Assembly: GCA_038206475.1 (NCBI GenBank) | Contig: JBBRAU010000001.1 | Span: 3,317-67,316, forward strand | Length of the DNA: 64,000 bases | Direction of reading: 5' to 3' | DNA from: Patescibacteria group bacterium | GTDB taxonomy: Bacteria > Patescibacteriota > UBA1384 > JBBRAU01 | In this document: positions 1 to 64,000 of the stretch, in pieces | Layout of the letters: each line of letters opens with the position of its first letter | Numbering within the stretch: position 1 is the first letter of the stretch | Program-made: the position numbers and the translations under genes | The notes under the pieces: model-generated | The model's input: the letters and a program-made list of their open reading frames with translations, nothing else | Told to the model about the DNA's origin: nothing | The model's database searches: none

Positions 1-208
1 CGGTCAACACGTCAATTGGCTGACGCTTCTCAAACAGGCGGGTGATGGCTTCAAAGATCAGCTGGTGATCGGGGCGGTAGAAATCCTCCGGATTGACCAC
101 TTCGGCGATTTTAATAATCGCTTCGCCGTCCAGCATCAGCGCACCAATAACCGAGGTCTCAGCCTCGACGTTTTGCGGCGGAATCCTCACCGCAGCCTGT
201 GGCAGCAT
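1..208 (-). CDS. dnaB: Replicative DNA helicase DnaB, N-terminal part (gene continues beyond window start)
   Basis: Minus-strand translation MLPQAAVRIPPQNVEAETSVIGALMLDGEAIIKIAEVVNPEDFYRPDHQLIFEAITRL matches the conserved DnaB N-terminal domain (PPxNxEAEqSVLGa..LD, PEDFY..H..IF). Open to position 1. Confidence 0.75.
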   Translation of the reverse strand, partial: MLPQAAVRIPPQNVEAETSVIGALMLDGEAIIKIAEVVNPEDFYRPDHQLIFEAITRLFEKRQPIDVLT

Positions 209-402
209 CGTCACCACCGTGCTCGAACCACCGTCTCGCCGCCCATCACGATTCGACCGCACGGGGGACCCTTCTTTAGCCACAGCTCTCCTCACCCTTT
301 TTTATTGTCTGCACCTAGTCTAACAAACCGGTCAAGTGCCGATTTATCAACACGCTAGCGTCTGCGCTTTCCCCACCCTATCCCCAGCTTGTCCCCAATG
401 CA

Positions 403-2001
403 TCAACCAAGCGGTTGGCCGCCAAGGACGTCGTTGACTAGTTGATCAATATCTTCTTCAGCCGTGTTCGTATCAGCAGGTGCAACGACCGTGGCTTGAT
501 CAGCCAAGACCACCGTAACCAGGGTTGGACGGCCAAGCAGTGATGCCAGTGCCTCCTCAATAATCTGCCGGTTCTCGGCCTGGGCCAGTTTTTTCTGATG
601 AAAGCTGAATCTGACGATCAATTGCAGTTTACCATCCCGATCAGTGCCCGGATTAGCCTCACGCATGAGGGCCGCGACAGAGGTGTTTTTGGCCCGCAGT
701 AGTTCGAGTAAGGCAGGCCACTTGCTGGCCAGATCACCCGCTGGCGCGGCGACTGGCGGTGTGGTTGGAACATCATTGGCCAGGTTGGAAGCTCTGACTG
801 GTTCTTCAACAGACGCGACTTGAGGTACTACCGCTGTTTGCGCTATATCTGGCGGCCGCGGCACGGCGGCCACAGTTGGTCGCGGCGTGAGTTGCGGTCG
901 TGCAGGCGTTTCATTCGGTTGATGCAGTTTTAAGAGCAGCAACTCCAGCGGCAAAAATGGCAGCGGCGACTGTTTAATTTGGTTGCCAAGGTCGAGAATC
1001 TCGCGCAAGCCTTGTAGCAACACTGGCGCCGACCATGGCTTGGCCAGTGCCTGCAGCTGCTCAGCCTCTGCCGCAGTTACATTGAGAATGGTAGCGTTGA
1101 GCGTCGATTGGTAGTGCAGATGAAGCATGGCCTGCCAAAACAGCAGCAGTAACCGACCCACCTCCGGCGCCTGGGCTCCAGACGTCTCGAGTGCTCGCAG
1201 CCGCTGCAGCATCAGGCTGACGTCGCCGTCTGACAGTGCTTGAAGCACGCTAATGACCGCTTGGCGGTCGGGCAAACCGAGTGCCGCCGTAATGCCAGCC
1301 GCTGTCAGCGCGCCCGTTTGTTGATAAATCAAGGCCTGCTCCAACAGCGAGGCCGCGTCGCGGTGGCCGCCTGAGGCCTGCAACGCCAACAACTCAACCG
1401 CCGCCGGCTCAGCCACGCGTTGTTCACCGGCCAAAATGCGTTCCAAGCCAGCGACCGTTTCGGTCACATCAGCCGGGCGCAGATCGAAACGCTGGCAGCG
1501 CGATATAATCGTCGCCGGTACTTTGCTTACCTCGGTGGTCGCCAAAATAAACACGACGTGCGCTGGCGGCTCCTCAAGCGTCTTGAGGAGCGCATTCCAA
1601 GCCTCTTTGGTCAGCATGTGCACTTCGTCAATAATAAAGACCCGCCGCTTGCCCTGGCTGGGCTGCAGCGCCACCGTCTCTTTGAGAGCACGAATTTCGT
1701 CAATGCCACGGTTAGACGCAGCGTCAATTTCCAGCACATCTAAGTGATTGCCGGCCACCACGGCCAGGCAACTGTCGCAGGTCAAACAGGGCTCGCCGGT
1801 TTGAGCGTCAAAATTGCTGCAGTTGAGCGAAATAGCAATCAGTCGAGCGAGCGTCGTTTTGCCGATGCCGCGCGGACCAACAAACAGGTAGCTGCCGGCT
1901 GGTTTGCCTTCTTTTAGTCCCTGCTGGATGGTTTGCTTGGCGGCCGTGTGGCCAACCACATCAGCAAAGCGCTGCGGCCGGTACTGCCGGTAGAGCGCCA
2001 T
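403..2001 (-). CDS. dnaX: DNA polymerase III subunit tau/gamma
   Basis: N-terminus MALYRQYRPQRFADVVGH, Walker A GPRGIGKTT, zinc module CxxC..C, and DEVHML box. Confidence 0.9.
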   Translation of the reverse strand: MALYRQYRPQRFADVVGHTAAKQTIQQGLKEGKPAGSYLFVGPRGIGKTTLARLIAISLNCSNFDAQTGEPCLTCDSCLAVVAGNHLDVLEIDAASNRGIDEIRALKETVALQPSQGKRRVFIIDEVHMLTKEAWNALLKTLEEPPAHVVFILATTEVSKVPATIISRCQRFDLRPADVTETVAGLERILAGEQRVAEPAAVELLALQASGGHRDAASLLEQALIYQQTGALTAAGITAALGLPDRQAVISVLQALSDGDVSLMLQRLRALETSGAQAPEVGRLLLLFWQAMLHLHYQSTLNATILNVTAAEAEQLQALAKPWSAPVLLQGLREILDLGNQIKQSPLPFLPLELLLLKLHQPNETPARPQLTPRPTVAAVPRPPDIAQTAVVPQVASVEEPVRASNLANDVPTTPPVAAPAGDLASKWPALLELLRAKNTSVAALMREANPGTDRDGKLQLIVRFSFHQKKLAQAENRQIIEEALASLLGRPTLVTVVLADQATVVAPADTNTAEEDIDQLVNDVLGGQPLG

Positions 2002-2112
2002 AAAACCTCCCTTACCTCTCGTGTGGCGTATCGAGCTGGCGTGAGGGCGCCAAGTTGATATGTCTTGACCCTACCCGTCGCTCTGGCGGCTGACAAGGCC
2101 AACAACTAACTC

Positions 2113-2121
2113 TGATATACT
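2113..2121 (+). promoter_or_regulatory. Extended -10 element TGaTATACT, 6 nt upstream of the ATG at 2128 (probable leaderless transcript)
   Basis: tgatatact at 2113-2121; no Shine-Dalgarno sequence between it and the ATG. Confidence 0.4.
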
Positions 2122-2127
2122 TAGGTC

Positions 2128-3300
2128 ATGAATGAGGAGCGGGCAGAGCATCAGGCGCTAGACCGGGCAATTGTTGATGCCGTCTTTTTGACCCTCCAAA
2201 ACAGCGGGCAGGCCGAACTGCCGTTTCTCGGCCGCTTCACATTAACCGAGAGGAGTTTGCGGTTTACACCTAACTCTCGGCTCGTAACTCGTCTGCCAGA
2301 GCCGCATCGTCACAGCCAGCCCGCGGTGGTCCTGCCGCTACTGGCCCAGTTGCTAGCTGAATTGAGCTCGATTGAGGCCGTGGAGGTGCTCGTAGAACCG
2401 ACACGAGTTCGTCTGATTGGCGAGTCGGGATCCCAGACTTTGGCGATCTATCCTGAACGCTTAGGAGAGCTTCTTATAGCCACGCTGCTATCACCGGCCG
2501 GCCAGCAGCTTAGTCGTCAAGCCGGTCTCAAGCTATCCTGGCAAGCTTGGCCCGCCCATCGGCCGCAGCTGCTGACCGCCAGCCTGCCGGCTGGGCAGCC
2601 AACAAGCTACGACCTGCTGCCAACCGGACAGCAGCTCTGGCGCCAGCTTGAACCGACGCTCAGCCAAAGTTTGGTAATCATCAGCGGCCCGGCGCCAGCC
2701 CGCCAGGCCGCTAAACGACTGGTGACCGACATCTACCGCAAGCGCGGTTTCGCCCCTCGCCAGCTCAGTTACCAAGAGCCCGAGCTACACCTCTTAGATC
2801 ACGCTGGCAGCGACGGACAGCTGCTGCTTTGGCCTGGCAGTCTCAGCCCGGCAGAGCTGCCGATTATCGCTCGCCTGCAGCAGGCCAATCGACCACTTTT
2901 GGCCGAGAGCCGACCAGTCCGAGACGGCCACTGGCAGCGCCTCTGGCAACGTTTGCCGGAGCTGGCGCGGCTGCGCCAGCAAGTTCCGCTCACCACCCTT
3001 CAGGTCGAACTGCTGCCAAAACAGTGCACCGAATGTAGTCACCCAGATCACCTGGTCAGCCGCAAATTGCTCGACGCCATTCAGGCAATGCCGCCCGGTC
3101 TCAGCGAGCGCTTCCGGCTTGACCGGCCGCAACTCAAGCGCAATCGCGGCTGCCAGACCTGCGCCGCTCGGCCCAATAACTGGTTGGCTGTTTCGGTCAC
3201 TTCGACATTGCCAGCTGCAGAACCGTGGCTCAGCCTGCCGCACCAGCGTTTAATCGCTATCTGCCACGGCCAGGTGCCCAGCTCAGCGTATAGTTCATGA
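2128..3300 (+). CDS. Hypothetical protein (390 aa) with C-terminal CxxC-x37-CxxC
   Basis: Long ORF with coding-like codon usage. No recognised catalytic motifs. N-terminal LPFLGRFTLTERSLRFTP is weakly reminiscent of an HU/IHF arm. Confidence 0.55.
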   Translation: MNEERAEHQALDRAIVDAVFLTLQNSGQAELPFLGRFTLTERSLRFTPNSRLVTRLPEPHRHSQPAVVLPLLAQLLAELSSIEAVEVLVEPTRVRLIGESGSQTLAIYPERLGELLIATLLSPAGQQLSRQAGLKLSWQAWPAHRPQLLTASLPAGQPTSYDLLPTGQQLWRQLEPTLSQSLVIISGPAPARQAAKRLVTDIYRKRGFAPRQLSYQEPELHLLDHAGSDGQLLLWPGSLSPAELPIIARLQQANRPLLAESRPVRDGHWQRLWQRLPELARLRQQVPLTTLQVELLPKQCTECSHPDHLVSRKLLDAIQAMPPGLSERFRLDRPQLKRNRGCQTCAARPNNWLAVSVTSTLPAAEPWLSLPHQRLIAICHGQVPSSAYSS

Positions 3301-3402
3301 TAATTTAACATACCGCGTTAAATACGGTCACACCGTCGGATCATTTTATGGCTTAGGCGCCAATTTTAAAGTAAGAACCTGTCACTTCGTGCCAGAACCT
3401 TT

Positions 3403-4515
3403 TTACGCGCTCACGCGGTAATAGACGACGTCGTCCGGCCGCATGACGTAGTCGCGGCCTTCAAGGCGCACCTTACCCGCCGTCCGAGCCCCGGACCAGC
3501 CGCCGAGCGCAATAAAATCAGCGTAAGCCGTCACTTCAGCCTTAACAAATTTCTTTTTAAAATCGGTGTGAATTTCGGCCGCGGCATCTTCAGCCGTTGT
3601 GCCGGCGGCAATCGTCCAAGCCCGCGCCTCAAGCTCTCCGGCCGTATAAAAGGATTGCAAACCAAGCAAGCGGTAGGCCGCCTGGATCAGACGATCCAGC
3701 CCTGACCGTTTCAGACCGAGCATACTCAGATACTCCGGCTGCTCGGCTGCTGGTAAACTGGCCAGCTCAGCCTCCACCTTGGCCGACAGCGGCAGTAGCG
3801 TTTCCGCCGTCAGCCCACCTTCGGCTAGATGACTGGCGACCAGCACCTGCTCGGCCGACTCCCCCGCCTGCTCTTCACCAACATTGGCCACATAGAGCAT
3901 TTGTTTGGCGGTCAGTAGCTGCAGCTCGCGTCGATACGGTTCTTCCTCTGGCTCCAAATCAACCGACCGGACTGGCCGTTCAGCTAAAACGGCCTCTGCC
4001 AGTTTGTGGTAGACCGTTGCCCGCGCGACTGCCTCCTTGCTCGCCCCCGCCCCCTTCAAGGCGCTATCGGCCCGCTGGACGGCTTTCTCGAGGCTCTGCA
4101 TATCGGCCAACAGCAGCTCCAGGCCAATCGTCGCTACATCATCAACCGGGTTTGGTGCCCCGGATACGTGGATGACGTTTGGGTCGGCAAACACCCTCAC
4201 CACTTGGGCAATGGCGGCACACTCGCGGATATGGCTCAAAAAGGCATTGCCCAGTCCCTCGCCTTTGTGCGCACCAGCCACCAGGCCGGCAATATCAATA
4301 AAAGTGACAGTGGCTGGCACGATCCGACCAGACTTGGCCACGCGCGCCAGCTCGGTCAGTTTGTCGTCCGGCACCGCCACCACGCCGGTGTTTGGCTCAA
4401 TCGTGCAGAACGGAAAATTGGCCGCTTCGGCCTGGGCGGTTTTGACGAGCGCATTAAATAACGTCGATTTCCCGACGTTCGGCAGCCCGACCAGACCAAT
4501 AGAGACAGTTGACAT
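3403..4515 (-). CDS. ychF: Ribosome-binding ATPase YchF (Obg-family GTPase)
   Basis: G1 motif GLVGLPNVGKSTLFNAL; length (370 aa) and C-terminal TGS-like region. Confidence 0.9.
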   Translation of the reverse strand: MSTVSIGLVGLPNVGKSTLFNALVKTAQAEAANFPFCTIEPNTGVVAVPDDKLTELARVAKSGRIVPATVTFIDIAGLVAGAHKGEGLGNAFLSHIRECAAIAQVVRVFADPNVIHVSGAPNPVDDVATIGLELLLADMQSLEKAVQRADSALKGAGASKEAVARATVYHKLAEAVLAERPVRSVDLEPEEEPYRRELQLLTAKQMLYVANVGEEQAGESAEQVLVASHLAEGGLTAETLLPLSAKVEAELASLPAAEQPEYLSMLGLKRSGLDRLIQAAYRLLGLQSFYTAGELEARAWTIAAGTTAEDAAAEIHTDFKKKFVKAEVTAYADFIALGGWSGARTAGKVRLEGRDYVMRPDDVVYYRVSA

Positions 4516-4554
4516 GACCTATTTTTAACAGATTTCAAGCCACGGGTCGACTGG

Positions 4555-5499
4555 CTACGCCTTCTGTGGACGGTCGAGGCCGACGTGGACTTGGCTGGCG
4601 GCCGGTACTTTAGCTTTGACCGCGGTTTGAATACGGCGGATGACGCCTTCGATTGTGCGGGTAGACAGGCATGTGGCAAGTGTAATTTCGACATCGATCA
4701 AAATTTGCTCAGGGCCAAGGTACATGGTTTGCAGGTCAACGATATCTTTTACTTCTGGCACACTCAGCACGGCCCGGCGAATCTCGGTCAGCGCCGTACT
4801 ACCCGCGGCGCGGCCGATCAGTAGCTCTTTCACCTCAACCGCCAGCAGCCAAGCCAAGGTGGCGATGGTCAAGCCAATCACAATGGCGCCGAAGCCATCG
4901 TAGCGGACATTGCCGGTCATGAGCGTCGCCAACAGCGCGATCAGGCCAAAAGTAGCCGAGACAGTGCCCATCAAATCAAGCACCAGGGTGACTTTGGTTT
5001 CAATGTACGGCGAGCGGGTGATGGCCTCAGTCAGCTTCAGCTCTGGCGACGGCGCGTGCAGCCGCCGCAAACTGAGTGACAAGGCATAACTGTTACTGAC
5101 AAGGCCAACCAATACAACCGCTAGTGCCAGCGGGATACTCTGCAGCGGTACGGGATGCAGCAAATGCTGTAGGCCGCTCCAGACGGACATGGTGGCGCTG
5201 CCGGCCAACATGACCAATGTCGAAATGAGCGTCCAAAAGTACAGTTCGCGGCCGCGGCCGTAAGGGTATTTGCGTCCGCCTGGACGCTTGGCTTGGCGCA
5301 GACCAATAAGGAGTAAACCAGTGGCCAAAAGGTCGCTTGCTCCCTGCAAGCTCTCGGCCAACATAACAGCACTGCTGGACAGGATAGCCACGGCCAAATT
5401 GAGCACTACATCCAAAAAATCCACCGCAAAGGAGGCGAGAACAACGCGGTGAGCACTGAGCGGTTTAGCCATTTCCTTTAGTCTAGCAGCCTTCCGCAC
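4555..5499 (-). CDS. Cation diffusion facilitator family transporter
   Basis: Six TM helices followed by a C-terminal cytoplasmic domain. CDF-like TM2 motif SLAVAILSSSAVMLAESL. Confidence 0.8.
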   Translation of the reverse strand: MRKAARLKEMAKPLSAHRVVLASFAVDFLDVVLNLAVAILSSSAVMLAESLQGASDLLATGLLLIGLRQAKRPGGRKYPYGRGRELYFWTLISTLVMLAGSATMSVWSGLQHLLHPVPLQSIPLALAVVLVGLVSNSYALSLSLRRLHAPSPELKLTEAITRSPYIETKVTLVLDLMGTVSATFGLIALLATLMTGNVRYDGFGAIVIGLTIATLAWLLAVEVKELLIGRAAGSTALTEIRRAVLSVPEVKDIVDLQTMYLGPEQILIDVEITLATCLSTRTIEGVIRRIQTAVKAKVPAASQVHVGLDRPQKA

Positions 5500-5590
5500 C
5501 TTGCGTTACTCTCCATTTTTTGATAAAGTTTACCCTTGTATTTGCACCAAGCCGTCACTTATCGTCTTTTATTTTGGCCGGAGGGCTGAA

Positions 5591-5734
5591 ATGTTCGCGA
5601 GCGTCTTTCCCGTTCTGTTCTGCGCCTCGCTCATCACCTGTCTCGTCGCCATACTGAGCCGTCATGGCAACGCCCAGAGCATTCAGCCAGAAGAGCCAAC
5701 ACCCAGCACAATGCGAAAAATCAACACGAATTGA
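5591..5734 (+). CDS. Small membrane protein (47 aa)
   Basis: SD GGAGGG 5 nt before the ATG. Single hydrophobic helix. Intrinsic terminator directly downstream. Confidence 0.35.
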   Translation: MFASVFPVLFCASLITCLVAILSRHGNAQSIQPEEPTPSTMRKINTN

Positions 5735-5738
5735 CATC

Positions 5739-5768
5739 GACCGGGCAGCTCCATCGCCCGGTTTTTCT
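5739..5768 (+). terminator. Rho-independent terminator
   Basis: Hairpin gaccgggc..gcccggt followed by a T-run. Confidence 0.5.
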
Positions 5769-5911
5769 ATAGCAGCCTTTGTAGAACCCCGAGCAGTGGC
5801 TCGATGGCAACATCGAGGCTAATAAAAACTAGCCTCCTGTGCAAATAGAGCAGGCTCCCAGTGCAAGGTAGGGGGAAGTTCAGGGCATATTATCATGATT
5901 AGTATGAGAAC

Positions 5912-5940
5912 TTGACAAACTTACTTGTCAAGAGTATACT
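5912..5940 (+). promoter_or_regulatory. Near-consensus sigma70-type promoter (TTGACA-17-TATACT) with inverted repeat TTGACAA-N6-TTGTCAA overlapping the -35
   Basis: ttgacaa acttac ttgtcaa at 5912-5931; tatact at 5935-5940; AAGGAGG SD at 5957-5963 and the ATG at 5973 follow. Confidence 0.6.
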
Positions 5941-5972
5941 AATATAATCGTCTGTAAGGAGGGCGAGAAGAG

Positions 5973-6194
5973 ATGGCACATGCCACCGTACATATCAAAA
6001 CCAAATACATTCCGGACCCCATGGTTCCGATTGTCCACGCCGCACATGTTGTCGGTGAAGGCAAAATCGAGTCTATTAAAAAATTTTTGAAAGCTGACGG
6101 CCAAGCCGAAGATCCCACCGGCAGCCGACTTGAGCGTATGCGTATGGAACGTGCCCTGCGCGCCTTGTATCCAAAAGGGAGGGCACCAGTGTAA
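5973..6194 (+). CDS. Small hypothetical protein (73 aa), likely highly expressed
   Basis: Strong promoter, strong SD, and an intrinsic terminator 15 nt after the stop. No Cys; basic C-terminus. Confidence 0.55.
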   Translation: MAHATVHIKTKYIPDPMVPIVHAAHVVGEGKIESIKKFLKADGQAEDPTGSRLERMRMERALRALYPKGRAPV

Positions 6195-6206
6195 TACGCA
6201 CTTAAG

Positions 6207-6237
6207 AAAAGCGGACGAGCAATCGTCCGCTTTTTGG
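6207..6237. terminator. Bidirectional intrinsic terminator (A-tract, hairpin, T-tract) between convergent small genes
   Basis: aaaa gcggacg agcaa tcgtccgc ttttt. Confidence 0.6.
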
Positions 6238-6238
6238 A

Positions 6239-6382
6239 TTACGGCAGAGCGCGAAGAGAAAAACGCTCAGCCAGCTGGGAGTAGTCGTGGCGGATGAGCA
6301 GGATTATCACCGCAATCAGCACGGCCATGAGCACGCAGAACAGTAACGCAAATCTTACTATAGTCTTCTCGTTTAGTTCCAT
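6239..6382 (-). CDS. Small membrane protein (47 aa)
   Basis: GGAGGTGG SD 2 nt before the ATG. One TM helix (FALLFCVLMAVLIAVIILLI). Immediately downstream of the xer gene. Confidence 0.35.
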   Translation of the reverse strand: MELNEKTIVRFALLFCVLMAVLIAVIILLIRHDYSQLAERFSLRALP

Positions 6383-6464
6383 CGCCACCTCCAAAAAGAA
6401 CAATGTGGCCCGATCGGACCGGTGACTTAGTGCGAAGATAATTGTAGCAAATCGTCAGGCGCAA

Positions 6465-7442
6465 TCAATCTTCAGTTGTCTCACCCGGTTTATTATCCGG
6501 TTCGTCCGCTGCGCTTTTTCGCCTGCGATGAAAGGCCTGGTGCACCTCTTTCAAGTGTTGGTTGGTTAAGTGAGTGTAGACCTGTGTGGTCGTGACCGAG
6601 GAATGGCCGAGCATCTCTTGCACGCTGCGCAGGTCTGCGCCGTTTACGAGCAAGTCAGTGGCCATCGAATGGCGCAGGGCATGGGGAAAAACGCGCTTCG
6701 TAATGCCGGCCTGCTGCGCCGCTTGGTCAACGATGCGCTCAATGGCGCGCACTGACAAGCCGCCCGACTGGTCTATTTCCAATGCCGGGCCGGTTTTGGT
6801 GTGACGAATAAACAACGCGGGGTCGTCGTCCTGACGAGCAGACAAGTACCGGCCGAGGTGAAACGCGGCGTCCTGGGATAAGAAGACAATGCGCTCTTTT
6901 TTGCCTTTGCCAATGACGCTGAACTCGCCGCGTTCCAGGTTTATATTTTTGCTCCCCAACCTGGCCAACTCTGATACGCGCAGGCCGGTTGAATAGAGCA
7001 TCTCCAAAATAGCGCGGTTCCTAAGGCTCGCTATACCGTCGCCGCCGTAGGCGTGCATCAACTGTTCAACTTCATCATTTTCCAAAAACTGGATTTGTCG
7101 CGGTTCGGCTTTACCCAGGTCCAGCTGGTCAGGGGCCAACACCGTTCGGCCGCGCTTGACCAGGTAGCGCAAGAAGGTTCGAATGGCGATGACGTGGTAG
7201 TTTTGCGTTACTTTTTTTAGCGGTTCACCTTGCTCGTCACGGTAGCGGTTTAGCCACACGCGAAAACCGGTCACGAGCTCCTCGGTGATAGCCTCGACGC
7301 TACCGACCCCTTTAGCCTCAACAAAATCAAGAAAGCGGTGTAGGTAGTGGCGGTAATTGCGGATGGTTAAATCAGATTTTTGCTCGGCCACCTCTAAGTA
7401 GATGTAAAAGTCGTCGAGGTCTTTTTTGATGCCGCTGCTCAT
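6465..7442 (-). CDS. Tyrosine recombinase XerC/XerD family
   Basis: C-terminal catalytic R..HxxR..Y motifs (LRHSMATDLL, HSSVTTTQVYTH). Has an N-terminal SAM-like domain and an acidic, basic-rich C-terminal tail. Confidence 0.85.
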   Translation of the reverse strand: MSSGIKKDLDDFYIYLEVAEQKSDLTIRNYRHYLHRFLDFVEAKGVGSVEAITEELVTGFRVWLNRYRDEQGEPLKKVTQNYHVIAIRTFLRYLVKRGRTVLAPDQLDLGKAEPRQIQFLENDEVEQLMHAYGGDGIASLRNRAILEMLYSTGLRVSELARLGSKNINLERGEFSVIGKGKKERIVFLSQDAAFHLGRYLSARQDDDPALFIRHTKTGPALEIDQSGGLSVRAIERIVDQAAQQAGITKRVFPHALRHSMATDLLVNGADLRSVQEMLGHSSVTTTQVYTHLTNQHLKEVHQAFHRRRKSAADEPDNKPGETTED

Positions 7443-7537
7443 ACCAACATTGTACGGCGTTTTTTAACTGGCCACCAGCACCCAATTGTTGTATAGTGCA
7501 ACGGCTTTGCGCCACCGACCTGAACAGGAGGATAGAC

Positions 7538-8014
7538 GTGATCCAAATCGAGCCAGACAAGATTCACGCCTTCGCCAAAGAGCTCGAGGCTGTCGTCACA
7601 GAAATGATGTGGTACTTCTCGGTCGCCAGATTTCATGCTCGCCCTGAGCATTGGTCTCGTCCTGCCGATGAGCCCGATGTGACGGAAATGTTCCGGCGAT
7701 TATTCCCAGCCAGCAACATCGACGGTCTCTATCGCGGACTGAACGGCAAATGGTACATTCATCACTATCACCCGACGAACAAGTGGGAAGAAGTCACCAT
7801 GCCGGCTCTCGTCTCACAGTTTGGAGCTGAGAAACTGGCGTTGAGCATCTTCAGCGAGCTCAGCCGTATCGAAGGGCCGGTGCGGATTGATGAGTTAGGC
7901 GCACTGCACGCACTTGAGAACAGGTTGCGCGCTGTCCTAATCGAAGCACAACGAGCCGACGCTCTGGCCAAGAAAGCCGCTGAAGCCGAACTGGCAAATC
8001 TTCCAACCGCCTAA
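7538..8014 (+). CDS. Hypothetical protein (158 aa from GTG)
   Basis: AGGAGG SD 6 nt before the GTG at 7538; the track ORF begins at 7496. Terminator follows. Confidence 0.45.
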   Translation: MIQIEPDKIHAFAKELEAVVTEMMWYFSVARFHARPEHWSRPADEPDVTEMFRRLFPASNIDGLYRGLNGKWYIHHYHPTNKWEEVTMPALVSQFGAEKLALSIFSELSRIEGPVRIDELGALHALENRLRAVLIEAQRADALAKKAAEAELANLPTA

Positions 8015-8020
8015 CCCACA

Positions 8021-8050
8021 CCGCCGGAGGCCTCACCTCCGGTTTTTTTG
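8021..8050 (+). terminator. Rho-independent terminator
   Basis: ccggagg cctcac ctccgg followed by T7. Confidence 0.6.
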
Positions 8051-8087
8051 TATCGACGAGCAAGCGCTTCTGCTGTACTATTGAGTC

Positions 8088-8642
8088 ATGATCCCTTGGC
8101 AGCAGACGTTTGACCGCAGCGCCTCGCTTTACTTAAACACGCTGGCGCGTGACCAGTTTTGGTTCAGAGTTGCCACCATCTTCTTTGCCCGATACGCCAT
8201 TTTGTTTTTCTTGGTGGCCATTATGTACCTGTTCTGGAAGAAGAAAGTGCAAGCCGTCTTTGTGACGCTGATGGCCGTTGGCCTTGGCTTCTTTACCGAG
8301 TACCTCATCAGCATGTTTCGCAGCCGTCCGCGGCCGTTTCTGGTCCACACCGACATCTTGAAACTGGACCCGGTCTCCGGCACCATCAGCTCCTTCCCCA
8401 GCTCGCACGCCGTAATTGTTTTTGCCGTCGCCACGGCTATTTTGCTTTATGGCCACAAAAAGCTCGGCAGCGTCATGCTGGTGCTTGCCGTGTTGGTGTC
8501 TATTGCCCGCATTGCCGCCGGCGTCCACTATCCAAGCGACGTTGTGGTTGGCGCGATCCTCGGCGCCTTAATGGGCTACTTGAGCAAGTTATTTGTCGAA
8601 ATGGCGCTGGGCCACTCTGAAAGTCCGCGCGGGAGCCTGTAA
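8088..8642 (+). CDS. PAP2-family phosphatase (likely undecaprenyl-diphosphate or lipid phosphatase)
   Basis: PAP2 motifs KX6RP (FRSRPRPF), PSGH (PSSHAV), and SRX5HX3D (ARIAAGVHYPSDV). Confidence 0.8.
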   Translation: MIPWQQTFDRSASLYLNTLARDQFWFRVATIFFARYAILFFLVAIMYLFWKKKVQAVFVTLMAVGLGFFTEYLISMFRSRPRPFLVHTDILKLDPVSGTISSFPSSHAVIVFAVATAILLYGHKKLGSVMLVLAVLVSIARIAAGVHYPSDVVVGAILGALMGYLSKLFVEMALGHSESPRGSL

Positions 8643-9422
8643 ATGTTTCAAGCCCTTGTTTTAGGCGTTGTCCAAGGCCTAGCCGAGTTTTTGCCCATAT
8701 CAAGTTCTGGCCATCTCGTTTTGGTCCGCTGGCTGCTTGATTGGCCGGATCAAGGCCTATTTTTTGACGTCGCCCTGCACATGGGCACGTTGGTCGCCTT
8801 ACTGTTGGTATTTTGGCCCGACTGGCTGCGCCTAATCAAAGCTGGCTTCAGTCGCGCCAATAGCGTTGAGCGACGCCTATTTTGGACGCTGGCTCTGGCC
8901 TCTATCCCCGGCGGCATCGCCGGCGCCTTGCTTGAAAAAAAGGCCGAGACGGCCTTTCGCCATCCGGTCCCGATCGCCATAGCTTTGATTGTCTTTGGCC
9001 TGCTGCTGCTCGGCGCTGAGCGCTGGCAGGGCAGGGTGAAACAGCCTGGCGTCAGTCAAGGCTTATGGATTGGTCTGGCCCAAGCGATCGCCGTTGTACC
9101 GGGCGTCTCCCGCTCCGGTATCACCTTGACCGCCGGCATGGCGTTGGGGTTGGAGCGTGAGGTGGCCGCCCGCTTCTCTTTTTTGCTGGCGACACCCATT
9201 ATCGCCGGCGCTGGCCTAAAGACGCTGCTTGACCTGCACTCAGCCGGCACCAGTTTGCCGGCTGGCCCAACCGTAACCGGCTTCTTGGCGGCGGCTGTGT
9301 CTGGCTACCTCGTCATCCGCTGGTTCCTGACCTACATTAACCAACACTCCGTGCGTATCTTCACCTGGTACCGCGTACTGTTTGGCCTGCTAGTGATCGC
9401 TGTCGCCCTACAGCGCGGCTAA
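8643..9422 (+). CDS. uppP: Undecaprenyl-diphosphatase UppP/BacA
   Basis: ISSSGHL N-terminal motif, GxSRSG motif (GVSRSGITL), and eight TM helices. Starts one nt after the PAP2 stop. Confidence 0.9.
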   Translation: MFQALVLGVVQGLAEFLPISSSGHLVLVRWLLDWPDQGLFFDVALHMGTLVALLLVFWPDWLRLIKAGFSRANSVERRLFWTLALASIPGGIAGALLEKKAETAFRHPVPIAIALIVFGLLLLGAERWQGRVKQPGVSQGLWIGLAQAIAVVPGVSRSGITLTAGMALGLEREVAARFSFLLATPIIAGAGLKTLLDLHSAGTSLPAGPTVTGFLAAAVSGYLVIRWFLTYINQHSVRIFTWYRVLFGLLVIAVALQRG

Positions 9423-9428
9423 AACGCC

Positions 9429-10040
9429 ATGAGCCAACTGCTCGAATTTTTGGCCAACCTCGTCATATCTGTCATCAGCCACAGCGGGCTGCTGGGAGTG
9501 GCCGGCTTGATGACCCTAGAGTCGACCGGCATTCCCATTCCGTCTGAGGTGATTATGCCTTTTGCCGGTTTCCTGGCCGCAAATGGCCAATTGAGCTTTT
9601 GGTTGGCGGTTCTGGCCGGAACAATCGGCAATATAGCCGGCAGTCTGGTTGCTTATTATATTGCCGCCGTTGGCGGCCGGTCGCTAGTGGAGCGCTACGG
9701 TCGAGTTGTACTGCTATCCAAACGTGATTTAGACCAGAGTGAGCAGTGGTTCAAACGCTATGGCGGTCCGATGGTGCTCGTTGGCCGGCTGCTGCCCATT
9801 ATCCGTACCTACATCTCCTTTCCGGCCGGCCTGGCTGAGATGCCGCTTGGGCCATTTGTGGCTTACACTGCCGTGGGTTCGCTGTTTTGGTCCTGGTTGC
9901 TCGCTTGGTTTGGGTTCACCGCTGGCAACAACTGGGAGGCGCTGCGTGGCCGTTTCCATGGCTTTGACACCGCTATTGCGGCGCTGATTATGCTGGGCAT
10001 TATCTGGTGGATTTGGCGCCATGTGCGATCCTCCCATTGA
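9429..10040 (+). CDS. DedA/SNARE-associated (TVP38) family membrane protein
   Basis: Conserved E..GIPIPSE..G motif and TM topology. Confidence 0.8.
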   Translation: MSQLLEFLANLVISVISHSGLLGVAGLMTLESTGIPIPSEVIMPFAGFLAANGQLSFWLAVLAGTIGNIAGSLVAYYIAAVGGRSLVERYGRVVLLSKRDLDQSEQWFKRYGGPMVLVGRLLPIIRTYISFPAGLAEMPLGPFVAYTAVGSLFWSWLLAWFGFTAGNNWEALRGRFHGFDTAIAALIMLGIIWWIWRHVRSSH

Positions 10041-10191
10041 CAGCACAACATCTATGAGCCGCTGGCACGAACGCGTGCTTGACAGACAAGAGGCTAATGT
10101 CTAGCCTATACTTGATGAACGTCTACACCACATCGCTTCTGCTGGCTCTTACCCATCCGCGACGCGGTTAGTTTTCACCTACCGGAAAACA

Positions 10192-10216
10192 AGAACCGCG
10201 TCAGCGGTTTTTTGTT
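10192..10216 (+). terminator. Rho-independent terminator
   Basis: aaccgcg tca gcggtt followed by T6. Confidence 0.5.
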
Positions 10217-10245
10217 TCCCCATTTGTTCCTGAAGGGAAACGGAA

Positions 10246-10497
10246 ATGATTGCCGTCCGCACCTCGCCGTCCGACGATCCTCGGGCAAGTGATCTGGTCT
10301 TGATGGTGGTCAAACTGCTTCGCCGCAGCATTATCGAGCAGATGGTCCATGTTACTTTCACCGGTAACGCGCTTGAGATTGCAGTTGATGCCAACCAAAT
10401 CGTTATCACGGCGCCGGAAGCGGCCCGCTGTGATGAAGCGATCTTCTCTCACACGGTCCTCACAGTGGCCGAGCGGCTGCGCGGGAAGCTGATCTAG
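10246..10497 (+). CDS. Hypothetical small protein (83 aa), ends 6 nt before a tRNA-like gene
   Basis: SD AAGGGA 7 nt upstream. Codon usage is coding-like. No detectable family. Confidence 0.3.
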   Translation: MIAVRTSPSDDPRASDLVLMVVKLLRRSIIEQMVHVTFTGNALEIAVDANQIVITAPEAARCDEAIFSHTVLTVAERLRGKLI

Positions 10498-10503
10498 CGG
10501 CTT

Positions 10504-10580
10504 GAGGAGGTGGTCGCAACAGGCAGCGACGGAGGGCTGAGGACCCTCAGGCGTCGGTTCGAACCCGGTCCTCCTCACCA
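10504..10580 (+). tRNA. Atypical tRNA, anticodon GAG, class I shape (4-nt variable loop), A73, encoded CCA
   Basis: Manual cloverleaf fold. Acceptor gaggagg/cctcctc. D-stem gucg/cgac. Anticodon stem gaggg/cccuc with loop CUGAGGA (U33, G37). T-arm gucgg-UUCGAAC-ccggu. 3'-terminal ACCA. Confidence 0.5.
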
Positions 10581-10583
10581 CTT

Positions 10584-10613
10584 TCCCTTCGCCAACCGCG
10601 AGGGGATTTTTTT
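10584..10613 (+). terminator. Rho-independent terminator after the tRNA(GAG)
   Basis: tcccttcg ccaacc gcgagggga followed by T7. Confidence 0.55.
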
Positions 10614-10825
10614 ATGCCAATCCATTGGAGCCCGGCTTTTCTGGTTATCCCACGTCAAGCAGGCAACCTCTTGACAATCCGCTTGACTGGGTTAAGCTAT
10701 TTTCATGGTCACGTCATGCCGTCTCGACCACGTCTTTACCCAGGCCTCCGTCTGGCAGATTCGTTTTGCCAATAACAAGACGGGGTGTGCGGCGCTGTAA
10801 TCACACGATTTCCTCTGTGTTACAC

Positions 10826-10854
10826 CGCGCCGCTCCCACGAGCGGCGTTTTTTA
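10826..10854 (+). terminator. Rho-independent terminator
   Basis: cgccgctc ccac gagcggcg followed by T6. Confidence 0.55.
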
Positions 10855-10878
10855 GCTCATTGATTGCAATCAATGAGC
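10855..10878. promoter_or_regulatory. Perfect 24-bp palindrome GCTCATTGATTG/CAATCAATGAGC (candidate operator)
   Basis: Exact reverse-complement symmetry. Lies between a terminator and two SD-preceded small ORFs. Confidence 0.5.
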
Positions 10879-10937
10879 ACACCCGAGCGTTTTGCCCCTC
10901 GATAACCTGCGCCACCCGTCTCAGAAGGGAGACATCT

Positions 10938-11117
10938 GTGGACCAGCTGATCACGAAATCGGCCAAACAACCCGCGCAGCCGCTGGATGTGAAGCCGGAA
11001 GACATCCAGCACAACGGCGACAAAGAGCGGTGGCGTGGTCTGCCGCTGCGGATCGACCCACACACCAAGTGCCTGACTCTGGCTCCACTATCGCGCTGCG
11101 TCGCTAGCGCCTGGTAA
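10938..11117 (+). CDS. Small hypothetical protein (59 aa, GTG start)
   Basis: SD GGGAG 6 nt upstream of the GTG. In frame with track ORF 10785..11117, but the upstream part of that ORF contains the terminator and palindrome. Confidence 0.3.
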   Translation: MDQLITKSAKQPAQPLDVKPEDIQHNGDKERWRGLPLRIDPHTKCLTLAPLSRCVASAW

Positions 11118-11129
11118 AGGAGATTCCTC

Positions 11130-11297
11130 GTGGACAACAACCGGGACAACTGGCGCATTCTCCGCACCGAACAGGTACGAGAAAAACCGCGTAACGCCAT
11201 CAATCCAGACGCCACGCGTGAACAAAAGCCCCCTCCGTCCAAGGTGTCCAACAAAGCGCGCGACCGCGTCAAAGACTGCTGCTATTTTACGCACTAG
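11130..11297 (+). CDS. Small basic hydrophilic protein (55 aa, GTG start)
   Basis: SD AAGGAG 7 nt upstream. Followed by an intrinsic terminator. Confidence 0.3.
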   Translation: MDNNRDNWRILRTEQVREKPRNAINPDATREQKPPPSKVSNKARDRVKDCCYFTH

Positions 11298-11307
11298 CAC
11301 TACTCTC

Positions 11308-11337
11308 AGGCCAAGGTAAAACCTTGGCCTTTTCTTT
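11308..11337 (+). terminator. Rho-independent terminator
   Basis: ggccaagg taaaa ccttggcc followed by ttttcttt. Confidence 0.55.
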
Positions 11338-11377
11338 ATGCCTGACAAAAGAAGCTGTTTTCTGCTACGCTCGCAGC

Positions 11378-12637
11378 ATGCCTATTCATCAATCCACTCT
11401 CAAAAACGGCGTCCGTTTGGTGGTCGCCCCCATGACCGGAACCGAGACCGCCACCGTGTTGGCCATGTTTGGCACCGGTTCGCGAGCTGAAGTACCGACC
11501 GAAATGGGCATCGCCCACTTCACCGAGCACCTCTTTTTTAAAGGCACACCCAAGCGCCCGACCACGTTAGACGTGGCGGCAGCCATTGAAGATGTCGGTG
11601 GCGAGTTTAACGCCTTTACCGACAAAGAGCATACTGCCTACTACACCAAACTGCCGGCCAAACACCTGGAGCGCGGTTTTGACTTTATCTCTGACCTGGT
11701 CAGCCATCCCCTGCTGCCAGAAGATGAAGTTGAGCGCGAAAAAAGCGTCATCATCGAAGAGATCAACATGTACGAAGATACGCCGATGCGCAACGTGGCC
11801 GAGATTATCGATACCACGGTTTGGGGCGACACCCCGATGGGCTGGCCGATTGCCGGTACCCGCGAGACCGTGACTGCCATTTCACGCCAGCAGGTAGCCG
11901 ATTTCATCAAAACACACTACACGGCTGAGAATTTAGTGTTGGTTATCACCGGCAACGTCACCGAGCAAAACGTACAAGAGCTGGCCGCGCAGTATTTTGG
12001 CCAACTGCCCTCGCCGGCGCCGGCCAAACCGGTCGCGGCCACACTCACGGTCGGTCCGCGCCAAATGATCAAAACCAAAGCCACCGAGCAAACACACTTT
12101 GTGCTGGCTTTCCCCACCTTTGCTATTTCTGACCCGCGGCGACCGATTCTGCGCGTCCTGGCCACTTTGCTCGGCGGCGGCATGAGCTCGCGGCTGTTCA
12201 TTTCGGTCCGCGAGCGTCAAGGCCTCTGCTACTACATTCATGCCCAAGCCCAGCAGTTCAGCGACACCGGTTTGCTGCAAATTCAAGCCGGCGTTGACAC
12301 CACCCGCCTGAACCAGGCGCTGCAAGCCACTGCCAAAGAAGTAGCCCGCCTGAAGTCGGAGTTAGCTGAGCCGGCCGAGCTGCAGCGGGCGAAAGAAATT
12401 ATTAAAGGCCGCCTACTTATTCGCATGGAAGACTCTGAGGAGCTGGCTAACCTGTTTGCCAACCAACTCAGTACCGGCCAGTCGTTGCAAACACCGGATG
12501 ATCTAATTGCGCAAATTGATAATGTGACCTCTGAGCAGGTTAAAACCTTGGCTGAAGAATTGTTCGTCTCTCCAGAGTTGAGCTTGGCCACCGTCGGCCC
12601 TGTCAAGGCCGAAGAGATTACGACATTGTCAGTCTAG
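11378..12637 (+). CDS. M16-family (insulinase-like) zinc peptidase
   Basis: Inverted zinc motif HxxEH (HFTEHLFFKG). M16 N- and C-domains. Start taken at MPIHQSTLKNG. Confidence 0.85.
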   Translation: MPIHQSTLKNGVRLVVAPMTGTETATVLAMFGTGSRAEVPTEMGIAHFTEHLFFKGTPKRPTTLDVAAAIEDVGGEFNAFTDKEHTAYYTKLPAKHLERGFDFISDLVSHPLLPEDEVEREKSVIIEEINMYEDTPMRNVAEIIDTTVWGDTPMGWPIAGTRETVTAISRQQVADFIKTHYTAENLVLVITGNVTEQNVQELAAQYFGQLPSPAPAKPVAATLTVGPRQMIKTKATEQTHFVLAFPTFAISDPRRPILRVLATLLGGGMSSRLFISVRERQGLCYYIHAQAQQFSDTGLLQIQAGVDTTRLNQALQATAKEVARLKSELAEPAELQRAKEIIKGRLLIRMEDSEELANLFANQLSTGQSLQTPDDLIAQIDNVTSEQVKTLAEELFVSPELSLATVGPVKAEEITTLSV

Positions 12638-12647
12638 AAAGGACGTC

Positions 12648-13250
12648 ATGGACAACCCCCAAAAAGAACGCACCGTGGTCATTATCAAGCCCGATGGTGT
12701 GCAACTTGGTGCCACGGGTGAAATTTTAGCCCGTCTCGAAAAGCGTGGCCTCAAGCTGGTTGGCATTAAAATGGTCAAACCGACGCGTGATCATTTAGAC
12801 AAGCACTACAACGCTACCGACGCTTGGCTGACCGGCCTCGGTGACAAAACCTACAATGCCTTCGCTGAGTTTGGTTGGGACGTCAAAGAAAAGATGGGCA
12901 CTGACGACAAACTGGAGATTGGCAAAAAGGTTAAGAATTGGCTGGTCAATTACATGCAAGAGGCGCCGCTTGTTGCCATGGTGCTTGAGGGCATGCACGC
13001 CGTGTCGACCGTCCGCAAAACCATCGGCCACACCATTCCCATTCAGGCGGAGCCGGGCAGCATTCGGGCCGACTTCTCGACTGATTCCAACACCGCCGCC
13101 AATATTGAACAGCGAGCTGTGCGTAACGTTATTCACGCCTCAGGCAATGTCGAGGAAGCCAATTTTGAAATTACTCACTGGTTTGCGCCCCAGGAACTAT
13201 TTGACTATCAGCGCGCCTCTGAGCCAGCCATGTTCGGCCCAAGCAAGTAG
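12648..13250 (+). CDS. ndk: Nucleoside-diphosphate kinase with ~50-aa internal insertion
   Basis: VIIKPDGV N-terminus and active-site NVIHAS. 200 aa versus the typical ~140 aa. Confidence 0.85.
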   Translation: MDNPQKERTVVIIKPDGVQLGATGEILARLEKRGLKLVGIKMVKPTRDHLDKHYNATDAWLTGLGDKTYNAFAEFGWDVKEKMGTDDKLEIGKKVKNWLVNYMQEAPLVAMVLEGMHAVSTVRKTIGHTIPIQAEPGSIRADFSTDSNTAANIEQRAVRNVIHASGNVEEANFEITHWFAPQELFDYQRASEPAMFGPSK

Positions 13251-13282
13251 CCGAAAACGAACCGAGCCTATAACTTCATATA

Positions 13283-13310
13283 AAAATCCCCGGGTAACCG
13301 GGGTTTTTGG
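13283..13310 (+). terminator. Rho-independent terminator after ndk
   Basis: tccccgg gtaa ccgggg followed by T5. Confidence 0.6.
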
Positions 13311-13637
13311 GTCACTGACGGCAGACGTCCACTACCAGACGCATCACTGGGCGGCTGCTCCTGCCCTACCAGATGCTGATGTTGGTAGGCCTGTTGCGGA
13401 CAACAAGTTGCCGGTCTCGGCCTTCCGAGGCGCAAACGAGACACTGCATTGTAACGCGCCCCTTTGGCTGAGATCAGCTGCCTGCGTGGCACTGAACGTC
13501 ATGATGTGACCGTTTGGACATATCGCCGCCATATCATCCTCCACAGCATGGTGCAAAGTAATATGTATTAATATAACGCCCTTACGTCATATGTCAATAT
13601 GGCAACTGGCGTAGCACTCCGGTAGGCTAAAAGCGTT

Positions 13638-14735
13638 ATGGCTACCCCTGCCCTTCTCGCTCTCTTGCTCAGTTTTGGTTTGGCCGCGGCAATTGACCAG
13701 TTGGCCCGCCGCCATAAAATCGGCCTGGCCATCCCTCGCCCGCGCGATCTGCACACTGAGCCGACGCCACGCTGGGGCGGCCTGGCCATCTTTGTGAGTT
13801 TCTGTCTGATTACGATCTTCTGGCAGCAGCTGCATCCTGATCAATTTGCCGGTCTCAACTTCCCGTTTGCCCTGCTCGGCTGGTCTATTGATAAGCGCTT
13901 GCTGGGCATTCTGCTCGGCGGCCTGGTGTTAACGGTTGTCATGCTGATAGACGACTGGCGCGGTCTGCCGGTCAGCTGGAAGCTGCTTGGCCAGATTGTA
14001 TCGGCGGCGATTGTCGTCGCCTCAAGCGTGGAGCTGTCCAGTTTTCGGCTGCCACTGGGCCACCTCGCTACTATTAACCTGTGGCAAATCCCTGTTCAGC
14101 TGGGCAATGTCACGTACCACCTTGTGCCGGTCGCTGACCTACTGCTCATCTTTTGGCTGGTGCTGCTAATGAACGCCATGAACTTTTTGGACGGGCTGGA
14201 CGGCTTGGCCACCAGTGTTGGCGCGATCGCCACCGTCACAATCATCCTCTTGTCACTAACTACCATCGTCAACCAGCCGGCAATCGCCCTACTCGGCTTC
14301 ATTTTACTTGGCTCACTGTTTGGATTTCTGCCCTGGAATTGGCACCCGGCCCGCCTCTTTCTGGGCGACTCCGGCGCAACCTTGATTGGTTTTTTGCTTG
14401 GTGTGCTATCAGTTATCTCCGGCAGCAAAGTGGCCACCTTGGGGTTGGTGCTAGGTTTGCCCATCCTCGATTTAGCATTTGTGTTCATCAGCCGCTTGCT
14501 GCAGCATAAAAACCCTTTCAAGTCGCCCGGCCAAGACCACCTGCACCATCGACTACTCAAGGCCGGCCTATCAGTGCCGCAAACGACCTTGCTCTACACC
14601 AGCCTGGCCGGTCTCCTGGGCCTGTCGACACTCATGACCGGCACTAACGGCAAGTTTGTCGTGCTGCTGATTGTGCTTGTCGCCTTGGCTGGCCTGATTA
14701 GTTATCTCAATTTGCGGCTGGCCAAAGCCCGCTGA
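13638..14735 (+). CDS. MraY/WecA-family polyprenyl-phosphate sugar-1-phosphate transferase (GT4 family)
   Basis: NAMNFLDGLDGL motif; ~10 TM helices; 365 aa. Confidence 0.8.
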   Translation: MATPALLALLLSFGLAAAIDQLARRHKIGLAIPRPRDLHTEPTPRWGGLAIFVSFCLITIFWQQLHPDQFAGLNFPFALLGWSIDKRLLGILLGGLVLTVVMLIDDWRGLPVSWKLLGQIVSAAIVVASSVELSSFRLPLGHLATINLWQIPVQLGNVTYHLVPVADLLLIFWLVLLMNAMNFLDGLDGLATSVGAIATVTIILLSLTTIVNQPAIALLGFILLGSLFGFLPWNWHPARLFLGDSGATLIGFLLGVLSVISGSKVATLGLVLGLPILDLAFVFISRLLQHKNPFKSPGQDHLHHRLLKAGLSVPQTTLLYTSLAGLLGLSTLMTGTNGKFVVLLIVLVALAGLISYLNLRLAKAR

Positions 14736-15301
14736 TGCTGGACATTCAATTTGAAGGCCAAAAAGAGGGCGAGGAGGTGTTTGCCCTCTTTCACAAGAGC
14801 CTCTGGTCACACCTTAAGACACTCATCTGGACCCCCATTTTTATTGGCGGCGTCATCTGGAGTGTAGTTAGTTTTGGCTTTTCGGCACCGACCTCGGTTG
14901 CCTTAGCTATTGCCGTCATCGGACTCTTGTACAGTATTGGCCGGCCGGTGTACTTGTGGGCCAACAACCTCTATTTGGTCACCAATTTACGCATCATTGC
15001 GCTTGAGCAAAATGGCTTTCTCGACCGTAGCCTGTCGGAGAGCTACCTCGACGACGTCTGTCAGGTGACCGCCAACGTGCGCGGACCAGTGGCGGCCATG
15101 TTTGGCTTTGGTAATGTGCTTGTGCAAACCGAGGCTGAGCTGTGGCTCAAGCAAGTCGAGAGCCCGTACGACGTCAAACACGCCATCTTCCAGGCTGTCG
15201 AAGAGCGCAAACGCTCAGAAAAAGATGCTGTCCCGGACCGGCGTGACACGCACGCTGAGCGTATCCGCGACAAGCTCAAAGAGCGCCCGATTATCCGCTA
15301 A
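14735..15301 (+). CDS. Membrane protein with bacterial PH-like (bPH_2/YdbT-like) domain
   Basis: Two N-terminal TM helices followed by a beta-rich domain. TGATG overlap with the upstream gene. Confidence 0.5.
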   Translation: MLDIQFEGQKEGEEVFALFHKSLWSHLKTLIWTPIFIGGVIWSVVSFGFSAPTSVALAIAVIGLLYSIGRPVYLWANNLYLVTNLRIIALEQNGFLDRSLSESYLDDVCQVTANVRGPVAAMFGFGNVLVQTEAELWLKQVESPYDVKHAIFQAVEERKRSEKDAVPDRRDTHAERIRDKLKERPIIR

Positions 15302-15427
15302 CACATTGACTAAAGCGTCACTATGGGCTACTATATTGACGTAGTCAATTGATCTTCCCCCTGATCAGTTGGCTACATTTTTATGCCCGAACAGATGCGT
15401 TCAGCACCGCTCCAAGGCGGTTTTTTA

Positions 15428-16132
15428 TTAGCCTTCGCCGAGCTTGGCCGGCTCTGATTGCGCCCAAAACACTTCAAACAGCATCTTCATGGTCTGGTAC
15501 AGCTCAAGGCTTTCGATTAAAATGCCAAACCCCTCTTTGCGCGAGGTCAAAAAGCCGACTTTGCCAGTATCAAAGATACCAATCGCCATCGGAATATCCA
15601 TGCTTGCAGGCGCAAACCGCAAATCACGATTAGCCATTTCGCCATGTTTGGCCCCACCCCATTCGGCGGCTTGCCCACGAAAGCGAATAGCTCTGAGATG
15701 AATGCCTAGCTCAATGTCGCGTTGAACAATCTTTCCCATGAGCTCTGAGCCACCGACCATCTCAACCACCTGCTCAGTCGGCCAGATCCACAACACTTCG
15801 TGTGACTTCCACTCTTCAAGCATAATCTGCTGCATCTGAACCGGGCCTTCAAAGTAGCTGATCTTGGGCTTCTTGGTTGACACGTTGTACAGGCTCAAAA
15901 ACTCCGGCAACGCCTGCTCAAGCTCAGCTAAACGACGCTTTTGTAACTCGATAATGTTCTCTGGTGGCCGCGCCTTGTAGTGTGTACGACCTCTGATTTC
16001 AGCTTGGTCGATCAGCCCCAGCTCCACCAAGCGGTCAATAAAGTAATAAATGGACGTGCGCTTGACACCTGAGCGGGCAGCAAAACCAGCAAGCTGTACG
16101 TCACCGGCACCATCAAAAAAAACCGTCGGCAC
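15428..16132 (-). CDS. TrmB-family transcriptional regulator (start uncertain; GTG at 16132 proposed)
   Basis: wHTH AGFAARSGVKRTSIYYFIDRLVELGLID plus a TrmB-like C-terminal domain. The track ORF has a 95-codon N-terminal extension that is not protein-like. Confidence 0.55.
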   Translation of the reverse strand: MPTVFFDGAGDVQLAGFAARSGVKRTSIYYFIDRLVELGLIDQAEIRGRTHYKARPPENIIELQKRRLAELEQALPEFLSLYNVSTKKPKISYFEGPVQMQQIMLEEWKSHEVLWIWPTEQVVEMVGGSELMGKIVQRDIELGIHLRAIRFRGQAAEWGGAKHGEMANRDLRFAPASMDIPMAIGIFDTGKVGFLTSRKEGFGILIESLELYQTMKMLFEVFWAQSEPAKLGEG

Positions 16133-16559
16133 TTTCGTGTTTGGCCAGTCCGTCAAGGACTGGTACCAAGTGTACGGCGGCCTGACCGTGGCTCTCGCGC
16201 CGTATATCGAGTTGGCGCTCGGCGCCGGACATGAGTAAAGACCAAACCAAGACACGCATCGGTGGCTCCATCTGGCTCGGCCAGAAGAAAGTTTCCGCCA
16301 TCTGGTTGTTCGAGCGCGGAGGCTCGGGCAATTGGAACCAGCTCCGCCTGAAGTACCAACTCGGTAAACGAGTTGGCGTTGGATACATATCAGACACGTT
16401 CCAGGGTCAAGACCCACGCCTTGACCTGTCGCTCGGTAAAACGAGCAACGTCTGGGTGGCTCGCACCCAGAGGGTCACAATCCTGGGGGTGAAACAGGTT
16501 TTTTAATAAACCCTCCAAACCTGGCTCCTTACTGTTTTGTAAGGGGCTTTTTGTATGCC

Positions 16560-16589
16560 CTTGACCAAAATGTCAAGTTTGCTTTACAA
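16560..16589 (+). promoter_or_regulatory. groES promoter TTGACC-18-TACAAT with inverted repeat TTGAC-N6-GTCAA
   Basis: ttgacc at 16560-16565; tacaat at 16584-16589; the inverted repeat ttgac caaaat gtcaa overlaps the -35. Confidence 0.5.
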
Positions 16590-16661
16590 TTGGGACACAA
16601 AAGAGAGGGCGGGCAGATCTTTGGGCCGCCCGATGAGAAAAGAAGCAAGAGGAGGTTTTGC

Positions 16662-16949
16662 ATGGCAAAACTGAAACCGCTGGGCGACCGCGTATTGGTA
16701 CGTCCACTGCAGCAACAGGAGATGACCAAGTCAGGCATCGTACTGCCCGAGAGCTCAAAAGAGAAGCCGCAAGAAGGCGAAGTGTTAGCGGTTGGCGCCG
16801 GCAAATACATTGACGGCAAACTGCAGCCACTGGATGTACAGGTTGGCCAAAAGGTACTGTTCTCGAAGTACGCGCCAAACGACGTCAAAATTGACGGCGA
16901 AGAGCTGTACATCATGTCCGAAGGCGACATTTTAGGAATCCTGGAATAA
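16662..16949 (+). CDS. groES: Co-chaperonin GroES
   Basis: MAKLKPLGDRVLV...GDILGILE, 95 aa, with SD AGGAGG. Confidence 0.95.
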   Translation: MAKLKPLGDRVLVRPLQQQEMTKSGIVLPESSKEKPQEGEVLAVGAGKYIDGKLQPLDVQVGQKVLFSKYAPNDVKIDGEELYIMSEGDILGILE

Positions 16950-17198
16950 ACAACTTGCGGCAGAGGACACTCCCGCTTGACGGGTGGCCGCGCAGCAAGC
17001 GCATCGGATGTCCACGCGGTGGCCTAGGGGGATGTGTGAAGGGGGAAGGGTTACCCCAAGGAAGCGAAGCTTCTTTGGGAACCCGGATATGGCCAGTCGC
17101 AACTTCGAGTATCCTCCTTCGCAACAACCACTACTCGCCACATTAATTATCAAGATTGCTTCGTCACTCCGCACCTCGCAATGACAAGTAATAACTAG

Positions 17199-18842
<1,644 letters not shown>

Positions 18843-18869
18843 CAAGCACTCGCGAAAGAGAAATCTTCA

Positions 18870-18897
18870 AAAAGAGCCCACGATGGGCTCTTTTTGT
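18870..18897 (+). terminator. Rho-independent terminator after groEL
   Basis: agagccca cgat gggctct followed by T5. Confidence 0.6.
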
Positions 18898-18962
18898 TGA
18901 CAAACGCTAAATAGAACTATAATGAGATTGTATATCACTTCCCGCTCAGTAAAGGAGGAACC

Positions 18963-19226
18963 ATGGGAAGACATCTCACCTTTCAATCCGTGCTGGGCGC
19001 CTTCTGTGGAGGCTGGATCGGCACCCTACTCGCGCTCAACTCAGCAATCGGCTTCTACTGGGGACTTCTATTCGGCATGTTCATCGGCGGCTTAGTGAGC
19101 GCTGAACCAGAGCTGGCACAGGCGGTCAAAGACGCTTTTCAGTCTGAGCTGTGGACACGGAAAGGGTTGGAACGCACCTCGATTCGCATTCTCGGTCGCG
19201 TCTCCTGCGCTCTGACTATCTCCTAG
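18963..19226 (+). CDS. Membrane protein, N-terminal segment (87 aa), ends at an in-frame TAG
   Basis: Strong SD AAAGGAGG. Two TM helices. Same reading frame as ORF 19281..19712. Confidence 0.45.
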   Translation: MGRHLTFQSVLGAFCGGWIGTLLALNSAIGFYWGLLFGMFIGGLVSAEPELAQAVKDAFQSELWTRKGLERTSIRILGRVSCALTIS

Positions 19227-19280
19227 GGAATCGCGCTGGCTCTCTGGCTTTTATCCATCGCAGAAGGCATCCACATAGGC

Positions 19281-19712
19281 TTGCGCTTCGGACACTGGGC
19301 GTTGGGCTGCACCTGCCTCTTCTTCCCATTCTGCTTCGCCGGTGTCAGCATCTGGTGCTGGTGGTACGAAAAACACGCCATGGACTACAATCATGCTGGC
19401 CAGCGCGAGCAGTACCAAGACATGCATGGCACCTGGATCCTCCTCGGCAATCCGATCTCGGCATCGATCATCATTGTCGGTTATGCCTTGTTCCTGGGGT
19501 ATGAGTGCCTACAATCGATATGGAATGCCCTTCTCGGCGGCCTTCACTGTCTTACGGCACTCCACCAGGTACCGTTCGCCATGATTGGTGCAGCAGCTGG
19601 CACGACAATCGGTTACTTCACCAATAGCTCGCTCAGCGGTGGCGCCATCGGTGCACTCATTGCCTTGGCTTTTGTCGAGTTACGAACCTGGGCACCGCAA
19701 CTTCGTCGGTAA
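19281..19712 (+). CDS. Membrane protein, C-terminal segment (143 aa). Same frame as 18963..19226, separated by a single TAG at 19224-19226
   Basis: Both coordinates are congruent mod 3. The 18 codons between them (GIALALWLLSIAEGIHIG) are open and hydrophobic. Confidence 0.45.
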   Translation: MRFGHWALGCTCLFFPFCFAGVSIWCWWYEKHAMDYNHAGQREQYQDMHGTWILLGNPISASIIIVGYALFLGYECLQSIWNALLGGLHCLTALHQVPFAMIGAAAGTTIGYFTNSSLSGGAIGALIALAFVELRTWAPQLRR

Positions 19713-19717
19713 TAGCC

Positions 19718-19746
19718 AACCGCCCAAGCTTTGGGCGGTTTTTTAT
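19718..19746 (+). terminator. Rho-independent terminator
   Basis: ccgcccaa gctt tgggcgg followed by T6. Confidence 0.6.
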
Positions 19747-19829
19747 TGACATGATTGGGCTAATGGGTTAGTTTAAATATCGTGTTTTGCACCACTGCAT
19801 TCATTTTTTCGACCTGAGGAGGCCGAACC

Positions 19830-20039
19830 GTGTCAGAGTCTATAAAAAAGTGGGTTATGGACCCAGCGGCATGCGAGGAACTGAAGCAGAAAATCATGAA
19901 ACGGATTCTCGTCGCCCAGATCGACGTAGTGGAGAATCCGTTACCTCTGGTGAGCTGGGAGTACGATCTGATGCGTCAGGCGCTGATTATTCTCAATGGT
20001 TGGCTCGTTCGACCCATGCCGAGTCGGCTCCACACCTGA
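19830..20039 (+). CDS. Small hypothetical protein (69 aa, GTG start)
   Basis: SD GAGGAGG 7 nt upstream. Possible promoter ttgaca-17-tagttt. Terminator follows. Confidence 0.45.
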   Translation: MSESIKKWVMDPAACEELKQKIMKRILVAQIDVVENPLPLVSWEYDLMRQALIILNGWLVRPMPSRLHT

Positions 20040-20043
20040 ATCC

Positions 20044-20077
20044 TACCCAGCACGATTTCCGTGCTGGGTCTTTTTTT
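20044..20077 (+). terminator. Rho-independent terminator
   Basis: cccagcacg atttc cgtgctggg followed by tc and T7. Confidence 0.6.
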
Positions 20078-20387
20078 ATGGACGAGCCGAGCGCTGAATG
20101 ATGGGCAATATCTGCTGCACTTCATTGCCGATACCAGGCAATAGCTGAAGGCTGCGTAGGCCGGCGTAAACAAGCCAAAGGACAACTGCCAAGCCAATCG
20201 TGCCGCCCAGTCCGGCTATTAGCCCATGCAAGAAGCTACGCCAAAAAGCCTGCGTGGCAATCCACCGACGCAGCAAGTTGTTAGTGGTTTTTAACTCTGC
20301 GTGCAGAGCTTTGAGCTCAATAGCGTTCGGCTCAGTCAGCGCTTTGGCAGTGTCAACAACCATCTCTCGAAGCGGGGGGTTAAGCAT
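20076..20387 (-). CDS. Small membrane protein (103 aa)
   Basis: Amphipathic N-terminus and one TM helix. Confidence 0.4.
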   Translation of the reverse strand: MLNPPLREMVVDTAKALTEPNAIELKALHAELKTTNNLLRRWIATQAFWRSFLHGLIAGLGGTIGLAVVLWLVYAGLRSLQLLPGIGNEVQQILPIIQRSARP

Positions 20388-20402
20388 GTACCGAGTATAG
20401 CG

Positions 20403-20975
20403 TTAATCAACTGGCAGCGCACTGGTTTGCGGCTCCAGCAACGGCTGGCGCGGGTCAACGTCGGCAACTAAACGCCGGTCGGTGATTTTGATAATCCGTT
20501 CCCAGGAGATAATGCGCTTGGGCAAAAACTGCGACAGGTAGGGGACCGGCGTGCGCTGACAAACAAAATCGGTTACCTGCAAGCCATTGTTATCAAAGGT
20601 CAGATCAACCACGCGGCCAAGCGGCTCACCCATGGCCGATTCAGCCGCGAGCCCCAGGGCCTTCCATTGGCGGGGGAGAAAGTGACGGCCGGAAAGCTCG
20701 TGCCGCTGCTTCAGTTGCGCCTGTCGCTCAAGATGGTAATAAGGCGCGGTGATGTCTGCAATATCGTCGGCCAGCAAAAACCAGAGTTGCCGCTGCCACA
20801 GATGCGGCGGCTTCACGACCAAGGCAATCAGCTGACCAGTTTGCTTATTGATGGCCGCATCAGCCACAGCTGCAATCGGCTCAACCTGGCCGGCCACCCG
20901 CACCTCACGCCCTACGATTTGGCTAAAGTTGATACTCATCGCCTTTAGATTGGCAAATTGCGCCCAAATGGACAA
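20403..20975 (-). CDS. PRC-barrel domain protein
   Basis: Two PRC-like repeats (GREVRVAGQVEPIA..., GEPLGRVVDLTFD...). Confidence 0.5.
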   Translation of the reverse strand: MSIWAQFANLKAMSINFSQIVGREVRVAGQVEPIAAVADAAINKQTGQLIALVVKPPHLWQRQLWFLLADDIADITAPYYHLERQAQLKQRHELSGRHFLPRQWKALGLAAESAMGEPLGRVVDLTFDNNGLQVTDFVCQRTPVPYLSQFLPKRIISWERIIKITDRRLVADVDPRQPLLEPQTSALPVD

Positions 20976-21023
20976 GAAAAGAGCCCGCAGGCTCCTGTCT
21001 TCTTACGTTAGTATGCGGGATCT

Positions 21024-21587
21024 TTACGCGCGTTCGGCGTAGGTGCCCTCTTCGGTGTTGACGCGGATGCGATCACCGGTTTTGACAAACAGCGGCACCT
21101 GAACAGTAGTGCCAGAAGAGATGGTCGCCGGCTTAAGCACGTTGGAGACGGTATTGCCACGCACGCCTGGCTCAGTCTCGGTTACTTCAAATTCAAGTTT
21201 GATCGGCAACTGAACGCCAATCGGTTGGCCGTCAAACAGCAGTACGTCCAACTCTTGGCCGTCGGTTAACCATTTTGCCGTGTCACCAACCACCTCGGCT
21301 GGCAACTCATACTGCTCAAATGTCGCTTGATCCATAAAAGCAAACTGGTTGCCCTGCCGGTAGAGAAAATTGACTTTGGCTCTGGCCATATCGGCTGCCT
21401 CGGCCTTTTCGTTACCACGAAAGGTTTTTTCGTAAATGGCGCCGCTTTTCAAGTTGCGCACTTTGACGCGTACAGTAGCGCCACCGCGGCCCATTTTAAC
21501 GTGCTCATACTTCAAAACCGCGGTTGGTTCGCCATTCAGGACGATGGCCGTTCCGGCCCGAAGTTCCGTTGGGTTCAGCGTTGGCAC
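21024..21587 (-). CDS. efp: Elongation factor P
   Basis: 187 aa with KPGKGxA-like loop (KMGRGGATVRVKVRNL). Three OB domains. Confidence 0.92.
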   Translation of the reverse strand: MPTLNPTELRAGTAIVLNGEPTAVLKYEHVKMGRGGATVRVKVRNLKSGAIYEKTFRGNEKAEAADMARAKVNFLYRQGNQFAFMDQATFEQYELPAEVVGDTAKWLTDGQELDVLLFDGQPIGVQLPIKLEFEVTETEPGVRGNTVSNVLKPATISSGTTVQVPLFVKTGDRIRVNTEEGTYAERA

Positions 21588-21680
21588 AAGAAAGCCTTGC
21601 TTAAATAATTACGAAGTATGAAGTTATCATACTTTTGGACTTTTGTCGTGTTTTGTTCTGTTGGTGTTCTCTTGACCGGT

Positions 21681-21917
21681 TTAGTGGGTTGTGAACGGCA
21701 TCAGGGCCAAGTGGCGGGCGCGCTTAATGGCCACGTCCAAACGACGTTGGTGCCTGGCGCAAACACCAGTTTTTTGGCGGGGCAAAATACGGGCCCAAGT
21801 ACCAAGATAACGGCGCAGGTGCTCTGGCCGTTTGTAATCAATATCCATCGCTTTCACCTGGCAGAAGCGGCACTCTTTGCGACCACTACTGGTCTGGCGG
21901 GGGGCAGGTCGGGGCAC
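21681..21917 (-). CDS. rpsR: 30S ribosomal protein S18
   Basis: CRFC and DYKRPEHLRRYL motifs. Confidence 0.9.
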   Translation of the reverse strand: MPRPAPRQTSSGRKECRFCQVKAMDIDYKRPEHLRRYLGTWARILPRQKTGVCARHQRRLDVAIKRARHLALMPFTTH

Positions 21918-21935
21918 GAGTTTCCTTTCTTACGA

Positions 21936-22427
21936 CTAGAACGGGATGTCGTCTAAGTCTTCAATCGTGATTTCGGCGCTCTCTGGCTTAGTAGCCGGCT
22001 TGCTTGATGCCGGTGCCTGCGGGGACGCAACCATGTCATCGGTAGACGATGCTGTGGGCGGACGATAGCCACCGGGCTCGCCGGTGCCAGCACCGCTTCT
22101 GGCGTTTAAAGCGATTAAGTTCTCGGCGATAATCTCAGTTTTTTGGCGTTTTTGGCCATCTTGGCCTTCCCAGCTGCGGGTTTGCAAGCGGCCCTCAACG
22201 TAGGCTGGCTGACCTTTATGCAAGATGGTGCTGGCAATCTCGGCCAGCTTACCCCAGGCCACGACGTCATGGTATTCGGTTTGATCTTGCTTGTTGCCGC
22301 TTTGGTCTGTCCAGCTGCGGTTGGTGGCGATAGCAAACGAGGTGACGGCTTGGCCGTTTGGCGTATAACGCATTTCGGGATCTCGAGTTAAGTTCCCAAG
22401 TACCATAGCGCGGTTTAAATTAAACAT
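21936..22427 (-). CDS. ssb: Single-stranded DNA-binding protein
   Basis: N-terminal OB fold (MFNLNRAMVLGNLTRDPEMRYTPNG), acidic C-terminus ending DDIPF. Confidence 0.9.
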   Translation of the reverse strand: MFNLNRAMVLGNLTRDPEMRYTPNGQAVTSFAIATNRSWTDQSGNKQDQTEYHDVVAWGKLAEIASTILHKGQPAYVEGRLQTRSWEGQDGQKRQKTEIIAENLIALNARSGAGTGEPGGYRPPTASSTDDMVASPQAPASSKPATKPESAEITIEDLDDIPF

Positions 22428-22482
22428 CTTCGTCCCTTCTCACCCTGCTTTGAGGGCTGTCTAGCTTGTTACTCTGTGTCTG

Positions 22483-22971
22483 TTAGTCTTTCAGTATCTC
22501 TTCCAGTTTTTCATCCAGTCTCTTTTGGCGCTCTTCCTCGTTTAGCGGTTCAGTCTCTTCTCCGGGCTCGACAGCGGGTTTTGGTGTGGCTTTGCTGGAG
22601 GTGGCGACGCTTGGCGGCAGTGCAGCCATTTTTGGCTTGCCGGACGTCTCACTGTCCTCTTTTTCGTTAGCCATCTGCAGCTGGCGCTCCGAGAAGCGCA
22701 GTTCTTGCAGCAGCAGGTGACGCAACACGCCACTGGCCCGACGAACATCACGGTCAATGTCGGCAACCACATTCGGCTCAAGCTCAAGCAGGTAGAACAC
22801 AAAACGACCACTTTTTTGCTTCGCAATGGGGTAAGCCAGGTTTTTCATGCCCATTACTTGCTCATCACGAATTGTACCACCGGCCGTGGTGATAATAGAT
22901 TTGACGGCCTCTTCAGCCTCAGTGCCGGCGGTTTCATGGTAAACCACCACAATTTCATACGGTTTGGCCAC
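22483..22971 (-). CDS. rpsF: 30S ribosomal protein S6 with acidic C-terminal extension
   Basis: MAKPYEIVVVYHE core. Operon rpsF-ssb-rpsR. Confidence 0.85.
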   Translation of the reverse strand: MAKPYEIVVVYHETAGTEAEEAVKSIITTAGGTIRDEQVMGMKNLAYPIAKQKSGRFVFYLLELEPNVVADIDRDVRRASGVLRHLLLQELRFSERQLQMANEKEDSETSGKPKMAALPPSVATSSKATPKPAVEPGEETEPLNEEERQKRLDEKLEEILKD

Positions 22972-23066
22972 GGGACCTTTCCTTGGACTTCGACCAGCGC
23001 CCGAGAGGGTGCTGGTGAAAAGGTAGCTATTGAACTCTCTTAAAGTAGCACAATGTTATCGGAAGT

Positions 23067-23666
23067 TCAAGCCTCCAGAGCCGCCACCGTCTGCCAGCGC
23101 TGGTCAATTGCTGCCCAATTCAGGTGAGACAGAAAGTCAGCTATATAAGCGGCACGGTTAGCGCCAAAATCTGCAAAGTAACTGTGCTCATAAACGTCGA
23201 TTGGGATTATCGGGAAGGCACCCCAAACGCCTCCTTGGTTCTGGGCGTCAGCCTGGTAAACGTGCAGTTTTTTGTCCGAGAGATCGTAGGCGGTAATACT
23301 CCAACCGCGAGCGGACATGGCAACCGCACTGGCCAGCTTCTGCCACCTGTCAACTGAGCCAAAATCTTTAACAATTTGCTCGACAATAACCCCTATCGGT
23401 TGACCGTCGCCGCCCATAATAGCGAAGTAAGCTTCATGCAAAACCTGGCCGTTGGCGGCAAACGTTTCGCCTTCTTTCAGTCCGCGCAGTTGTGAGTAAA
23501 TTTGGTTGGCCGAGCTAAGGTCAACGTCGGCCAGCGCCTGCTCAATCTCGTTGCGCTTATTAACGTAGCCGGCGTACAGTTTGTCGTGGTGAATGGTGAC
23601 GCTGTTAGCGCTGATCGTGGCGCCAGACTGACTAGCCTCAAACGGCAATGGAACAATTTCGTGCAT
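23067..23666 (-). CDS. Fe/Mn superoxide dismutase
   Basis: 199 aa. Metal ligands H (HHDKLYAGYVNK), D-x-W-E-H-[SA]-Y (DVYEHSYF). Confidence 0.92.
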   Translation of the reverse strand: MHEIVPLPFEASQSGATISANSVTIHHDKLYAGYVNKRNEIEQALADVDLSSANQIYSQLRGLKEGETFAANGQVLHEAYFAIMGGDGQPIGVIVEQIVKDFGSVDRWQKLASAVAMSARGWSITAYDLSDKKLHVYQADAQNQGGVWGAFPIIPIDVYEHSYFADFGANRAAYIADFLSHLNWAAIDQRWQTVAALEA

Positions 23667-23729
23667 GATTCTCCTTCCATTTTCTTTCAGTTGTAGCAGG
23701 TGACCAAGACTGACGCGAGGCTATCCTGG

Positions 23730-23735
23730 TATACT
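23730..23735 (+). promoter_or_regulatory. TATACT -10 hexamer 7 nt upstream of the ATG at 23743 (probable leaderless mRNA)
   Basis: No SD between the -10 and the ATG. Confidence 0.35.
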
Positions 23736-23742
23736 CTGACTA

Positions 23743-24324
23743 ATGTCATTTTTTGAGCGGCTGCTGCAGCCTTTTGTCGGCAAACATGGTGACCGGCCGG
23801 TAGTCAACGGCATGTTTTTAACCGAGCTAGTCGATTTTGTGCGGGGGCAGCAGGGCGAAGCCGGTCTGCAAGCTTTGACGGCTCGGTTTGGGAGACCACT
23901 TACTTTTTCGATGCTCAAAACGTATCCGATTGAGCAAGAGCTGCAGCTGCGTCGAGCCGTGCTGGACCAAGTTTTTGGCGGCCCGAGCGACCAGGCCTTG
24001 CTGTACCTGGGCCAGCTGTCGTTTAACTCGGTGCTCAAGAACCCCGTTGGTCGCCAAGCACTGGCGAGCGTTGATCGAGATCCGGTTAAAATGGTTTCAG
24101 GCGCCCGTTACTTTTACAGTTTGTTCACTAACTACGGCCAGCGCAGCTTTAATTTCTTGTCGCCCAAGCACGCCCACATCAGCGTTATCGACGACCCGGA
24201 GGAGCCGGCCTACATTTTAGGCCTAATTATGGCTGGACTGCGCTACTGTAGCGTCCAAAATCCACGTGCCTATTACAGTGTCCTGGGGCCAAACCAGTAC
24301 GTTTTTGATATCACGTGGCAATGA
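23743..24324 (+). CDS. Hypothetical protein (193 aa), possible H-NOX/V4R-like ligand-binding fold
   Basis: Weak pattern similarity to the H-NOX N-terminal helix (MFLTELVDFVRGQQGEAGLQAL). Lacks the canonical YxSxR. ATGA overlap with the downstream deacetylase. Confidence 0.5.
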   Translation: MSFFERLLQPFVGKHGDRPVVNGMFLTELVDFVRGQQGEAGLQALTARFGRPLTFSMLKTYPIEQELQLRRAVLDQVFGGPSDQALLYLGQLSFNSVLKNPVGRQALASVDRDPVKMVSGARYFYSLFTNYGQRSFNFLSPKHAHISVIDDPEEPAYILGLIMAGLRYCSVQNPRAYYSVLGPNQYVFDITWQ

Positions 24325-25271
24325 AGCCCGTGAGACGGTCCCGGCACTACCCGCTGGCTATCGCTACCGGCGTCCTGATAGTCGCGGTATTGATGTGGCT
24401 CCATGTTCACGCCACCAGTCCGCAGCCCGTCGGAGCGATCAGCCCAACAGTATCACCTAGCTTCATCAAACCTGCCGCACCAGCAAGCAGAGTAGAGCCC
24501 CCGACCTCGACGGCACCAAACCTGCTGCTGCCAATCATAACCTACCACTACATTGCGCCGCCGCCACCCCACGAGCCGCTGCCCGGGCTGTACACCGTGC
24601 CGGCTCAGTTCAAGCAACAGCTCGATGCCCTCACCCAGGCTGGCTACCATTTTGGCCGCTTGCGCGACCTAGAGTCTGGTTGGCAGAAGAGCAAGCTGGA
24701 CCGCAAGCTGATCATTTTGACCTTTGACGACGGCTACCAGGATTTTTACACCACCGCTTGGCCGGTACTCCGTGAGCGCCAGATCCCAGCCACCATCTAT
24801 TTAGTCAGCGGCTTTCTGGATACTCCAGGCCACCTCACCACGTCAGAGGTCAAAGAATTAGCCGACTCGCCGCTGATTACGGTTGGCGCCCATACCGTTG
24901 ACCACAAGGATCTGTCGACGCTGGCTGAAGCCGCCGAGCAAGCGGAAATCGTCAACAGCAAGCAGACGCTTGAAGCGATTATCGGCCGGCCAGTGATCGA
25001 TTTTTGCTATCCGTCAGGCAAGTACACCACACAGACCTTGCAGCTGGTCGCCCGAGACGGCTTTGTGACCGCTACCACGACACACCGGGGTGTTTGGCAC
25101 AGTCGTCGGCAACCGCTGGAGCTAACCCGACTTGAGGCACAAAATCTGAGCGGGGCGGCGCTTGTGGCTCGGCTGACTACAGAGGCTCGGGCAAGCCAAC
25201 CTGCAGCAGCTTCACCGGCACCGTCACCTGCTTCACAAAATCCTCAGCGTCAGTTGCAGAGCCGACAATAG
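24321..25271 (+). CDS. Polysaccharide deacetylase (NodB homology domain), membrane-anchored
   Basis: N-terminal TM, Pro-rich linker, TFDDGY motif, and His motifs (GAHTVDH). Confidence 0.8.
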   Translation: MKPVRRSRHYPLAIATGVLIVAVLMWLHVHATSPQPVGAISPTVSPSFIKPAAPASRVEPPTSTAPNLLLPIITYHYIAPPPPHEPLPGLYTVPAQFKQQLDALTQAGYHFGRLRDLESGWQKSKLDRKLIILTFDDGYQDFYTTAWPVLRERQIPATIYLVSGFLDTPGHLTTSEVKELADSPLITVGAHTVDHKDLSTLAEAAEQAEIVNSKQTLEAIIGRPVIDFCYPSGKYTTQTLQLVARDGFVTATTTHRGVWHSRRQPLELTRLEAQNLSGAALVARLTTEARASQPAAASPAPSPASQNPQRQLQSRQ

Positions 25272-25330
25272 TGCCGTAGTGCATCGGAATGGCGAGCTTT
25301 GGCCGCACGGCGTCCACGGCTGCAGCTGCT

Positions 25331-25850
25331 TCATGAGCGGTCATTACGGTAGGGGCCAGAAACCGGTGTCAGCATGACGTCAATATTCTGCAGAGAGCGC
25401 ATCTCGTCGGTCGGGTCGGAGTCGCCGGTATGGTAAATACGCTGGCCGCCAAACGTAAGAACGTAGCCAACTTGACCGACCTCTTTGGGGTGAAACGGCT
25501 GGTCGGATTCTCGAAATTTATTGACGTTGTAGGCTGGCAACGTCTCAATCAGCGCACCGGCCACCGTAAGCTGCTGGCCGGGTTCAGTAAACTGAGTAGC
25601 TGGCCAATCGGCTAAAGCCTTCCTGGCCGAATGCGGTGCGAGTGGGCAGTATCTGGGCCGGTCATCTGCTGGACATCCGCCAGCGAGAGATGATCGTGAT
25701 GTTCATGCGTAATTAATATCAGGTCCACCGGCGGCACACCGGCCGGCAATTCCCATGGATCAATCATAGCGCGATGCTTCTCGTCTACTAGTAAGAAACT
25801 ATCGTGCCCAAACCAGGTGATTGTTACTCCTGCCCCTTCTTCGATTCGAG
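25331..25850 (-). pseudogene. MBL-fold metallo-hydrolase, disrupted by at least two frameshifts
   Basis: VTITWFGHDSFLLVDEKHRAMIDP...ILITHEHHDHL is in one frame; the continuation ...GALIETLPAYNVN...IYHTGDS... is in another. The first strand has no start codon in frame. Confidence 0.55.
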
Positions 25851-25878
25851 AACACGCTACTAGCGGGTTTTTCCAAGC

Positions 25879-26277
25879 CTAAAATTCGACTCTGCTGTAG
25901 CCTGAGCTGCCGTATTTCGGCAGCAATTTGACCGAAACCTTGAACTTGCGGGTGCTGCCATCAGCACCGGTCACCTCATCGGTTTTGTTGGCCTCGTAAT
26001 GGCGATACAGCTCAGCCGACAAAATCTCCTGCAGCGTCTTCAGCTCCTCAGTGTTCTCTTTGATGGTGGCGACCATCTTCTGGTTAGCCGGCGTGTTGTA
26101 GATGGTGTCTTTGAACTGCTTCTTTTTGGCCACCGCCGCTTTGGCGTCCTCAGCCGCTTGGTGGTACTCTGGGTCGTTATCAAGTTCAGCTTTCAGCATC
26201 TCCTTAGTAATCTTCAGCTCTGACTGCAGCTCCTCTATTTGGCTGATGCGCTGCTGGATGGAGGCAATTTCACTCAT
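25879..26277 (-). CDS. Hypothetical coiled-coil protein (132 aa)
   Basis: SD AAAGGA 6 nt before the ATG (MSEIASIQQRISQIEELQ...). Heptad-rich. Confidence 0.45.
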   Translation of the reverse strand: MSEIASIQQRISQIEELQSELKITKEMLKAELDNDPEYHQAAEDAKAAVAKKKQFKDTIYNTPANQKMVATIKENTEELKTLQEILSAELYRHYEANKTDEVTGADGSTRKFKVSVKLLPKYGSSGYSRVEF

Positions 26278-26361
26278 AGATGATCCTTTCACTTCTCTTC
26301 GCCACAGGGCACAAAAATCGGCCCGCCGGAGCGGGCCGTACGTAGGCTCATTTTAGGTGCG

Positions 26362-27189
26362 TCAGAGTCCGACCGCAAGTCGCAGGATAGATACCGCATC
26401 CGCCACAGTGACGCCAGCCGGGGCCACCGTATCGGCGGTAAAGCCAGACCAACCGGAGCCGTCGTCGAGACCAACCGTCAAGCGCAGAGCGCCAACAGCG
26501 TCGGCGATGTTGACCTGGCCGTCCAGGTTGGCGTCTCCGGAGCCAGGCATGTAGGGCTCGACCGTCGACAGGAACAGCGGCCGCAGCTTCTCCACGGTGG
26601 ACAGGCTGAGCCAGGCGGTCGGCGGACCGCCGTCAACCGCTTTTTGCCGCGCCCAGGCCATGGCGTGCTCGCCAGCTGTGATATACGGCGATTCGTCATC
26701 CTCCCGCCTGATCGTCCGGCTGCTTGAAGCCAGCGAGACTGAGACGACGCCGCTTGTGGCGTTGACCGCAACGACAGGGTGGTATAGATTGACTGACGTC
26801 GCAGTGCCAACAAACGCCGGCGGCAGTGGAACGTGGATACCTTCGGTTTTCTGGCTAACGTCCACCGTCAGGTCGGCGCCACTGGGTTTCAGCCAGGTCG
26901 AGTAATCGACGGAGCCGGCATGAACAACTAGTAGCAGCGGTCCAGGATCGTCGACCGAGAGCGTCAAATTGCCCTGGCTGGCCAAACTGATTCCAGCCAG
27001 AGTAGTGAACGATTTGTTGACGCTTTTCAGGTCACGCGCGGTAGGCGGCGGATCAAGCCGGACGATCGCCGCCCTGATACCAGTCACGGATTGGCTCACC
27101 ACCGTCACGTTGATGGCTGCGGCTAGGGGTGGCCGAGCCAACACGAACACGAACAGGAGCAGGAGCAGGAGCAGCACAGCGATGCGCAT
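26362..27189 (-). CDS. Secreted protein with C-terminal dockerin-like Ca-binding repeat
   Basis: SD AAGGAGG 5 nt before the ATG. Signal peptide MRIAVLLLLLLLFVFVLARPPLAAA. C-terminal DANLDGQVNIADAVGALRL followed by a degenerate second repeat. Confidence 0.5.
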   Translation of the reverse strand: MRIAVLLLLLLLFVFVLARPPLAAAINVTVVSQSVTGIRAAIVRLDPPPTARDLKSVNKSFTTLAGISLASQGNLTLSVDDPGPLLLVVHAGSVDYSTWLKPSGADLTVDVSQKTEGIHVPLPPAFVGTATSVNLYHPVVAVNATSGVVSVSLASSSRTIRREDDESPYITAGEHAMAWARQKAVDGGPPTAWLSLSTVEKLRPLFLSTVEPYMPGSGDANLDGQVNIADAVGALRLTVGLDDGSGWSGFTADTVAPAGVTVADAVSILRLAVGL

Positions 27190-27367
27190 CAGGACCTCCT
27201 TGGGCGCGAAAGGCTCTCTGGTTCCGCCATTTGTAAGCACCCAAGCTGCAGCATGGGCCCTGGGCGGACAGTAAAACGAGCGGGGCAAAACAGCTTCAGT
27301 TTATTCGCCTGCAGTCAAACAAACAAGCTCTTGCTTGTTGATCGCCGCAATTAGTTGTTTAGCCAAT

Positions 27368-27398
27368 CAAAAAAACGGACGGCGAGCGTCCGTTTTTC
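27368..27398. terminator. Bidirectional intrinsic terminator
   Basis: A7 acggacg gcga gcgtccgt T5. Confidence 0.6.
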
Positions 27399-27412
27399 CT
27401 TTGCTTGAAGCG

Positions 27413-27643
27413 TTAGCTGGCGGCGCCAACTTCAGCTGAAAACTGAATGGCTGACTCGAACTTATCGCTCTCTAAGCCTTCGACAATGCCTTTGTCCATC
27501 TCTTTGCAACGCGGATCACCGTGCTGCTCGATGTAGTCGATGATTTCCTGCTTGGTGGCCGGAAATTCGACGCCGGGCTTACCGTCTTTCGACTCGATAT
27601 CTTCGGCAATGTGTGCCGGCTCGTGGGTCATGCTGTCGTCCAT
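27413..27643 (-). CDS. DUF2795-like small protein (76 aa)
   Basis: SD GAGGAGG 5 nt before the ATG. FPATKQEIIDYIEQHG motif typical of DUF2795. Confidence 0.55.
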   Translation of the reverse strand: MDDSMTHEPAHIAEDIESKDGKPGVEFPATKQEIIDYIEQHGDPRCKEMDKGIVEGLESDKFESAIQFSAEVGAAS

Positions 27644-27712
27644 CAAGGCCTCCTCAAATTGTTTACCGCTTGTACTCCTCAAGCCTAGGTTGTCTAACCG
27701 CGCCTGGCAAGT

Positions 27713-29485
27713 CTAGCTGGCCCGCACGCCTTCAGCCAAAAGCTCGATGGCATGCTTTAGTGAGCCGGCCTCAGTGATTTGGCCGCCGTTAACAAAGAAG
27801 ATCTCGTCGGCATTTTCAATCGTGTTCAAGCGATGCGCGATAATTACTCGCGTAGTTGTTTTAGGTAATTTGGCCAAAATCGTCTCCAGCTGCTGTTCCG
27901 TGACGGTGTCGATATTGGCGGTGGCTTCGTCGAGAATAAGCAGTTTTGGATGGCGCAGTACAGCGCGCATAAAGGCGATCAGCTGTTTTTGGCCGAGGCT
28001 GATGCTTTCAGCCGCGCTTGTTATCTCGGTTTTCAGGCCATCCTCAAAGCGGCCGAGCAGTTCAGCTAGGCTTTCCTGTTGAAGCACGGTCAGTAAGTCC
28101 TTCTCCGACAGACGCTCGTAGCGCGGGTTGCCGTAGGTGATATTCTCGGCCACGCTACCGCTGAACAAAAATGGTTCTTGCAGGATAAAACCGATCTCCT
28201 CTGCCCGCGCCTCAGGTGTGAAGCTGCGAATATCTTGGCCGTGGATCAGTACTTCGCCCTCGGTTGGGTCAAACAGGCGGGCCATCAGTGAGGCTGTTGT
28301 CGTTTTGCCGCCGCCGGTTGGGCCGACCAGAGCGTACGTCTTGCCGGCGTCAAGCTTGAAACTAATTTTTTTAAGCACCGGATTGCCACTGACGTACCCA
28401 AAGCTAACGCGCTTAAACTCCAGCAAATGGTCGCCACTCTTCTTGCCGGCCGGTAGCACAGCGAGGTCAGACTTCATGGCCAAAATTTCGGCGATGCGGT
28501 CCCAACCGGCCAGCGCAGACTGCAAATCGGCCCACAGCGAGGCCATTTGGCGCAGCGGGTCATAGAAGCGGCTGATATAGGCTAGGTAACTGATTAACAG
28601 GCCAAGGCTAAATTGACCGATCGAAATGAGGTACAAGCCGTAGGTGATGACAATCAGCTGACCGATGTTGGAAGCCAAGCCAAAGATAGGCACGTAGGTG
28701 TTGTTGGCGATGCCAGCTGAGATGGCGGCCTGGTAGTTAGCCTCGTTGACCTCTTGAAAGCGCTGGCGAAAATAATCGCGTCGGTTGAAGGCAATAATAA
28801 CTTTGAAGTTGTGCAGGCTCTCCTGAATTTCAGCGCTTAAGTTACCTAAACTCTGCAGACTTTTGAAATTCTGTCGCTTGACCCAAGCGGCTGAGAATTG
28901 GGCGAAGATAAGGAGAAATAGTGCGGGCAAGAGGGCCAGACCGCCCAGTTTTTGGTTAACCACGAGCATGGCGATGCCAGCACCGACGATAACAAAGGCG
29001 TTACCGACAAACTGCATCACCGAGCGCGAGAAGAACTGATTGAGCTTATCGGTGTCGTTGTTGATGCGCGAAATTAAATCACCCGTTTTGTTTTGGCTAA
29101 AGAAGGCGAGTGGCAGCTCGGACAGTTTGGCAAAAACCAAGCCGCGCAGGCGGAAAAGCACATTTTGGCCAACCGCACCCATCACCCGTGTCTGGAAGTA
29201 GGCTGAAATCATCATGCCAACATACAACGCTGCCAGACCGTAGGCGTACGGCCAAATGCGGCTAAATTGGTGCGACAGAATAGCTCGGTCAACGGCGTGG
29301 CCAATAATAATCGGCGTCCAAATGGTTAAGCCCGAATTGAGCAAAATGGCGGCCAAAGCAAACAGGAGCTTGGGTAGCTCCGGTCGCATGACCGGCCACA
29401 ATTTTTTGAGCGTGCCTAAGATGCCGCTCTTTGGACTAGTGGCAGCGTCTTGTTCGCTCGTCTTAAGCTGAAAGTTCGTAGGCAT
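27713..29485 (-). CDS. ABC transporter, fused permease/ATPase (exporter family), subunit 2
   Basis: Six TM helices, then Walker A GPTGGGKTT, signature LSLGQKQ, and Walker B ILILDEAT. Confidence 0.9.
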   Translation of the reverse strand: MPTNFQLKTSEQDAATSPKSGILGTLKKLWPVMRPELPKLLFALAAILLNSGLTIWTPIIIGHAVDRAILSHQFSRIWPYAYGLAALYVGMMISAYFQTRVMGAVGQNVLFRLRGLVFAKLSELPLAFFSQNKTGDLISRINNDTDKLNQFFSRSVMQFVGNAFVIVGAGIAMLVVNQKLGGLALLPALFLLIFAQFSAAWVKRQNFKSLQSLGNLSAEIQESLHNFKVIIAFNRRDYFRQRFQEVNEANYQAAISAGIANNTYVPIFGLASNIGQLIVITYGLYLISIGQFSLGLLISYLAYISRFYDPLRQMASLWADLQSALAGWDRIAEILAMKSDLAVLPAGKKSGDHLLEFKRVSFGYVSGNPVLKKISFKLDAGKTYALVGPTGGGKTTTASLMARLFDPTEGEVLIHGQDIRSFTPEARAEEIGFILQEPFLFSGSVAENITYGNPRYERLSEKDLLTVLQQESLAELLGRFEDGLKTEITSAAESISLGQKQLIAFMRAVLRHPKLLILDEATANIDTVTEQQLETILAKLPKTTTRVIIAHRLNTIENADEIFFVNGGQITEAGSLKHAIELLAEGVRAS

Positions 29486-31220
29486 TGGTGCTCCGTTGTG
29501 TCGAGTAAATTTGCATGTATTCGGGCGAGCTCTTAAGGAGCTCTTTGTGTGTGCCTTCAGCTACAATTTCGCCTTCCATCAGCAGAATAATGTGGTCGTA
29601 GTGCTCAACTGAGGCAATTTTTTGCGTCACTGAGACAATTGCTACAGCTGGATAGTTTTTGGTGACATTGGCCAAGATTTTTTGCTCGGTCTGACTGTCG
29701 ACACGAGCGGTGAAGTCATCTAAGTACAGAACGCTTGGGTTCCCAGCCAGCGCCCGTGCCAACATAATGCGCTGCTTTTGGCCGCCGGAGAGGGTCGTCC
29801 CGCGCTCTGAGACGGGGGTAGCCAGCCCCTTTGGTAGGGCAGACACAAAGTCAGCCAGTTCAGCAGTGGCAATAGCTTTTTCGAGGTCTACCTCGGTCGG
29901 CTGGCCACTGAGGGCAATGTTCTCTCTGAGTGTCATCTGAAACAGCACGCTATCCTGAAAAACCAGTCCAACCTGCTGGTGAAAACTGATCGGATCGTAC
30001 TCGGCCAGCGCGTGACCGTCGTAGAGAATCTCACCCTCGGTTGGCTTCACGAGGCCGCACAGCACGGATAGGAGCTGCGTTTTACCAGCTGCGGTTGGCC
30101 CCAAAATGGCTGTGCTACTGCCCGGCTGGATGGTAAACGAGACGTCTTTCAGCGCCTGGCGCTGACCGTACTTAAGGCTCAAGTGCTTGACCTGCACTTT
30201 GCCCGTTAGTTTAGCCTCAAGGCTACCGCTCGCTTTCGGCAACTTGGCCGAAAGCACTTCAAAGATGCGACCGTACGAGGCAGTTGCCTGGGCCATCACA
30301 TTACTCATGAAGCCAATCATGATGATTGGGAAGATCAGAATGGCCAAGTAGGTGGTAAAAGCACTGAAATCGCCGAGGGACATACTACCCGTAACCACAA
30401 AATGGCCGCCGAGGAGCACAATCGCCAGCGAGGCGGCGTTAGCCGCTAAAGTAATGATAGGAATGAGACCGGCAAACAAATTAACGATACCTAGGCCAAT
30501 TTGCCGCGATTGTTCATTAGCACTCTCAAATTTATGTTTTTCCGGACGCTCAGCATGCACTACCCGCACCACAGCCGCACCTAAAATGCTCTCGGTGATA
30601 ACGCGGTTTAAGCGGTCAATCACCTCGCGGCTTTGAATAAACAGTGTCCGCACCTTGCGCAGCATCAAGAAGAAGGTGATGCCGATAATTGGTATCACCA
30701 TCAGCACCATCAGGGCCAGTCGCCAGTCGATGATGAGTAGCAGCACACTAGCGCCGACAATGAGGAAAATCGATGAAATGAGCGTGGCGATGGCCTGGGC
30801 AACAAACATTTTGACTGAATCAATATCAGAGGTGAGGTTGGTCAGCAGGCGGGCCGGGTTGATTTGTTGAATGTAGGCGTAGCTTTGGTTGGAAATTTTG
30901 GCCGACAGATCGCGCCGCAGATCGCGCGCCACCCGCTCAGCCGCAAAGGTTTGAACGATGTTTTGGGCGTAGGTGAGAATAAAAATAGCCCCTGCGACCA
31001 AGCCGAACTCCCAGGCAAGGGCTGGCAGCTTAGCTTGACCTCGGGCGAAGTGGTCGATGGCATGGGAAATAATTTTTGGTAGCCACAGGGTTAAGGCATT
31101 AGCGGCAATCGTCAAACCTGCCAACCATAAAATAAGCCGTCGGTACGGCCTAAGCAGGGCAAAAATGTTCGGACCGGCCTGCGGCTTTTTTGGCCGCGCC
31201 GGCATATCTGATTCAGGCAT
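29463..31220 (-). CDS. ABC transporter, fused permease/ATPase (exporter family), subunit 1
   Basis: Six TM helices, then Walker A GPTAAGKTQ, signature LSGGQKQ, and Walker B LYLDDFTA. Overlaps the downstream partner. Confidence 0.9.
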   Translation of the reverse strand: MPESDMPARPKKPQAGPNIFALLRPYRRLILWLAGLTIAANALTLWLPKIISHAIDHFARGQAKLPALAWEFGLVAGAIFILTYAQNIVQTFAAERVARDLRRDLSAKISNQSYAYIQQINPARLLTNLTSDIDSVKMFVAQAIATLISSIFLIVGASVLLLIIDWRLALMVLMVIPIIGITFFLMLRKVRTLFIQSREVIDRLNRVITESILGAAVVRVVHAERPEKHKFESANEQSRQIGLGIVNLFAGLIPIITLAANAASLAIVLLGGHFVVTGSMSLGDFSAFTTYLAILIFPIIMIGFMSNVMAQATASYGRIFEVLSAKLPKASGSLEAKLTGKVQVKHLSLKYGQRQALKDVSFTIQPGSSTAILGPTAAGKTQLLSVLCGLVKPTEGEILYDGHALAEYDPISFHQQVGLVFQDSVLFQMTLRENIALSGQPTEVDLEKAIATAELADFVSALPKGLATPVSERGTTLSGGQKQRIMLARALAGNPSVLYLDDFTARVDSQTEQKILANVTKNYPAVAIVSVTQKIASVEHYDHIILLMEGEIVAEGTHKELLKSSPEYMQIYSTQRSTNAYELSA

Positions 31221-31274
31221 AACTAGCTGACTATAGCATAACGCGACATATTTTCACCAGAGCGCAAGTTGGGC

Positions 31275-31710
31275 TTAGTCTTGTATGGCCTGCTCCAACT
31301 CGGCAATTTCAATTTTGCTCATCTTAAGCATCGAGTCCATCGCTCGTTTGGCTTTAGCTGGGTCGGAGTTGGCCAAAAAGTCACTCATGTTACGTGGGAT
31401 TATCTGCCAAGACAGGCCAAATTTATCTTTTAACCACCTGCATTGGCTGGGATTGCCGCCGGCGGCGGCCAATTTCTGCCAATAGGTGTCAATTTCAGTC
31501 TGGTTACGGCAGCTGACAAACAGCGAGAAAGCCTCGCTAAGCTGAGCCGTTGAATAAAATGAGCGACTGGCCTGCCAGATTGACCGTCACGCCCAGCGGC
31601 TTGCCGCCCGAGCCGGGCCATCGTGGCCGACCTGGAAGAAGACTTCGTCCTCACCGCAGAGAAGGCGTACGGCAATTCCTGCGACGAGAACATGAAAACC
31701 CCGTTGGATG
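31275..31710 (-). pseudogene. PhnB-like/VOC-family (PF06983-like) gene remnant with multiple frameshifts
   Basis: C-terminal block ...SFYSTAQLSEAFSLFVSCRNQTEIDTYWQKLAAAGGNPSQCRWLKDKFGLSWQIIP matches the PhnB C-terminus. The middle block VTVNLAGQSLILFNGSA and the N-terminal PY..F block are in other frames. Confidence 0.5.
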
Positions 31711-31920
31711 GCCCGTCCCTGCTGGAGATCGCTCAAATGCGCGACCAACGCCTGGCCGCAGGGGTTACATCTACAAGGGTGCTTGGTGGTGCGGCGCCGG
31801 CGAGACAACGGCTGCCGACGGGCCATACCGCTGCGTCGGCAGTAAGCAGGCTAGTGAGTACCTCACAAAAAAGTGGGGGAAACCGCTAGCCTCAGTCCCA
31901 TAAAACGAGACGGCCACTTC

Positions 31921-31948
31921 GTCCTCCGTGTCTGGAGGGCTTTTTTAT
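31921..31948 (+). terminator. Terminator-like hairpin plus T-run
   Basis: cctccgtgtctggagg followed by gcttttttatt. Confidence 0.35.
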
Positions 31949-31950
31949 TA

Positions 31951-32024
31951 CACAAAGAAATGGCTGGGGAACATGGATTCGAACCATGATAGCCACCTCC
32001 AGAGGGTGGAGTCCTGCCATTAGA
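31951..32024 (-). tRNA. tRNA-Gln (CUG)
   Basis: Manual fold. Acceptor uggggaa/uuccca, U1:A72, anticodon loop cuCUGga, T-loop UUCGAAU, G73-CCA encoded. Confidence 0.85.
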
Positions 32025-32068
32025 CGATTCCCCAATAACCCTCATACTATAGCACAATTGTGTGAAAA

Positions 32069-32824
32069 TTACACTAAATCGAGCGCGATGTCGATCAAAT
32101 CAGCGTAGACCGACAACGGCGAGACAAAGTAGCCTTCAGCGTAGTCGCCAAGTGCTTGGGCGGCGGCGCGGTAGCGGCCAAGACCTTCAGCCAGCGCCAC
32201 GTAATCGCGTTGCTTCAGCTGAGAAGCGTAGCAGGCAATCGCTTTCTTCTTTGTTGGCCACTGCGGGCTGATTTTCAGTAGGAAATTAACCAAAAATGGT
32301 GTCCAGACTTCATACGCCCAAACATCTGGTTTACGCTCTGATAGGCTGCAAGCGGCGACCGTCACGCGGCTGGCGGCGCGGTGGTCGGGATGGTTCTCCC
32401 AAAAGCCTGGCGCGACCACCACTTCAGGCTTGAGCTCGTGTATTAGGGCCGCCAATTTGTGCTTAGCCCGCATGACTTGGCCCTCTTTGTAACCGAAGAA
32501 ATGGCGCTCCGCTACGGATAGGCCTAGCGTATCGGCAGCGGCTTCTGCCTCGGCCCGACGGACAGCCACTTTGCCGCCAACGTCGCCGCCAGTCAACCAG
32601 ACCACATGGCAAGGTAGGCCAGCCTGTTTGAGATTAAGAATGAGGCCGCCCGGGCCAATTGCCTCATCATCCGGATGCGGCGCAATCACCAAGGCGCTCT
32701 TGAACGGCAGGTTGTCAGCAGCCTGAAACGCCAGCCGATCCGAGGCGTGGCGCAGCAACAAGGCCAGCTCGGACACTTTCCGCAGCCGCGAAATACCAGC
32801 CATCCGGTGCAGGAACTGATTCAT
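32069..32824 (-). CDS. LmbE/PIG-L family N-acetylglucosaminyl deacetylase
   Basis: HPDDE motif (APHPDDEAIGPGG). ATGA overlap with the upstream GT4 gene. Confidence 0.8.
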   Translation of the reverse strand: MNQFLHRMAGISRLRKVSELALLLRHASDRLAFQAADNLPFKSALVIAPHPDDEAIGPGGLILNLKQAGLPCHVVWLTGGDVGGKVAVRRAEAEAAADTLGLSVAERHFFGYKEGQVMRAKHKLAALIHELKPEVVVAPGFWENHPDHRAASRVTVAACSLSERKPDVWAYEVWTPFLVNFLLKISPQWPTKKKAIACYASQLKQRDYVALAEGLGRYRAAAQALGDYAEGYFVSPLSVYADLIDIALDLV

Positions 32825-33912
32825 GAGGTGGCCGCCTGGTAGACTGCCCGCGTTTCCGCCACCATTCTGGCGACTGTAAACTCTCTGGCCCAATCTTTGG
32901 CAGCTGAGCGCATGGCATCGCGACGTCCCGGATCAGCTAGCAGCTCAGCGATCGCCCGCTTTAAGGCGGGCGGATCAGCCGGCGGCACCAACAGGCCGGT
33001 TTTATCATGTTTCACCACCTCGGGCAGACCGCCGACGCGACTGGCCACCACCGGAACACCCATAGCCGCTGCTTCAAGCGCTACCAGCGAAAAGGATTCG
33101 GAGTCAGACGGCACGGCGAGTAGGGTAAAGTCGAGCATAGCGAGCTCTGGGTCCGCCATGGCCCCCAAAAAGGCCACTTCAGCCTCAATACCCAGGTCGC
33201 GTACCAAACGCTCAGAGGCCTGGCGCTCGGGACCGTCACCGACCACTTCTAAGCGAAAATCAACTTCGTCACTCCAGAGCAAGCCAGCCGCCCGAATAAG
33301 CACGTCTAGCCGTTTGACCGGGTTGAGCGCGCCCACAAAACCAATAATCGGCGGCTGGCTGCCCTTCGGTTGAGCCAACGGCAGGTTACCGGGCAGACCG
33401 TGGTAGACCACGCTCAACTGCTCCGGTTGGCAAATATGGTGCTTCAAAAAGAAGCGTTTAACCGCCTGAGAGACGACAATCGTCCTCCGCGTGACCCGGT
33501 TAAGCAGGCGCAACCAAAACAGCTGTTCAAGCTGCCGCCACTTGGCCGGTGGCAAATACTCCTCAGTCCAGAGGTGCTCGGTGTAGACAATGGGCAACGC
33601 CAGACCAAAGGCGGCCAGGCGACCTAACAAACCGGCCCGCAGGCCATGTAGATGAATAACCAAGTCGGGCGTACTGCTAATTGCTTTGTAAATTCGGCGC
33701 AAACCGAATAATGTACTGAGGTCAAAACGCGATCGGAAAGGCAGGGGAACTAGCTCAACCCGCTTGCTAGCCCTCAGTCGCTCCAGTAAGGGGCCTTCTG
33801 GGGCAATCACAGACACAACATCATTCTCGGCAACCAAACCGTCAGCCAGAAGCTCTATGTGGCGGGGGAGGCCACCAAGACCGGAGTCGGCGCTAACTAA
33901 AACAATGTGCAT
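32821..33912 (-). CDS. Glycosyltransferase family 4 (GT-B)
   Basis: EX7E motif region EAAAMGVPVVASRVGGLPEVV. Confidence 0.85.
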   Translation of the reverse strand: MHIVLVSADSGLGGLPRHIELLADGLVAENDVVSVIAPEGPLLERLRASKRVELVPLPFRSRFDLSTLFGLRRIYKAISSTPDLVIHLHGLRAGLLGRLAAFGLALPIVYTEHLWTEEYLPPAKWRQLEQLFWLRLLNRVTRRTIVVSQAVKRFFLKHHICQPEQLSVVYHGLPGNLPLAQPKGSQPPIIGFVGALNPVKRLDVLIRAAGLLWSDEVDFRLEVVGDGPERQASERLVRDLGIEAEVAFLGAMADPELAMLDFTLLAVPSDSESFSLVALEAAAMGVPVVASRVGGLPEVVKHDKTGLLVPPADPPALKRAIAELLADPGRRDAMRSAAKDWAREFTVARMVAETRAVYQAATS

Positions 33913-33915
33913 ACT

Positions 33916-35409
33916 TTACTCGGCGAGAATATCAATGGCGTTCTTCAGACGGGCGAGCGAGGGCTCTTTGCCGAGTGCTGAAAGTACGGTAAAGACGCCT
34001 GGGCTGGCCGCTTGAGCGGTTAGAGCCGCCCGAACCGGCCACAAAACGGCACCCGCACCAACTGCTTGTGCAGCAGCAACATTCCGGAGCAACGCCTCTA
34101 AGTTTGGCTCACTCCAGTCAGCCTCCTCGGCCAGCGCAGCGTGGGCTGCTTGTAGCATCAGGCCTGCTTCAGACGCCGTTTGTTTTTTGCCCAGCAACAA
34201 ATTGGCCGGCGGTTGGACCTCAGCTTCAATAAGCCAGGCGCCAAGCCCGACGGCTTCATCTAAGCGAATCAGACGGTCTTGCAGTACCTCGGCCAACTGC
34301 TGAGCCAGCGCTCTTTGCTCAACCGGGGGCAGTGCGGCAAAGGTTTGACTATCCCGCCGTAGAAATGGCTGCAGACGCTCAGACAGCGCCTCTACACTCA
34401 GCGTGCGAATGTAGTGACCATTCATGTGCTCCAGCTTGGCCGGATTAAAGACAGCGTTAGCTTTGTTGACCCTCTCCAGCGTAAAGGCCTCGACAAGTTC
34501 AGTGTGGCTAAAGTACTCCCGCTCGCCTTCGGGCGCCCAACCAAGCAGAGCCATAAAGTTAATCATGGCCTCAGGCAGGTAACCGCGGTCGCGAAAATCA
34601 CGCGTAATTGAAACTGGGTCGCGCCGCTTGGACATTTTGCCTTTGCCGCTGGGACTCAAAATAACCGGCAGGTGAGCGTAGGCAGGCGGCGTACCGCCGA
34701 GAGCCTCAATCAACATGATTTGCTTGATCGTCGAAGGCAGTAGGTCGGCACCGCGAATAACGTGGGTGATCGCCATCGCTTGGTCGTCAACGACGTTGGC
34801 CAGGTTATATAAGGGCAGGGGGGGCTCGCCGGCTTCAACACTGCGCAAAATAACAAAGTCGCCGTACAAATCGGTGTCCTCAGCGACTGTGCCCATAACC
34901 AGATCGGTGAAGCTACGGCTGCCACCTGTCACCTTAAAACGCACGACGGCTGGCTCGCCGGCGGATTTGCGCTCAGCAGCCTCGGTGGGTGGGATACTAC
35001 GGCAGCGGCCTGAGTACTTGGGCGAGATGTGAGCCGCTTCTTGCGCCTGACGCTCCGCCGCCAGCTCTTCAGCGGTGCAGAAGCAGTAGTAGGCGTGACC
35101 ACTGGCAATCAGCCGCTCCGCTGCCTGCCGGTAGTCGTCAAGGCGTTCCATTTGGCGGTATGGCGCATACGAACCACCCGCGGTCGGACTCTCGTCGGCG
35201 ATAAGGCCTAACCAGGCTAGACCGTCGACAATATCTTGCTCGGATTCAAGCGTTGAGCGTTCTTGGTCGGTATCCTCAAAACGCAGCACAAACTGGCCGC
35301 CAAGATGGCGGGCAAATAGTTCATTAAAGAGCGCCGTCCGGGCGGTGCCAAGGTGAAAGGTGCCAGTTGGACTGGGCGCAATACGAACACGAGGGGAAGG
35401 GGTAATCAT
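33916..35409 (-). CDS. gltX: Glutamate--tRNA ligase
   Basis: HIGH-type motif (SPTGTFHLGTART) and KMSKR (GKMSKRR). Confidence 0.92.
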   Translation of the reverse strand: MITPSPRVRIAPSPTGTFHLGTARTALFNELFARHLGGQFVLRFEDTDQERSTLESEQDIVDGLAWLGLIADESPTAGGSYAPYRQMERLDDYRQAAERLIASGHAYYCFCTAEELAAERQAQEAAHISPKYSGRCRSIPPTEAAERKSAGEPAVVRFKVTGGSRSFTDLVMGTVAEDTDLYGDFVILRSVEAGEPPLPLYNLANVVDDQAMAITHVIRGADLLPSTIKQIMLIEALGGTPPAYAHLPVILSPSGKGKMSKRRDPVSITRDFRDRGYLPEAMINFMALLGWAPEGEREYFSHTELVEAFTLERVNKANAVFNPAKLEHMNGHYIRTLSVEALSERLQPFLRRDSQTFAALPPVEQRALAQQLAEVLQDRLIRLDEAVGLGAWLIEAEVQPPANLLLGKKQTASEAGLMLQAAHAALAEEADWSEPNLEALLRNVAAAQAVGAGAVLWPVRAALTAQAASPGVFTVLSALGKEPSLARLKNAIDILAE

Positions 35410-35439
35410 CTACCTTTGGTATAGCCGAAATTCCTTGGC

Positions 35440-35799
35440 CTAGCCACAGAAAAGTACATTTTCAAGGTGAATGACGGTTGTTGGCTCGGCGTGTTGATCA
35501 ACGCCAACCGCATCGATGCGAATATTGTGATTTGGGTAGCGTGCCGATAGCTCAGCTGCCAGTAAACAGAGCTTGCGTTGCTTGGCTGGCCGAATGAGCT
35601 CAAACGGGCTATCTAACAACGCTGTTTTGACAGTTTTCACTTCAATCAGCACCAGTGTTGTGCCTAACCGGCACAGCAGGTCAATTTCACCGCTCGCTAA
35701 GCGCAGATTACGCTCAATTAACCGGTAGCCCTTGGCTTTCAGTGCTTGCCAAGCCTGCTCCTCACCGTCCGCCCCGAGTGTTTGCCGCGCTTTGGTCAT
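35440..35799 (-). CDS. yraN: YraN/UPF0102 family endonuclease
   Basis: GEIDLL...LVLIEVKT motif; 119 aa. Confidence 0.75.
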   Translation of the reverse strand: MTKARQTLGADGEEQAWQALKAKGYRLIERNLRLASGEIDLLCRLGTTLVLIEVKTVKTALLDSPFELIRPAKQRKLCLLAAELSARYPNHNIRIDAVGVDQHAEPTTVIHLENVLFCG

Positions 35800-35950
35800 A
35801 TTTTCAGCCTAAACTACCAACAGACATTCGGATACCTGTACCAGCAAGACAGTGATGCCCACCCTGTACGCGGCAATCTGCGCGTCAGCCGACATGTCAG
35901 GTAGCCGGATAAATAAAATGGGCCGAAGCCCATTTTCTCGTGAAAACGTA

Positions 35951-36691
35951 TTACTTGCTGTCTGGCGGTTCCAGGGGCAGACCGTCGTCTTTGGACTGCT
36001 CGTCGCCGTCATCTTCGGCGGCAGTAGCTTCAGCCACATCTCCCGGGGTATCGCCCTCGGCAATAGTTGGCATATCTTCCGCCTGAACCGTTTCGGTCTG
36101 ATCAGCATCGGCTTCAGCAGCCTCTTGGTTTGGGCTTGCCTCGTCCGGTGCCGGATCTTCATCCGGATTCTCCTCGGCCCGAGCGTCGTCAACAGGATTG
36201 GAAGCGGCTGAGTCATCGGCATTCAGCTGGGCTGCTTCAGTCTCTTCCGCCAACACGGCATCTTCAGCCGCATCTTGGTCGTCCGAGCTATCTATTTCAG
36301 AGGTTGGCGCGGCAGTCGGCTCTTCCCAAACTGCCACGTCAGCCCGTTCGTTATCCAGGCGCGCGCTACGGCCGGTGCGATCACGCAGATAGTACAGTTT
36401 AGCTCGACGAACATCGGCCGTTTTTGTACGCTCAACCTTGACAATGCGCGGTGAGTGCAGCGGGAACACCCGCTCAACGCCAATACCGTAGGAGACCTTG
36501 CGCACACTAAAGGTAGCGTCCAGCCCTAAGCCGGCGTGCAAGGCAATAACGACGCCTTCAAACACCTGAATGCGCTCTTTGCTGCCTTCTTTAATGCGCT
36601 GGTGCACCCGAACCGTGTCCCCAGGCTTCAGTATAGGGACATTGGATTTTACGTAACGAGCAGCGATTTTCTGCATCAGTTGATTCTGCAC
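35951..36691 (-). CDS. rplS: 50S ribosomal protein L19 with ~130-aa acidic low-complexity C-terminal extension (GTG start proposed)
   Basis: Core VPILKPGDTVRV...FEGVVIA...KLYYLRDRTG aligns to L19. SD AAAGGA 6 nt before the GTG at 36691. The tail is rich in D/E/A/P. Confidence 0.85.
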   Translation of the reverse strand: MQNQLMQKIAARYVKSNVPILKPGDTVRVHQRIKEGSKERIQVFEGVVIALHAGLGLDATFSVRKVSYGIGVERVFPLHSPRIVKVERTKTADVRRAKLYYLRDRTGRSARLDNERADVAVWEEPTAAPTSEIDSSDDQDAAEDAVLAEETEAAQLNADDSAASNPVDDARAEENPDEDPAPDEASPNQEAAEADADQTETVQAEDMPTIAEGDTPGDVAEATAAEDDGDEQSKDDGLPLEPPDSK

Positions 36692-36771
36692 GGTCAGTCC
36701 TTTGTTGTCTTTCGGCGGCCAAACGCCCGATGTGCGCTGGGCTCCCCAAAGAAATATATTTCCTTGGGTCA

Positions 36772-36802
36772 TAAAAAATAGGCCACCGTTGTAAGTGGCC
36801 TG
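36772..36802 (-). terminator. Intrinsic terminator ~80 nt upstream of the rplS start
   Basis: Minus strand aggccac uuacaac gguggccu followed by a U-tract. Confidence 0.5.
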
Positions 36803-37003
36803 AGATTAGCAGAGAACTTCTATTTCAGCAAGTTCTCCTCGAGTGTTACTGGTGCGGGTTACGCCTTTCGCCTGATCGCGCAGGCGAAAGGCGGAACTCG
36901 CGATTGTGGCGCAGTTGCCAGCGGCCTTGGGCCAAGACATTTTTTGGATGCTTGGCCGGCTTAGCCAGCGACTTGCTGGTGCGGTCATGGAAGAGCGGTT
37001 TCC

Positions 37004-37348
37004 TCATTTCCGTCTCCGGCGCGGCAGCGGATTGTAGTCCAGGTACTTTACCCTGTCCTGCTCCGTCTCAGGCACGTTCTCAAACGTGCCGAGTGAGCAA
37101 ACCACGCTGTCGTTGCTGATGACGCTAAACTCGACGGCCGGCGGATTGTCAGCATTTCTGCGCAGCCAATCCTGGATGTAGCCCATGATCGCCGGATCGG
37201 CATACCTCAGGCCGAGAATCGGATTTCTGGCCAGCTGCGCAGCCGCCTCTTCCGGCGTTTGCCCCAGGAGCTCCACGGTCGAAATCGACAGCGGACGGTT
37301 GTTCGCTCCGAAGCTTTCCGGAGCGGCACTTTTACGAACAACTGCCAT
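37004..37348 (-). CDS. Hypothetical protein (114 aa from ATG at 37348)
   Basis: SD GGAGGG 8 nt upstream. Ends in RRRRK. The track start at 37435 would overlap the rpmA terminator. Confidence 0.4.
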   Translation of the reverse strand: MAVVRKSAAPESFGANNRPLSISTVELLGQTPEEAAAQLARNPILGLRYADPAIMGYIQDWLRRNADNPPAVEFSVISNDSVVCSLGTFENVPETEQDRVKYLDYNPLPRRRRK

Positions 37349-37432
37349 GGTGCTTTCCCTCCGTCTAACGTAGCCCTCCAGCAACATTAGACTGGCCGTA
37401 AGGCCTCCGGCGTCACTAAACCGCCGTGAGGA

Positions 37433-37458
37433 CAAAGAAACCCCGCACGAGACGGGGC
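37433..37458 (-). terminator. Intrinsic terminator after rpmA
   Basis: Minus strand ccccg ucucgug cgggg followed by uuucuuu. Confidence 0.5.
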
Positions 37459-37542
37459 TGTGTGTTGTTCAGGTGCGACACGCTGGCGGGGTGATGCAAG
37501 CATCCCTCCTTTACCGACAGCGCAGATTGTCGCCGGGTCGTA

Positions 37543-37845
37543 CTACAGTTTTAGCGACCCGCCCGAGGCAATCGGCTGCACTGAAACAGTGCGGATTTCC
37601 TCACGTCGGCCGTTAAATTTCATGACTGTTTTGGTCGCAAAACGCACTATGCCAGCAACCACAGCAAACAACGTGTCATCTGTACCATGCATGACATTAT
37701 CACCGGCTCGGAAGCGGCTGCCGCGCTGACGCACCAAAATATTGCCGGACAGAACATGCTGTCCGCCAAAGCGCTTGACACCAAGACGTTTCGATTGGCT
37801 ATCGCGGCCGAGCCGCGTAGAGCCACCGGCTTTTTTGTGTGCCAT
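37543..37845 (-). CDS. rpmA: 50S ribosomal protein L27
   Basis: [28 protein letters not shown]. Confidence 0.92.
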
Positions 37846-37908
37846 CGGGTACTTCCTTGCTGTGTTTAATTTACTGCAACAACTAAGTTAGGACGCGAAT
37901 TGGAGTAT

Positions 37909-39099
37909 TTAGCGCCAGCGCAGAGTCAGAATATCACGGTGGACAAATTGGTCATCCCGTCCGTACATAAACTGATTTACTATAAAGTAGCCCAATGGCT
38001 TTAAATCGTCAAGCAGTAATTCAGCAATGCCGCCGTACCGCCAACATGGCAAAGCAATCACGACGCAGCCGCCAGGCCTAATCATTTTGGCGAGGCTGGC
38101 AAAAAACTGTTGGTAAAGCGGCAGCAGCTGTTGCTGCAGCGCCTGTGTTTGCGGCCGGCTCAGTGGCGCATGCAGCGCCGGGCCAAGATAGCCTTCGGTC
38201 ACGACCACTGCCGGTCGAGATGCCTGCAAGCTCGGCTGATTGTCTAGGACAGTAGCATTGCCCAGCTCAATCTGAACGTCGGGTAAATTCGATTGCTGCC
38301 GCTTTAGCCAAGCCATATTTTTTTCGGAGAGCGCCACCTGGGCCGGGTCACTGTCCAAACCGATTGCCGGAAGCCCAAGCAGCAGCGCTTCCATGAGTAC
38401 CGTGCCCGTACCGCAAAATGGGTCCAGTACCCGCGGCTTGGGCGAGCTTAGTGGCTCGGGCAATGCAATATTCAGCATCATGCGGGCCAATTTAGGTGGC
38501 AACATGCCCTTTTTAGCGTCACGGCCAACTTTGCCAACGTCACGTTCGGCCCAGTCGTCCACTTCTTGTATCTGCGTGGTTTGGCCAAGAAACAGCTGGT
38601 TGCCGGCCAAGAAGAGCAAAAACTCCACATTACCCTCAATGAGCTGATGCTTAGCCACTGCTTTGGCTGACAGCTCCTCCCGACCTTCCGGCAGCACAAA
38701 ACGCAAGCTCTGTGCCTCAGGCTGATCGTGCTTGTAGAGGCGCTTGACCGCCTTGGCCAAATTAAGCAGACGCGCTGGCGACCAGCCGGCACCGACCACA
38801 GAGAAACCAACCGACAGCTTACTGCCCGTTGTCTGTTTACCGAGCTCACTTGCGAGCAGGCGGGCAAGTGCCCCTTCGTCAAGACGGCCACCGCGGGCTT
38901 CAAGAACCGTGAGCAATTTGGCCTGGCGAACACTGCCGCCAAGCTCGGAGAACAGCCCAGGCGTCAACGGCTCCTCAAGCAGCAGCATCCTGGGGGCAAC
39001 ACGGCGAACGGGAGTTCTTCGGCGATGCCGGCCCAACACGGCAGCAACCTCTGCCGCTGCTAGCTCCGGAGTTCGACCAAGCTCGATGAGCGTTTGCAT
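37909..39099 (-). CDS. Class I SAM-dependent methyltransferase, Trm11/RlmL-like (putative RNA m2G MTase) with non-canonical motif IV
   Basis: Motif I VLDPFCGTGTVLMEA. TEGY occupies the position where (D/N/S)PP(Y/F) is expected. Confidence 0.6.
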   Translation of the reverse strand: MQTLIELGRTPELAAAEVAAVLGRHRRRTPVRRVAPRMLLLEEPLTPGLFSELGGSVRQAKLLTVLEARGGRLDEGALARLLASELGKQTTGSKLSVGFSVVGAGWSPARLLNLAKAVKRLYKHDQPEAQSLRFVLPEGREELSAKAVAKHQLIEGNVEFLLFLAGNQLFLGQTTQIQEVDDWAERDVGKVGRDAKKGMLPPKLARMMLNIALPEPLSSPKPRVLDPFCGTGTVLMEALLLGLPAIGLDSDPAQVALSEKNMAWLKRQQSNLPDVQIELGNATVLDNQPSLQASRPAVVVTEGYLGPALHAPLSRPQTQALQQQLLPLYQQFFASLAKMIRPGGCVVIALPCWRYGGIAELLLDDLKPLGYFIVNQFMYGRDDQFVHRDILTLRWR

Positions 39100-39146
39100 G
39101 GCCTGAGCGTAGCAGGGAAGCTGGAGGGGGCCAAATCGGCGGCCCG

Positions 39147-39584
39147 CTAGCCTTCAATCAGAAGAATGTCTAACTCGCTCACGCGGCGAAAGTCGCGGTC
39201 AGCGGTGACAAAGCCGGTGGCGCCTTGCTCTACAAGGGAGGCCAGGATAAGGCCGTCAACGACTTTCAGTCGGTTGCTTGCGGTGATCCGCGCCGCCAGT
39301 CGGGCCGTGGAGAGGCTGATTGGCGCAAACAAAAAGCGGCCATTGGCCAGCGCTATTTCGTATTGGCCAACCACGTCGGGCCGGTTATCTTGCGCTGGTT
39401 TCAAGGTCAACTCCGCCACTGAAACAACGGACAAATAGAGCAGCGTTTGATGATGGTCGAGCGCCTGTAAGAGTTGTGCCACCTGTCTCTTGTAGCTTGC
39501 CAGCTGCTCGACCAGCGCAATCAGAATATTGGTGTCGAGGCCAACCTTCTTGTGCTGGCCCAGAAATTGCTCAACTGCGGTCAC
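39147..39584 (-). CDS. vapC: PIN-domain ribonuclease toxin VapC
   Basis: N-terminal D (GLDTNILIA) and conserved acidic residues. 4-codon overlap with the upstream antitoxin gene. Confidence 0.8.
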   Translation of the reverse strand: MTAVEQFLGQHKKVGLDTNILIALVEQLASYKRQVAQLLQALDHHQTLLYLSVVSVAELTLKPAQDNRPDVVGQYEIALANGRFLFAPISLSTARLAARITASNRLKVVDGLILASLVEQGATGFVTADRDFRRVSELDILLIEG

Positions 39585-39825
39585 GGCGCAATCCCCGAAC
39601 GTAGCGAACCGGATCGACTTTCTTCCACAACTCGGGGTGCGGATCGTCTAAATCGGCCAGCCACTCCTGCCAACTAGGCTTTTTAGTTGAAACTTTGCGC
39701 ACCAATAGTGCTTCAGCTCCCCACGGTAGCCACTCGATTTGACTCCCCTCATGCAATTGGTACTGCTCCCGCAGCTCTTGCGGAATAACCGTCTGGCCCT
39801 TGCTGCTTATTTTTGTCTTACTCAT
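39571..39825 (-). CDS. vapB: AbrB/MazE/SpoVT-type antitoxin (VapB-like)
   Basis: SSKGQTVIPQELRE looped-hinge helix motif. Confidence 0.75.
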   Translation of the reverse strand: MSKTKISSKGQTVIPQELREQYQLHEGSQIEWLPWGAEALLVRKVSTKKPSWQEWLADLDDPHPELWKKVDPVRYVRGLRRDRS

Positions 39826-39913
39826 GTCTTACTCCAATCTTACTATGATTATCTGACGCTTTGGCACTTCTGTCAATACTGACAGTTTGGCCGCTTTGAC
39901 GTATACTTTGGAC

Positions 39914-42900
39914 ATGCCAGAGTTTGTTCATCTGCACGTCCATTCGCAGTATTCGCTGCTTGATGGCATGGGTAAAATCCCTGATTTAATTGGCCGGGCC
40001 AAAGAGTTAAACATGCCGGCAATCGCTCTGACTGACCACGGGGTGATGCACGGCTCAATTGAGTTCTACAAAGCGGCCAAAAAGGCGGGCATTAAGCCGA
40101 TTGTCGGCTGTGAAATTTACATCTCTCCGCGCAAGATGACGGACAAAGAGGGCAAAGTGGACCAAAAAGCCTTCCACTTAACGCTCCTCGCCAAAAACGC
40201 CGTCGGCTACAAAAACTTAATTGCTCTCACCTCGGCCGGTCACACGCTTGGCTACTACTACAAACCGCGCGTGGACAAAGCGTTCTTGCGCCAGCATGCG
40301 GAGGGCTTAATTTGCTTAACCGGCTGCTTGGCGGCCGAGATTCCGCGGGCAATCATCGCCGGCGATGAGGCCAAAGTAGATGCCCTGGTTAAAGAGTACT
40401 TTGCCATTTTTGGCAAAGACAACGTCTACTTTGAAATTCAGGACCACCCTAACATTGAAGAGTGCCAAAAAATTGTCGAGGTGGTGCCACAGCTCGCCAA
40501 AAAGTACGGCCGGCCGGTTGTTGCCACCAACGATGTTCACTACGTGCGGGCTGAGGATGCAGAGGCACAAGATGTGCTGGTCTGTATTTCGACCGGCAAG
40601 CAATTGGCCGATACGAATCGCATGAGCTACATCGGCACTGATTACTCGCTGCGCACGGCAGAGGACATCGCCGCGGCCTTCAAGCAGGTACCAGAGTCCC
40701 TGGAGACAACGCTACACATTGCCGAGCAATGCAACTTGGAGCTGGAGCTTGGCAACACCATTTTGCCGCACTTCCCCGTGCCGGAGGGCGAAACGCAGGA
40801 CTCGTGGTTTGAAACGCAGTGCTGGCAGGGTTTGATGGCCAGGTACGGCGAGCAAGTGCCAGAAGGGCACAAAGAACGCCTCAAGTACGAGTTGGGCGTT
40901 ATTCGCCAGATGGGCTACGCCGCCTACTTTCTGATTGTCCAAGACTTTGTGCTCTGGGCCAAGAGCCGCAACATTGCCGTCGGTCCCGGTCGCGGTTCAG
41001 CCGCTGGCTCAATTGCCGCCTACTGCCTGCAAATAACCGATTTAGACCCGATGGAACACCGCCTGCTGTTTGAGCGCTTCCTGAACCCTGAGCGCGTCAG
41101 CATGCCGGATATTGATATGGATTTTGAGGACACCCGGCGAGGAGAAGTGATTGGCTATGTAACGCAAAAATACGGGCCCGACCATGTCTCGCAAATCTGC
41201 ACCTTTGGTACAATGGCAGCTAAAAACGCCGTACGCGACGTGGGACGCGTACTTGGTATTCCCTACGGCGACGTCGACACCATCGCTAAGCTCATTCCAG
41301 AAAAAATGAACTTGAAACAGGCCCGTTCGGCCACGCCAGAGCTGGAGATGTTGATTAAAACCGATCCTAGAATTAGCCAACTCTACGGCTTTGCCGAGAA
41401 GCTCGAAGGCAACGCCCGCCACACCGGCATGCATGCGGCCGGTATTGTGATCTCACGCGAACCGCTGACGGAATACTTGCCGGTCATGGCCGCAACCAAA
41501 GGTGAGGCTGAGCTGGTGACGCAGTACGCCATGGGCGAAATTGAGGACATTGGCCTCCTCAAGATGGACTTTTTGGGTCTGGCCAACCTATCGATCATCC
41601 AAAATGCAGTGCGCTTAATTGAAGAGACGCACGGCAAAAAGATTGATATCGCCAACGTGCCACTTGACGATAAAGAAACCTACAAACTGCTGTCGCGGGC
41701 TGAGACGATGGGCGTGTTTCAAATTGAGTGTTTAGCCGGTGATACCATCGTCTCCAACACAACCATCAAGAAACTGCACGAGAAGCAGCATAAAAAAACG
41801 TTGGAATCGGTGTATGTAGACGAGGGTGCGGTGCACCACAATCGGATTCTGGGCGTCGTGAAAAGCGGCAAAAAACCGGTATATACCGTGATTGCCGAAA
41901 ATGGCTGGTGTATTAAAGCAAGCGCCAAGCATAAGTTTCTGACCGACCAGGGCTGGCAAGAGCTGCAAGCCATTCGGCCGGGCGACAAGGTTCTTATGAA
42001 AAACAAGGCGAAACATGTGGTGTTTAATGAGTGTCGGAGTTGCGGCCAGCAAATCAGCGGTCAAAAGGAAGGTCAGAGCCGCTACTGCTACACTTGCTCG
42101 GCCCGTCACTACAGCAACCCCAGCAAACCGATCTCCCGGGCAAAAATTACTGCTGCCCGCTTGGCCTACTACGCGGATGGTCATGAGCCTTGGAATAAAG
42201 GCAAGGATGTCCACTCTGATGAGCGCGTTCGAGCAACCGGCCAGAAAATTAGCCGAGCCTTGACTGGCCTGACTTTAGAAATGAAATTTGGACCGGAAGA
42301 AGCGGCGAGAAAAAGGCACGAGCAGAGCATGCGGATGTCTGGCCGAGGTAACCACATGTTTGGCGTGAAGCCACCGCATCGCAAAGGCGGCTATCGGGCC
42401 GATTTGGGGCACTACGTACGCTCAAATTGGGAAGCAGACTTTGCCCGTATCCTTAATCTTCACCACATTCCCTACCTGTATGAACCCCACACCTTTCCGG
42501 TTGAACTGCCAGACGGCCAAGTTGCCAACTACACCCCCGACTTTTATGTGCCCTCCGAAGAGACCTACTACGAAATTAAAGGTTTTATGCGCGACATTGA
42601 CCAGGCGAAAATGGATGCCTTTGAAACCCAGTACCCGCATAAAAAATTGGTTTTAATTAATACCACTACCTTTGCTGAGTTTGCGATGACCTACCGCTCG
42701 CTGGTGGCTTGGGAGTGCCCAAAGATTCCTGAGCAACAGTTTGCTTTTCAGACCGTGCAAGCAATTCGCCCGGCCGGCATTGAGGAAACCTACGACATCA
42801 GTATGGAGGCACCAGGCAATAATTTTGTGGCCAACGGTTTTGTCGTCCATAATTCTGCCGGCATGCGGCGTTACTTAGCAGAGCTCAAGCCCACCAAGTT

Positions 42901-44584
42901 TACCGATATTGTGGCCATGGTGGCGCTCTACCGTCCGGGGCCGATGGAACGTATTCCAACGTACATCAACAGAAAGCACGGCCGCGAGACGGTCACGTAT
43001 TTGCACCCGGATTTGAAAGATATTTTGGAGGATACCTACGGCGTCTTAGTTTACCAAGAACAGGTGCAGGAGATGGCCCAAAAGTTTGCCGGCTTTTCAC
43101 TGGGCGAGGGCTACCTACTGGTCAAAGCGGTCGCCAAAAAAAAGAAAGAGCTGCTGGACGAGCAGCGCATTAAATTCATAGAGGGGGCCAAAAAAATTGG
43201 CAACTCCGAGCAGATGGCGGGACAGCTGTTTGACTTCATCGAGCCGTTTGCCCGCTACGGTTTTAACCGGGCCCACTCGGCCTGCTACGCCTACATTGCT
43301 TACCAAACAGCCTACCTGAAGGCGCACTATCCGGCGGAGTTTATGGCTGCCTGGCTGATTGCCGAGCAACAAAACATCGAAAAGATGACCGTAGCACTTG
43401 AGGAGTGCGAGCGGATGAAATTGCCGATGCTGCCACCGGACATTAACCGCTCCCGCGTTGATTTTGCCGTTGTCCGGGACAAAGCAGCTGAAGGCCGCGA
43501 AGAGATCTTGTTTGGCCTCTCGGCAATCAAGAATGTCGGTATCTCGCCGGCGACAGCCATTGTCGCCGAGCGTGAACAACATGGGCCGTTTGATTCACTA
43601 ACCGACTTATTGCGCCGGCTAGGCACGAAACACCTCAACAAAAAGGTACTAGAAGCTCTGGCACAAGTCGGGGCGCTTGACCGCTTCGGTGAACGCAACG
43701 TCCTAGTCCTGGGGGTTGAGGAGATGACGATCTACATGCATAACGCCGAGAAACAACTTAGCGCCAACATGGACAGCCTGTTCGGTGAGGCGATTGCCGT
43801 CGAGGAGCCAGAGCTCTATCTGCCGCCGCAGCCGCCAGCGGATATTACGGTCCAGTTAGGTTGGGAGAAGGGCTTACTCGGCATTTATCTGTCAGAACAC
43901 CCGGCGACCAGCGTTGCTAAACGGCTGGGCTCGACTATTCAGACTATCGGCCAATTCAGTCTGCGTGACCGTGACAAAATGGTTCGCTTGGCCGGCGTAG
44001 TCGGCAGCGTCAAAAAAATCATCACTAAATCTAATCAAGCCATGGCTTTTGCCAGGTTAGAGGACGCCAGCGGCAACATTGAGGCCGTCGTTTTTCCAAG
44101 CGTGCTCGAGACGACTCATGACTTTTGGCAAACCGAGCGGCTGCTGATTGTGACTGGCCGCTTAAACGACAAAGACGGCTCGCTGAAGCTATTGGTTGAG
44201 TCCGTCATTCCTTATACCGATGAGCTTGACCCGACCAATTTGCCGGAAGTGTCGCAAACGTCGGTCCGACGTCCCCGGCCGAGCGGCCAACCAGACGCAG
44301 TTATGAACCAGGCAGCCGTATCAGCGAGCTCACCCGTCGATGTGAGTCTGCCACCAAGTATCAGTGCGGTGCGACTACAAATGAACGGCAATTTGAGTCG
44401 TCCGCTTTTAGAAGAACTGCGGGGCATTTTAAGCAGCCACAGCGGCAGTGTGCCGATTGTGCTGGCTATCTTGAAGAACAATCAAGAGAAACAGTACCGA
44501 TTGCCAGCCGGCGTTAGCCCAAGTCCACTTTTGAAACGGCAGCTCAGCCGATTGCTTGGCGAGGAAGCGATTGTCCTGCAGTAG
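39914..44584 (+). CDS. dnaE: DNA polymerase III alpha subunit DnaE containing an in-frame 375-aa intein
   Basis: PHP N-terminus (MPEFVHLHVHSQYSLLDG), GVFQIE...SAGMRRYL..., fingers/OB domains. 1556-1565 aa versus ~1180 expected. Confidence 0.9.
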   Translation: MPEFVHLHVHSQYSLLDGMGKIPDLIGRAKELNMPAIALTDHGVMHGSIEFYKAAKKAGIKPIVGCEIYISPRKMTDKEGKVDQKAFHLTLLAKNAVGYKNLIALTSAGHTLGYYYKPRVDKAFLRQHAEGLICLTGCLAAEIPRAIIAGDEAKVDALVKEYFAIFGKDNVYFEIQDHPNIEECQKIVEVVPQLAKKYGRPVVATNDVHYVRAEDAEAQDVLVCISTGKQLADTNRMSYIGTDYSLRTAEDIAAAFKQVPESLETTLHIAEQCNLELELGNTILPHFPVPEGETQDSWFETQCWQGLMARYGEQVPEGHKERLKYELGVIRQMGYAAYFLIVQDFVLWAKSRNIAVGPGRGSAAGSIAAYCLQITDLDPMEHRLLFERFLNPERVSMPDIDMDFEDTRRGEVIGYVTQKYGPDHVSQICTFGTMAAKNAVRDVGRVLGIPYGDVDTIAKLIPEKMNLKQARSATPELEMLIKTDPRISQLYGFAEKLEGNARHTGMHAAGIVISREPLTEYLPVMAATKGEAELVTQYAMGEIEDIGLLKMDFLGLANLSIIQNAVRLIEETHGKKIDIANVPLDDKETYKLLSRAETMGVFQIECLAGDTIVSNTTIKKLHEKQHKKTLESVYVDEGAVHHNRILGVVKSGKKPVYTVIAENGWCIKASAKHKFLTDQGWQELQAIRPGDKVLMKNKAKHVVFNECRSCGQQISGQKEGQSRYCYTCSARHYSNPSKPISRAKITAARLAYYADGHEPWNKGKDVHSDERVRATGQKISRALTGLTLEMKFGPEEAARKRHEQSMRMSGRGNHMFGVKPPHRKGGYRADLGHYVRSNWEADFARILNLHHIPYLYEPHTFPVELPDGQVANYTPDFYVPSEETYYEIKGFMRDIDQAKMDAFETQYPHKKLVLINTTTFAEFAMTYRSLVAWECPKIPEQQFAFQTVQAIRPAGIEETYDISMEAPGNNFVANGFVVHNSAGMRRYLAELKPTKFTDIVAMVALYRPGPMERIPTYINRKHGRETVTYLHPDLKDILEDTYGVLVYQEQVQEMAQKFAGFSLGEGYLLVKAVAKKKKELLDEQRIKFIEGAKKIGNSEQMAGQLFDFIEPFARYGFNRAHSACYAYIAYQTAYLKAHYPAEFMAAWLIAEQQNIEKMTVALEECERMKLPMLPPDINRSRVDFAVVRDKAAEGREEILFGLSAIKNVGISPATAIVAEREQHGPFDSLTDLLRRLGTKHLNKKVLEALAQVGALDRFGERNVLVLGVEEMTIYMHNAEKQLSANMDSLFGEAIAVEEPELYLPPQPPADITVQLGWEKGLLGIYLSEHPATSVAKRLGSTIQTIGQFSLRDRDKMVRLAGVVGSVKKIITKSNQAMAFARLEDASGNIEAVVFPSVLETTHDFWQTERLLIVTGRLNDKDGSLKLLVESVIPYTDELDPTNLPEVSQTSVRRPRPSGQPDAVMNQAAVSASSPVDVSLPPSISAVRLQMNGNLSRPLLEELRGILSSHSGSVPIVLAILKNNQEKQYRLPAGVSPSPLLKRQLSRLLGEEAIVLQ
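41729..42853 (+). mobile_element. Intein in dnaE (HINT domain plus inserted zinc-ribbon and PD-(D/E)xK-like endonuclease)
   Basis: Block A CLAGDTIV after FQIE. Block B IKASAKHKFLT. Block F/G NNFVANGFVVHN followed by S+1. Exteins rejoin as FQIE|SAGMRRYLAELKP, matching E. coli FQLE|SRGMKDLIKRL. Confidence 0.8.
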
Positions 44585-44667
44585 CACAGCCCGGCCTCTT
44601 GTCAAGGCCATGGATAAGCGTACGATTAACGTATTCATAAGCCATTATTGGGGGAAGAGGAGGCGTC

Positions 44668-44880
44668 GTGGGAAAAATGAGTACGCTCGGCTGGATCGCC
44701 TTGATCCTGGTCGTGGTTGGTGGGTTGAACTGGGGCCTGGTAGCCATCAACTCAAGCTACAATGTAGTTGACTCCATTTTTGGGGTTGGCTCTAGCCTGG
44801 CCCGGATTGTTTATGGCCTGGTCGGCCTGTCCGCACTGTACATGCTTTGGATGGCCGTCTCCGGCAAGTCCAACTCGTAA
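44668..44880 (+). CDS. DUF378-family small membrane protein
   Basis: LGWIALILVVVGGLNWGLVA...RIVYGLVGLSALY. Confidence 0.6.
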   Translation: MGKMSTLGWIALILVVVGGLNWGLVAINSSYNVVDSIFGVGSSLARIVYGLVGLSALYMLWMAVSGKSNS

Positions 44881-44891
44881 CTGAGGGCAAC

Positions 44892-44922
44892 AAAAAAAGC
44901 GAGCTCCGGCCCGCTTTTTTTG
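44892..44922. terminator. Bidirectional intrinsic terminator
   Basis: A7 gcgagctccggcccgc T7. Confidence 0.6.
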
Positions 44923-44925
44923 TGT

Positions 44926-46146
44926 TTAGCACGCCAACAGAGCCAGCTGCCTAACCTCAGCCGAAACGTCTTGGCCTTGCAGGGCCAGATCGATCAAATG
45001 AGCGGTTTGGCGGAACTCGGCCTCTGTAAAGCCGCGAGTTGTCATGGCCGGTGTACCGAGACGAATACCAGACGGATTAAACGGTGTGCCGGTGTCGTAC
45101 GGGATCATATTTTTATTGCAGATGATGCCGGCGGCCTCAAGGCGTAGCGCAGCCTCTTTGCCGGAAATCTGATGATCGGTTAGGTCGACCAGTAGCAAGT
45201 GGTTGTCGGTGCCGCCGGAGACGAGACGGTAGCCGAGCGTTATTAGCTCGTCGGCCAAGGCTTGGGCGTTGCGCACGATCTGAGTAGTGTAGGCATTGAA
45301 GGCTGGCTGCGCGGCCTCGTGCAATGCCACGGCCATGGCGGCGATGGTGTTCTCATGGGGGCCGCCCTGAAGGCCCGGGAAGACGGCTTTATCAATGACT
45401 GCGCTCAGAGAGATCTTGCAAAGAATGATCGCGCCACGGGGCCCACGGAGGCTTTTATGGGTGGTTGTAGTGACCACATCAGCCATTGGCAATGGACTTG
45501 GGTGTACGCCGCCAACGATCAGGCCAGCGATATGCGAAATATCAGCCATATGGTAAGCGCCGACCGCTTCGGCAACCTGCTGAATGCGGCTAAAATCAAT
45601 CGTTCGCGGGTAGGCGGTGGCACCGGACACAATCAGTTTTGGCTTATGCTCCTGTGCCAGCTTTTCCAGCTCGTCGTAATCAATCTGCTCGGTCTCTTTA
45701 CTCACCCCGTAGTGAACAAAGTTGTACGCTTTGCCGGGAAAACTGACCGATGCGCCGTGGGTTAAATGCCCGCCGTGCGCCAAGTTCATGGCTAAAACAG
45801 TGTCACCAAACTCCAGCAGAGCACTGTAGACGGCCAAATTGGCCGGCGAACCGGAATACGGCTGGACATTAGCATGCTCGGCGTGGAACAGCGCTTTGGC
45901 CCGCTCAATTGCCAGTTGCTCAACTTGGTCTATGGTCGTGTTGCCGGCATAGTAGCGCTTGCCCGGATAACCCTCAGCGTATTTGTTCGTCAGCGCCGAG
46001 GACAAGGCCGCCCGCACAGCCGGAGAAGCGACGTTCTCCGATGGAATTAAATTAATGGTGTCGGCCTGGTACTGCGTTTCAACGACCAGCAATTTGCCAA
46101 GCTCTGGATCAATTTGAGATATTAAATTTTTAGGCACTGTTTCCAT
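44926..46146 (-). CDS. glyA: Serine hydroxymethyltransferase
   Basis: PLP-binding TTTHKSLRGPRG; 406 aa. Confidence 0.95.
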   Translation of the reverse strand: METVPKNLISQIDPELGKLLVVETQYQADTINLIPSENVASPAVRAALSSALTNKYAEGYPGKRYYAGNTTIDQVEQLAIERAKALFHAEHANVQPYSGSPANLAVYSALLEFGDTVLAMNLAHGGHLTHGASVSFPGKAYNFVHYGVSKETEQIDYDELEKLAQEHKPKLIVSGATAYPRTIDFSRIQQVAEAVGAYHMADISHIAGLIVGGVHPSPLPMADVVTTTTHKSLRGPRGAIILCKISLSAVIDKAVFPGLQGGPHENTIAAMAVALHEAAQPAFNAYTTQIVRNAQALADELITLGYRLVSGGTDNHLLLVDLTDHQISGKEAALRLEAAGIICNKNMIPYDTGTPFNPSGIRLGTPAMTTRGFTEAEFRQTAHLIDLALQGQDVSAEVRQLALLAC

Positions 46147-46584
46147 TTAGGCTCCTGTTGTGCCAAAACCACCACGGCTTGGCTGCTCAATGTTGGCCAC
46201 TTCTCGCCAAGCCACCCGCGGCAGCGCTACCAAAAAGCCTTGCGCAAGGCGCTGACCGCGCTTTACCTGCACCGGCTTGTTAGTGGTATTGCGAAATCGC
46301 AAATGAATTTCATCGCCGACGCCGGCAAAATCTGGGTCAATCAAACCGAAACTATGCGGCATTGCCAGGCCGAGTTTTGGCGTACTGCTGCGTGGTGCAA
46401 TAACCAGGCCGTAGCCCGTTGGCGTTTGGATAATCAGGTTTGACGGCAGATCGACCAACTCATCCGGCGCGATGCAAGTGGTTTTGCGGGTATACAAATC
46501 AAAACCGACTGCCCCCGCTGTGTGGTAGGCCGGCAGCGGCAAATCAGGCTCAATGCGTTTAATAGTGACGCTCAGAGGATCCAC
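46147..46584 (-). CDS. dut: dUTP diphosphatase (GTG start proposed)
   Basis: Motifs AGAVGFDL, GLIDPDFAG, RGGFGTTG. The track N-terminal extension overlaps vanW. Confidence 0.85.
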   Translation of the reverse strand: MDPLSVTIKRIEPDLPLPAYHTAGAVGFDLYTRKTTCIAPDELVDLPSNLIIQTPTGYGLVIAPRSSTPKLGLAMPHSFGLIDPDFAGVGDEIHLRFRNTTNKPVQVKRGQRLAQGFLVALPRVAWREVANIEQPSRGGFGTTGA

Positions 46585-46619
46585 CCCTCGACGGTAGCAG
46601 AAAACTGGCCGCTCGGCGC

Positions 46620-48533
46620 CTACTGGGCCGGTGGTTGATCGGCTGGCTGGTCGGCCGGGACATCGGTTTTGGTGCCAACCAGGAACTTGGCTGGCCAAGG
46701 CTTGTAGTGACTACTGAAAACCTGGCGGTTAATTTCCTTGCCGTCGCGGCGAACAATGTAAGTGGCCGTCGTAGTCGCACCCGGATGAGCGTGATCGGTC
46801 TGCTTGGTTACGCCAACCGGCAGAGTGTCGGTATCGGTGTAGATTGAGTCAGGCGGCGGTGCTGTCGACAGAGTGGATGGGCCGACAATTTGGCTCTGGC
46901 GGCCATCTTTAGTGCCGTAAATTTCAAAGCTGACGTTGTTGCCGCTAACGTAGCCTTGAACCAAAATAGCGCCCGGTGAATCATTCTTGAACTTAAAGTC
47001 TGGCTTCGGGCTGTAGACCGTGGCGTCCAGACCAGGGCCGACCCCGACCTCGTAGTAGGGCACGCGGTAGGAGTGGTTGGTGCGAGCCGTAATCGGCAAA
47101 CCGGCGTTCATGGCCGCCCGGAAAAGCGTGGTCGACACCTGGCAGAGACCGCCACCAAACTCGGGGATGGTGGCATTTTCTTTAATCACCAACTCAGGCA
47201 GGTAGCCGGTAGAGCCGTCGATATTGCCGAGCAGTTTGATGGTCGAAAATTCCTCACCCGGCTTGATGACAATGCCCGTCAAAAAGGAGACCCCGGTTTT
47301 AATGTTGTGGATGCGGTTTTGCGGGCTACCGACAAAACTGGTTGTGGCTGTGCCAATCAGCTCTTTGATGCCTAAGTTGGCGACACCGGCAGCCGAAATA
47401 TCTGAGTCTACCTTTTTGCTGGCTAAGGTCAGGCTCGTGACCGACGCCTGGCCGGAGGCGCGAGCCAACAGCTCTTTACTGACCTGGTCAGCAGCTGCGG
47501 AGCGGTCAGTGACAACGCCAGCCTTGCTGTCAGACAGCACCGAAACTTGGCCGTTATCAATTTTGAGGCGGGCGCCTATGGCCTCGACGTCGTAACTGGT
47601 GGCCAAGTCGTCAATTAAACCGTGCAACTTATCTTGGTCAACGGCCGGATTGAGCTGGCCACGCTCAATCTGAGCGGAGATGAGCGGCTCTAGTTGGCTT
47701 GGCTTTAAGGTAGTCGCACCGCCGGGGAAAACCAGTTTCAAGGGGGCTTTGAGCATCAGGGTGGCGGACGTCACGGCTGCCTGCCCCTGGTCGGCAATTT
47801 CGGTCGGCTTGACTGTCATTGGCTCAACTTTGACTTGGGCCATCGAAAAAGCCAGGAAGCGCTGTTTAATAACCGCGGCTAGGGCGGCTTGGTCTATCCG
47901 TTGGCCTTCTTTGCCCGGCACAAAACTAACTGTGCCGCCGTTGGCGGTCAAGGTTGGTTGTTGCTCCGGCTGGTCAACTTCTTTGGCCGCATCAGACACC
48001 CAGGTAGTTAAGCGGTCTTCGTTCAAGGTGGCAACGGGCGATACACTTTGGCTGACAAACAGGCTGCTGATTAGCGGCCAAACGCCTGTTAGACCAGAGC
48101 CTTTGTGGCCGTAGGCCAAAAGTTTGTCGGCCGTGGCGAGCGCATCAAGACTAAAGCCGAGTTCATCAGACGACAGCGTCTTGTCTTTGATGGCGACGGC
48201 AACCGCCAGCTTCTTCGTCTTGGCCTGTTCGGTCAGCTGCTGCATTTTGGCCACAACCTCTGGTTTGGCCAGGTTGGCAAAGGAGGTGCTGCCAATACGT
48301 ACCCCAGGCAGTACACGGTTAGCCATGGCAATGGCGTAGACATCAAGCAACATAACAATAGCCAACGCTGCTAGCACGCCAATCAAAACGAGGCGGGCGC
48401 GCCGTTTGCGGCGGCCACGCTCTGGCTTTGTCTGGATTGACTCGCCGGTGGTTTGGTCGACCGGATCAGCGCCAATTTGAATGTTTTTTGCCTCGTCTTT
48501 GGCGCCTACCGCGTTGATCGCGTTTTTCTTCAC
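46620..48533 (-). CDS. VanW-domain protein with N-terminal TM
   Basis: VanW core (NHSYRVPYYEVGVGPGLDATV...) plus a G5/PG-binding-like N-terminal region. Confidence 0.8.
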   Translation of the reverse strand: MKKNAINAVGAKDEAKNIQIGADPVDQTTGESIQTKPERGRRKRRARLVLIGVLAALAIVMLLDVYAIAMANRVLPGVRIGSTSFANLAKPEVVAKMQQLTEQAKTKKLAVAVAIKDKTLSSDELGFSLDALATADKLLAYGHKGSGLTGVWPLISSLFVSQSVSPVATLNEDRLTTWVSDAAKEVDQPEQQPTLTANGGTVSFVPGKEGQRIDQAALAAVIKQRFLAFSMAQVKVEPMTVKPTEIADQGQAAVTSATLMLKAPLKLVFPGGATTLKPSQLEPLISAQIERGQLNPAVDQDKLHGLIDDLATSYDVEAIGARLKIDNGQVSVLSDSKAGVVTDRSAAADQVSKELLARASGQASVTSLTLASKKVDSDISAAGVANLGIKELIGTATTSFVGSPQNRIHNIKTGVSFLTGIVIKPGEEFSTIKLLGNIDGSTGYLPELVIKENATIPEFGGGLCQVSTTLFRAAMNAGLPITARTNHSYRVPYYEVGVGPGLDATVYSPKPDFKFKNDSPGAILVQGYVSGNNVSFEIYGTKDGRQSQIVGPSTLSTAPPPDSIYTDTDTLPVGVTKQTDHAHPGATTTATYIVRRDGKEINRQVFSSHYKPWPAKFLVGTKTDVPADQPADQPPAQ

Positions 48534-48572
48534 ATTTTTAGGGTATCAGAACTCAATCCGGCTGCAGAGAGG

Positions 48573-49121
48573 CTACGAATTGGCAAACTTGGCTTTGAAG
48601 GCGGCCATCGCTTCAGTAATCTGCGCCTTGGCTTCGGCCGCATCGCCAAAGCCGGTGACCGTAACATGTTTGCCCGGCTCAAGCAGCTTATATGTTTCCA
48701 TGAAGGTTTTAATTTCGGCTTTGGTGTGGGCGTTAACATCGGCAATGTCTTGCACGTGCGCCCAGCGCGGATCTTTGATTGGCACGCAAATCACTTTGTT
48801 GTCTTTTTCGCCACTGTCTTCCATATGCAACAGTCCAACCGGCCGGCAGGCGATAACGCAGCCCGGGAAAGTTGGATAGGTCACGAGCACGATGGCGTCC
48901 AGCAGATCTTCATCTTGCGTGTTCCAGGTTTGCGGGATGAGGCCGTAGTCGGTCGGATAAAAGTTAGGGCCGGTTAAGACACGGTCTAATGCAAAGTAGT
49001 CGCCGTGCTCGCGGAACTCAATTTTATTGCTGGAGCCTTTGGTAATTTCGATAAAAACGTTGACTTCGTTGGGCACATCCTCACCCGCTGGCAGACGGAA
49101 GACAATCGATGACTCTGTCAT
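48573..49121 (-). CDS. ppa: Inorganic pyrophosphatase
   Basis: Family I PPase motifs (DLLDAIVLV, HMEDSGEKDNKV). Confidence 0.9.
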   Translation of the reverse strand: MTESSIVFRLPAGEDVPNEVNVFIEITKGSSNKIEFREHGDYFALDRVLTGPNFYPTDYGLIPQTWNTQDEDLLDAIVLVTYPTFPGCVIACRPVGLLHMEDSGEKDNKVICVPIKDPRWAHVQDIADVNAHTKAEIKTFMETYKLLEPGKHVTVTGFGDAAEAKAQITEAMAAFKAKFANS

Positions 49122-50287
49122 GGCGATCCTTTCTTGTGTTTCTTGAAATATTCAACATAAAGATTTGCGGTCTGTTTGGCCGCCTTCTCCCAACAGTAGC
49201 CGGCTTGCTGCTGTTTGCCAAGCTGGCTGAGTTTAGCCGCTAGCGCCTCGTCCTCAACCAGCCTCGTTAAGTGCACGGCTAACTCTTCGGGATGCGTCGG
49301 GTCAAAGTAAAGCGCGGCTTCGCCAAGCACTTCCGGCAAACAGGAAGCATTTGAGCTAATGACCGGCAGACCGTAGCGCATCGCCTCAAGCGGCGGCAGG
49401 CCAAATCCCTCCTTAAAGGAGGGGAAAATAAAGGCCGTGGCGTTCAAATAAAGTGCTTGCAGCGCCGCCTCTGAGACAAATCCGGGGCGAATAACTTCTG
49501 ATTCCGTTAAGCCGGTGCGTTCAAGCGCTTGGTCTATCCACGTGGCTTTCGAATCAATTTTTCCAGCCAAAACGAGGCGGTAGATGCTGCCTGAGGGATA
49601 CTGCTCGCGGAAACTGGCAAACCCTTCAATTAAGCCGTCAACATTTTTATGGATACGCTGCTGGCCAACGTAGAGAAAATACGGCTCAGCCACCCCGGCC
49701 TCGGTCAGCTCTTTGGGCAGTTTTGGCTTGGCCGTGGGCATAGGCGGCTCGCGCAACGACTGCGATGACTCATAAATGACCGTAATTTTGGCCGGATCAG
49801 CCCGATAGTAGGCCAACAAGTCGGCTTCGGTCGCCTCAGAAACGGCAATTATTTTTTGGCTGCGGCGAACAGCGTCAGCCATGACGCGATGGTAGAGGAA
49901 ACGCTTGAGGAAGCTGCTTGCGGGTGTTGGATACTCATCAAGCACCAGGTCAGGAATGGTGACGATAAACGGCACTTTCAGGCCGAGCGGGTGGTTGAAG
50001 TGTAAAAAGTGCACCAGATCTGGCTGCAGCTTCAGTATGCGGCGGCGAAAATCAGTTTGCTCGGCGCGCGAGTACCACGGCTCTGGGGCAACTTCAGCCG
50101 TCTGGTTTGGCTGCAGGTACGGCGTGAGTGCTTTCTCCTGGCCAGGCGGAATCAACACAGTCACTTGGTAGTCGCCGAGCAGCGGCAGTAAACATGCGAG
50201 CAAATCAAAGGTCAGGCGGCCGTTGCCGGAGGACTCAGGTTTCAAAAAGCGAGCATCAATAACTAGGTGCGGCAATGCTTTAATCAT
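49118..50287 (-). CDS. Glycosyltransferase family 4 (GT-B)
   Basis: EX7E region FKEGFGLPPLEAMRYGLPVI. Confidence 0.85.
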   Translation of the reverse strand: MIKALPHLVIDARFLKPESSGNGRLTFDLLACLLPLLGDYQVTVLIPPGQEKALTPYLQPNQTAEVAPEPWYSRAEQTDFRRRILKLQPDLVHFLHFNHPLGLKVPFIVTIPDLVLDEYPTPASSFLKRFLYHRVMADAVRRSQKIIAVSEATEADLLAYYRADPAKITVIYESSQSLREPPMPTAKPKLPKELTEAGVAEPYFLYVGQQRIHKNVDGLIEGFASFREQYPSGSIYRLVLAGKIDSKATWIDQALERTGLTESEVIRPGFVSEAALQALYLNATAFIFPSFKEGFGLPPLEAMRYGLPVISSNASCLPEVLGEAALYFDPTHPEELAVHLTRLVEDEALAAKLSQLGKQQQAGYCWEKAAKQTANLYVEYFKKHKKGSP

Positions 50288-51452
50288 GTTTTTCCGGTTT
50301 TAACCACGGCCAAAAGGCATCGGCCATAATGAGTAAGCTAAGTGGTGCCAAACTGGCCTGCCAGAAGGTGGTGTCAACGGCGCCATGAATAAGAATGGCT
50401 AGCAGGGCGGCCAATGTCCAGACCGATCGCGGTCGCTTGAGTGCGGCTAAGAGCGCCAACCAAAATAGCACTGTGAGGCCAATTACACCAAATAGACCGG
50501 CGTTGAACCAGCTGGCCAAAAAGAGGTTGTGCGGGTGGAGAGCGTAGGGGACGACGTAGCGCCCGAGTTGCGGGTCGCCTTGGACCAGGTTGGCGTAGGC
50601 GGCCTGAAAGCCACCGTCGGACAGACCAAATAGTGCCACTCTGGGCTGCTTCAGCAGCTGCAGGGCGCCTTGCCAGATGGGGAAGCGGCTGTCGGCTTGG
50701 GTCATGGCTAACCCAACCAGCAGCAGCAAGCCGAGCGCGGTGAATAGGCGCTTCTTTGGATAGCGCATAAGTAACCAGGCAGACAGTGGCGCCAAAGCCA
50801 TGGCCAGCAGACCACCGTCAGAACGGCTGGCCAGTACTGTGAGCAGCGTAGCAGTGCCAATAAACCAGCGCACGGGTTGCTTGAAGTGCCCGCCGAGCAG
50901 CAACAGCCCCAGCGGCAGCATAAACATGGCCAACGTGTTAGGCGAGGTAAAGGGTCCAATCGCCCTCAACGGATGAAGGTATTGGCTGAGGTCCGCGGCG
51001 ACTTGGCCCGGCCACAGCAGATACCAGCCGAGTAGCGAGCCGGCGGCGGCCACTGCAGTCAGGCAAAAACCAATCAGTAAGCCACCTGCCGCCAATGTTT
51101 TTTGCCGTGATGTGCCGGCCGCAAGCAGGCAGGCGAAGACGGCTGGCAGGATAATCCAGCCGATCAGAATGCCGCCGGCATGGCTTTGTGAGCTGGCTCC
51201 GGGCACGGCCAGCAGTAGGCCGGCCAAAAGTAGGCCAAACCCAGACAACAGGCGTTGGCGCAGGTGCAGCGGTTTATCGGCTGATTGCAGGTATGGCAAG
51301 CTAAGCAGTAGGGCAATTGAGATCAGGGGCAGCGCCACCCCGGGCAGTTTCCAGAGCGCTAGGGGCATGAGCGCTGTGGCCAAGGCAATAAGAAAATTCA
51401 CGCCGGCTCCGACTGGCGAATATGGGCCCAAATGAAGCCGATCATCACCCAA
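50280..51452 (-). CDS. Wzy_C-family membrane protein (O-antigen ligase/polymerase/O-OTase-like), paralog 1
   Basis: 10-12 TM helices. ASRSDGG loop motif. Confidence 0.65.
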   Translation of the reverse strand: MGDDRLHLGPYSPVGAGVNFLIALATALMPLALWKLPGVALPLISIALLLSLPYLQSADKPLHLRQRLLSGFGLLLAGLLLAVPGASSQSHAGGILIGWIILPAVFACLLAAGTSRQKTLAAGGLLIGFCLTAVAAAGSLLGWYLLWPGQVAADLSQYLHPLRAIGPFTSPNTLAMFMLPLGLLLLGGHFKQPVRWFIGTATLLTVLASRSDGGLLAMALAPLSAWLLMRYPKKRLFTALGLLLLVGLAMTQADSRFPIWQGALQLLKQPRVALFGLSDGGFQAAYANLVQGDPQLGRYVVPYALHPHNLFLASWFNAGLFGVIGLTVLFWLALLAALKRPRSVWTLAALLAILIHGAVDTTFWQASLAPLSLLIMADAFWPWLKPEKHD

Positions 51453-52663
51453 ATCGGCAGAATGTAGAGCGTCGAGAAGAACATATATTGCACAATGGTC
51501 GCCATCAGGCTGAATAACAGCCAGAGCGCCGTGCGGTCCAGTTTTGGCCGTGCCAGCGAACGAGCCAAACCGGCCGCTAAGCTCACAAACAGACCAAGAC
51601 CAAGTACGAGACCAACAATACCCAGCTCGGCAAAAAGCTCTAGGTAGAGGTTGTTGACGATCGGCTGGCCAGCCTGGCTTGCCTGCTGCGGTAAAGTGCT
51701 GGCGTTACCAAAGTTGCCCATACCAACACCAGATAGTGGCACTGTTTGACCAAGCCGAAGCGCTTCGCTCCAGTTGTCCAGCCGGCCGACGGTTGAATTA
51801 GAACTAGGGTCGTGTAAATCGCCGATCAACAGTTGCTCCTCGGCCCGTGGCAAGTTGAGTGCCGTTTTGGCTGACAAGTGGCTGAGGCCAACGTACAAGC
51901 CGGCGGCCAAAAGCACCGCCGCAACCGTGGCTAACCAAAGCCTAGTAGTCAATTGGCGCTCCTGGCGAAACCAGAGTAGCGTAGAGACTATAACCAGTCC
52001 GACAACCAAGCCGAGGTTAGCACTGCGGCTGATGGGCAAGAAAAAGCTGACCAGGGCTAAGCCAAAGGTCGTCAGCCACAACAGGCGTCTCTTTGGCTGC
52101 TGCTCAACTAAAATGAGCGGCACCGGCAGTAGGAAGCAGAGGAAATTGCCAAAGTAGAGCGGCTCGAGCGAAAGGGCGTGCGGGCGTGGGAAACCAAGCA
52201 TGGATTTAGCATACACCGGCGAGAGTAGCGTCCACTGATTGCTCAGGCCGGCGGCGCCGGCAATGAACTGGTAGAAGGCAATAAGTGCTACACCAAGTGC
52301 GACGTAGCCAAGCACGAGCTTGGCTTTTGGCCAGACGAGTTTATCATGCAAAGCAATGCGAACTGCCATGGCGACCGCAACGGTAAACGCCAGCGCTAAG
52401 GCGGTGTGCAGCGCCCTGGCAGCACTGCCTGCCCAATAGACCGACAGCAGCGCCCAAAGCACCAGAATAACTGCGATGCGCTCGCTTGACAGCAGCTTTT
52501 GCCAATGCAACTGCTTCGGCGCATTTATGATCGCGGCAATTACCAGTATCAGTGCCACGGCGGTCGACAGACGGAGATCAAAGCCGCTCTGCTGTAGCAC
52601 CGGCCAGCGTTCAAACGGCAGGACGGCAAGCAACAGGATCAACACACTAGTCATGACGGCCAA
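51398..52663 (-). CDS. Wzy_C-family membrane protein, paralog 2
   Basis: ISRSANLG motif; polytopic. Confidence 0.65.
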   Translation of the reverse strand: MAVMTSVLILLLAVLPFERWPVLQQSGFDLRLSTAVALILVIAAIINAPKQLHWQKLLSSERIAVILVLWALLSVYWAGSAARALHTALALAFTVAVAMAVRIALHDKLVWPKAKLVLGYVALGVALIAFYQFIAGAAGLSNQWTLLSPVYAKSMLGFPRPHALSLEPLYFGNFLCFLLPVPLILVEQQPKRRLLWLTTFGLALVSFFLPISRSANLGLVVGLVIVSTLLWFRQERQLTTRLWLATVAAVLLAAGLYVGLSHLSAKTALNLPRAEEQLLIGDLHDPSSNSTVGRLDNWSEALRLGQTVPLSGVGMGNFGNASTLPQQASQAGQPIVNNLYLELFAELGIVGLVLGLGLFVSLAAGLARSLARPKLDRTALWLLFSLMATIVQYMFFSTLYILPIWVMIGFIWAHIRQSEPA

Positions 52664-54119
52664 ACCCTAAATTCTGGCGGTCCATCACGCCGATGGCAAA
52701 AAAGAGAAACAGCAAAAGCATCAGCCAGAGGCCCGCACCTCCGAGGCCAATCAGGAGCTGCCATTTGAAACTGCTGCCGGCAAACCAACTTACGGAGCGA
52801 TCAAACGGCCGAATAACCAGCAGGAGCGGCAGTATGGCAGCGGCGAGAATAGCCAGCACCTGGGCCAGCGGCAGTCGCGGCTTGGCTTTTTCTGGCAACA
52901 GTCGCCACTTCCAAACCAGGAGGACACCTTCCGTCAGGCCGGTTAGGAGTGCCGGCACGATCAGTGGTGCCAGCGGAATGAGTAACACATTCAGCGCCGC
53001 ATTCAAGACGGTGACAATAATCAGCGGCCGGATCGCCCGCCGCGTCATGTCGGTAGCAATAATAATATTCGTCATGTGCTGCGACAGGAACAACACCAAG
53101 AGCACCAAGGCCAAAATTCGCAGCGTCAAGGTGGCGGCTAAAAACTGCGGCCCGGCCAAGATGAGCAAAATGTACGGTGCAAACAGGTAGACCAGACTAG
53201 CCGTGGCGACGCCGCCGATAAGCGAGAGCATGCTGGTAGCGGTTAGAGCCCGGCCGAGGGTGGCATCTGGCTTGCGCCAGCGGGCCGCGAGCACCGGAAT
53301 GATGTTGCCGGCCAGAATGCCGGGTATGACTAAGACCAGGTCAAACATGCGGTAGGCGCCGCCGTAGAGACCCATCTCTACACTGCGGCTGCCGCGCATG
53401 AGCGACAGGATGACGCTGTCAATGCGCGAATGGGCCAGCGCAAAACCGGCCAGAAGCGCCATCGGCCAGAGACCGGCCCAGTGTTTGCGCCAGAGGTCGC
53501 TGTTGAAGCGGAAACGAATGGGCAAAAATTGCCGGATAATCAGCCATGAAATTAGGAATGAGGCGATACCGCCGACAAAGGCGGCCCAAAAAATCGTTTG
53601 CAGGCTTTGGCCGGAGGCGACCGCCCACCAGGTAGCGGCCAACGTGACCGCTTTGCCGAGCGTTTCCGGAATGACGATCAGCTCCGCTCGGAAACGTTGT
53701 TGGAAGTAGGCAGAGATAGTTTGGAAGAGTAGAGCAACGCCGGCAATGGCGGCGCCGAGCACGATGCCAAACTTGGTTGCCAGGCTATAGGTGGTCGTCG
53801 GCACGACCGTCACGATTGCCACAGCGACCAGAGCAATGACGGCGGTCAGGAGTAGCCGAAAGCCGAGAGCGTTGCTGAGTAGTTCCTCAGTCTGGCGGCG
53901 GTCTGTGGTCATTTCGCGCACCAAGTAGAGGTAGAGGCCCAAATCACCGACCGCACCAAACATCTGAATATAAACGAAAGCTGTGTTGTACTCGCCGACA
54001 CCGGAGACACCAAGGTAACGCGAAATAATGCGAAACAGCACTGCCGAAAGCAGCACGCTCAAAAAACGCCCCATAATCTGGATACCGCTATTTTTGGTAA
54101 TTTGCTGTCCGAGGCTCAT
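52647..54119 (-). CDS. MOP-superfamily polysaccharide flippase (Wzx-like)
   Basis: 490 aa, ~14 TM helices. Confidence 0.75.
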   Translation of the reverse strand: MSLGQQITKNSGIQIMGRFLSVLLSAVLFRIISRYLGVSGVGEYNTAFVYIQMFGAVGDLGLYLYLVREMTTDRRQTEELLSNALGFRLLLTAVIALVAVAIVTVVPTTTYSLATKFGIVLGAAIAGVALLFQTISAYFQQRFRAELIVIPETLGKAVTLAATWWAVASGQSLQTIFWAAFVGGIASFLISWLIIRQFLPIRFRFNSDLWRKHWAGLWPMALLAGFALAHSRIDSVILSLMRGSRSVEMGLYGGAYRMFDLVLVIPGILAGNIIPVLAARWRKPDATLGRALTATSMLSLIGGVATASLVYLFAPYILLILAGPQFLAATLTLRILALVLLVLFLSQHMTNIIIATDMTRRAIRPLIIVTVLNAALNVLLIPLAPLIVPALLTGLTEGVLLVWKWRLLPEKAKPRLPLAQVLAILAAAILPLLLVIRPFDRSVSWFAGSSFKWQLLIGLGGAGLWLMLLLFLFFAIGVMDRQNLGFGRHD

Positions 54120-55372
54120 GTTCTCTTCTCACCATATCTGGCCGAATTCGGCAAAGCCAGCAGCAGCGCCGACAGCCCAACAAGCCACAAAGCGGCGGTT
54201 TTATTGTCAGAGAATGGCTGCAGAAAGAGATTTGCAACCAAGAAGGCGCTCCAGGGAACCAGCAGGAAGCGAGTTTGATTTGTTTTTGCTAGATGGACCA
54301 ACAGCACCACGAGTAGTCCGAGCAGACTAATCAAGCCGAACAGACCTATTTCGATCAGTATCGCCAGGTAGAAATTTTCCGGCAACAAACGAACATAGGG
54401 CGTGTAGGTTGCCGTACCAAGCCCCAGGCCGAGCAGCTTATCTGGCCATGGCAGGCTGCTCCACAGGCGGAGAACATCCTGAATGGTCGCGGCATGCAGG
54501 CTCGTTGAGGCACCATGCAGCAGCACCTCGCGCCACGAGCTCAGGTAGAACAGAACAAGCAGCCAGGAAGCAGTGAGCCAGCCAGCAACAATACCGACGA
54601 GCGCAGCCAGCCTAGGGCGCCAGGCAGCTTTGTCGAGCACAATTGCGGTCAGTGCACCGACCAGGGTCGCTAGTATGGCACTGCGGCTGCCGGTCAAAGC
54701 AATTGCGGCACCGACCAGGGCGGCAATATACAAATCGCGCTTCGGCTGGCGTTGCAGGCATACCAACCCGAGCAAACCGACCAGCAGGCCAAGCTGATTA
54801 CTGCCGATTGCCAGTGTCAGTTGCGGAACGCGGCCAGCGAAAAACCAGCCGTACCCAAATTGCAGCGACGGTGAAATGAGATGCCAGCGCTCCAGATAGC
54901 CGGGACCAAAGGTGAATTCCGCCGCCACCAGTGTGAGGACGATGCCCAGCAGCCAGCTGGTCGTTTTGTGGTAGTCAAATTGATTCGCTTGTTTCTCCGG
55001 AGGGAGAACAAGAAAACTGAAAGCGAGCAGCCACACGTAGCCGCCGCGAAAACCAATCACCAACTGGCGTAAACTGAGCTGGTGGCTGATACTGCTGACG
55101 GTAATCATGGTCAAGATCGGTATCAGCCACCACATCAGCTGCCGCGTCTCTAGACTGAGCTTGTTTTGGCCATCTGGCCAAAGAATTAACGCTACGGCAA
55201 TGAGCGCGAGAAGCCACAGCGTAATTTCGGGCAATGAGACGATCAAAAATGCCACCCTCGGCGACAACAGTGCGTGGCTGGCCAGCATAGCCTCAACAAG
55301 ACGATTGACGAAGTAACCGCCAATAATCAACAACCAAATCAGGTTGAGACGGGTACGCAAAATAGCGATCAC
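54116..55372 (-). CDS. Wzy_C-family membrane protein, paralog 3
   Basis: TGSRSAILATL motif; polytopic. Confidence 0.65.
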   Translation of the reverse strand: MIAILRTRLNLIWLLIIGGYFVNRLVEAMLASHALLSPRVAFLIVSLPEITLWLLALIAVALILWPDGQNKLSLETRQLMWWLIPILTMITVSSISHQLSLRQLVIGFRGGYVWLLAFSFLVLPPEKQANQFDYHKTTSWLLGIVLTLVAAEFTFGPGYLERWHLISPSLQFGYGWFFAGRVPQLTLAIGSNQLGLLVGLLGLVCLQRQPKRDLYIAALVGAAIALTGSRSAILATLVGALTAIVLDKAAWRPRLAALVGIVAGWLTASWLLVLFYLSSWREVLLHGASTSLHAATIQDVLRLWSSLPWPDKLLGLGLGTATYTPYVRLLPENFYLAILIEIGLFGLISLLGLLVVLLVHLAKTNQTRFLLVPWSAFLVANLFLQPFSDNKTAALWLVGLSALLLALPNSARYGEKRT

Positions 55373-56458
55373 TTAACGGAGACCTGCTAGAAACACGTCG
55401 GCGCTGTGCTGGATAGTGTATAATTTACTGTCTTGCCAGGCAGCTTGACGCCTGGCGGCGTACTCATTGCTGTCGCCGAGTGCTTGCATCACCGCTTCAG
55501 CCAAACCGAGCGGTGTATTCACTTTAGCCAGCCAGCCCGTTCGGCCATCTTTGACGGAGTCGCGGTAGCCGGCCACATTGTAGGTGACCGCCGGTGTGCC
55601 GAGAGCATTGGCCTCGGTGACAATTAAGCCCCAACCTTCTTTGTGGGAGGCCGAGACCAAGAGAGAGGCGGCTTGCATTAGCTGATTGCGCTTGGATAGC
55701 GGCACCGCGCCGTGGAAAGTGACGCGCTGCGCCAAACCAAGCGCTTCGGCCTGCGCTTTCAGCTGTGAGACATATACGTCTCCACCGCGACCAACCACGT
55801 CAAAGTGCGCCTCAGGAAGGTATTGCATCATCTTCAACAGGTGCGGAATGCGTTTCATCGGATGATGGCGACCAACAAAGATCAGTCGCCACTCTGGTTT
55901 TTTGGCGGGCAGGCTAGGCAGCGGCGTCACGTCAACCGCCTCAGGCACGATTGTGATCGCTTTACGCGCAATGCCACGCGCCACTAAATCTTCTTTCGTC
56001 GAAGCTGAAACGGTCAGAAACCGCGTACGGCGATAGCACCAAAAAAGCAACGGCTCAACGGTGTAGAGCAGCAGATTGACCGGAAAGCAGGCGATTAAAA
56101 ACCAGAGGCTGCGCGGCACTTCGTGAATGAAAGCCCGGCGCAACGACGCCGGCATATACAGTGGTGTAAAAAAAGGGATGCCGTGAATTTGGTCAACGAC
56201 GCGATCAAAATTGCGGGCCTGGCCATCGGCGCGCCACCAGCGCCAGGCCTGGTAGTGTACCGTCAACGCTGAGCCACACCGAATAATGGTGTAGCCGTCT
56301 CGTTGCTCCTCAGGCTGGGCGCCTGGGAAACTGGCCGTAAACAACACAACGCTATGGCCGCGCCGAACAAGCTCGACCATAATCGCCTCGGTAATGACTT
56401 CCGCCCCGCCGGCCGCCGGATTTAGCCGGTCTCGCCAGTTGAGAAACAGGAGGTTCAT
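55373..56458 (-). CDS. Glycosyltransferase family 4
   Basis: HKEGWGLIVTEANALGTPAV. Confidence 0.85.
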   Translation of the reverse strand: MNLLFLNWRDRLNPAAGGAEVITEAIMVELVRRGHSVVLFTASFPGAQPEEQRDGYTIIRCGSALTVHYQAWRWWRADGQARNFDRVVDQIHGIPFFTPLYMPASLRRAFIHEVPRSLWFLIACFPVNLLLYTVEPLLFWCYRRTRFLTVSASTKEDLVARGIARKAITIVPEAVDVTPLPSLPAKKPEWRLIFVGRHHPMKRIPHLLKMMQYLPEAHFDVVGRGGDVYVSQLKAQAEALGLAQRVTFHGAVPLSKRNQLMQAASLLVSASHKEGWGLIVTEANALGTPAVTYNVAGYRDSVKDGRTGWLAKVNTPLGLAEAVMQALGDSNEYAARRQAAWQDSKLYTIQHSADVFLAGLR

Positions 56459-57222
56459 GGGCTGATTTGGTTCAATAACCGGCGGTGTGGCCGGTCATAA
56501 TAACGCACTAGGTAGCGACGGTAGAAAATGGCGGCGGTATCTTGACCGGCCTGGATAATCGACTTCAGCTTAACGCCTGAGGTGACGGCATTGAAGTCTA
56601 AGTTGACCGGCGCCTCAAAGATGCGACTATAACCAAGCCGCTTGGCAATCACCAAGAGCTCTAGATCAAACATATACTGCTTAACAAGCGCCCGCGGCAT
56701 CACATCATCAAGCACCTTTTTGCGGAATACTTTGAGGCCAACTTGGGTATCTTTGACATTCAAATGGAACAAAAGCCAGATGAGCGCTTGGGCGAAGAAG
56801 GAGATGACTCGTCTCTGCCTCGGATAGTGCACATGTGAGGCTGGATGACGCTTTGAACCAATAACAATATCGGCCTCAAAGATTTGATAGAGCTGGACAA
56901 AACGGCCAACGTGGTCCGGGCTGTAATCGCCGCCAGCGTCAAACAGCACCACAACCTCGCCTTTCGCGCGCGCGGCGCCATAGTAGAAGGCGTAACCTTT
57001 GCCATGATTCGGTTGGTAGCTGAGTATCGTGAGGCGTGGATCGGTGATCTTCTTGGCCTCGGCCTCGGTTTCGTCCGGACTGCCGTCAACGACCACAATA
57101 ACCTCAAACGAGTAGGCGTACGTATCGAGTTCCGGCAACAGTAAATTGAGCGTATGGCGAATATTCTTCGCCTCACCATAGGCCGGTATGACGACACTCA
57201 GATACGGTTTTTTGTCAGGCAT
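56455..57222 (-). CDS. Glycosyltransferase family 2 (DPM1/GtrB-like polyprenyl-phosphate glycosyltransferase)
   Basis: LSVVIPAYGEAKNI, DDGSPD-like VVVDGSPDET, DxD. Confidence 0.85.
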   Translation of the reverse strand: MPDKKPYLSVVIPAYGEAKNIRHTLNLLLPELDTYAYSFEVIVVVDGSPDETEAEAKKITDPRLTILSYQPNHGKGYAFYYGAARAKGEVVVLFDAGGDYSPDHVGRFVQLYQIFEADIVIGSKRHPASHVHYPRQRRVISFFAQALIWLLFHLNVKDTQVGLKVFRKKVLDDVMPRALVKQYMFDLELLVIAKRLGYSRIFEAPVNLDFNAVTSGVKLKSIIQAGQDTAAIFYRRYLVRYYDRPHRRLLNQISP

Positions 57223-57258
57223 ATTCTCTCCGCCAAACAGCTGAAAGTGTGCGCAGAA

Positions 57259-58512
57259 TCAGGCTTGGCTTCTCTTGGTGATTCCCCCGTATGCTAGCAG
57301 GAATAAGGTGGCAAGCGCGAGCGCGCCGGTTATACCACTAATCAAACCGACCAGGCTGCCGTGGCTAAACATCACGGTCAAAATATAGACCAGAAAACCG
57401 AGTAACAGCCAAGGTATGACCATCGTCCGGCGCATGGCCAAGAAATACTGGGCCAAGAGAAATAGCATTTCATAGCAGAGCACCATCAGGCCGGTGAGCG
57501 GCAGCAGCGACGCCTGACTAACGTAGGCTTGGCCAAACAAGAGCTTGAGCAGAGGCTCTGGGTAGCGCCAGAAGATAGTGAGCACAATCAAGCCGCCGAC
57601 AAGTAGTAGGCAGGCGGTACCAAACAGCAGCGGCAGCGAACGGCCGCCGCGAATCCGCTCAGCTGTAATTAGTGGAAACATGACCGATATGACAGGACTC
57701 GAAAAATAGAACAGGTACTTAGCCACGGTTGAGACAGCGGCGTACTGGCCGGCCAATGCAGGCAGGTAGTGCTTAACAAACAGCACGTCTGCGCTTAGAT
57801 AGAAACTGGTCACAAATAATATAACCGCCACCGTAGCGTATTCCGTCCAAGGGATGTGTAGTTTCAGTGCCTTCGGCGTATCAGAGGGCTGAAAATGGAG
57901 CGGCAAGAAGGAGAAGATCAGCGCCAGCGCCATACCAACAATAACGGCGGCAATTGCGCCGAAGAGGGCGTAGCCGAGCGCAATCGAAACGATACCGGCC
58001 AACAGGCGGACAATGCCCTCTGAAGTGGTTGACCAAGCAAACAGCCAGAAACGTTGGCTGCCTTGCAAAGCGCCGCGGAAGACCGGCAACGCCAAGCCGA
58101 GGAGTACCGTTGGTGCCAGGGCCATAACTGGTAGGGCGGATGGCAAGTTTAAGTAACCGGCAAACCACGGAGCGGCCACAACGATCAGAGCGGTTAGGCC
58201 GAGGCCAATCGGCCACAGCTTCTGCAGCAGCCATAAGCTCAGTTCGCGGATACCGGCTAGACCATGTTCTTGCATGATTTCGCCGGCTCGCCGGTTAGCC
58301 ACCAGTTGAATGACCGAAGCGGGGATAGTAAAGAGGATGAGCAGATTGAGTAGCGCCACCAGCTCGCCGTATGGCTCGCTGCCCAGATGGTTGGCCATCA
58401 GGCGCTGAAAGAGATAGTTGGCGACTGCACCAATGAGAGTACCAAAAACGACGACCGCTCCAGAGGTAAGCAGCGTCCGCGGCAGGCCAAATAGTCGGCT
58501 ATCATCTGACAT
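57259..58512 (-). CDS. Polysaccharide biosynthesis/flippase-like polytopic membrane protein (Wzx/MurJ-like); start set at MSDDSRLFG
   Basis: ~12-14 TM helices. The track N-terminal 53 aa are not protein-like. Confidence 0.65.
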   Translation of the reverse strand: MSDDSRLFGLPRTLLTSGAVVVFGTLIGAVANYLFQRLMANHLGSEPYGELVALLNLLILFTIPASVIQLVANRRAGEIMQEHGLAGIRELSLWLLQKLWPIGLGLTALIVVAAPWFAGYLNLPSALPVMALAPTVLLGLALPVFRGALQGSQRFWLFAWSTTSEGIVRLLAGIVSIALGYALFGAIAAVIVGMALALIFSFLPLHFQPSDTPKALKLHIPWTEYATVAVILFVTSFYLSADVLFVKHYLPALAGQYAAVSTVAKYLFYFSSPVISVMFPLITAERIRGGRSLPLLFGTACLLLVGGLIVLTIFWRYPEPLLKLLFGQAYVSQASLLPLTGLMVLCYEMLFLLAQYFLAMRRTMVIPWLLLGFLVYILTVMFSHGSLVGLISGITGALALATLFLLAYGGITKRSQA

Positions 58513-58745
58513 CAGCCATAGCCTAGCATATGCATTATGCCGACGCGAAGCGGAGCAGCAGAAAGGGCTGGCCAGGCGTAAGTATCGCCCGTGCAACCAC
58601 GCCTGATTTGTGGTATTGTCAAGCCGCCGCATATACATGCGCGTGCGCGCGAATTCATTATCGCGCCACAAGCCACATCTAGAAAAGAGTGGCTTCAGCG
58701 AGAAAGCCCGAGCAACGCGTCTGGGTTTGTCTCGTCAACTTCTTT

Positions 58746-58838
58746 GGAGAGGTACCCAAGTGGCTGAAGGGGCGGGTTTGCTAAACCTGTAGGGTTCCGA
58801 AAGGAGCCGCGAGAGTTCGAATCTCTCCCTCTCCGCCA
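58746..58838 (+). tRNA. tRNA-Ser (GCU)
   Basis: Manual fold. Acceptor ggagagg/ccucucc, anticodon loop uuGCUaa, long variable arm, G73-CCA. Confidence 0.9.
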
Positions 58839-58948
58839 AAAAGTGAAACCAGCCTCAGGCTGGATTTGCTTTTTGATTGGCAAATATAAACGATCGATCG
58901 CACAACGCCATCTGTCACTTTGATGCCGTGATGAGTTAGACTAAAGAC

Positions 58949-59416
58949 GTGGTCGAACCAACCGAGCTAACCTGGGAAGCGCCGCCGTTCGTCATATACG
59001 AGCGCGGCAAGTACTGGCGCGCCGCCATGATCGGCGGTTTCGTACTGATGGGCGCCATTATTGGCTTAATGCGGCTCTATATTCCAGCCATCGTCATCGC
59101 TTTGGGCGGCTTAGCCTTAGTAGTCCAAGTGGCCGAAAAGGCGCACCCGATGCTCGTGACGTTAACGGAAACTGAAGCCCATTTTGGCCGACGCCGGCTG
59201 CCCTACCGCGAACTCAAGCGATTCTTTATTTTGAGCGTCGAAGAGCCAGTGCTTTTTTTGGAGCCGAAGCGCGTCGGTGGTCTGCCGCACTCCGTGGTTA
59301 TCAGCGAACATGATCCTCTTGAAATTGAGCACTTTCTCCGTCATTATTTGCCGGAGGCCAAGGAAAATATGGAAACTGGTTTTTTGCGCCTCAATCGCCT
59401 GATCGGTTTTTCTTAA
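58949..59416 (+). CDS. Hypothetical membrane protein (155 aa)
   Basis: Two TM helices, then a beta-rich domain. Confidence 0.45.
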   Translation: MVEPTELTWEAPPFVIYERGKYWRAAMIGGFVLMGAIIGLMRLYIPAIVIALGGLALVVQVAEKAHPMLVTLTETEAHFGRRRLPYRELKRFFILSVEEPVLFLEPKRVGGLPHSVVISEHDPLEIEHFLRHYLPEAKENMETGFLRLNRLIGFS

Positions 59417-59465
59417 AATTGGGTAGCTGGCAGAGCTTAAATTCAAAATCTAGTACAATTCCAGT

Positions 59466-59963
59466 ATGGAGAATGGCGGGAGAAATCCTAACACGCAATG
59501 CTACGTTTGCGCCAAGCCAATCTATAAGCGCCCCTGGGAATTGCAACGCTACAAGTCCGTTTATTGTTCGCTGGCCTGCTATCATTCGACGATCAGACCG
59601 ATATCAAAACGTTGCCCTATTTGCCAGCAGGATTTTAAGCCCTGGAGGCCGATTGCCAAAACCTGTTCTCGAAGTTGCGCTAACATATCTCGCCGTGGAG
59701 GCAAATATTCCAAAGAGTCCTGTGGCAATTACTCCCGCCACAATCTAGAAACACTGAAGTTGGCCTTTGACTTTCAGGAATGCATGATTGTCGGCTGCAG
59801 TTACAAGAAGACGTTCGACATTCATCGCTTGATCTCCGGCAAATCCGGCGGTAAATACGAAATTGGCAACATGTATGCCATCTGTCCCGATCATCACGCG
59901 GAAGTTTCACGTGGATCAATTGCGCTGGAGAAAATAGCTGACGATCAACTGCGAATTATGTAG
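59466..59963 (+). CDS. HNH endonuclease with N-terminal Cys-rich zinc ribbons
   Basis: HNH core CMIVGCSYKKTFDIHRLISGKSGGKYEIGNMYAICPDHHAEV. Several N-terminal CxxC pairs. Confidence 0.75.
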   Translation: MENGGRNPNTQCYVCAKPIYKRPWELQRYKSVYCSLACYHSTIRPISKRCPICQQDFKPWRPIAKTCSRSCANISRRGGKYSKESCGNYSRHNLETLKLAFDFQECMIVGCSYKKTFDIHRLISGKSGGKYEIGNMYAICPDHHAEVSRGSIALEKIADDQLRIM

Positions 59964-59966
59964 CCC

Positions 59967-60051
59967 GGAGGGTAGTGCGAGTGGCTCGCAACTGGTCTTG
60001 AAAACCAGACCGGCCGCAAGGCTGAAGGTTCGATTCCTTTACCCTCCGCCA
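59967..60051 (+). tRNA. tRNA-Ser (UGA)
   Basis: Manual fold. Acceptor ggagggu/acccucc, anticodon loop cuUGAaa, long variable arm, G73-CCA. Begins 4 nt after the HNH stop. Confidence 0.85.
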
Positions 60052-60069
60052 ACATGTCATAGAGACACA

Positions 60070-60096
60070 GCGGCGGGCGAATAAGCCCGTTTTTCG
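60070..60096 (+). terminator. Rho-independent terminator after tRNA-Ser
   Basis: cgggc gaataa gcccg followed by T5. Confidence 0.5.
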
Positions 60097-60109
60097 GTAC
60101 ACTACAGCT

Positions 60110-61735
60110 ATGACAGCGCCAGCCACTACCCAACTAGAGTCGCGGGCAACCAGTCTGCAAGCAGAGCAGGCTGAGGCCGCCGCCCGGGCCCGGGCCGAGC
60201 AACTCGGTTTGCCGTATGCCTTTTTGGTGGACTATCCCGCTTTGCCGGATATTCTCCACCTCGCTGATCCAGCTCTGGTCGACTCGGCCCATCTACTGCC
60301 GTACCTGCGAGCCGAAGGCGTCATACGGGTAGCCACTGACCTGCCGCTGTCGGCAGAGCAAAAGCAAGCGCTACTTGATTGGGCCACAAGCCGCAGCGTC
60401 AAACCACAACTCATTTTAGTCTCACCAGCTAGTTTTTTAAGTCTGAAGCGTCTGTACAGTCTGCCAAACAACCGAGCAGCCGCCATCAACCCTACCGGCG
60501 AGATTAATGCCTCCGCCTCACTTCGGGCCATCCATTCGCTGTCCGAGTATGCCGCCGCTTCAGCTTCAGCCTCAACAACCAGTCTGCTTGATGTACTGCT
60601 TGCGGGCGCCGAAACGTTGCGCGCCTCCGACATCCACTTTGAACCAACCGCCGGCGACGTCACTATCCGGCTCAGGATTGACGGTGTCCTTCACCCGGCC
60701 GCCCATTTAACGAAGCCGCAGTACCACTCACTGGTTTCGCGCATGAAACTGCTAGCCAAGATGAAAATTGACCTAACGCACGGGCCGCAAGACGGCCGGT
60801 TTAGTTTTTCGACGGCCGGACACGAGCTTGATCTGCGCCTAGCAACCTTGCCGACCATTTACGGCGAGGGGATTACCATTCGGTTGCTTGAGGCCGGCGG
60901 CTCAATGAAAAAACTGTCCGAGTTGGGTTTTCGGCCAGATTTGCTGACCAAAATGAAGCAGGCATTAACCGAGCCGTACGGCATGGTGCTGCTCACCGGG
61001 CCAACCGGCTCCGGCAAAACCAGCGCCCTGTATGCTATGCTCGCGGAGCTGTCATCGGATGAAAAAAAGATAATGACTCTGGAGGACCCGGTTGAGTACC
61101 GCTTGCCGGGCATTATCCAGAGCCAGGTTGAGCCGGCCAACAAGTTTACCTTTGCCTCTGGGCTACGCGGCGCCCTACGCCAAGACCCGGATATTTTAAT
61201 GGTCGGCGAAATTCGCGACTTGGATACGGCCGAAATTGCCGTCAATGCCTCACTAACTGGCCACCTGCTGCTGTCCACGCTGCACACCAACAGCGCGCCA
61301 GCCACCTTGGCCAGGCTGCTCAACTTAGGCGTGCCGCCGTACCTGTTGGCCGGGGCCATTAACCTGATCGTAGCTGAGCGCTTGGTGCGCAAATTATGTG
61401 ATACATGTGCTAAGCCGGCACCCATTAAGCCGGAAATTGCCGCCCTGCTCAAGCGTTACTTCCCGAAGCAGCCGACGCCAACAACGCTGCTGCAGGCAGT
61501 TGGCTGCCCAGTTTGTGCCCAAACCGGCTACCTTGGCCGCACCCCGATTGCCGAGGTACTCACGCCTAGCCCGGCCATTGAGCGTGAAGTGATGCACCAG
61601 GCGACTATTGCCGATTTTACTAAAATTGCCATCCAAGAGGGCCTGGTGCCGATGGAGCAGGACGGTTTTTGGCTGGTCTACCTAGGCGTGACCACGCCTG
61701 AGGAGATTTGGCGCGTTACGCGTGAAGATACTTGA
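60110..61735 (+). CDS. pilB: Type IV pilus/T2SS assembly ATPase PilB/GspE family
   Basis: Walker A GPTGSGKTS, Asp box, His box, tetracysteine CxxC..CxxC. TACACT -10-like hexamer 6 nt before the ATG. Confidence 0.9.
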   Translation: MTAPATTQLESRATSLQAEQAEAAARARAEQLGLPYAFLVDYPALPDILHLADPALVDSAHLLPYLRAEGVIRVATDLPLSAEQKQALLDWATSRSVKPQLILVSPASFLSLKRLYSLPNNRAAAINPTGEINASASLRAIHSLSEYAAASASASTTSLLDVLLAGAETLRASDIHFEPTAGDVTIRLRIDGVLHPAAHLTKPQYHSLVSRMKLLAKMKIDLTHGPQDGRFSFSTAGHELDLRLATLPTIYGEGITIRLLEAGGSMKKLSELGFRPDLLTKMKQALTEPYGMVLLTGPTGSGKTSALYAMLAELSSDEKKIMTLEDPVEYRLPGIIQSQVEPANKFTFASGLRGALRQDPDILMVGEIRDLDTAEIAVNASLTGHLLLSTLHTNSAPATLARLLNLGVPPYLLAGAINLIVAERLVRKLCDTCAKPAPIKPEIAALLKRYFPKQPTPTTLLQAVGCPVCAQTGYLGRTPIAEVLTPSPAIEREVMHQATIADFTKIAIQEGLVPMEQDGFWLVYLGVTTPEEIWRVTREDT

Positions 61736-61798
61736 CATTTCATATGTAACCTGACATAAATAGAGCATCACTGCGCATCTTCCTGAAAGGAGATCATT

Positions 61799-62539
61799 AT
61801 GCGCACCGCTCTTTTAATTTTTGTCCTCCTGGTTGTGCCCGGGTTCGCCCGGGCCAACGAGGTGCCGGATGTCGGCCCTTCCGGCGCCTCCGCGCCGGCC
61901 AGCCAGTCGGCCATAACAGCAACGGAGCCGGTGCAACCGGCTTCCTTGCCCGCATCACTCCGACCGGAGCTGGCCTTTATGGGCTGGCAGACGGCCACTA
62001 CGGCGTCTGGAGACGTCATTGAAGCGGATCTTTATCCGCTCCGAAAGGCGGAAATCCGCCTAGTGCTGTCCGGACGGGGGCACTCAGTATATGAGCTGAC
62101 CCCTATGCACAAGCCGACGCCCGAGTCGGCCTGGCGGGCGCTGGAACGGCGTTTCCCCACGCCGGCCAGCCGACCGAAGTATCTGGTCTTTGTCGAGAAA
62201 ATCGACAGTCGACCAGAGACAGTCCGGGCGGGTGGCGGACTATCGCTGTCCATCCCCGTCACCCGCAAGGGCCGGACAGACACCATTGATCTGTCTGGAG
62301 GCAGGTCGTCGTTCAAACGACGAATGGTGACCTGCCTCGTACAGGTGAGCAACGCCTCAGGCCAGACGGTTTATCAAAAAACCGTCACCGCCCTCTGGAG
62401 CGAAACGTTTGTATCGTTCCAGGCCAGTGGCCTCTCCCTGCAAGCATCATGGGAGCGGCATCGCACCAGGATGAGCGAACCTGAATTCGTTCGCAAGATG
62501 ACCTCGGAATTGTTTTCCGAGATGCCTCCCCTCCGCTAG
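61799..62539 (+). CDS. Secreted hypothetical protein (246 aa)
   Basis: SD AAAGGAG. Signal peptide MRTALLIFVLLVVPGFARA. Confidence 0.5.
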   Translation: MRTALLIFVLLVVPGFARANEVPDVGPSGASAPASQSAITATEPVQPASLPASLRPELAFMGWQTATTASGDVIEADLYPLRKAEIRLVLSGRGHSVYELTPMHKPTPESAWRALERRFPTPASRPKYLVFVEKIDSRPETVRAGGGLSLSIPVTRKGRTDTIDLSGGRSSFKRRMVTCLVQVSNASGQTVYQKTVTALWSETFVSFQASGLSLQASWERHRTRMSEPEFVRKMTSELFSEMPPLR

Positions 62540-62558
62540 CGCGGAAGGAGACAACATT

Positions 62559-62585
62559 TACTCCGGCTCAAGCCGGAGTTTTTAT
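62559..62585. terminator. Intrinsic terminator between convergent genes
   Basis: ctccggct caa gccggag followed by T5. Confidence 0.5.
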
Positions 62586-62591
62586 TACTCG

Positions 62592-63302
62592 TTAACAGCC
62601 ACGTTCTGGATCTAGGGAAAAATCACAATTGGCCGGTGTGTCGGATCCCGTTGTTTGTCCACCAGTGGAGGTGGCGGGCTGAGTATTAGTTTGCGATGCA
62701 TTACACCCCTCTGGATGAAGTTCAACGTCACAAGAAGTCCCGCTGCCGCTGCCTGTTGTTGTACCGGGGCAATTAGTAGTGCCTTCCGGACACGCACTGG
62801 TCCCGGTGTTGGTTGTAGTATCAGCTGTTGGCAGGGAGGGCGCACTGGTGGGGCTGGCGGATGACTTGGGGGGGGTTGCGTGAGGCGTGGGGCTGGCGCT
62901 CGGCTGGCTTGTCGCTGATCGGCTCGAGCCGTTACCGCAGACCTTTGTATCAACATCGCAAAATACCGGTGGTGCGGTTGAAGTCGAGCCGCTCTGCAAG
63001 AAGGTTGAGTTGGGGTTAAGCAAGTCGTTGATGACAAAATTCACCAGTACCCAAGCCAGGGCAATGATAATAATACCGATTATGGCGTTTAGGATTGTTT
63101 TTTTGGCGTTTTCGGCGCCATCACCGGTGCCCGCGGTTAAGTATTGGAAACCGGCATACAAGAAATAGACAAAGGCAACAATGCCGGCGACACCAAGGAA
63201 AATGTTGATAAAATGGTCAAGCAGTGAAAACAAATCACCCTGGTAAGGGTTGATTTGTTTTATATCACTGACCGACGCGGCCAAGGCTACGCCAGAGAAC
63301 AA
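62592..63302 (-). CDS. TrbC/VirB2-like pilin paralog with S/T/P-rich, Cys-containing C-terminal tail (TTG start)
   Basis: Core ...LGVAGIVAFVYFLYAGFQYLTAGTGDG...ILNAIIGIIIIALAWVLV is paralogous to the upstream gene. No N-terminal signal peptide. 100-aa S/T-rich tail. Confidence 0.5.
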   Translation of the reverse strand: MFSGVALAASVSDIKQINPYQGDLFSLLDHFINIFLGVAGIVAFVYFLYAGFQYLTAGTGDGAENAKKTILNAIIGIIIIALAWVLVNFVINDLLNPNSTFLQSGSTSTAPPVFCDVDTKVCGNGSSRSATSQPSASPTPHATPPKSSASPTSAPSLPTADTTTNTGTSACPEGTTNCPGTTTGSGSGTSCDVELHPEGCNASQTNTQPATSTGGQTTGSDTPANCDFSLDPERGC

Positions 63303-63338
63303 TTTTACCTTCTCTACTATTGTCTGGGGAGCGCCAGC

Positions 63339-63794
63339 TTATGAACTGAAATTACCGTTGTCTATTGTATCGTTAGTCTTTTCTAAACTGTTATTTGACG
63401 ATTTGGGCTGGAGAGAGTTACCAACCGTCCGCAAAACAAAACGCAGGAAGGCATAGGACAGCGCAATAATGATGATACCAATAATGGCGTTGGTGATACG
63501 TTTGCGTCCGGCTTCAGCCTTGGTGTCATCTGAGCCTGCTGTTAAGTACTCAAAACCGCCAAAGAGGAAGTAGATAAAGGCCACTAGGCCAGCCACCAAT
63601 AAGAACAGATTAACGGCCCGCAAGGCAATGCTGTTAAAATCTGAACCCGTAGCGCCGATTAATGGAATGCTTAAGTTACCAATATTGAAACTGCTGCCGT
63701 CTGTGACCGCCGCCTGGGCATGTGGAATAATCAGAAATACCGCCGCTAGGCCTGCCACCGCACCGATGGAAGCAAGAGTGCTTCGCTTTACCAT
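63339..63794 (-). CDS. TrbC/VirB2-like pilin (signal peptide plus two TM helices)
   Basis: SD AAGGAGG 4 nt before the ATG. Signal peptide ...PHAQA. Two hydrophobic helices separated by TAGSDDTKAEAGRKR. Confidence 0.55.
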   Translation of the reverse strand: MVKRSTLASIGAVAGLAAVFLIIPHAQAAVTDGSSFNIGNLSIPLIGATGSDFNSIALRAVNLFLLVAGLVAFIYFLFGGFEYLTAGSDDTKAEAGRKRITNAIIGIIIIALSYAFLRFVLRTVGNSLQPKSSNNSLEKTNDTIDNGNFSS

Positions 63795-64000
63795 GATTCC
63801 TCCTTCAGGAAGTGTTTACTATCTACTCTTAGTCTAAGGGGTTCCAGGCTAGTGTCAAGCTGCATTGCCTGCCTTAATAAACTGCCCGTCTGGCGAGAGC
63901 TCAATAAAATGTTGATAGCCGCTGCACTGGTTAGCGGGCTCGCCGTCCCCGGCGGTCCGTGGGTTGTGGGCAATATCCAGCGCCCAGTTGCCGGCGATAG

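What the first reader, a model, noticed from the sequence alone, without database searches (positions are those of the whole stretch)
59466..59963. Free-standing HNH endonuclease shares its zinc-ribbon module with the dnaE intein nuclease
The HNH N-terminus NTQCYVCAKPIYKRPWELQRYKSVYCSLACYHSTIRPISKR aligns to the intein segment NECRSCGQQISGQKEGQSRYCYTCSARHYSNPSKPISRA. Shared features: CxxC, RY, YCxxC, H(Y)S, PISR/K. Two different nuclease chemistries (HNH versus PD-(D/E)xK-like) are attached to one DNA-binding module within the same genome. This suggests domain shuffling among homing nucleases.
Basis: seen in the sequence. Interest (0 to 1): 0.55.

Follow-up and report, generated by a model that had tools for sequence, protein, structure and literature searches.

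The report
tRNA-linked zinc-finger HNH endonuclease gene
The gene is a small DNA-cutting enzyme of the selfish "homing" type that sits directly in front of a serine tRNA gene; its zinc fingers are related to those of free-standing relatives of the nuclease in the dnaE intein, but the proposed match to the intein itself is mostly chance.

Summary
The ORF at 59466..59963 (+) is real: 165 aa, with two tandem CxxC...[FY]CSxxC (FCS-like) zinc fingers and an intact HNH domain.

- BLASTP gives E = 1.2.
- Whole-protein Smith-Waterman gives z = 2.0.
- Profile-profile comparison gives probability 18-25%, out of register, z about 2.2.
- Three of the five "shared features" are either not conserved in the families or were misread.

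The general idea survives at family level. Free-standing relatives of the intein's T7-endonuclease-I-like PD-(D/E)xK nuclease often carry one to five N-terminal FCS-like fingers. These are clearly homologous to the HNH fingers (hhalign 97-98%, z 8-12). The intein's own CxxC...CxxC ribbon is a different variant with only weak similarity (79%, 19 columns). No further copies occur in the window.

An unexpected result concerns placement. In 75 of 80 species genomes this HNH family ends within about ±65 nt of tRNA-Ser(UGA), with a median gap of 4 nt. In phage contigs it sits inside tRNA arrays.

The most likely reading is a tRNA-gene-associated homing or nicking endonuclease, a new member of known kinds. 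Overall interest is modest.

The parts
59466..59963 (+). Free-standing HNH endonuclease ORF, 165 aa
   Evidence: ORF listing and sequence. 15 homologues at E 5e-56 to 9e-10. AF2 model with pLDDT 89.9.
59499..59579 (+). Zinc finger 1, FCS-like: C12, C15, C34, C38 (CxxC-x18-CxxxC)
   Evidence: The four Cys are invariant in the family alignment. hhalign against FCS-like fingers of endo-I-like nucleases gives 96.9%, z = 8.4. The model shows a beta-hairpin plus a helix.
59613..59708 (+). Zinc finger 2, FCS-like: C50, C53, C67, C71 with the KTCSRSCAN motif, followed by conserved N73, R76, G78, Y81
   Evidence: Invariant columns. hhalign against FCS-like fingers of endo-I-like nucleases gives 98.0%, E = 1.9e-13, z = 11.7. 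FFCS HMM domain i-E = 9.2e-8.
59775..59915 (+). HNH (His-Me finger) catalytic domain: C106, C111, H120, N135, C140, H143, H144
   Evidence: C111, N135, C140, P141 and H144 are invariant and H120 is nearly invariant. Relatives pass the Pfam HNH and HNH_3 cut-offs. Foldseek matches McrA, ScoMcrA, pyocin S2, IscB and Gme HNH domains.
59967..60051 (+). tRNA-Ser(UGA), starting 3 nt after the HNH stop codon; the conserved partner of this HNH family
   Evidence: ARAGORN and Rfam. 75 of 80 genome loci show the same pairing, median gap 4 nt.
58949..59416 (+). 155-aa ORF of unknown function directly upstream, conserved with the HNH gene in the closest syntenic relatives
   Evidence: No Pfam hit.
58746..58838 (+). 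tRNA-Ser(GCU). It lies upstream of the cassette here but downstream of tRNA-Ser(UGA) in relatives L002-L004 and L225.
41729..42853 (+). Intein in dnaE (gene 39887..44584), 375 aa, C1 ... HN|S
   Evidence: Translation. Pfam Intein_splicing 58.4 bits against a cut-off of 35.8.
42032..42097 (+).
   Evidence: Conserved in 23 intein-borne homologues as C..C...C[YK]xCSA..SNPSK. Similarity to the HNH fingers is only weak.
42122..42385 (+). NUMOD3-like helical repeats between the ribbon and the nuclease (approximate limits)
   Evidence: Alignment with relatives. P0018, 51% identical, has a precomputed PF07460 hit. Not confirmed by Pfam on the window protein itself.
42386..42739 (+). T7-endonuclease-I-like PD-(D/E)xK nuclease domain of the intein (YVRSNWEADFARIL ... 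TPDF ... YEIKG)
   Evidence: PHROG endonuclease/resolvase hits at 8e-12. PDB 1m0d at E = 3.6e-8. 4492 relatives at E < 1e-3. AF2 pLDDT above 90 for this domain.

Best explanation
**What the ORF is**
- The ORF encodes a free-standing HNH (His-Me finger) endonuclease.
- Its N-terminal half is two tandem FCS-like zinc fingers: a CxxC knuckle and hairpin, then [FY]CSxxC at the start of a helix.
- By inference, the fingers provide nucleic-acid binding and the C-terminal HNH domain nicks or cuts DNA.

**Where the family sits**
- The family is placed almost invariably right at the 5' end of a tRNA gene.
- In cellular genomes this is usually tRNA-Ser(UGA). In phage contigs it is within tRNA arrays.
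- The most likely reading is therefore a tRNA-gene-associated homing or nicking endonuclease. It would be co-transcribed with the tRNA and would recognise a site in or next to tRNA-Ser genes.

**Relation to the dnaE intein**
- The HNH fingers are true homologues of the FCS-like fingers found on many free-standing T7-endonuclease-I-like nucleases. That is the family from which the intein's nuclease comes.
- The intein itself carries a different CxxC...CxxC ribbon, at best a distant derivative.

**Shown versus inferred**
- Shown: the domain architecture, the homologies and the tRNA linkage.
- Inferred: DNA binding by the fingers, the target site and homing.
For: **Architecture**
- Eight invariant finger cysteines plus invariant C111, N135, C140, P141 and H144.
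- AF2 model with pLDDT 89.9 shows hairpin-plus-helix fingers and a beta-beta-alpha HNH core.
- Foldseek hits to HNH nucleases.
- Relatives pass the Pfam HNH and HNH_3 cut-offs.

**Finger homology to PD-(D/E)xK relatives**
- hhalign 97-98%, z = 8-12.
- HMM E = 5.2e-8.

**Intein ribbon is distinct**

**tRNA linkage**
- 75 of 80 genome loci have tRNA-Ser(UGA) on the same strand, starting -64 to +64 nt from the stop codon (median gap 4 nt over the 76 loci with an adjacent tRNA-Ser).
- One locus has tRNA-Ser(GGA).
- One locus has an intron-split tRNA-Ser(UGA).

**Phage tRNA arrays**
- 17 of 28 viral members directly abut a tRNA. 12 of these are Ser isoacceptors and 4 are Pro.
- The window protein's nearest relatives are phage or tRNA-array members.

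**Precedents in the literature**
- T4 SegB and T5 F-Tfl homing endonucleases lie in tRNA clusters, and SegB recognises a tRNA gene element (PMC2330249).
- HNH genes are the commonest CDS in tRNA arrays (PMC5966550 and PMC6409571).
- N-terminal zinc-ribbon HNH enzymes are site-specific nickases (PMC3592412).
Against: - No cleavage site, target or HNH-less allele was identified. The one empty-site search found only another occupied locus.
- The gene order polysaccharide-synthesis gene / 155-aa ORF / HNH / tRNA-Ser / PilB-like ATPase is conserved at 56% protein identity. The pair is also near-universal among the sampled Patescibacteria. Both facts fit long vertical residence or a host function as well as they fit active homing.
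- The window protein itself is below the Pfam HNH cut-off: 12.3 bits against 21.4.
- The fingers match no Pfam family above its cut-off.
- A weak but non-random similarity between HNH finger 2 and the intein ribbon (z = 4.4) leaves open that all these ribbons are one diverged family.
Confidence: 0.6

Rival explanations
1. The HNH N-terminus and the dnaE intein ribbon are the same DNA-binding module, exchanged directly between two homing nucleases of this genome.
For: - Both have four Cys and an aromatic residue before Cys3.
- The hand-picked segments give global z = 4-5.
- HNH finger 2 against the deep intein-ribbon profile gives probability 79%, z = 4.4.
- There is a chain of similarities: HNH finger to free-standing finger 1 (95-98%); finger 1 to ribbon 2 of the same proteins (92%); ribbon 2 is the positional equivalent of the intein ribbon.
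Against: - Unbiased pairwise tests are not significant.
- The proposed pairing, finger 1 against the intein ribbon, is out of register at profile level, z = 2.2-2.3.
- Reciprocal HMMs fail within the window.
- The second knuckles differ: CSxxC against CxxCSA.
- PISK, RY and H(Y)S are not family-conserved.
- A profile of the HNH module retrieved 118 proteins, none with an intein or endo-I domain.
Confidence: 0.12
2. The HNH protein is not a selfish homing endonuclease. It is a resident, host-beneficial gene whose expression or function is coupled to tRNA-Ser(UGA), for example through co-transcription and processing, or through a role at that locus.
For: - 75 of 80 species-level genomes across Patescibacteria, some Chloroflexota and an Acidobacteriota MAG keep the same pairing with a median gap of 4 nt.
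- Synteny is conserved at 56% identity.
- Catalytic and zinc residues are conserved in 107 of 109 members.
- No HNH-less allele was seen.
Against: - The same family sits in phage tRNA arrays in front of different Ser isoacceptors, or in front of Pro.
- The window clade is scattered over unrelated taxa (an Anaerolineae MAG, Plectonema, a Pseudomonadota MAG, a Thermoplasmatales MAG) and over phages.
- The flanks on the other side of the gene vary.
- ORF ends often run into the tRNA gene, in 22 of 76 cases, as expected for an inserted element.
Confidence: 0.22
3. All the zinc-module similarities, including those to the free-standing PD-(D/E)xK proteins, are convergent features of small four-Cys motifs and carry no evolutionary signal.
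For: - Short Cys-rich motifs score well against many Pfam zinc-ribbon models at sub-threshold levels.
- The profiles are short, 36-45 columns.
Against: - Column shuffles that keep the Cys columns fixed never reach the observed scores for the HNH fingers against the FCS-like fingers: z = 8.4 and 11.7, 0/200.
- The match covers the whole module, including non-Cys positions such as G after CxxC, F/I, basic-[FY]-C-S, and R after the last Cys.
- The HMM built from PD-(D/E)xK proteins alone picks the HNH ORF out of 1560 six-frame pieces at E = 5e-8.
Confidence: 0.06

Closest known systems
Zinc-ribbon HNH nicking endonucleases of phages and prophages (Group 1: N-terminal ZR, C-terminal HNH; e.g. N.phiGamma, N.BceSVIII; Xu and Gupta 2013, PMC3592412)
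   Same: - Small protein, about 100-300 aa.
- One or two N-terminal Cys4 zinc sites, including CxxC and CxxxC knuckles.
- C-terminal HNH domain with its own zinc site.
- Encoded by phages.
   Different: - Those enzymes sit next to cos sites and terminase genes. This family sits at the 5' end of tRNA genes.
- Sequence homology to those enzymes was not tested here.
- This family's fingers have the [FY]CSxxC signature and are tandemly duplicated.
Free-standing homing endonucleases in phage tRNA gene clusters (T4 SegB, GIY-YIG; T5 F-TflI and F-TflII; PMC2330249) and HNH genes of tRNA array units (PMC5966550, PMC6409571)
   Same: - A free-standing endonuclease gene lying between or next to tRNA genes.
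- Likely part of the tRNA precursor transcript.
- SegB recognises a conserved tRNA gene element and drives inheritance of the region.
   Different: - SegB is a GIY-YIG enzyme.
- The present family is HNH with FCS-like fingers.
- It is tied mainly to tRNA-Ser genes.
- It is fixed in front of the chromosomal tRNA-Ser(UGA) of many Patescibacteria, not only in phages.
- Its activity is untested.
T7 endonuclease I-like PD-(D/E)xK nucleases (Pfam PF05367; PDB 1m0d), with N-terminal zinc fingers and NUMOD3-like repeats, free-standing in phage contigs
   Same: - They share the FCS-like zinc finger module with the HNH protein (hhalign 97-98%).
- They share the nuclease domain, the NUMOD3-like repeats and ribbon 2 with the dnaE intein insert.
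   Different: - Different catalytic domain from the HNH protein.
- Not found next to tRNAs: 0 of 26 loci.
- The intein version lacks the FCS-like finger.
FCS-type / treble-clef zinc fingers (Pfam zf-FCS PF06467, YacG PF03884, DUF2116 'probable treble clef')
   Same: - The CxxC ... [FY]CSxxC ligand pattern.
- A hairpin-plus-helix topology in the AF2 model.
   Different: - The window protein matches none of these Pfam families, even at E <= 10.
- Only related stand-alone double-finger proteins reach weak or borderline scores.
- Family membership is therefore not established.

Membership tests
HNH / His-Me finger endonuclease | Catalytic His ... Asn ... His motif on a beta-beta-alpha-metal core | tested here: met
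   H120, N135 and H144 are conserved across 34 family members. AF2 shows E118-121, E136-139 and H141-148. Foldseek aligns this region to ScoMcrA (rmsd 2.3 A over 57 residues), Gme HNH (2.8 A over 56) and colicin E9 (1.5 A over 37), although the E-values are weak.
HNH / His-Me finger endonuclease | Score above the Pfam PF01844 or PF13392 gathering cut-off | tested here: inconclusive
   The window protein scores 12.3 bits against a cut-off of 21.4. The full-length homologue P0009 (E = 4.8e-18 to the window protein) scores 24.5 and 26.4 bits, above both cut-offs.
Free-standing homing endonuclease | Site-specific cleavage of the allele that lacks the gene, followed by copying of the gene into it | not testable with these tools
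   This needs biochemistry and genetic crosses.
Free-standing homing endonuclease | Presence/absence polymorphism at a fixed, conserved insertion point, with a patchy distribution that includes phages | tested here: inconclusive
   The fixed position at the tRNA 5' end is met in 76 of 80 loci. Presence in phage tRNA arrays and a scattered taxonomic distribution of the window clade are met. No empty site was found.
   BLASTP E = 1.2. Smith-Waterman z = 2.0 on the full proteins. hhalign 18-25%, out of register, z = 2.2-2.3. HMMs fail in both directions.
Shared zinc module with the intein nuclease's family (free-standing endo-I-like proteins) | Significant full-length profile match of the fingers | tested here: met
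   hhalign 96.9% and 98.0% over 36 and 33 columns. z = 8.4 and 11.7, 0/200 shuffles. HMM E = 5.2e-8.
zf-FCS / treble-clef zinc finger (Pfam) | Match to a curated model above its cut-off | tested here: not met
   No zinc-finger family hit of any significance for the window protein. Apart from one borderline YacG score just above cut-off (P0130, 27.5 vs 25.5 bits), only sub-threshold zf-FCS, YacG and DUF2116 hits for related stand-alone double-finger proteins.
Intein (HINT) in DnaE | Splicing blocks: N-terminal Cys, C-terminal HN followed by Ser/Cys/Thr, and a Pfam Intein_splicing match | tested here: met
   CLAGDT ... VVHN|S. PF14890 scores 58.4 bits against a cut-off of 35.8.
T7 endonuclease I-like PD-(D/E)xK nuclease (intein insert) | PD ... 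(D/E)xK motif and sequence homology to endonuclease I | tested here: met
   TPDF ... YEIKG. Family profile against PDB 1m0d, 1fzr and 2pfj gives E = 4e-8 to 6e-7. Relatives score 27 bits on PF05367, just under the 29.1 cut-off.

The most novel reading that the evidence does not exclude
The [two FCS-like fingers]-HNH gene is a lineage-wide, hard-wired partner of tRNA-Ser(UGA). Its stop codon lies within a few nucleotides of, or inside, the mature tRNA 5' end across Patescibacteria and some Chloroflexota and Acidobacteriota. On this reading it is either a homing endonuclease lineage that has specialised on class II (Ser) tRNA genes and become fixed by capturing transcription of an essential tRNA, or a domesticated factor acting on that locus. 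One relative (L005) even pairs it with a group I intron in the anticodon loop of the same tRNA, as in 'collaborative homing'. In parallel, the dnaE intein nuclease would have arisen by capture of a free-standing finger-NUMOD3-endonuclease-I homing gene. This would give an intein endonuclease type that I could not find described.
Probability: 0.2. Interest if true: 0.6.

Novelty: new member of a known kind. Interest (0 to 1): 0.35.

Why it matters
As stated, the finding would only illustrate something already accepted, namely that homing nucleases are built from exchangeable DNA-binding and catalytic modules. The specific example does not hold at the residue level.

Three things are worth keeping:
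- A defined FCS-like zinc finger module is shared by HNH and T7-endonuclease-I-like nucleases in the phage gene pool. No Pfam model captures it.
- There is a very tight and widespread pairing of this HNH family with the 5' end of tRNA-Ser genes. This gives a concrete, testable guess at the enzyme's target. It may also explain how such a gene persists in the reduced genomes of Patescibacteria.
- The dnaE intein carries a PD-(D/E)xK (endonuclease I-like) nuclease rather than the usual LAGLIDADG or HNH type.

Tried and rejected
- **Pairwise tests.** BLASTP and Smith-Waterman shuffle tests were not significant for the whole proteins.
- **More copies in the window.** Six-frame HMM scans with seven profiles found none. 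One hit of the finger-2 HMM at 40645-40914 on the minus strand (E = 0.0023) lies antisense inside dnaE and was set aside as spurious.
- **First shuffle run.** It timed out. One shuffle set contained an artefactual outlier of 131.8 and was repeated cleanly.
- **Pfam and PHROG naming of the fingers.** No family scored above cut-off.
- **Profile search with the HNH finger module.** It returned 118 hits, almost all HNH proteins or stand-alone double fingers, and none with an endo-I or intein domain. By this route the link to PD-(D/E)xK proteins is visible only in the reverse direction.
- **AF2 of the whole intein, to compare ribbon folds.** The ribbon region has pLDDT 41-65 and is unusable. Only the nuclease core is confident.
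- **More tRNA introns next to family members.** Rfam on 10 loci found none beyond L005.
- **Empty sites.** An exact search with the tRNA 5' half in metagenome contigs found a single locus, which is occupied.
- **Naming the organism.** A look-up of the PilB-like protein failed. L005 is not syntenic beyond the HNH-tRNA pair.
- **Literature.** Searches for PD-(D/E)xK or endonuclease I-type intein nucleases and for an HNH-tRNA-Ser pair in Patescibacteria found nothing specific.
Full report
**1. The observation**

The ORF at 59466..59963 (+) exists as described. It starts with ATG, ends with TAG and encodes 165 aa. The dnaE gene is 39887..44584 (+). It carries a 375-aa intein, CLAGDT...VVHN|S, at DnaE residues 615-989, nt 41729-42853. 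Pfam Intein_splicing scores 58.4 bits against a cut-off of 35.8. Both quoted peptide segments are present.

**2. Is the similarity more than chance?**

Taken pairwise, it is not.
- BLASTP of the two proteins gives a best E-value of 1.2 for this single comparison.
- Smith-Waterman on the whole proteins against 2000 shuffles gives z = 2.0, p = 0.045.
- Only the two hand-picked 40-residue segments look better: local z = 3.5 and global z = 4-5, or z = 2.7-4.2 with cysteines held fixed. That is the expected inflation from choosing the segments after looking at them.

**3. Family context**

The HNH protein has 15 homologues at E = 5e-56 to 9e-10. Their alignment shows two tandem modules.
- Finger 1 uses C12, C15, C34 and C38, spaced CxxC-x18-CxxxC.
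- Finger 2 uses C50, C53, C67 and C71, with the motif KTCSRSCAN followed by N73, R76, G78 and Y81.
- The HNH core follows, with C111, N135, C140, P141 and H144 invariant and H120 nearly so.

The residues RY, H40-S41 and PISK are not conserved in the family.

The intein insert has relatives of two kinds.
- Intein-borne copies. I recovered 23 ribbon sequences (22 relatives plus the window's own), mostly in proteins of 800-2000 aa. They share CxxC-x9-16-C[YK]xCSA...SNPS[KR].
- Free-standing proteins of about 200-350 aa. There are 4492 hits at E < 1e-3 in the representative library.

The intein's 'P[IE]S[RK]' begins the first of several NUMOD3-like repeats. P0018 has a precomputed PF07460 hit. The nuclease itself is homologous to T7 endonuclease I: PDB 1m0d at E = 3.6e-8 with the motif TPDF...YEIKG, and PHROG endonuclease/resolvase families at 8e-12.

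**4. Profile-level tests** (hhalign with shuffles that keep the Cys columns fixed)

| Comparison | Probability | Aligned columns | z | Shuffles reaching score |
|---|---|---|---|---|
| HNH finger 2 vs intein ribbon | 79% | 19, ending at the third Cys | 4.4 | 0 of 200 |

The second result is weak and partial. HMMs of the HNH fingers reach dnaE only at E > 1. The intein-ribbon HMMs do not reach the HNH ORF: the four-sequence profile gave no hit at E <= 10 and the deep 23-sequence profile none at E <= 1. No further copy of either module occurs in the 64-kb window.

**5.

Free-standing relatives of the intein nuclease have an extra N-terminal finger of exactly the HNH type, for example CEVCDTEF...RTCSKKCSY.
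- Among 137 such proteins, 44 carry one to five of these fingers.
- In viral contigs, 16 of 26 distinct ORFs carry one.
- A profile of 62 such fingers matches HNH finger 1 at 96.9% (E = 1.7e-10, 36 columns, z = 8.4).
- The same profile matches HNH finger 2 at 98.0% (E = 1.9e-13, 33 columns, z = 11.7). No shuffle out of 200 reaches either score.
- An HMM built only from those PD-(D/E)xK proteins finds the HNH ORF as the only significant hit among 1560 six-frame pieces of the window, E = 5.2e-8. It does not hit the intein.

The intein ribbon corresponds in position to the second, CxxC...CxxC ribbon of the free-standing proteins. That second ribbon in turn resembles their first finger (92%, z = 5.2). 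A chain of similarity therefore exists, but the direct link is not demonstrable.

The AF2 model of the HNH protein (pLDDT 89.9) shows each finger as a hairpin plus a helix, which is treble-clef-like, and shows a beta-beta-alpha HNH core. Foldseek finds McrA, ScoMcrA, pyocin S2, IscB and Gme HNH domains. The intein model is too poor in the ribbon region (pLDDT 41-65) to compare folds. Pfam has no model that captures the fingers. Related stand-alone double-finger proteins give mostly sub-threshold YacG, zf-FCS and DUF2116 hits, with one borderline YacG score just above its cut-off.

**6. What the gene is in its setting**

The stop codon is 3 nt from tRNA-Ser(UGA) at 59967-60051. This placement is a family property.
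- In 80 species-level genomes, 75 have tRNA-Ser(UGA) on the same strand starting -64 to +64 nt from the stop.
- One more locus has tRNA-Ser(GGA) directly adjacent.
- Over these 76 loci with an adjacent tRNA-Ser the median gap is 4 nt, and the ORF and tRNA overlap in 22 of them.
- In one locus (L005) the tRNA-Ser(UGA) is split by an insert that matches the group I intron model (RF00028) over its full length, at E = 3e-7 and 35 bits, which is below the family's gathering score of 50.
- In two loci the contig ends too soon to tell.
- One locus (Plectonema) has the gene at the end of a six-tRNA array.

These genomes are mostly Patescibacteria, with some Chloroflexota and an Acidobacteriota MAG.

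In viral contigs, including genomes of 180-411 kb, the family sits inside tRNA arrays. Members lie directly before tRNA-Ser isoacceptors, and members of a divergent group (26-29% identical, matching from residue 49 onward) lie before tRNA-Pro.

The window protein's nearest relatives are phage and tRNA-array members: 57-42% identity in viral contigs, then 59% in an Anaerolineae MAG, 50% in Plectonema, and 46% and 44% in two other MAGs. It clusters with them in a rough neighbour-joining tree.

The closest metagenomic relative (P0001, 56% identical) has the same gene order as the window. That argues for long residence in this lineage.

Published precedents:
- T4 SegB and T5 F-TflI/II are homing endonucleases inside tRNA clusters. 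SegB recognises the T-psi-C element of tRNA genes and is transcribed within the tRNA precursor (PMC2330249).
- HNH genes are the commonest coding sequences in tRNA array units (PMC5966550 and PMC6409571).
- N-terminal zinc-ribbon HNH proteins are site- and strand-specific nickases (PMC3592412).

**7. Mechanism**

Shown: the architecture, the homologies and the tRNA linkage.

Inferred:
- The two fingers bind DNA and the HNH domain nicks or cuts.
- The recognition site lies in or beside tRNA-Ser genes.
- The gene is expressed on the tRNA precursor, because no room for a promoter exists between the stop codon and the tRNA.
- The gene spreads or persists by homing.

The main rival is a domesticated host gene coupled to tRNA-Ser(UGA). 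I could not separate the two readings, because no empty site was found.

**8. Verdict**

The sequences are there, but the alignment is mostly chance.
Module sharing between HNH and PD-(D/E)xK nucleases is real, but it involves the free-standing relatives and not the intein's own ribbon.
- The object is a new member of known kinds: zinc-ribbon HNH endonucleases, and homing endonuclease genes associated with tRNA clusters.
- Interest is modest. The tRNA-Ser pairing and the endonuclease-I-type intein nuclease are the points most worth following up.

Noticed in passing
window 59961-60051; loci L005-L084: The HNH family is almost always placed directly at the 5' end of tRNA-Ser(UGA). This holds in 75 of 80 species genomes, with a median stop-to-tRNA gap of 4 nt and an overlap in 22 of 76 cases. 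The genomes span Patescibacteria, some Chloroflexota and an Acidobacteriota MAG.
   Followed up: yes
L085-L144 (viral contigs), e.g. L086:3001-3425, L088, L092: In phage contigs, including 180-411 kb genomes, family members lie inside dense tRNA arrays. They sit directly before tRNA-Ser(tga, gct, gga or cga). Members of a divergent group (26-29% identical, matching from residue 49 onward) in L114, L115 and L122 sit directly before tRNA-Pro(tgg).
   Followed up: partly
L005:785-1112 (Anaerolineae MAG JBBPZQ010000099.1): The tRNA-Ser(UGA) just downstream of the closest genomic HNH relative (59% identical) is interrupted in the anticodon loop. The interrupting sequence matches the Rfam group I intron model at L005:821-1027 (RF00028, 35 bits, E = 3e-7, full model length, below the gathering score). 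The arrangement resembles 'collaborative homing' of a free-standing endonuclease and an intron. No other case was found in 10 further loci.
   Followed up: partly
window 41729-42853 (dnaE intein), nuclease core 42386-42739: The dnaE intein carries a T7-endonuclease-I-like PD-(D/E)xK nuclease, preceded by a four-Cys ribbon and NUMOD3-like repeats, instead of a LAGLIDADG or HNH domain. About 22 intein-borne relatives exist in long proteins, one of them in a viral contig (L145, a 1796-aa reading frame). I found no description of this intein nuclease type in the searched literature.
   Followed up: partly
window 58746-58838 versus L002:5505-5732 and L225:1093-1320: The order of the two tRNA-Ser genes relative to the cassette differs. 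In the window it is Ser(GCU) / 155-aa ORF / HNH / Ser(UGA). In the 56%-identical syntenic relatives it is 155-aa ORF / HNH / Ser(UGA) / Ser(GCU). This indicates a local rearrangement around the endonuclease gene.
   Followed up: no
window 58949-59416: A 155-aa ORF with a hydrophobic N-terminal stretch (by eye) and no Pfam match is the conserved upstream neighbour of the HNH gene in the window lineage (L001-L004, L225). It is absent from more distant family loci.
   Followed up: no
window 59466-59963: The public NCBI annotation of this genome (a contig of 208,161 bp) appears to hold only a 59-aa product in the same 90% cluster as this 165-aa protein. The gene therefore seems to be under-called there.
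   Followed up: no
proteins P0118, P0130-P0132, P0138, P0145, P0146: There is a separate family of stand-alone proteins of about 115 aa made of two of these fingers, with the pattern CPECG...KFCSxxCRxAWKNKHP...CPVCG...KYCSRSCANRGRA. They give weak Pfam hits to YacG, zf-FCS and Zn_ribbon_HMPTM and have no nuclease domain.
   Followed up: no
window 59966-60048: Rfam scores this tRNA-Ser(UGA) best with the tRNA-Sec model (RF01852, 53.3 bits, above its gathering score of 47), although the anticodon is TGA and not TCA. This could cause automatic mis-annotation.
   Followed up: no
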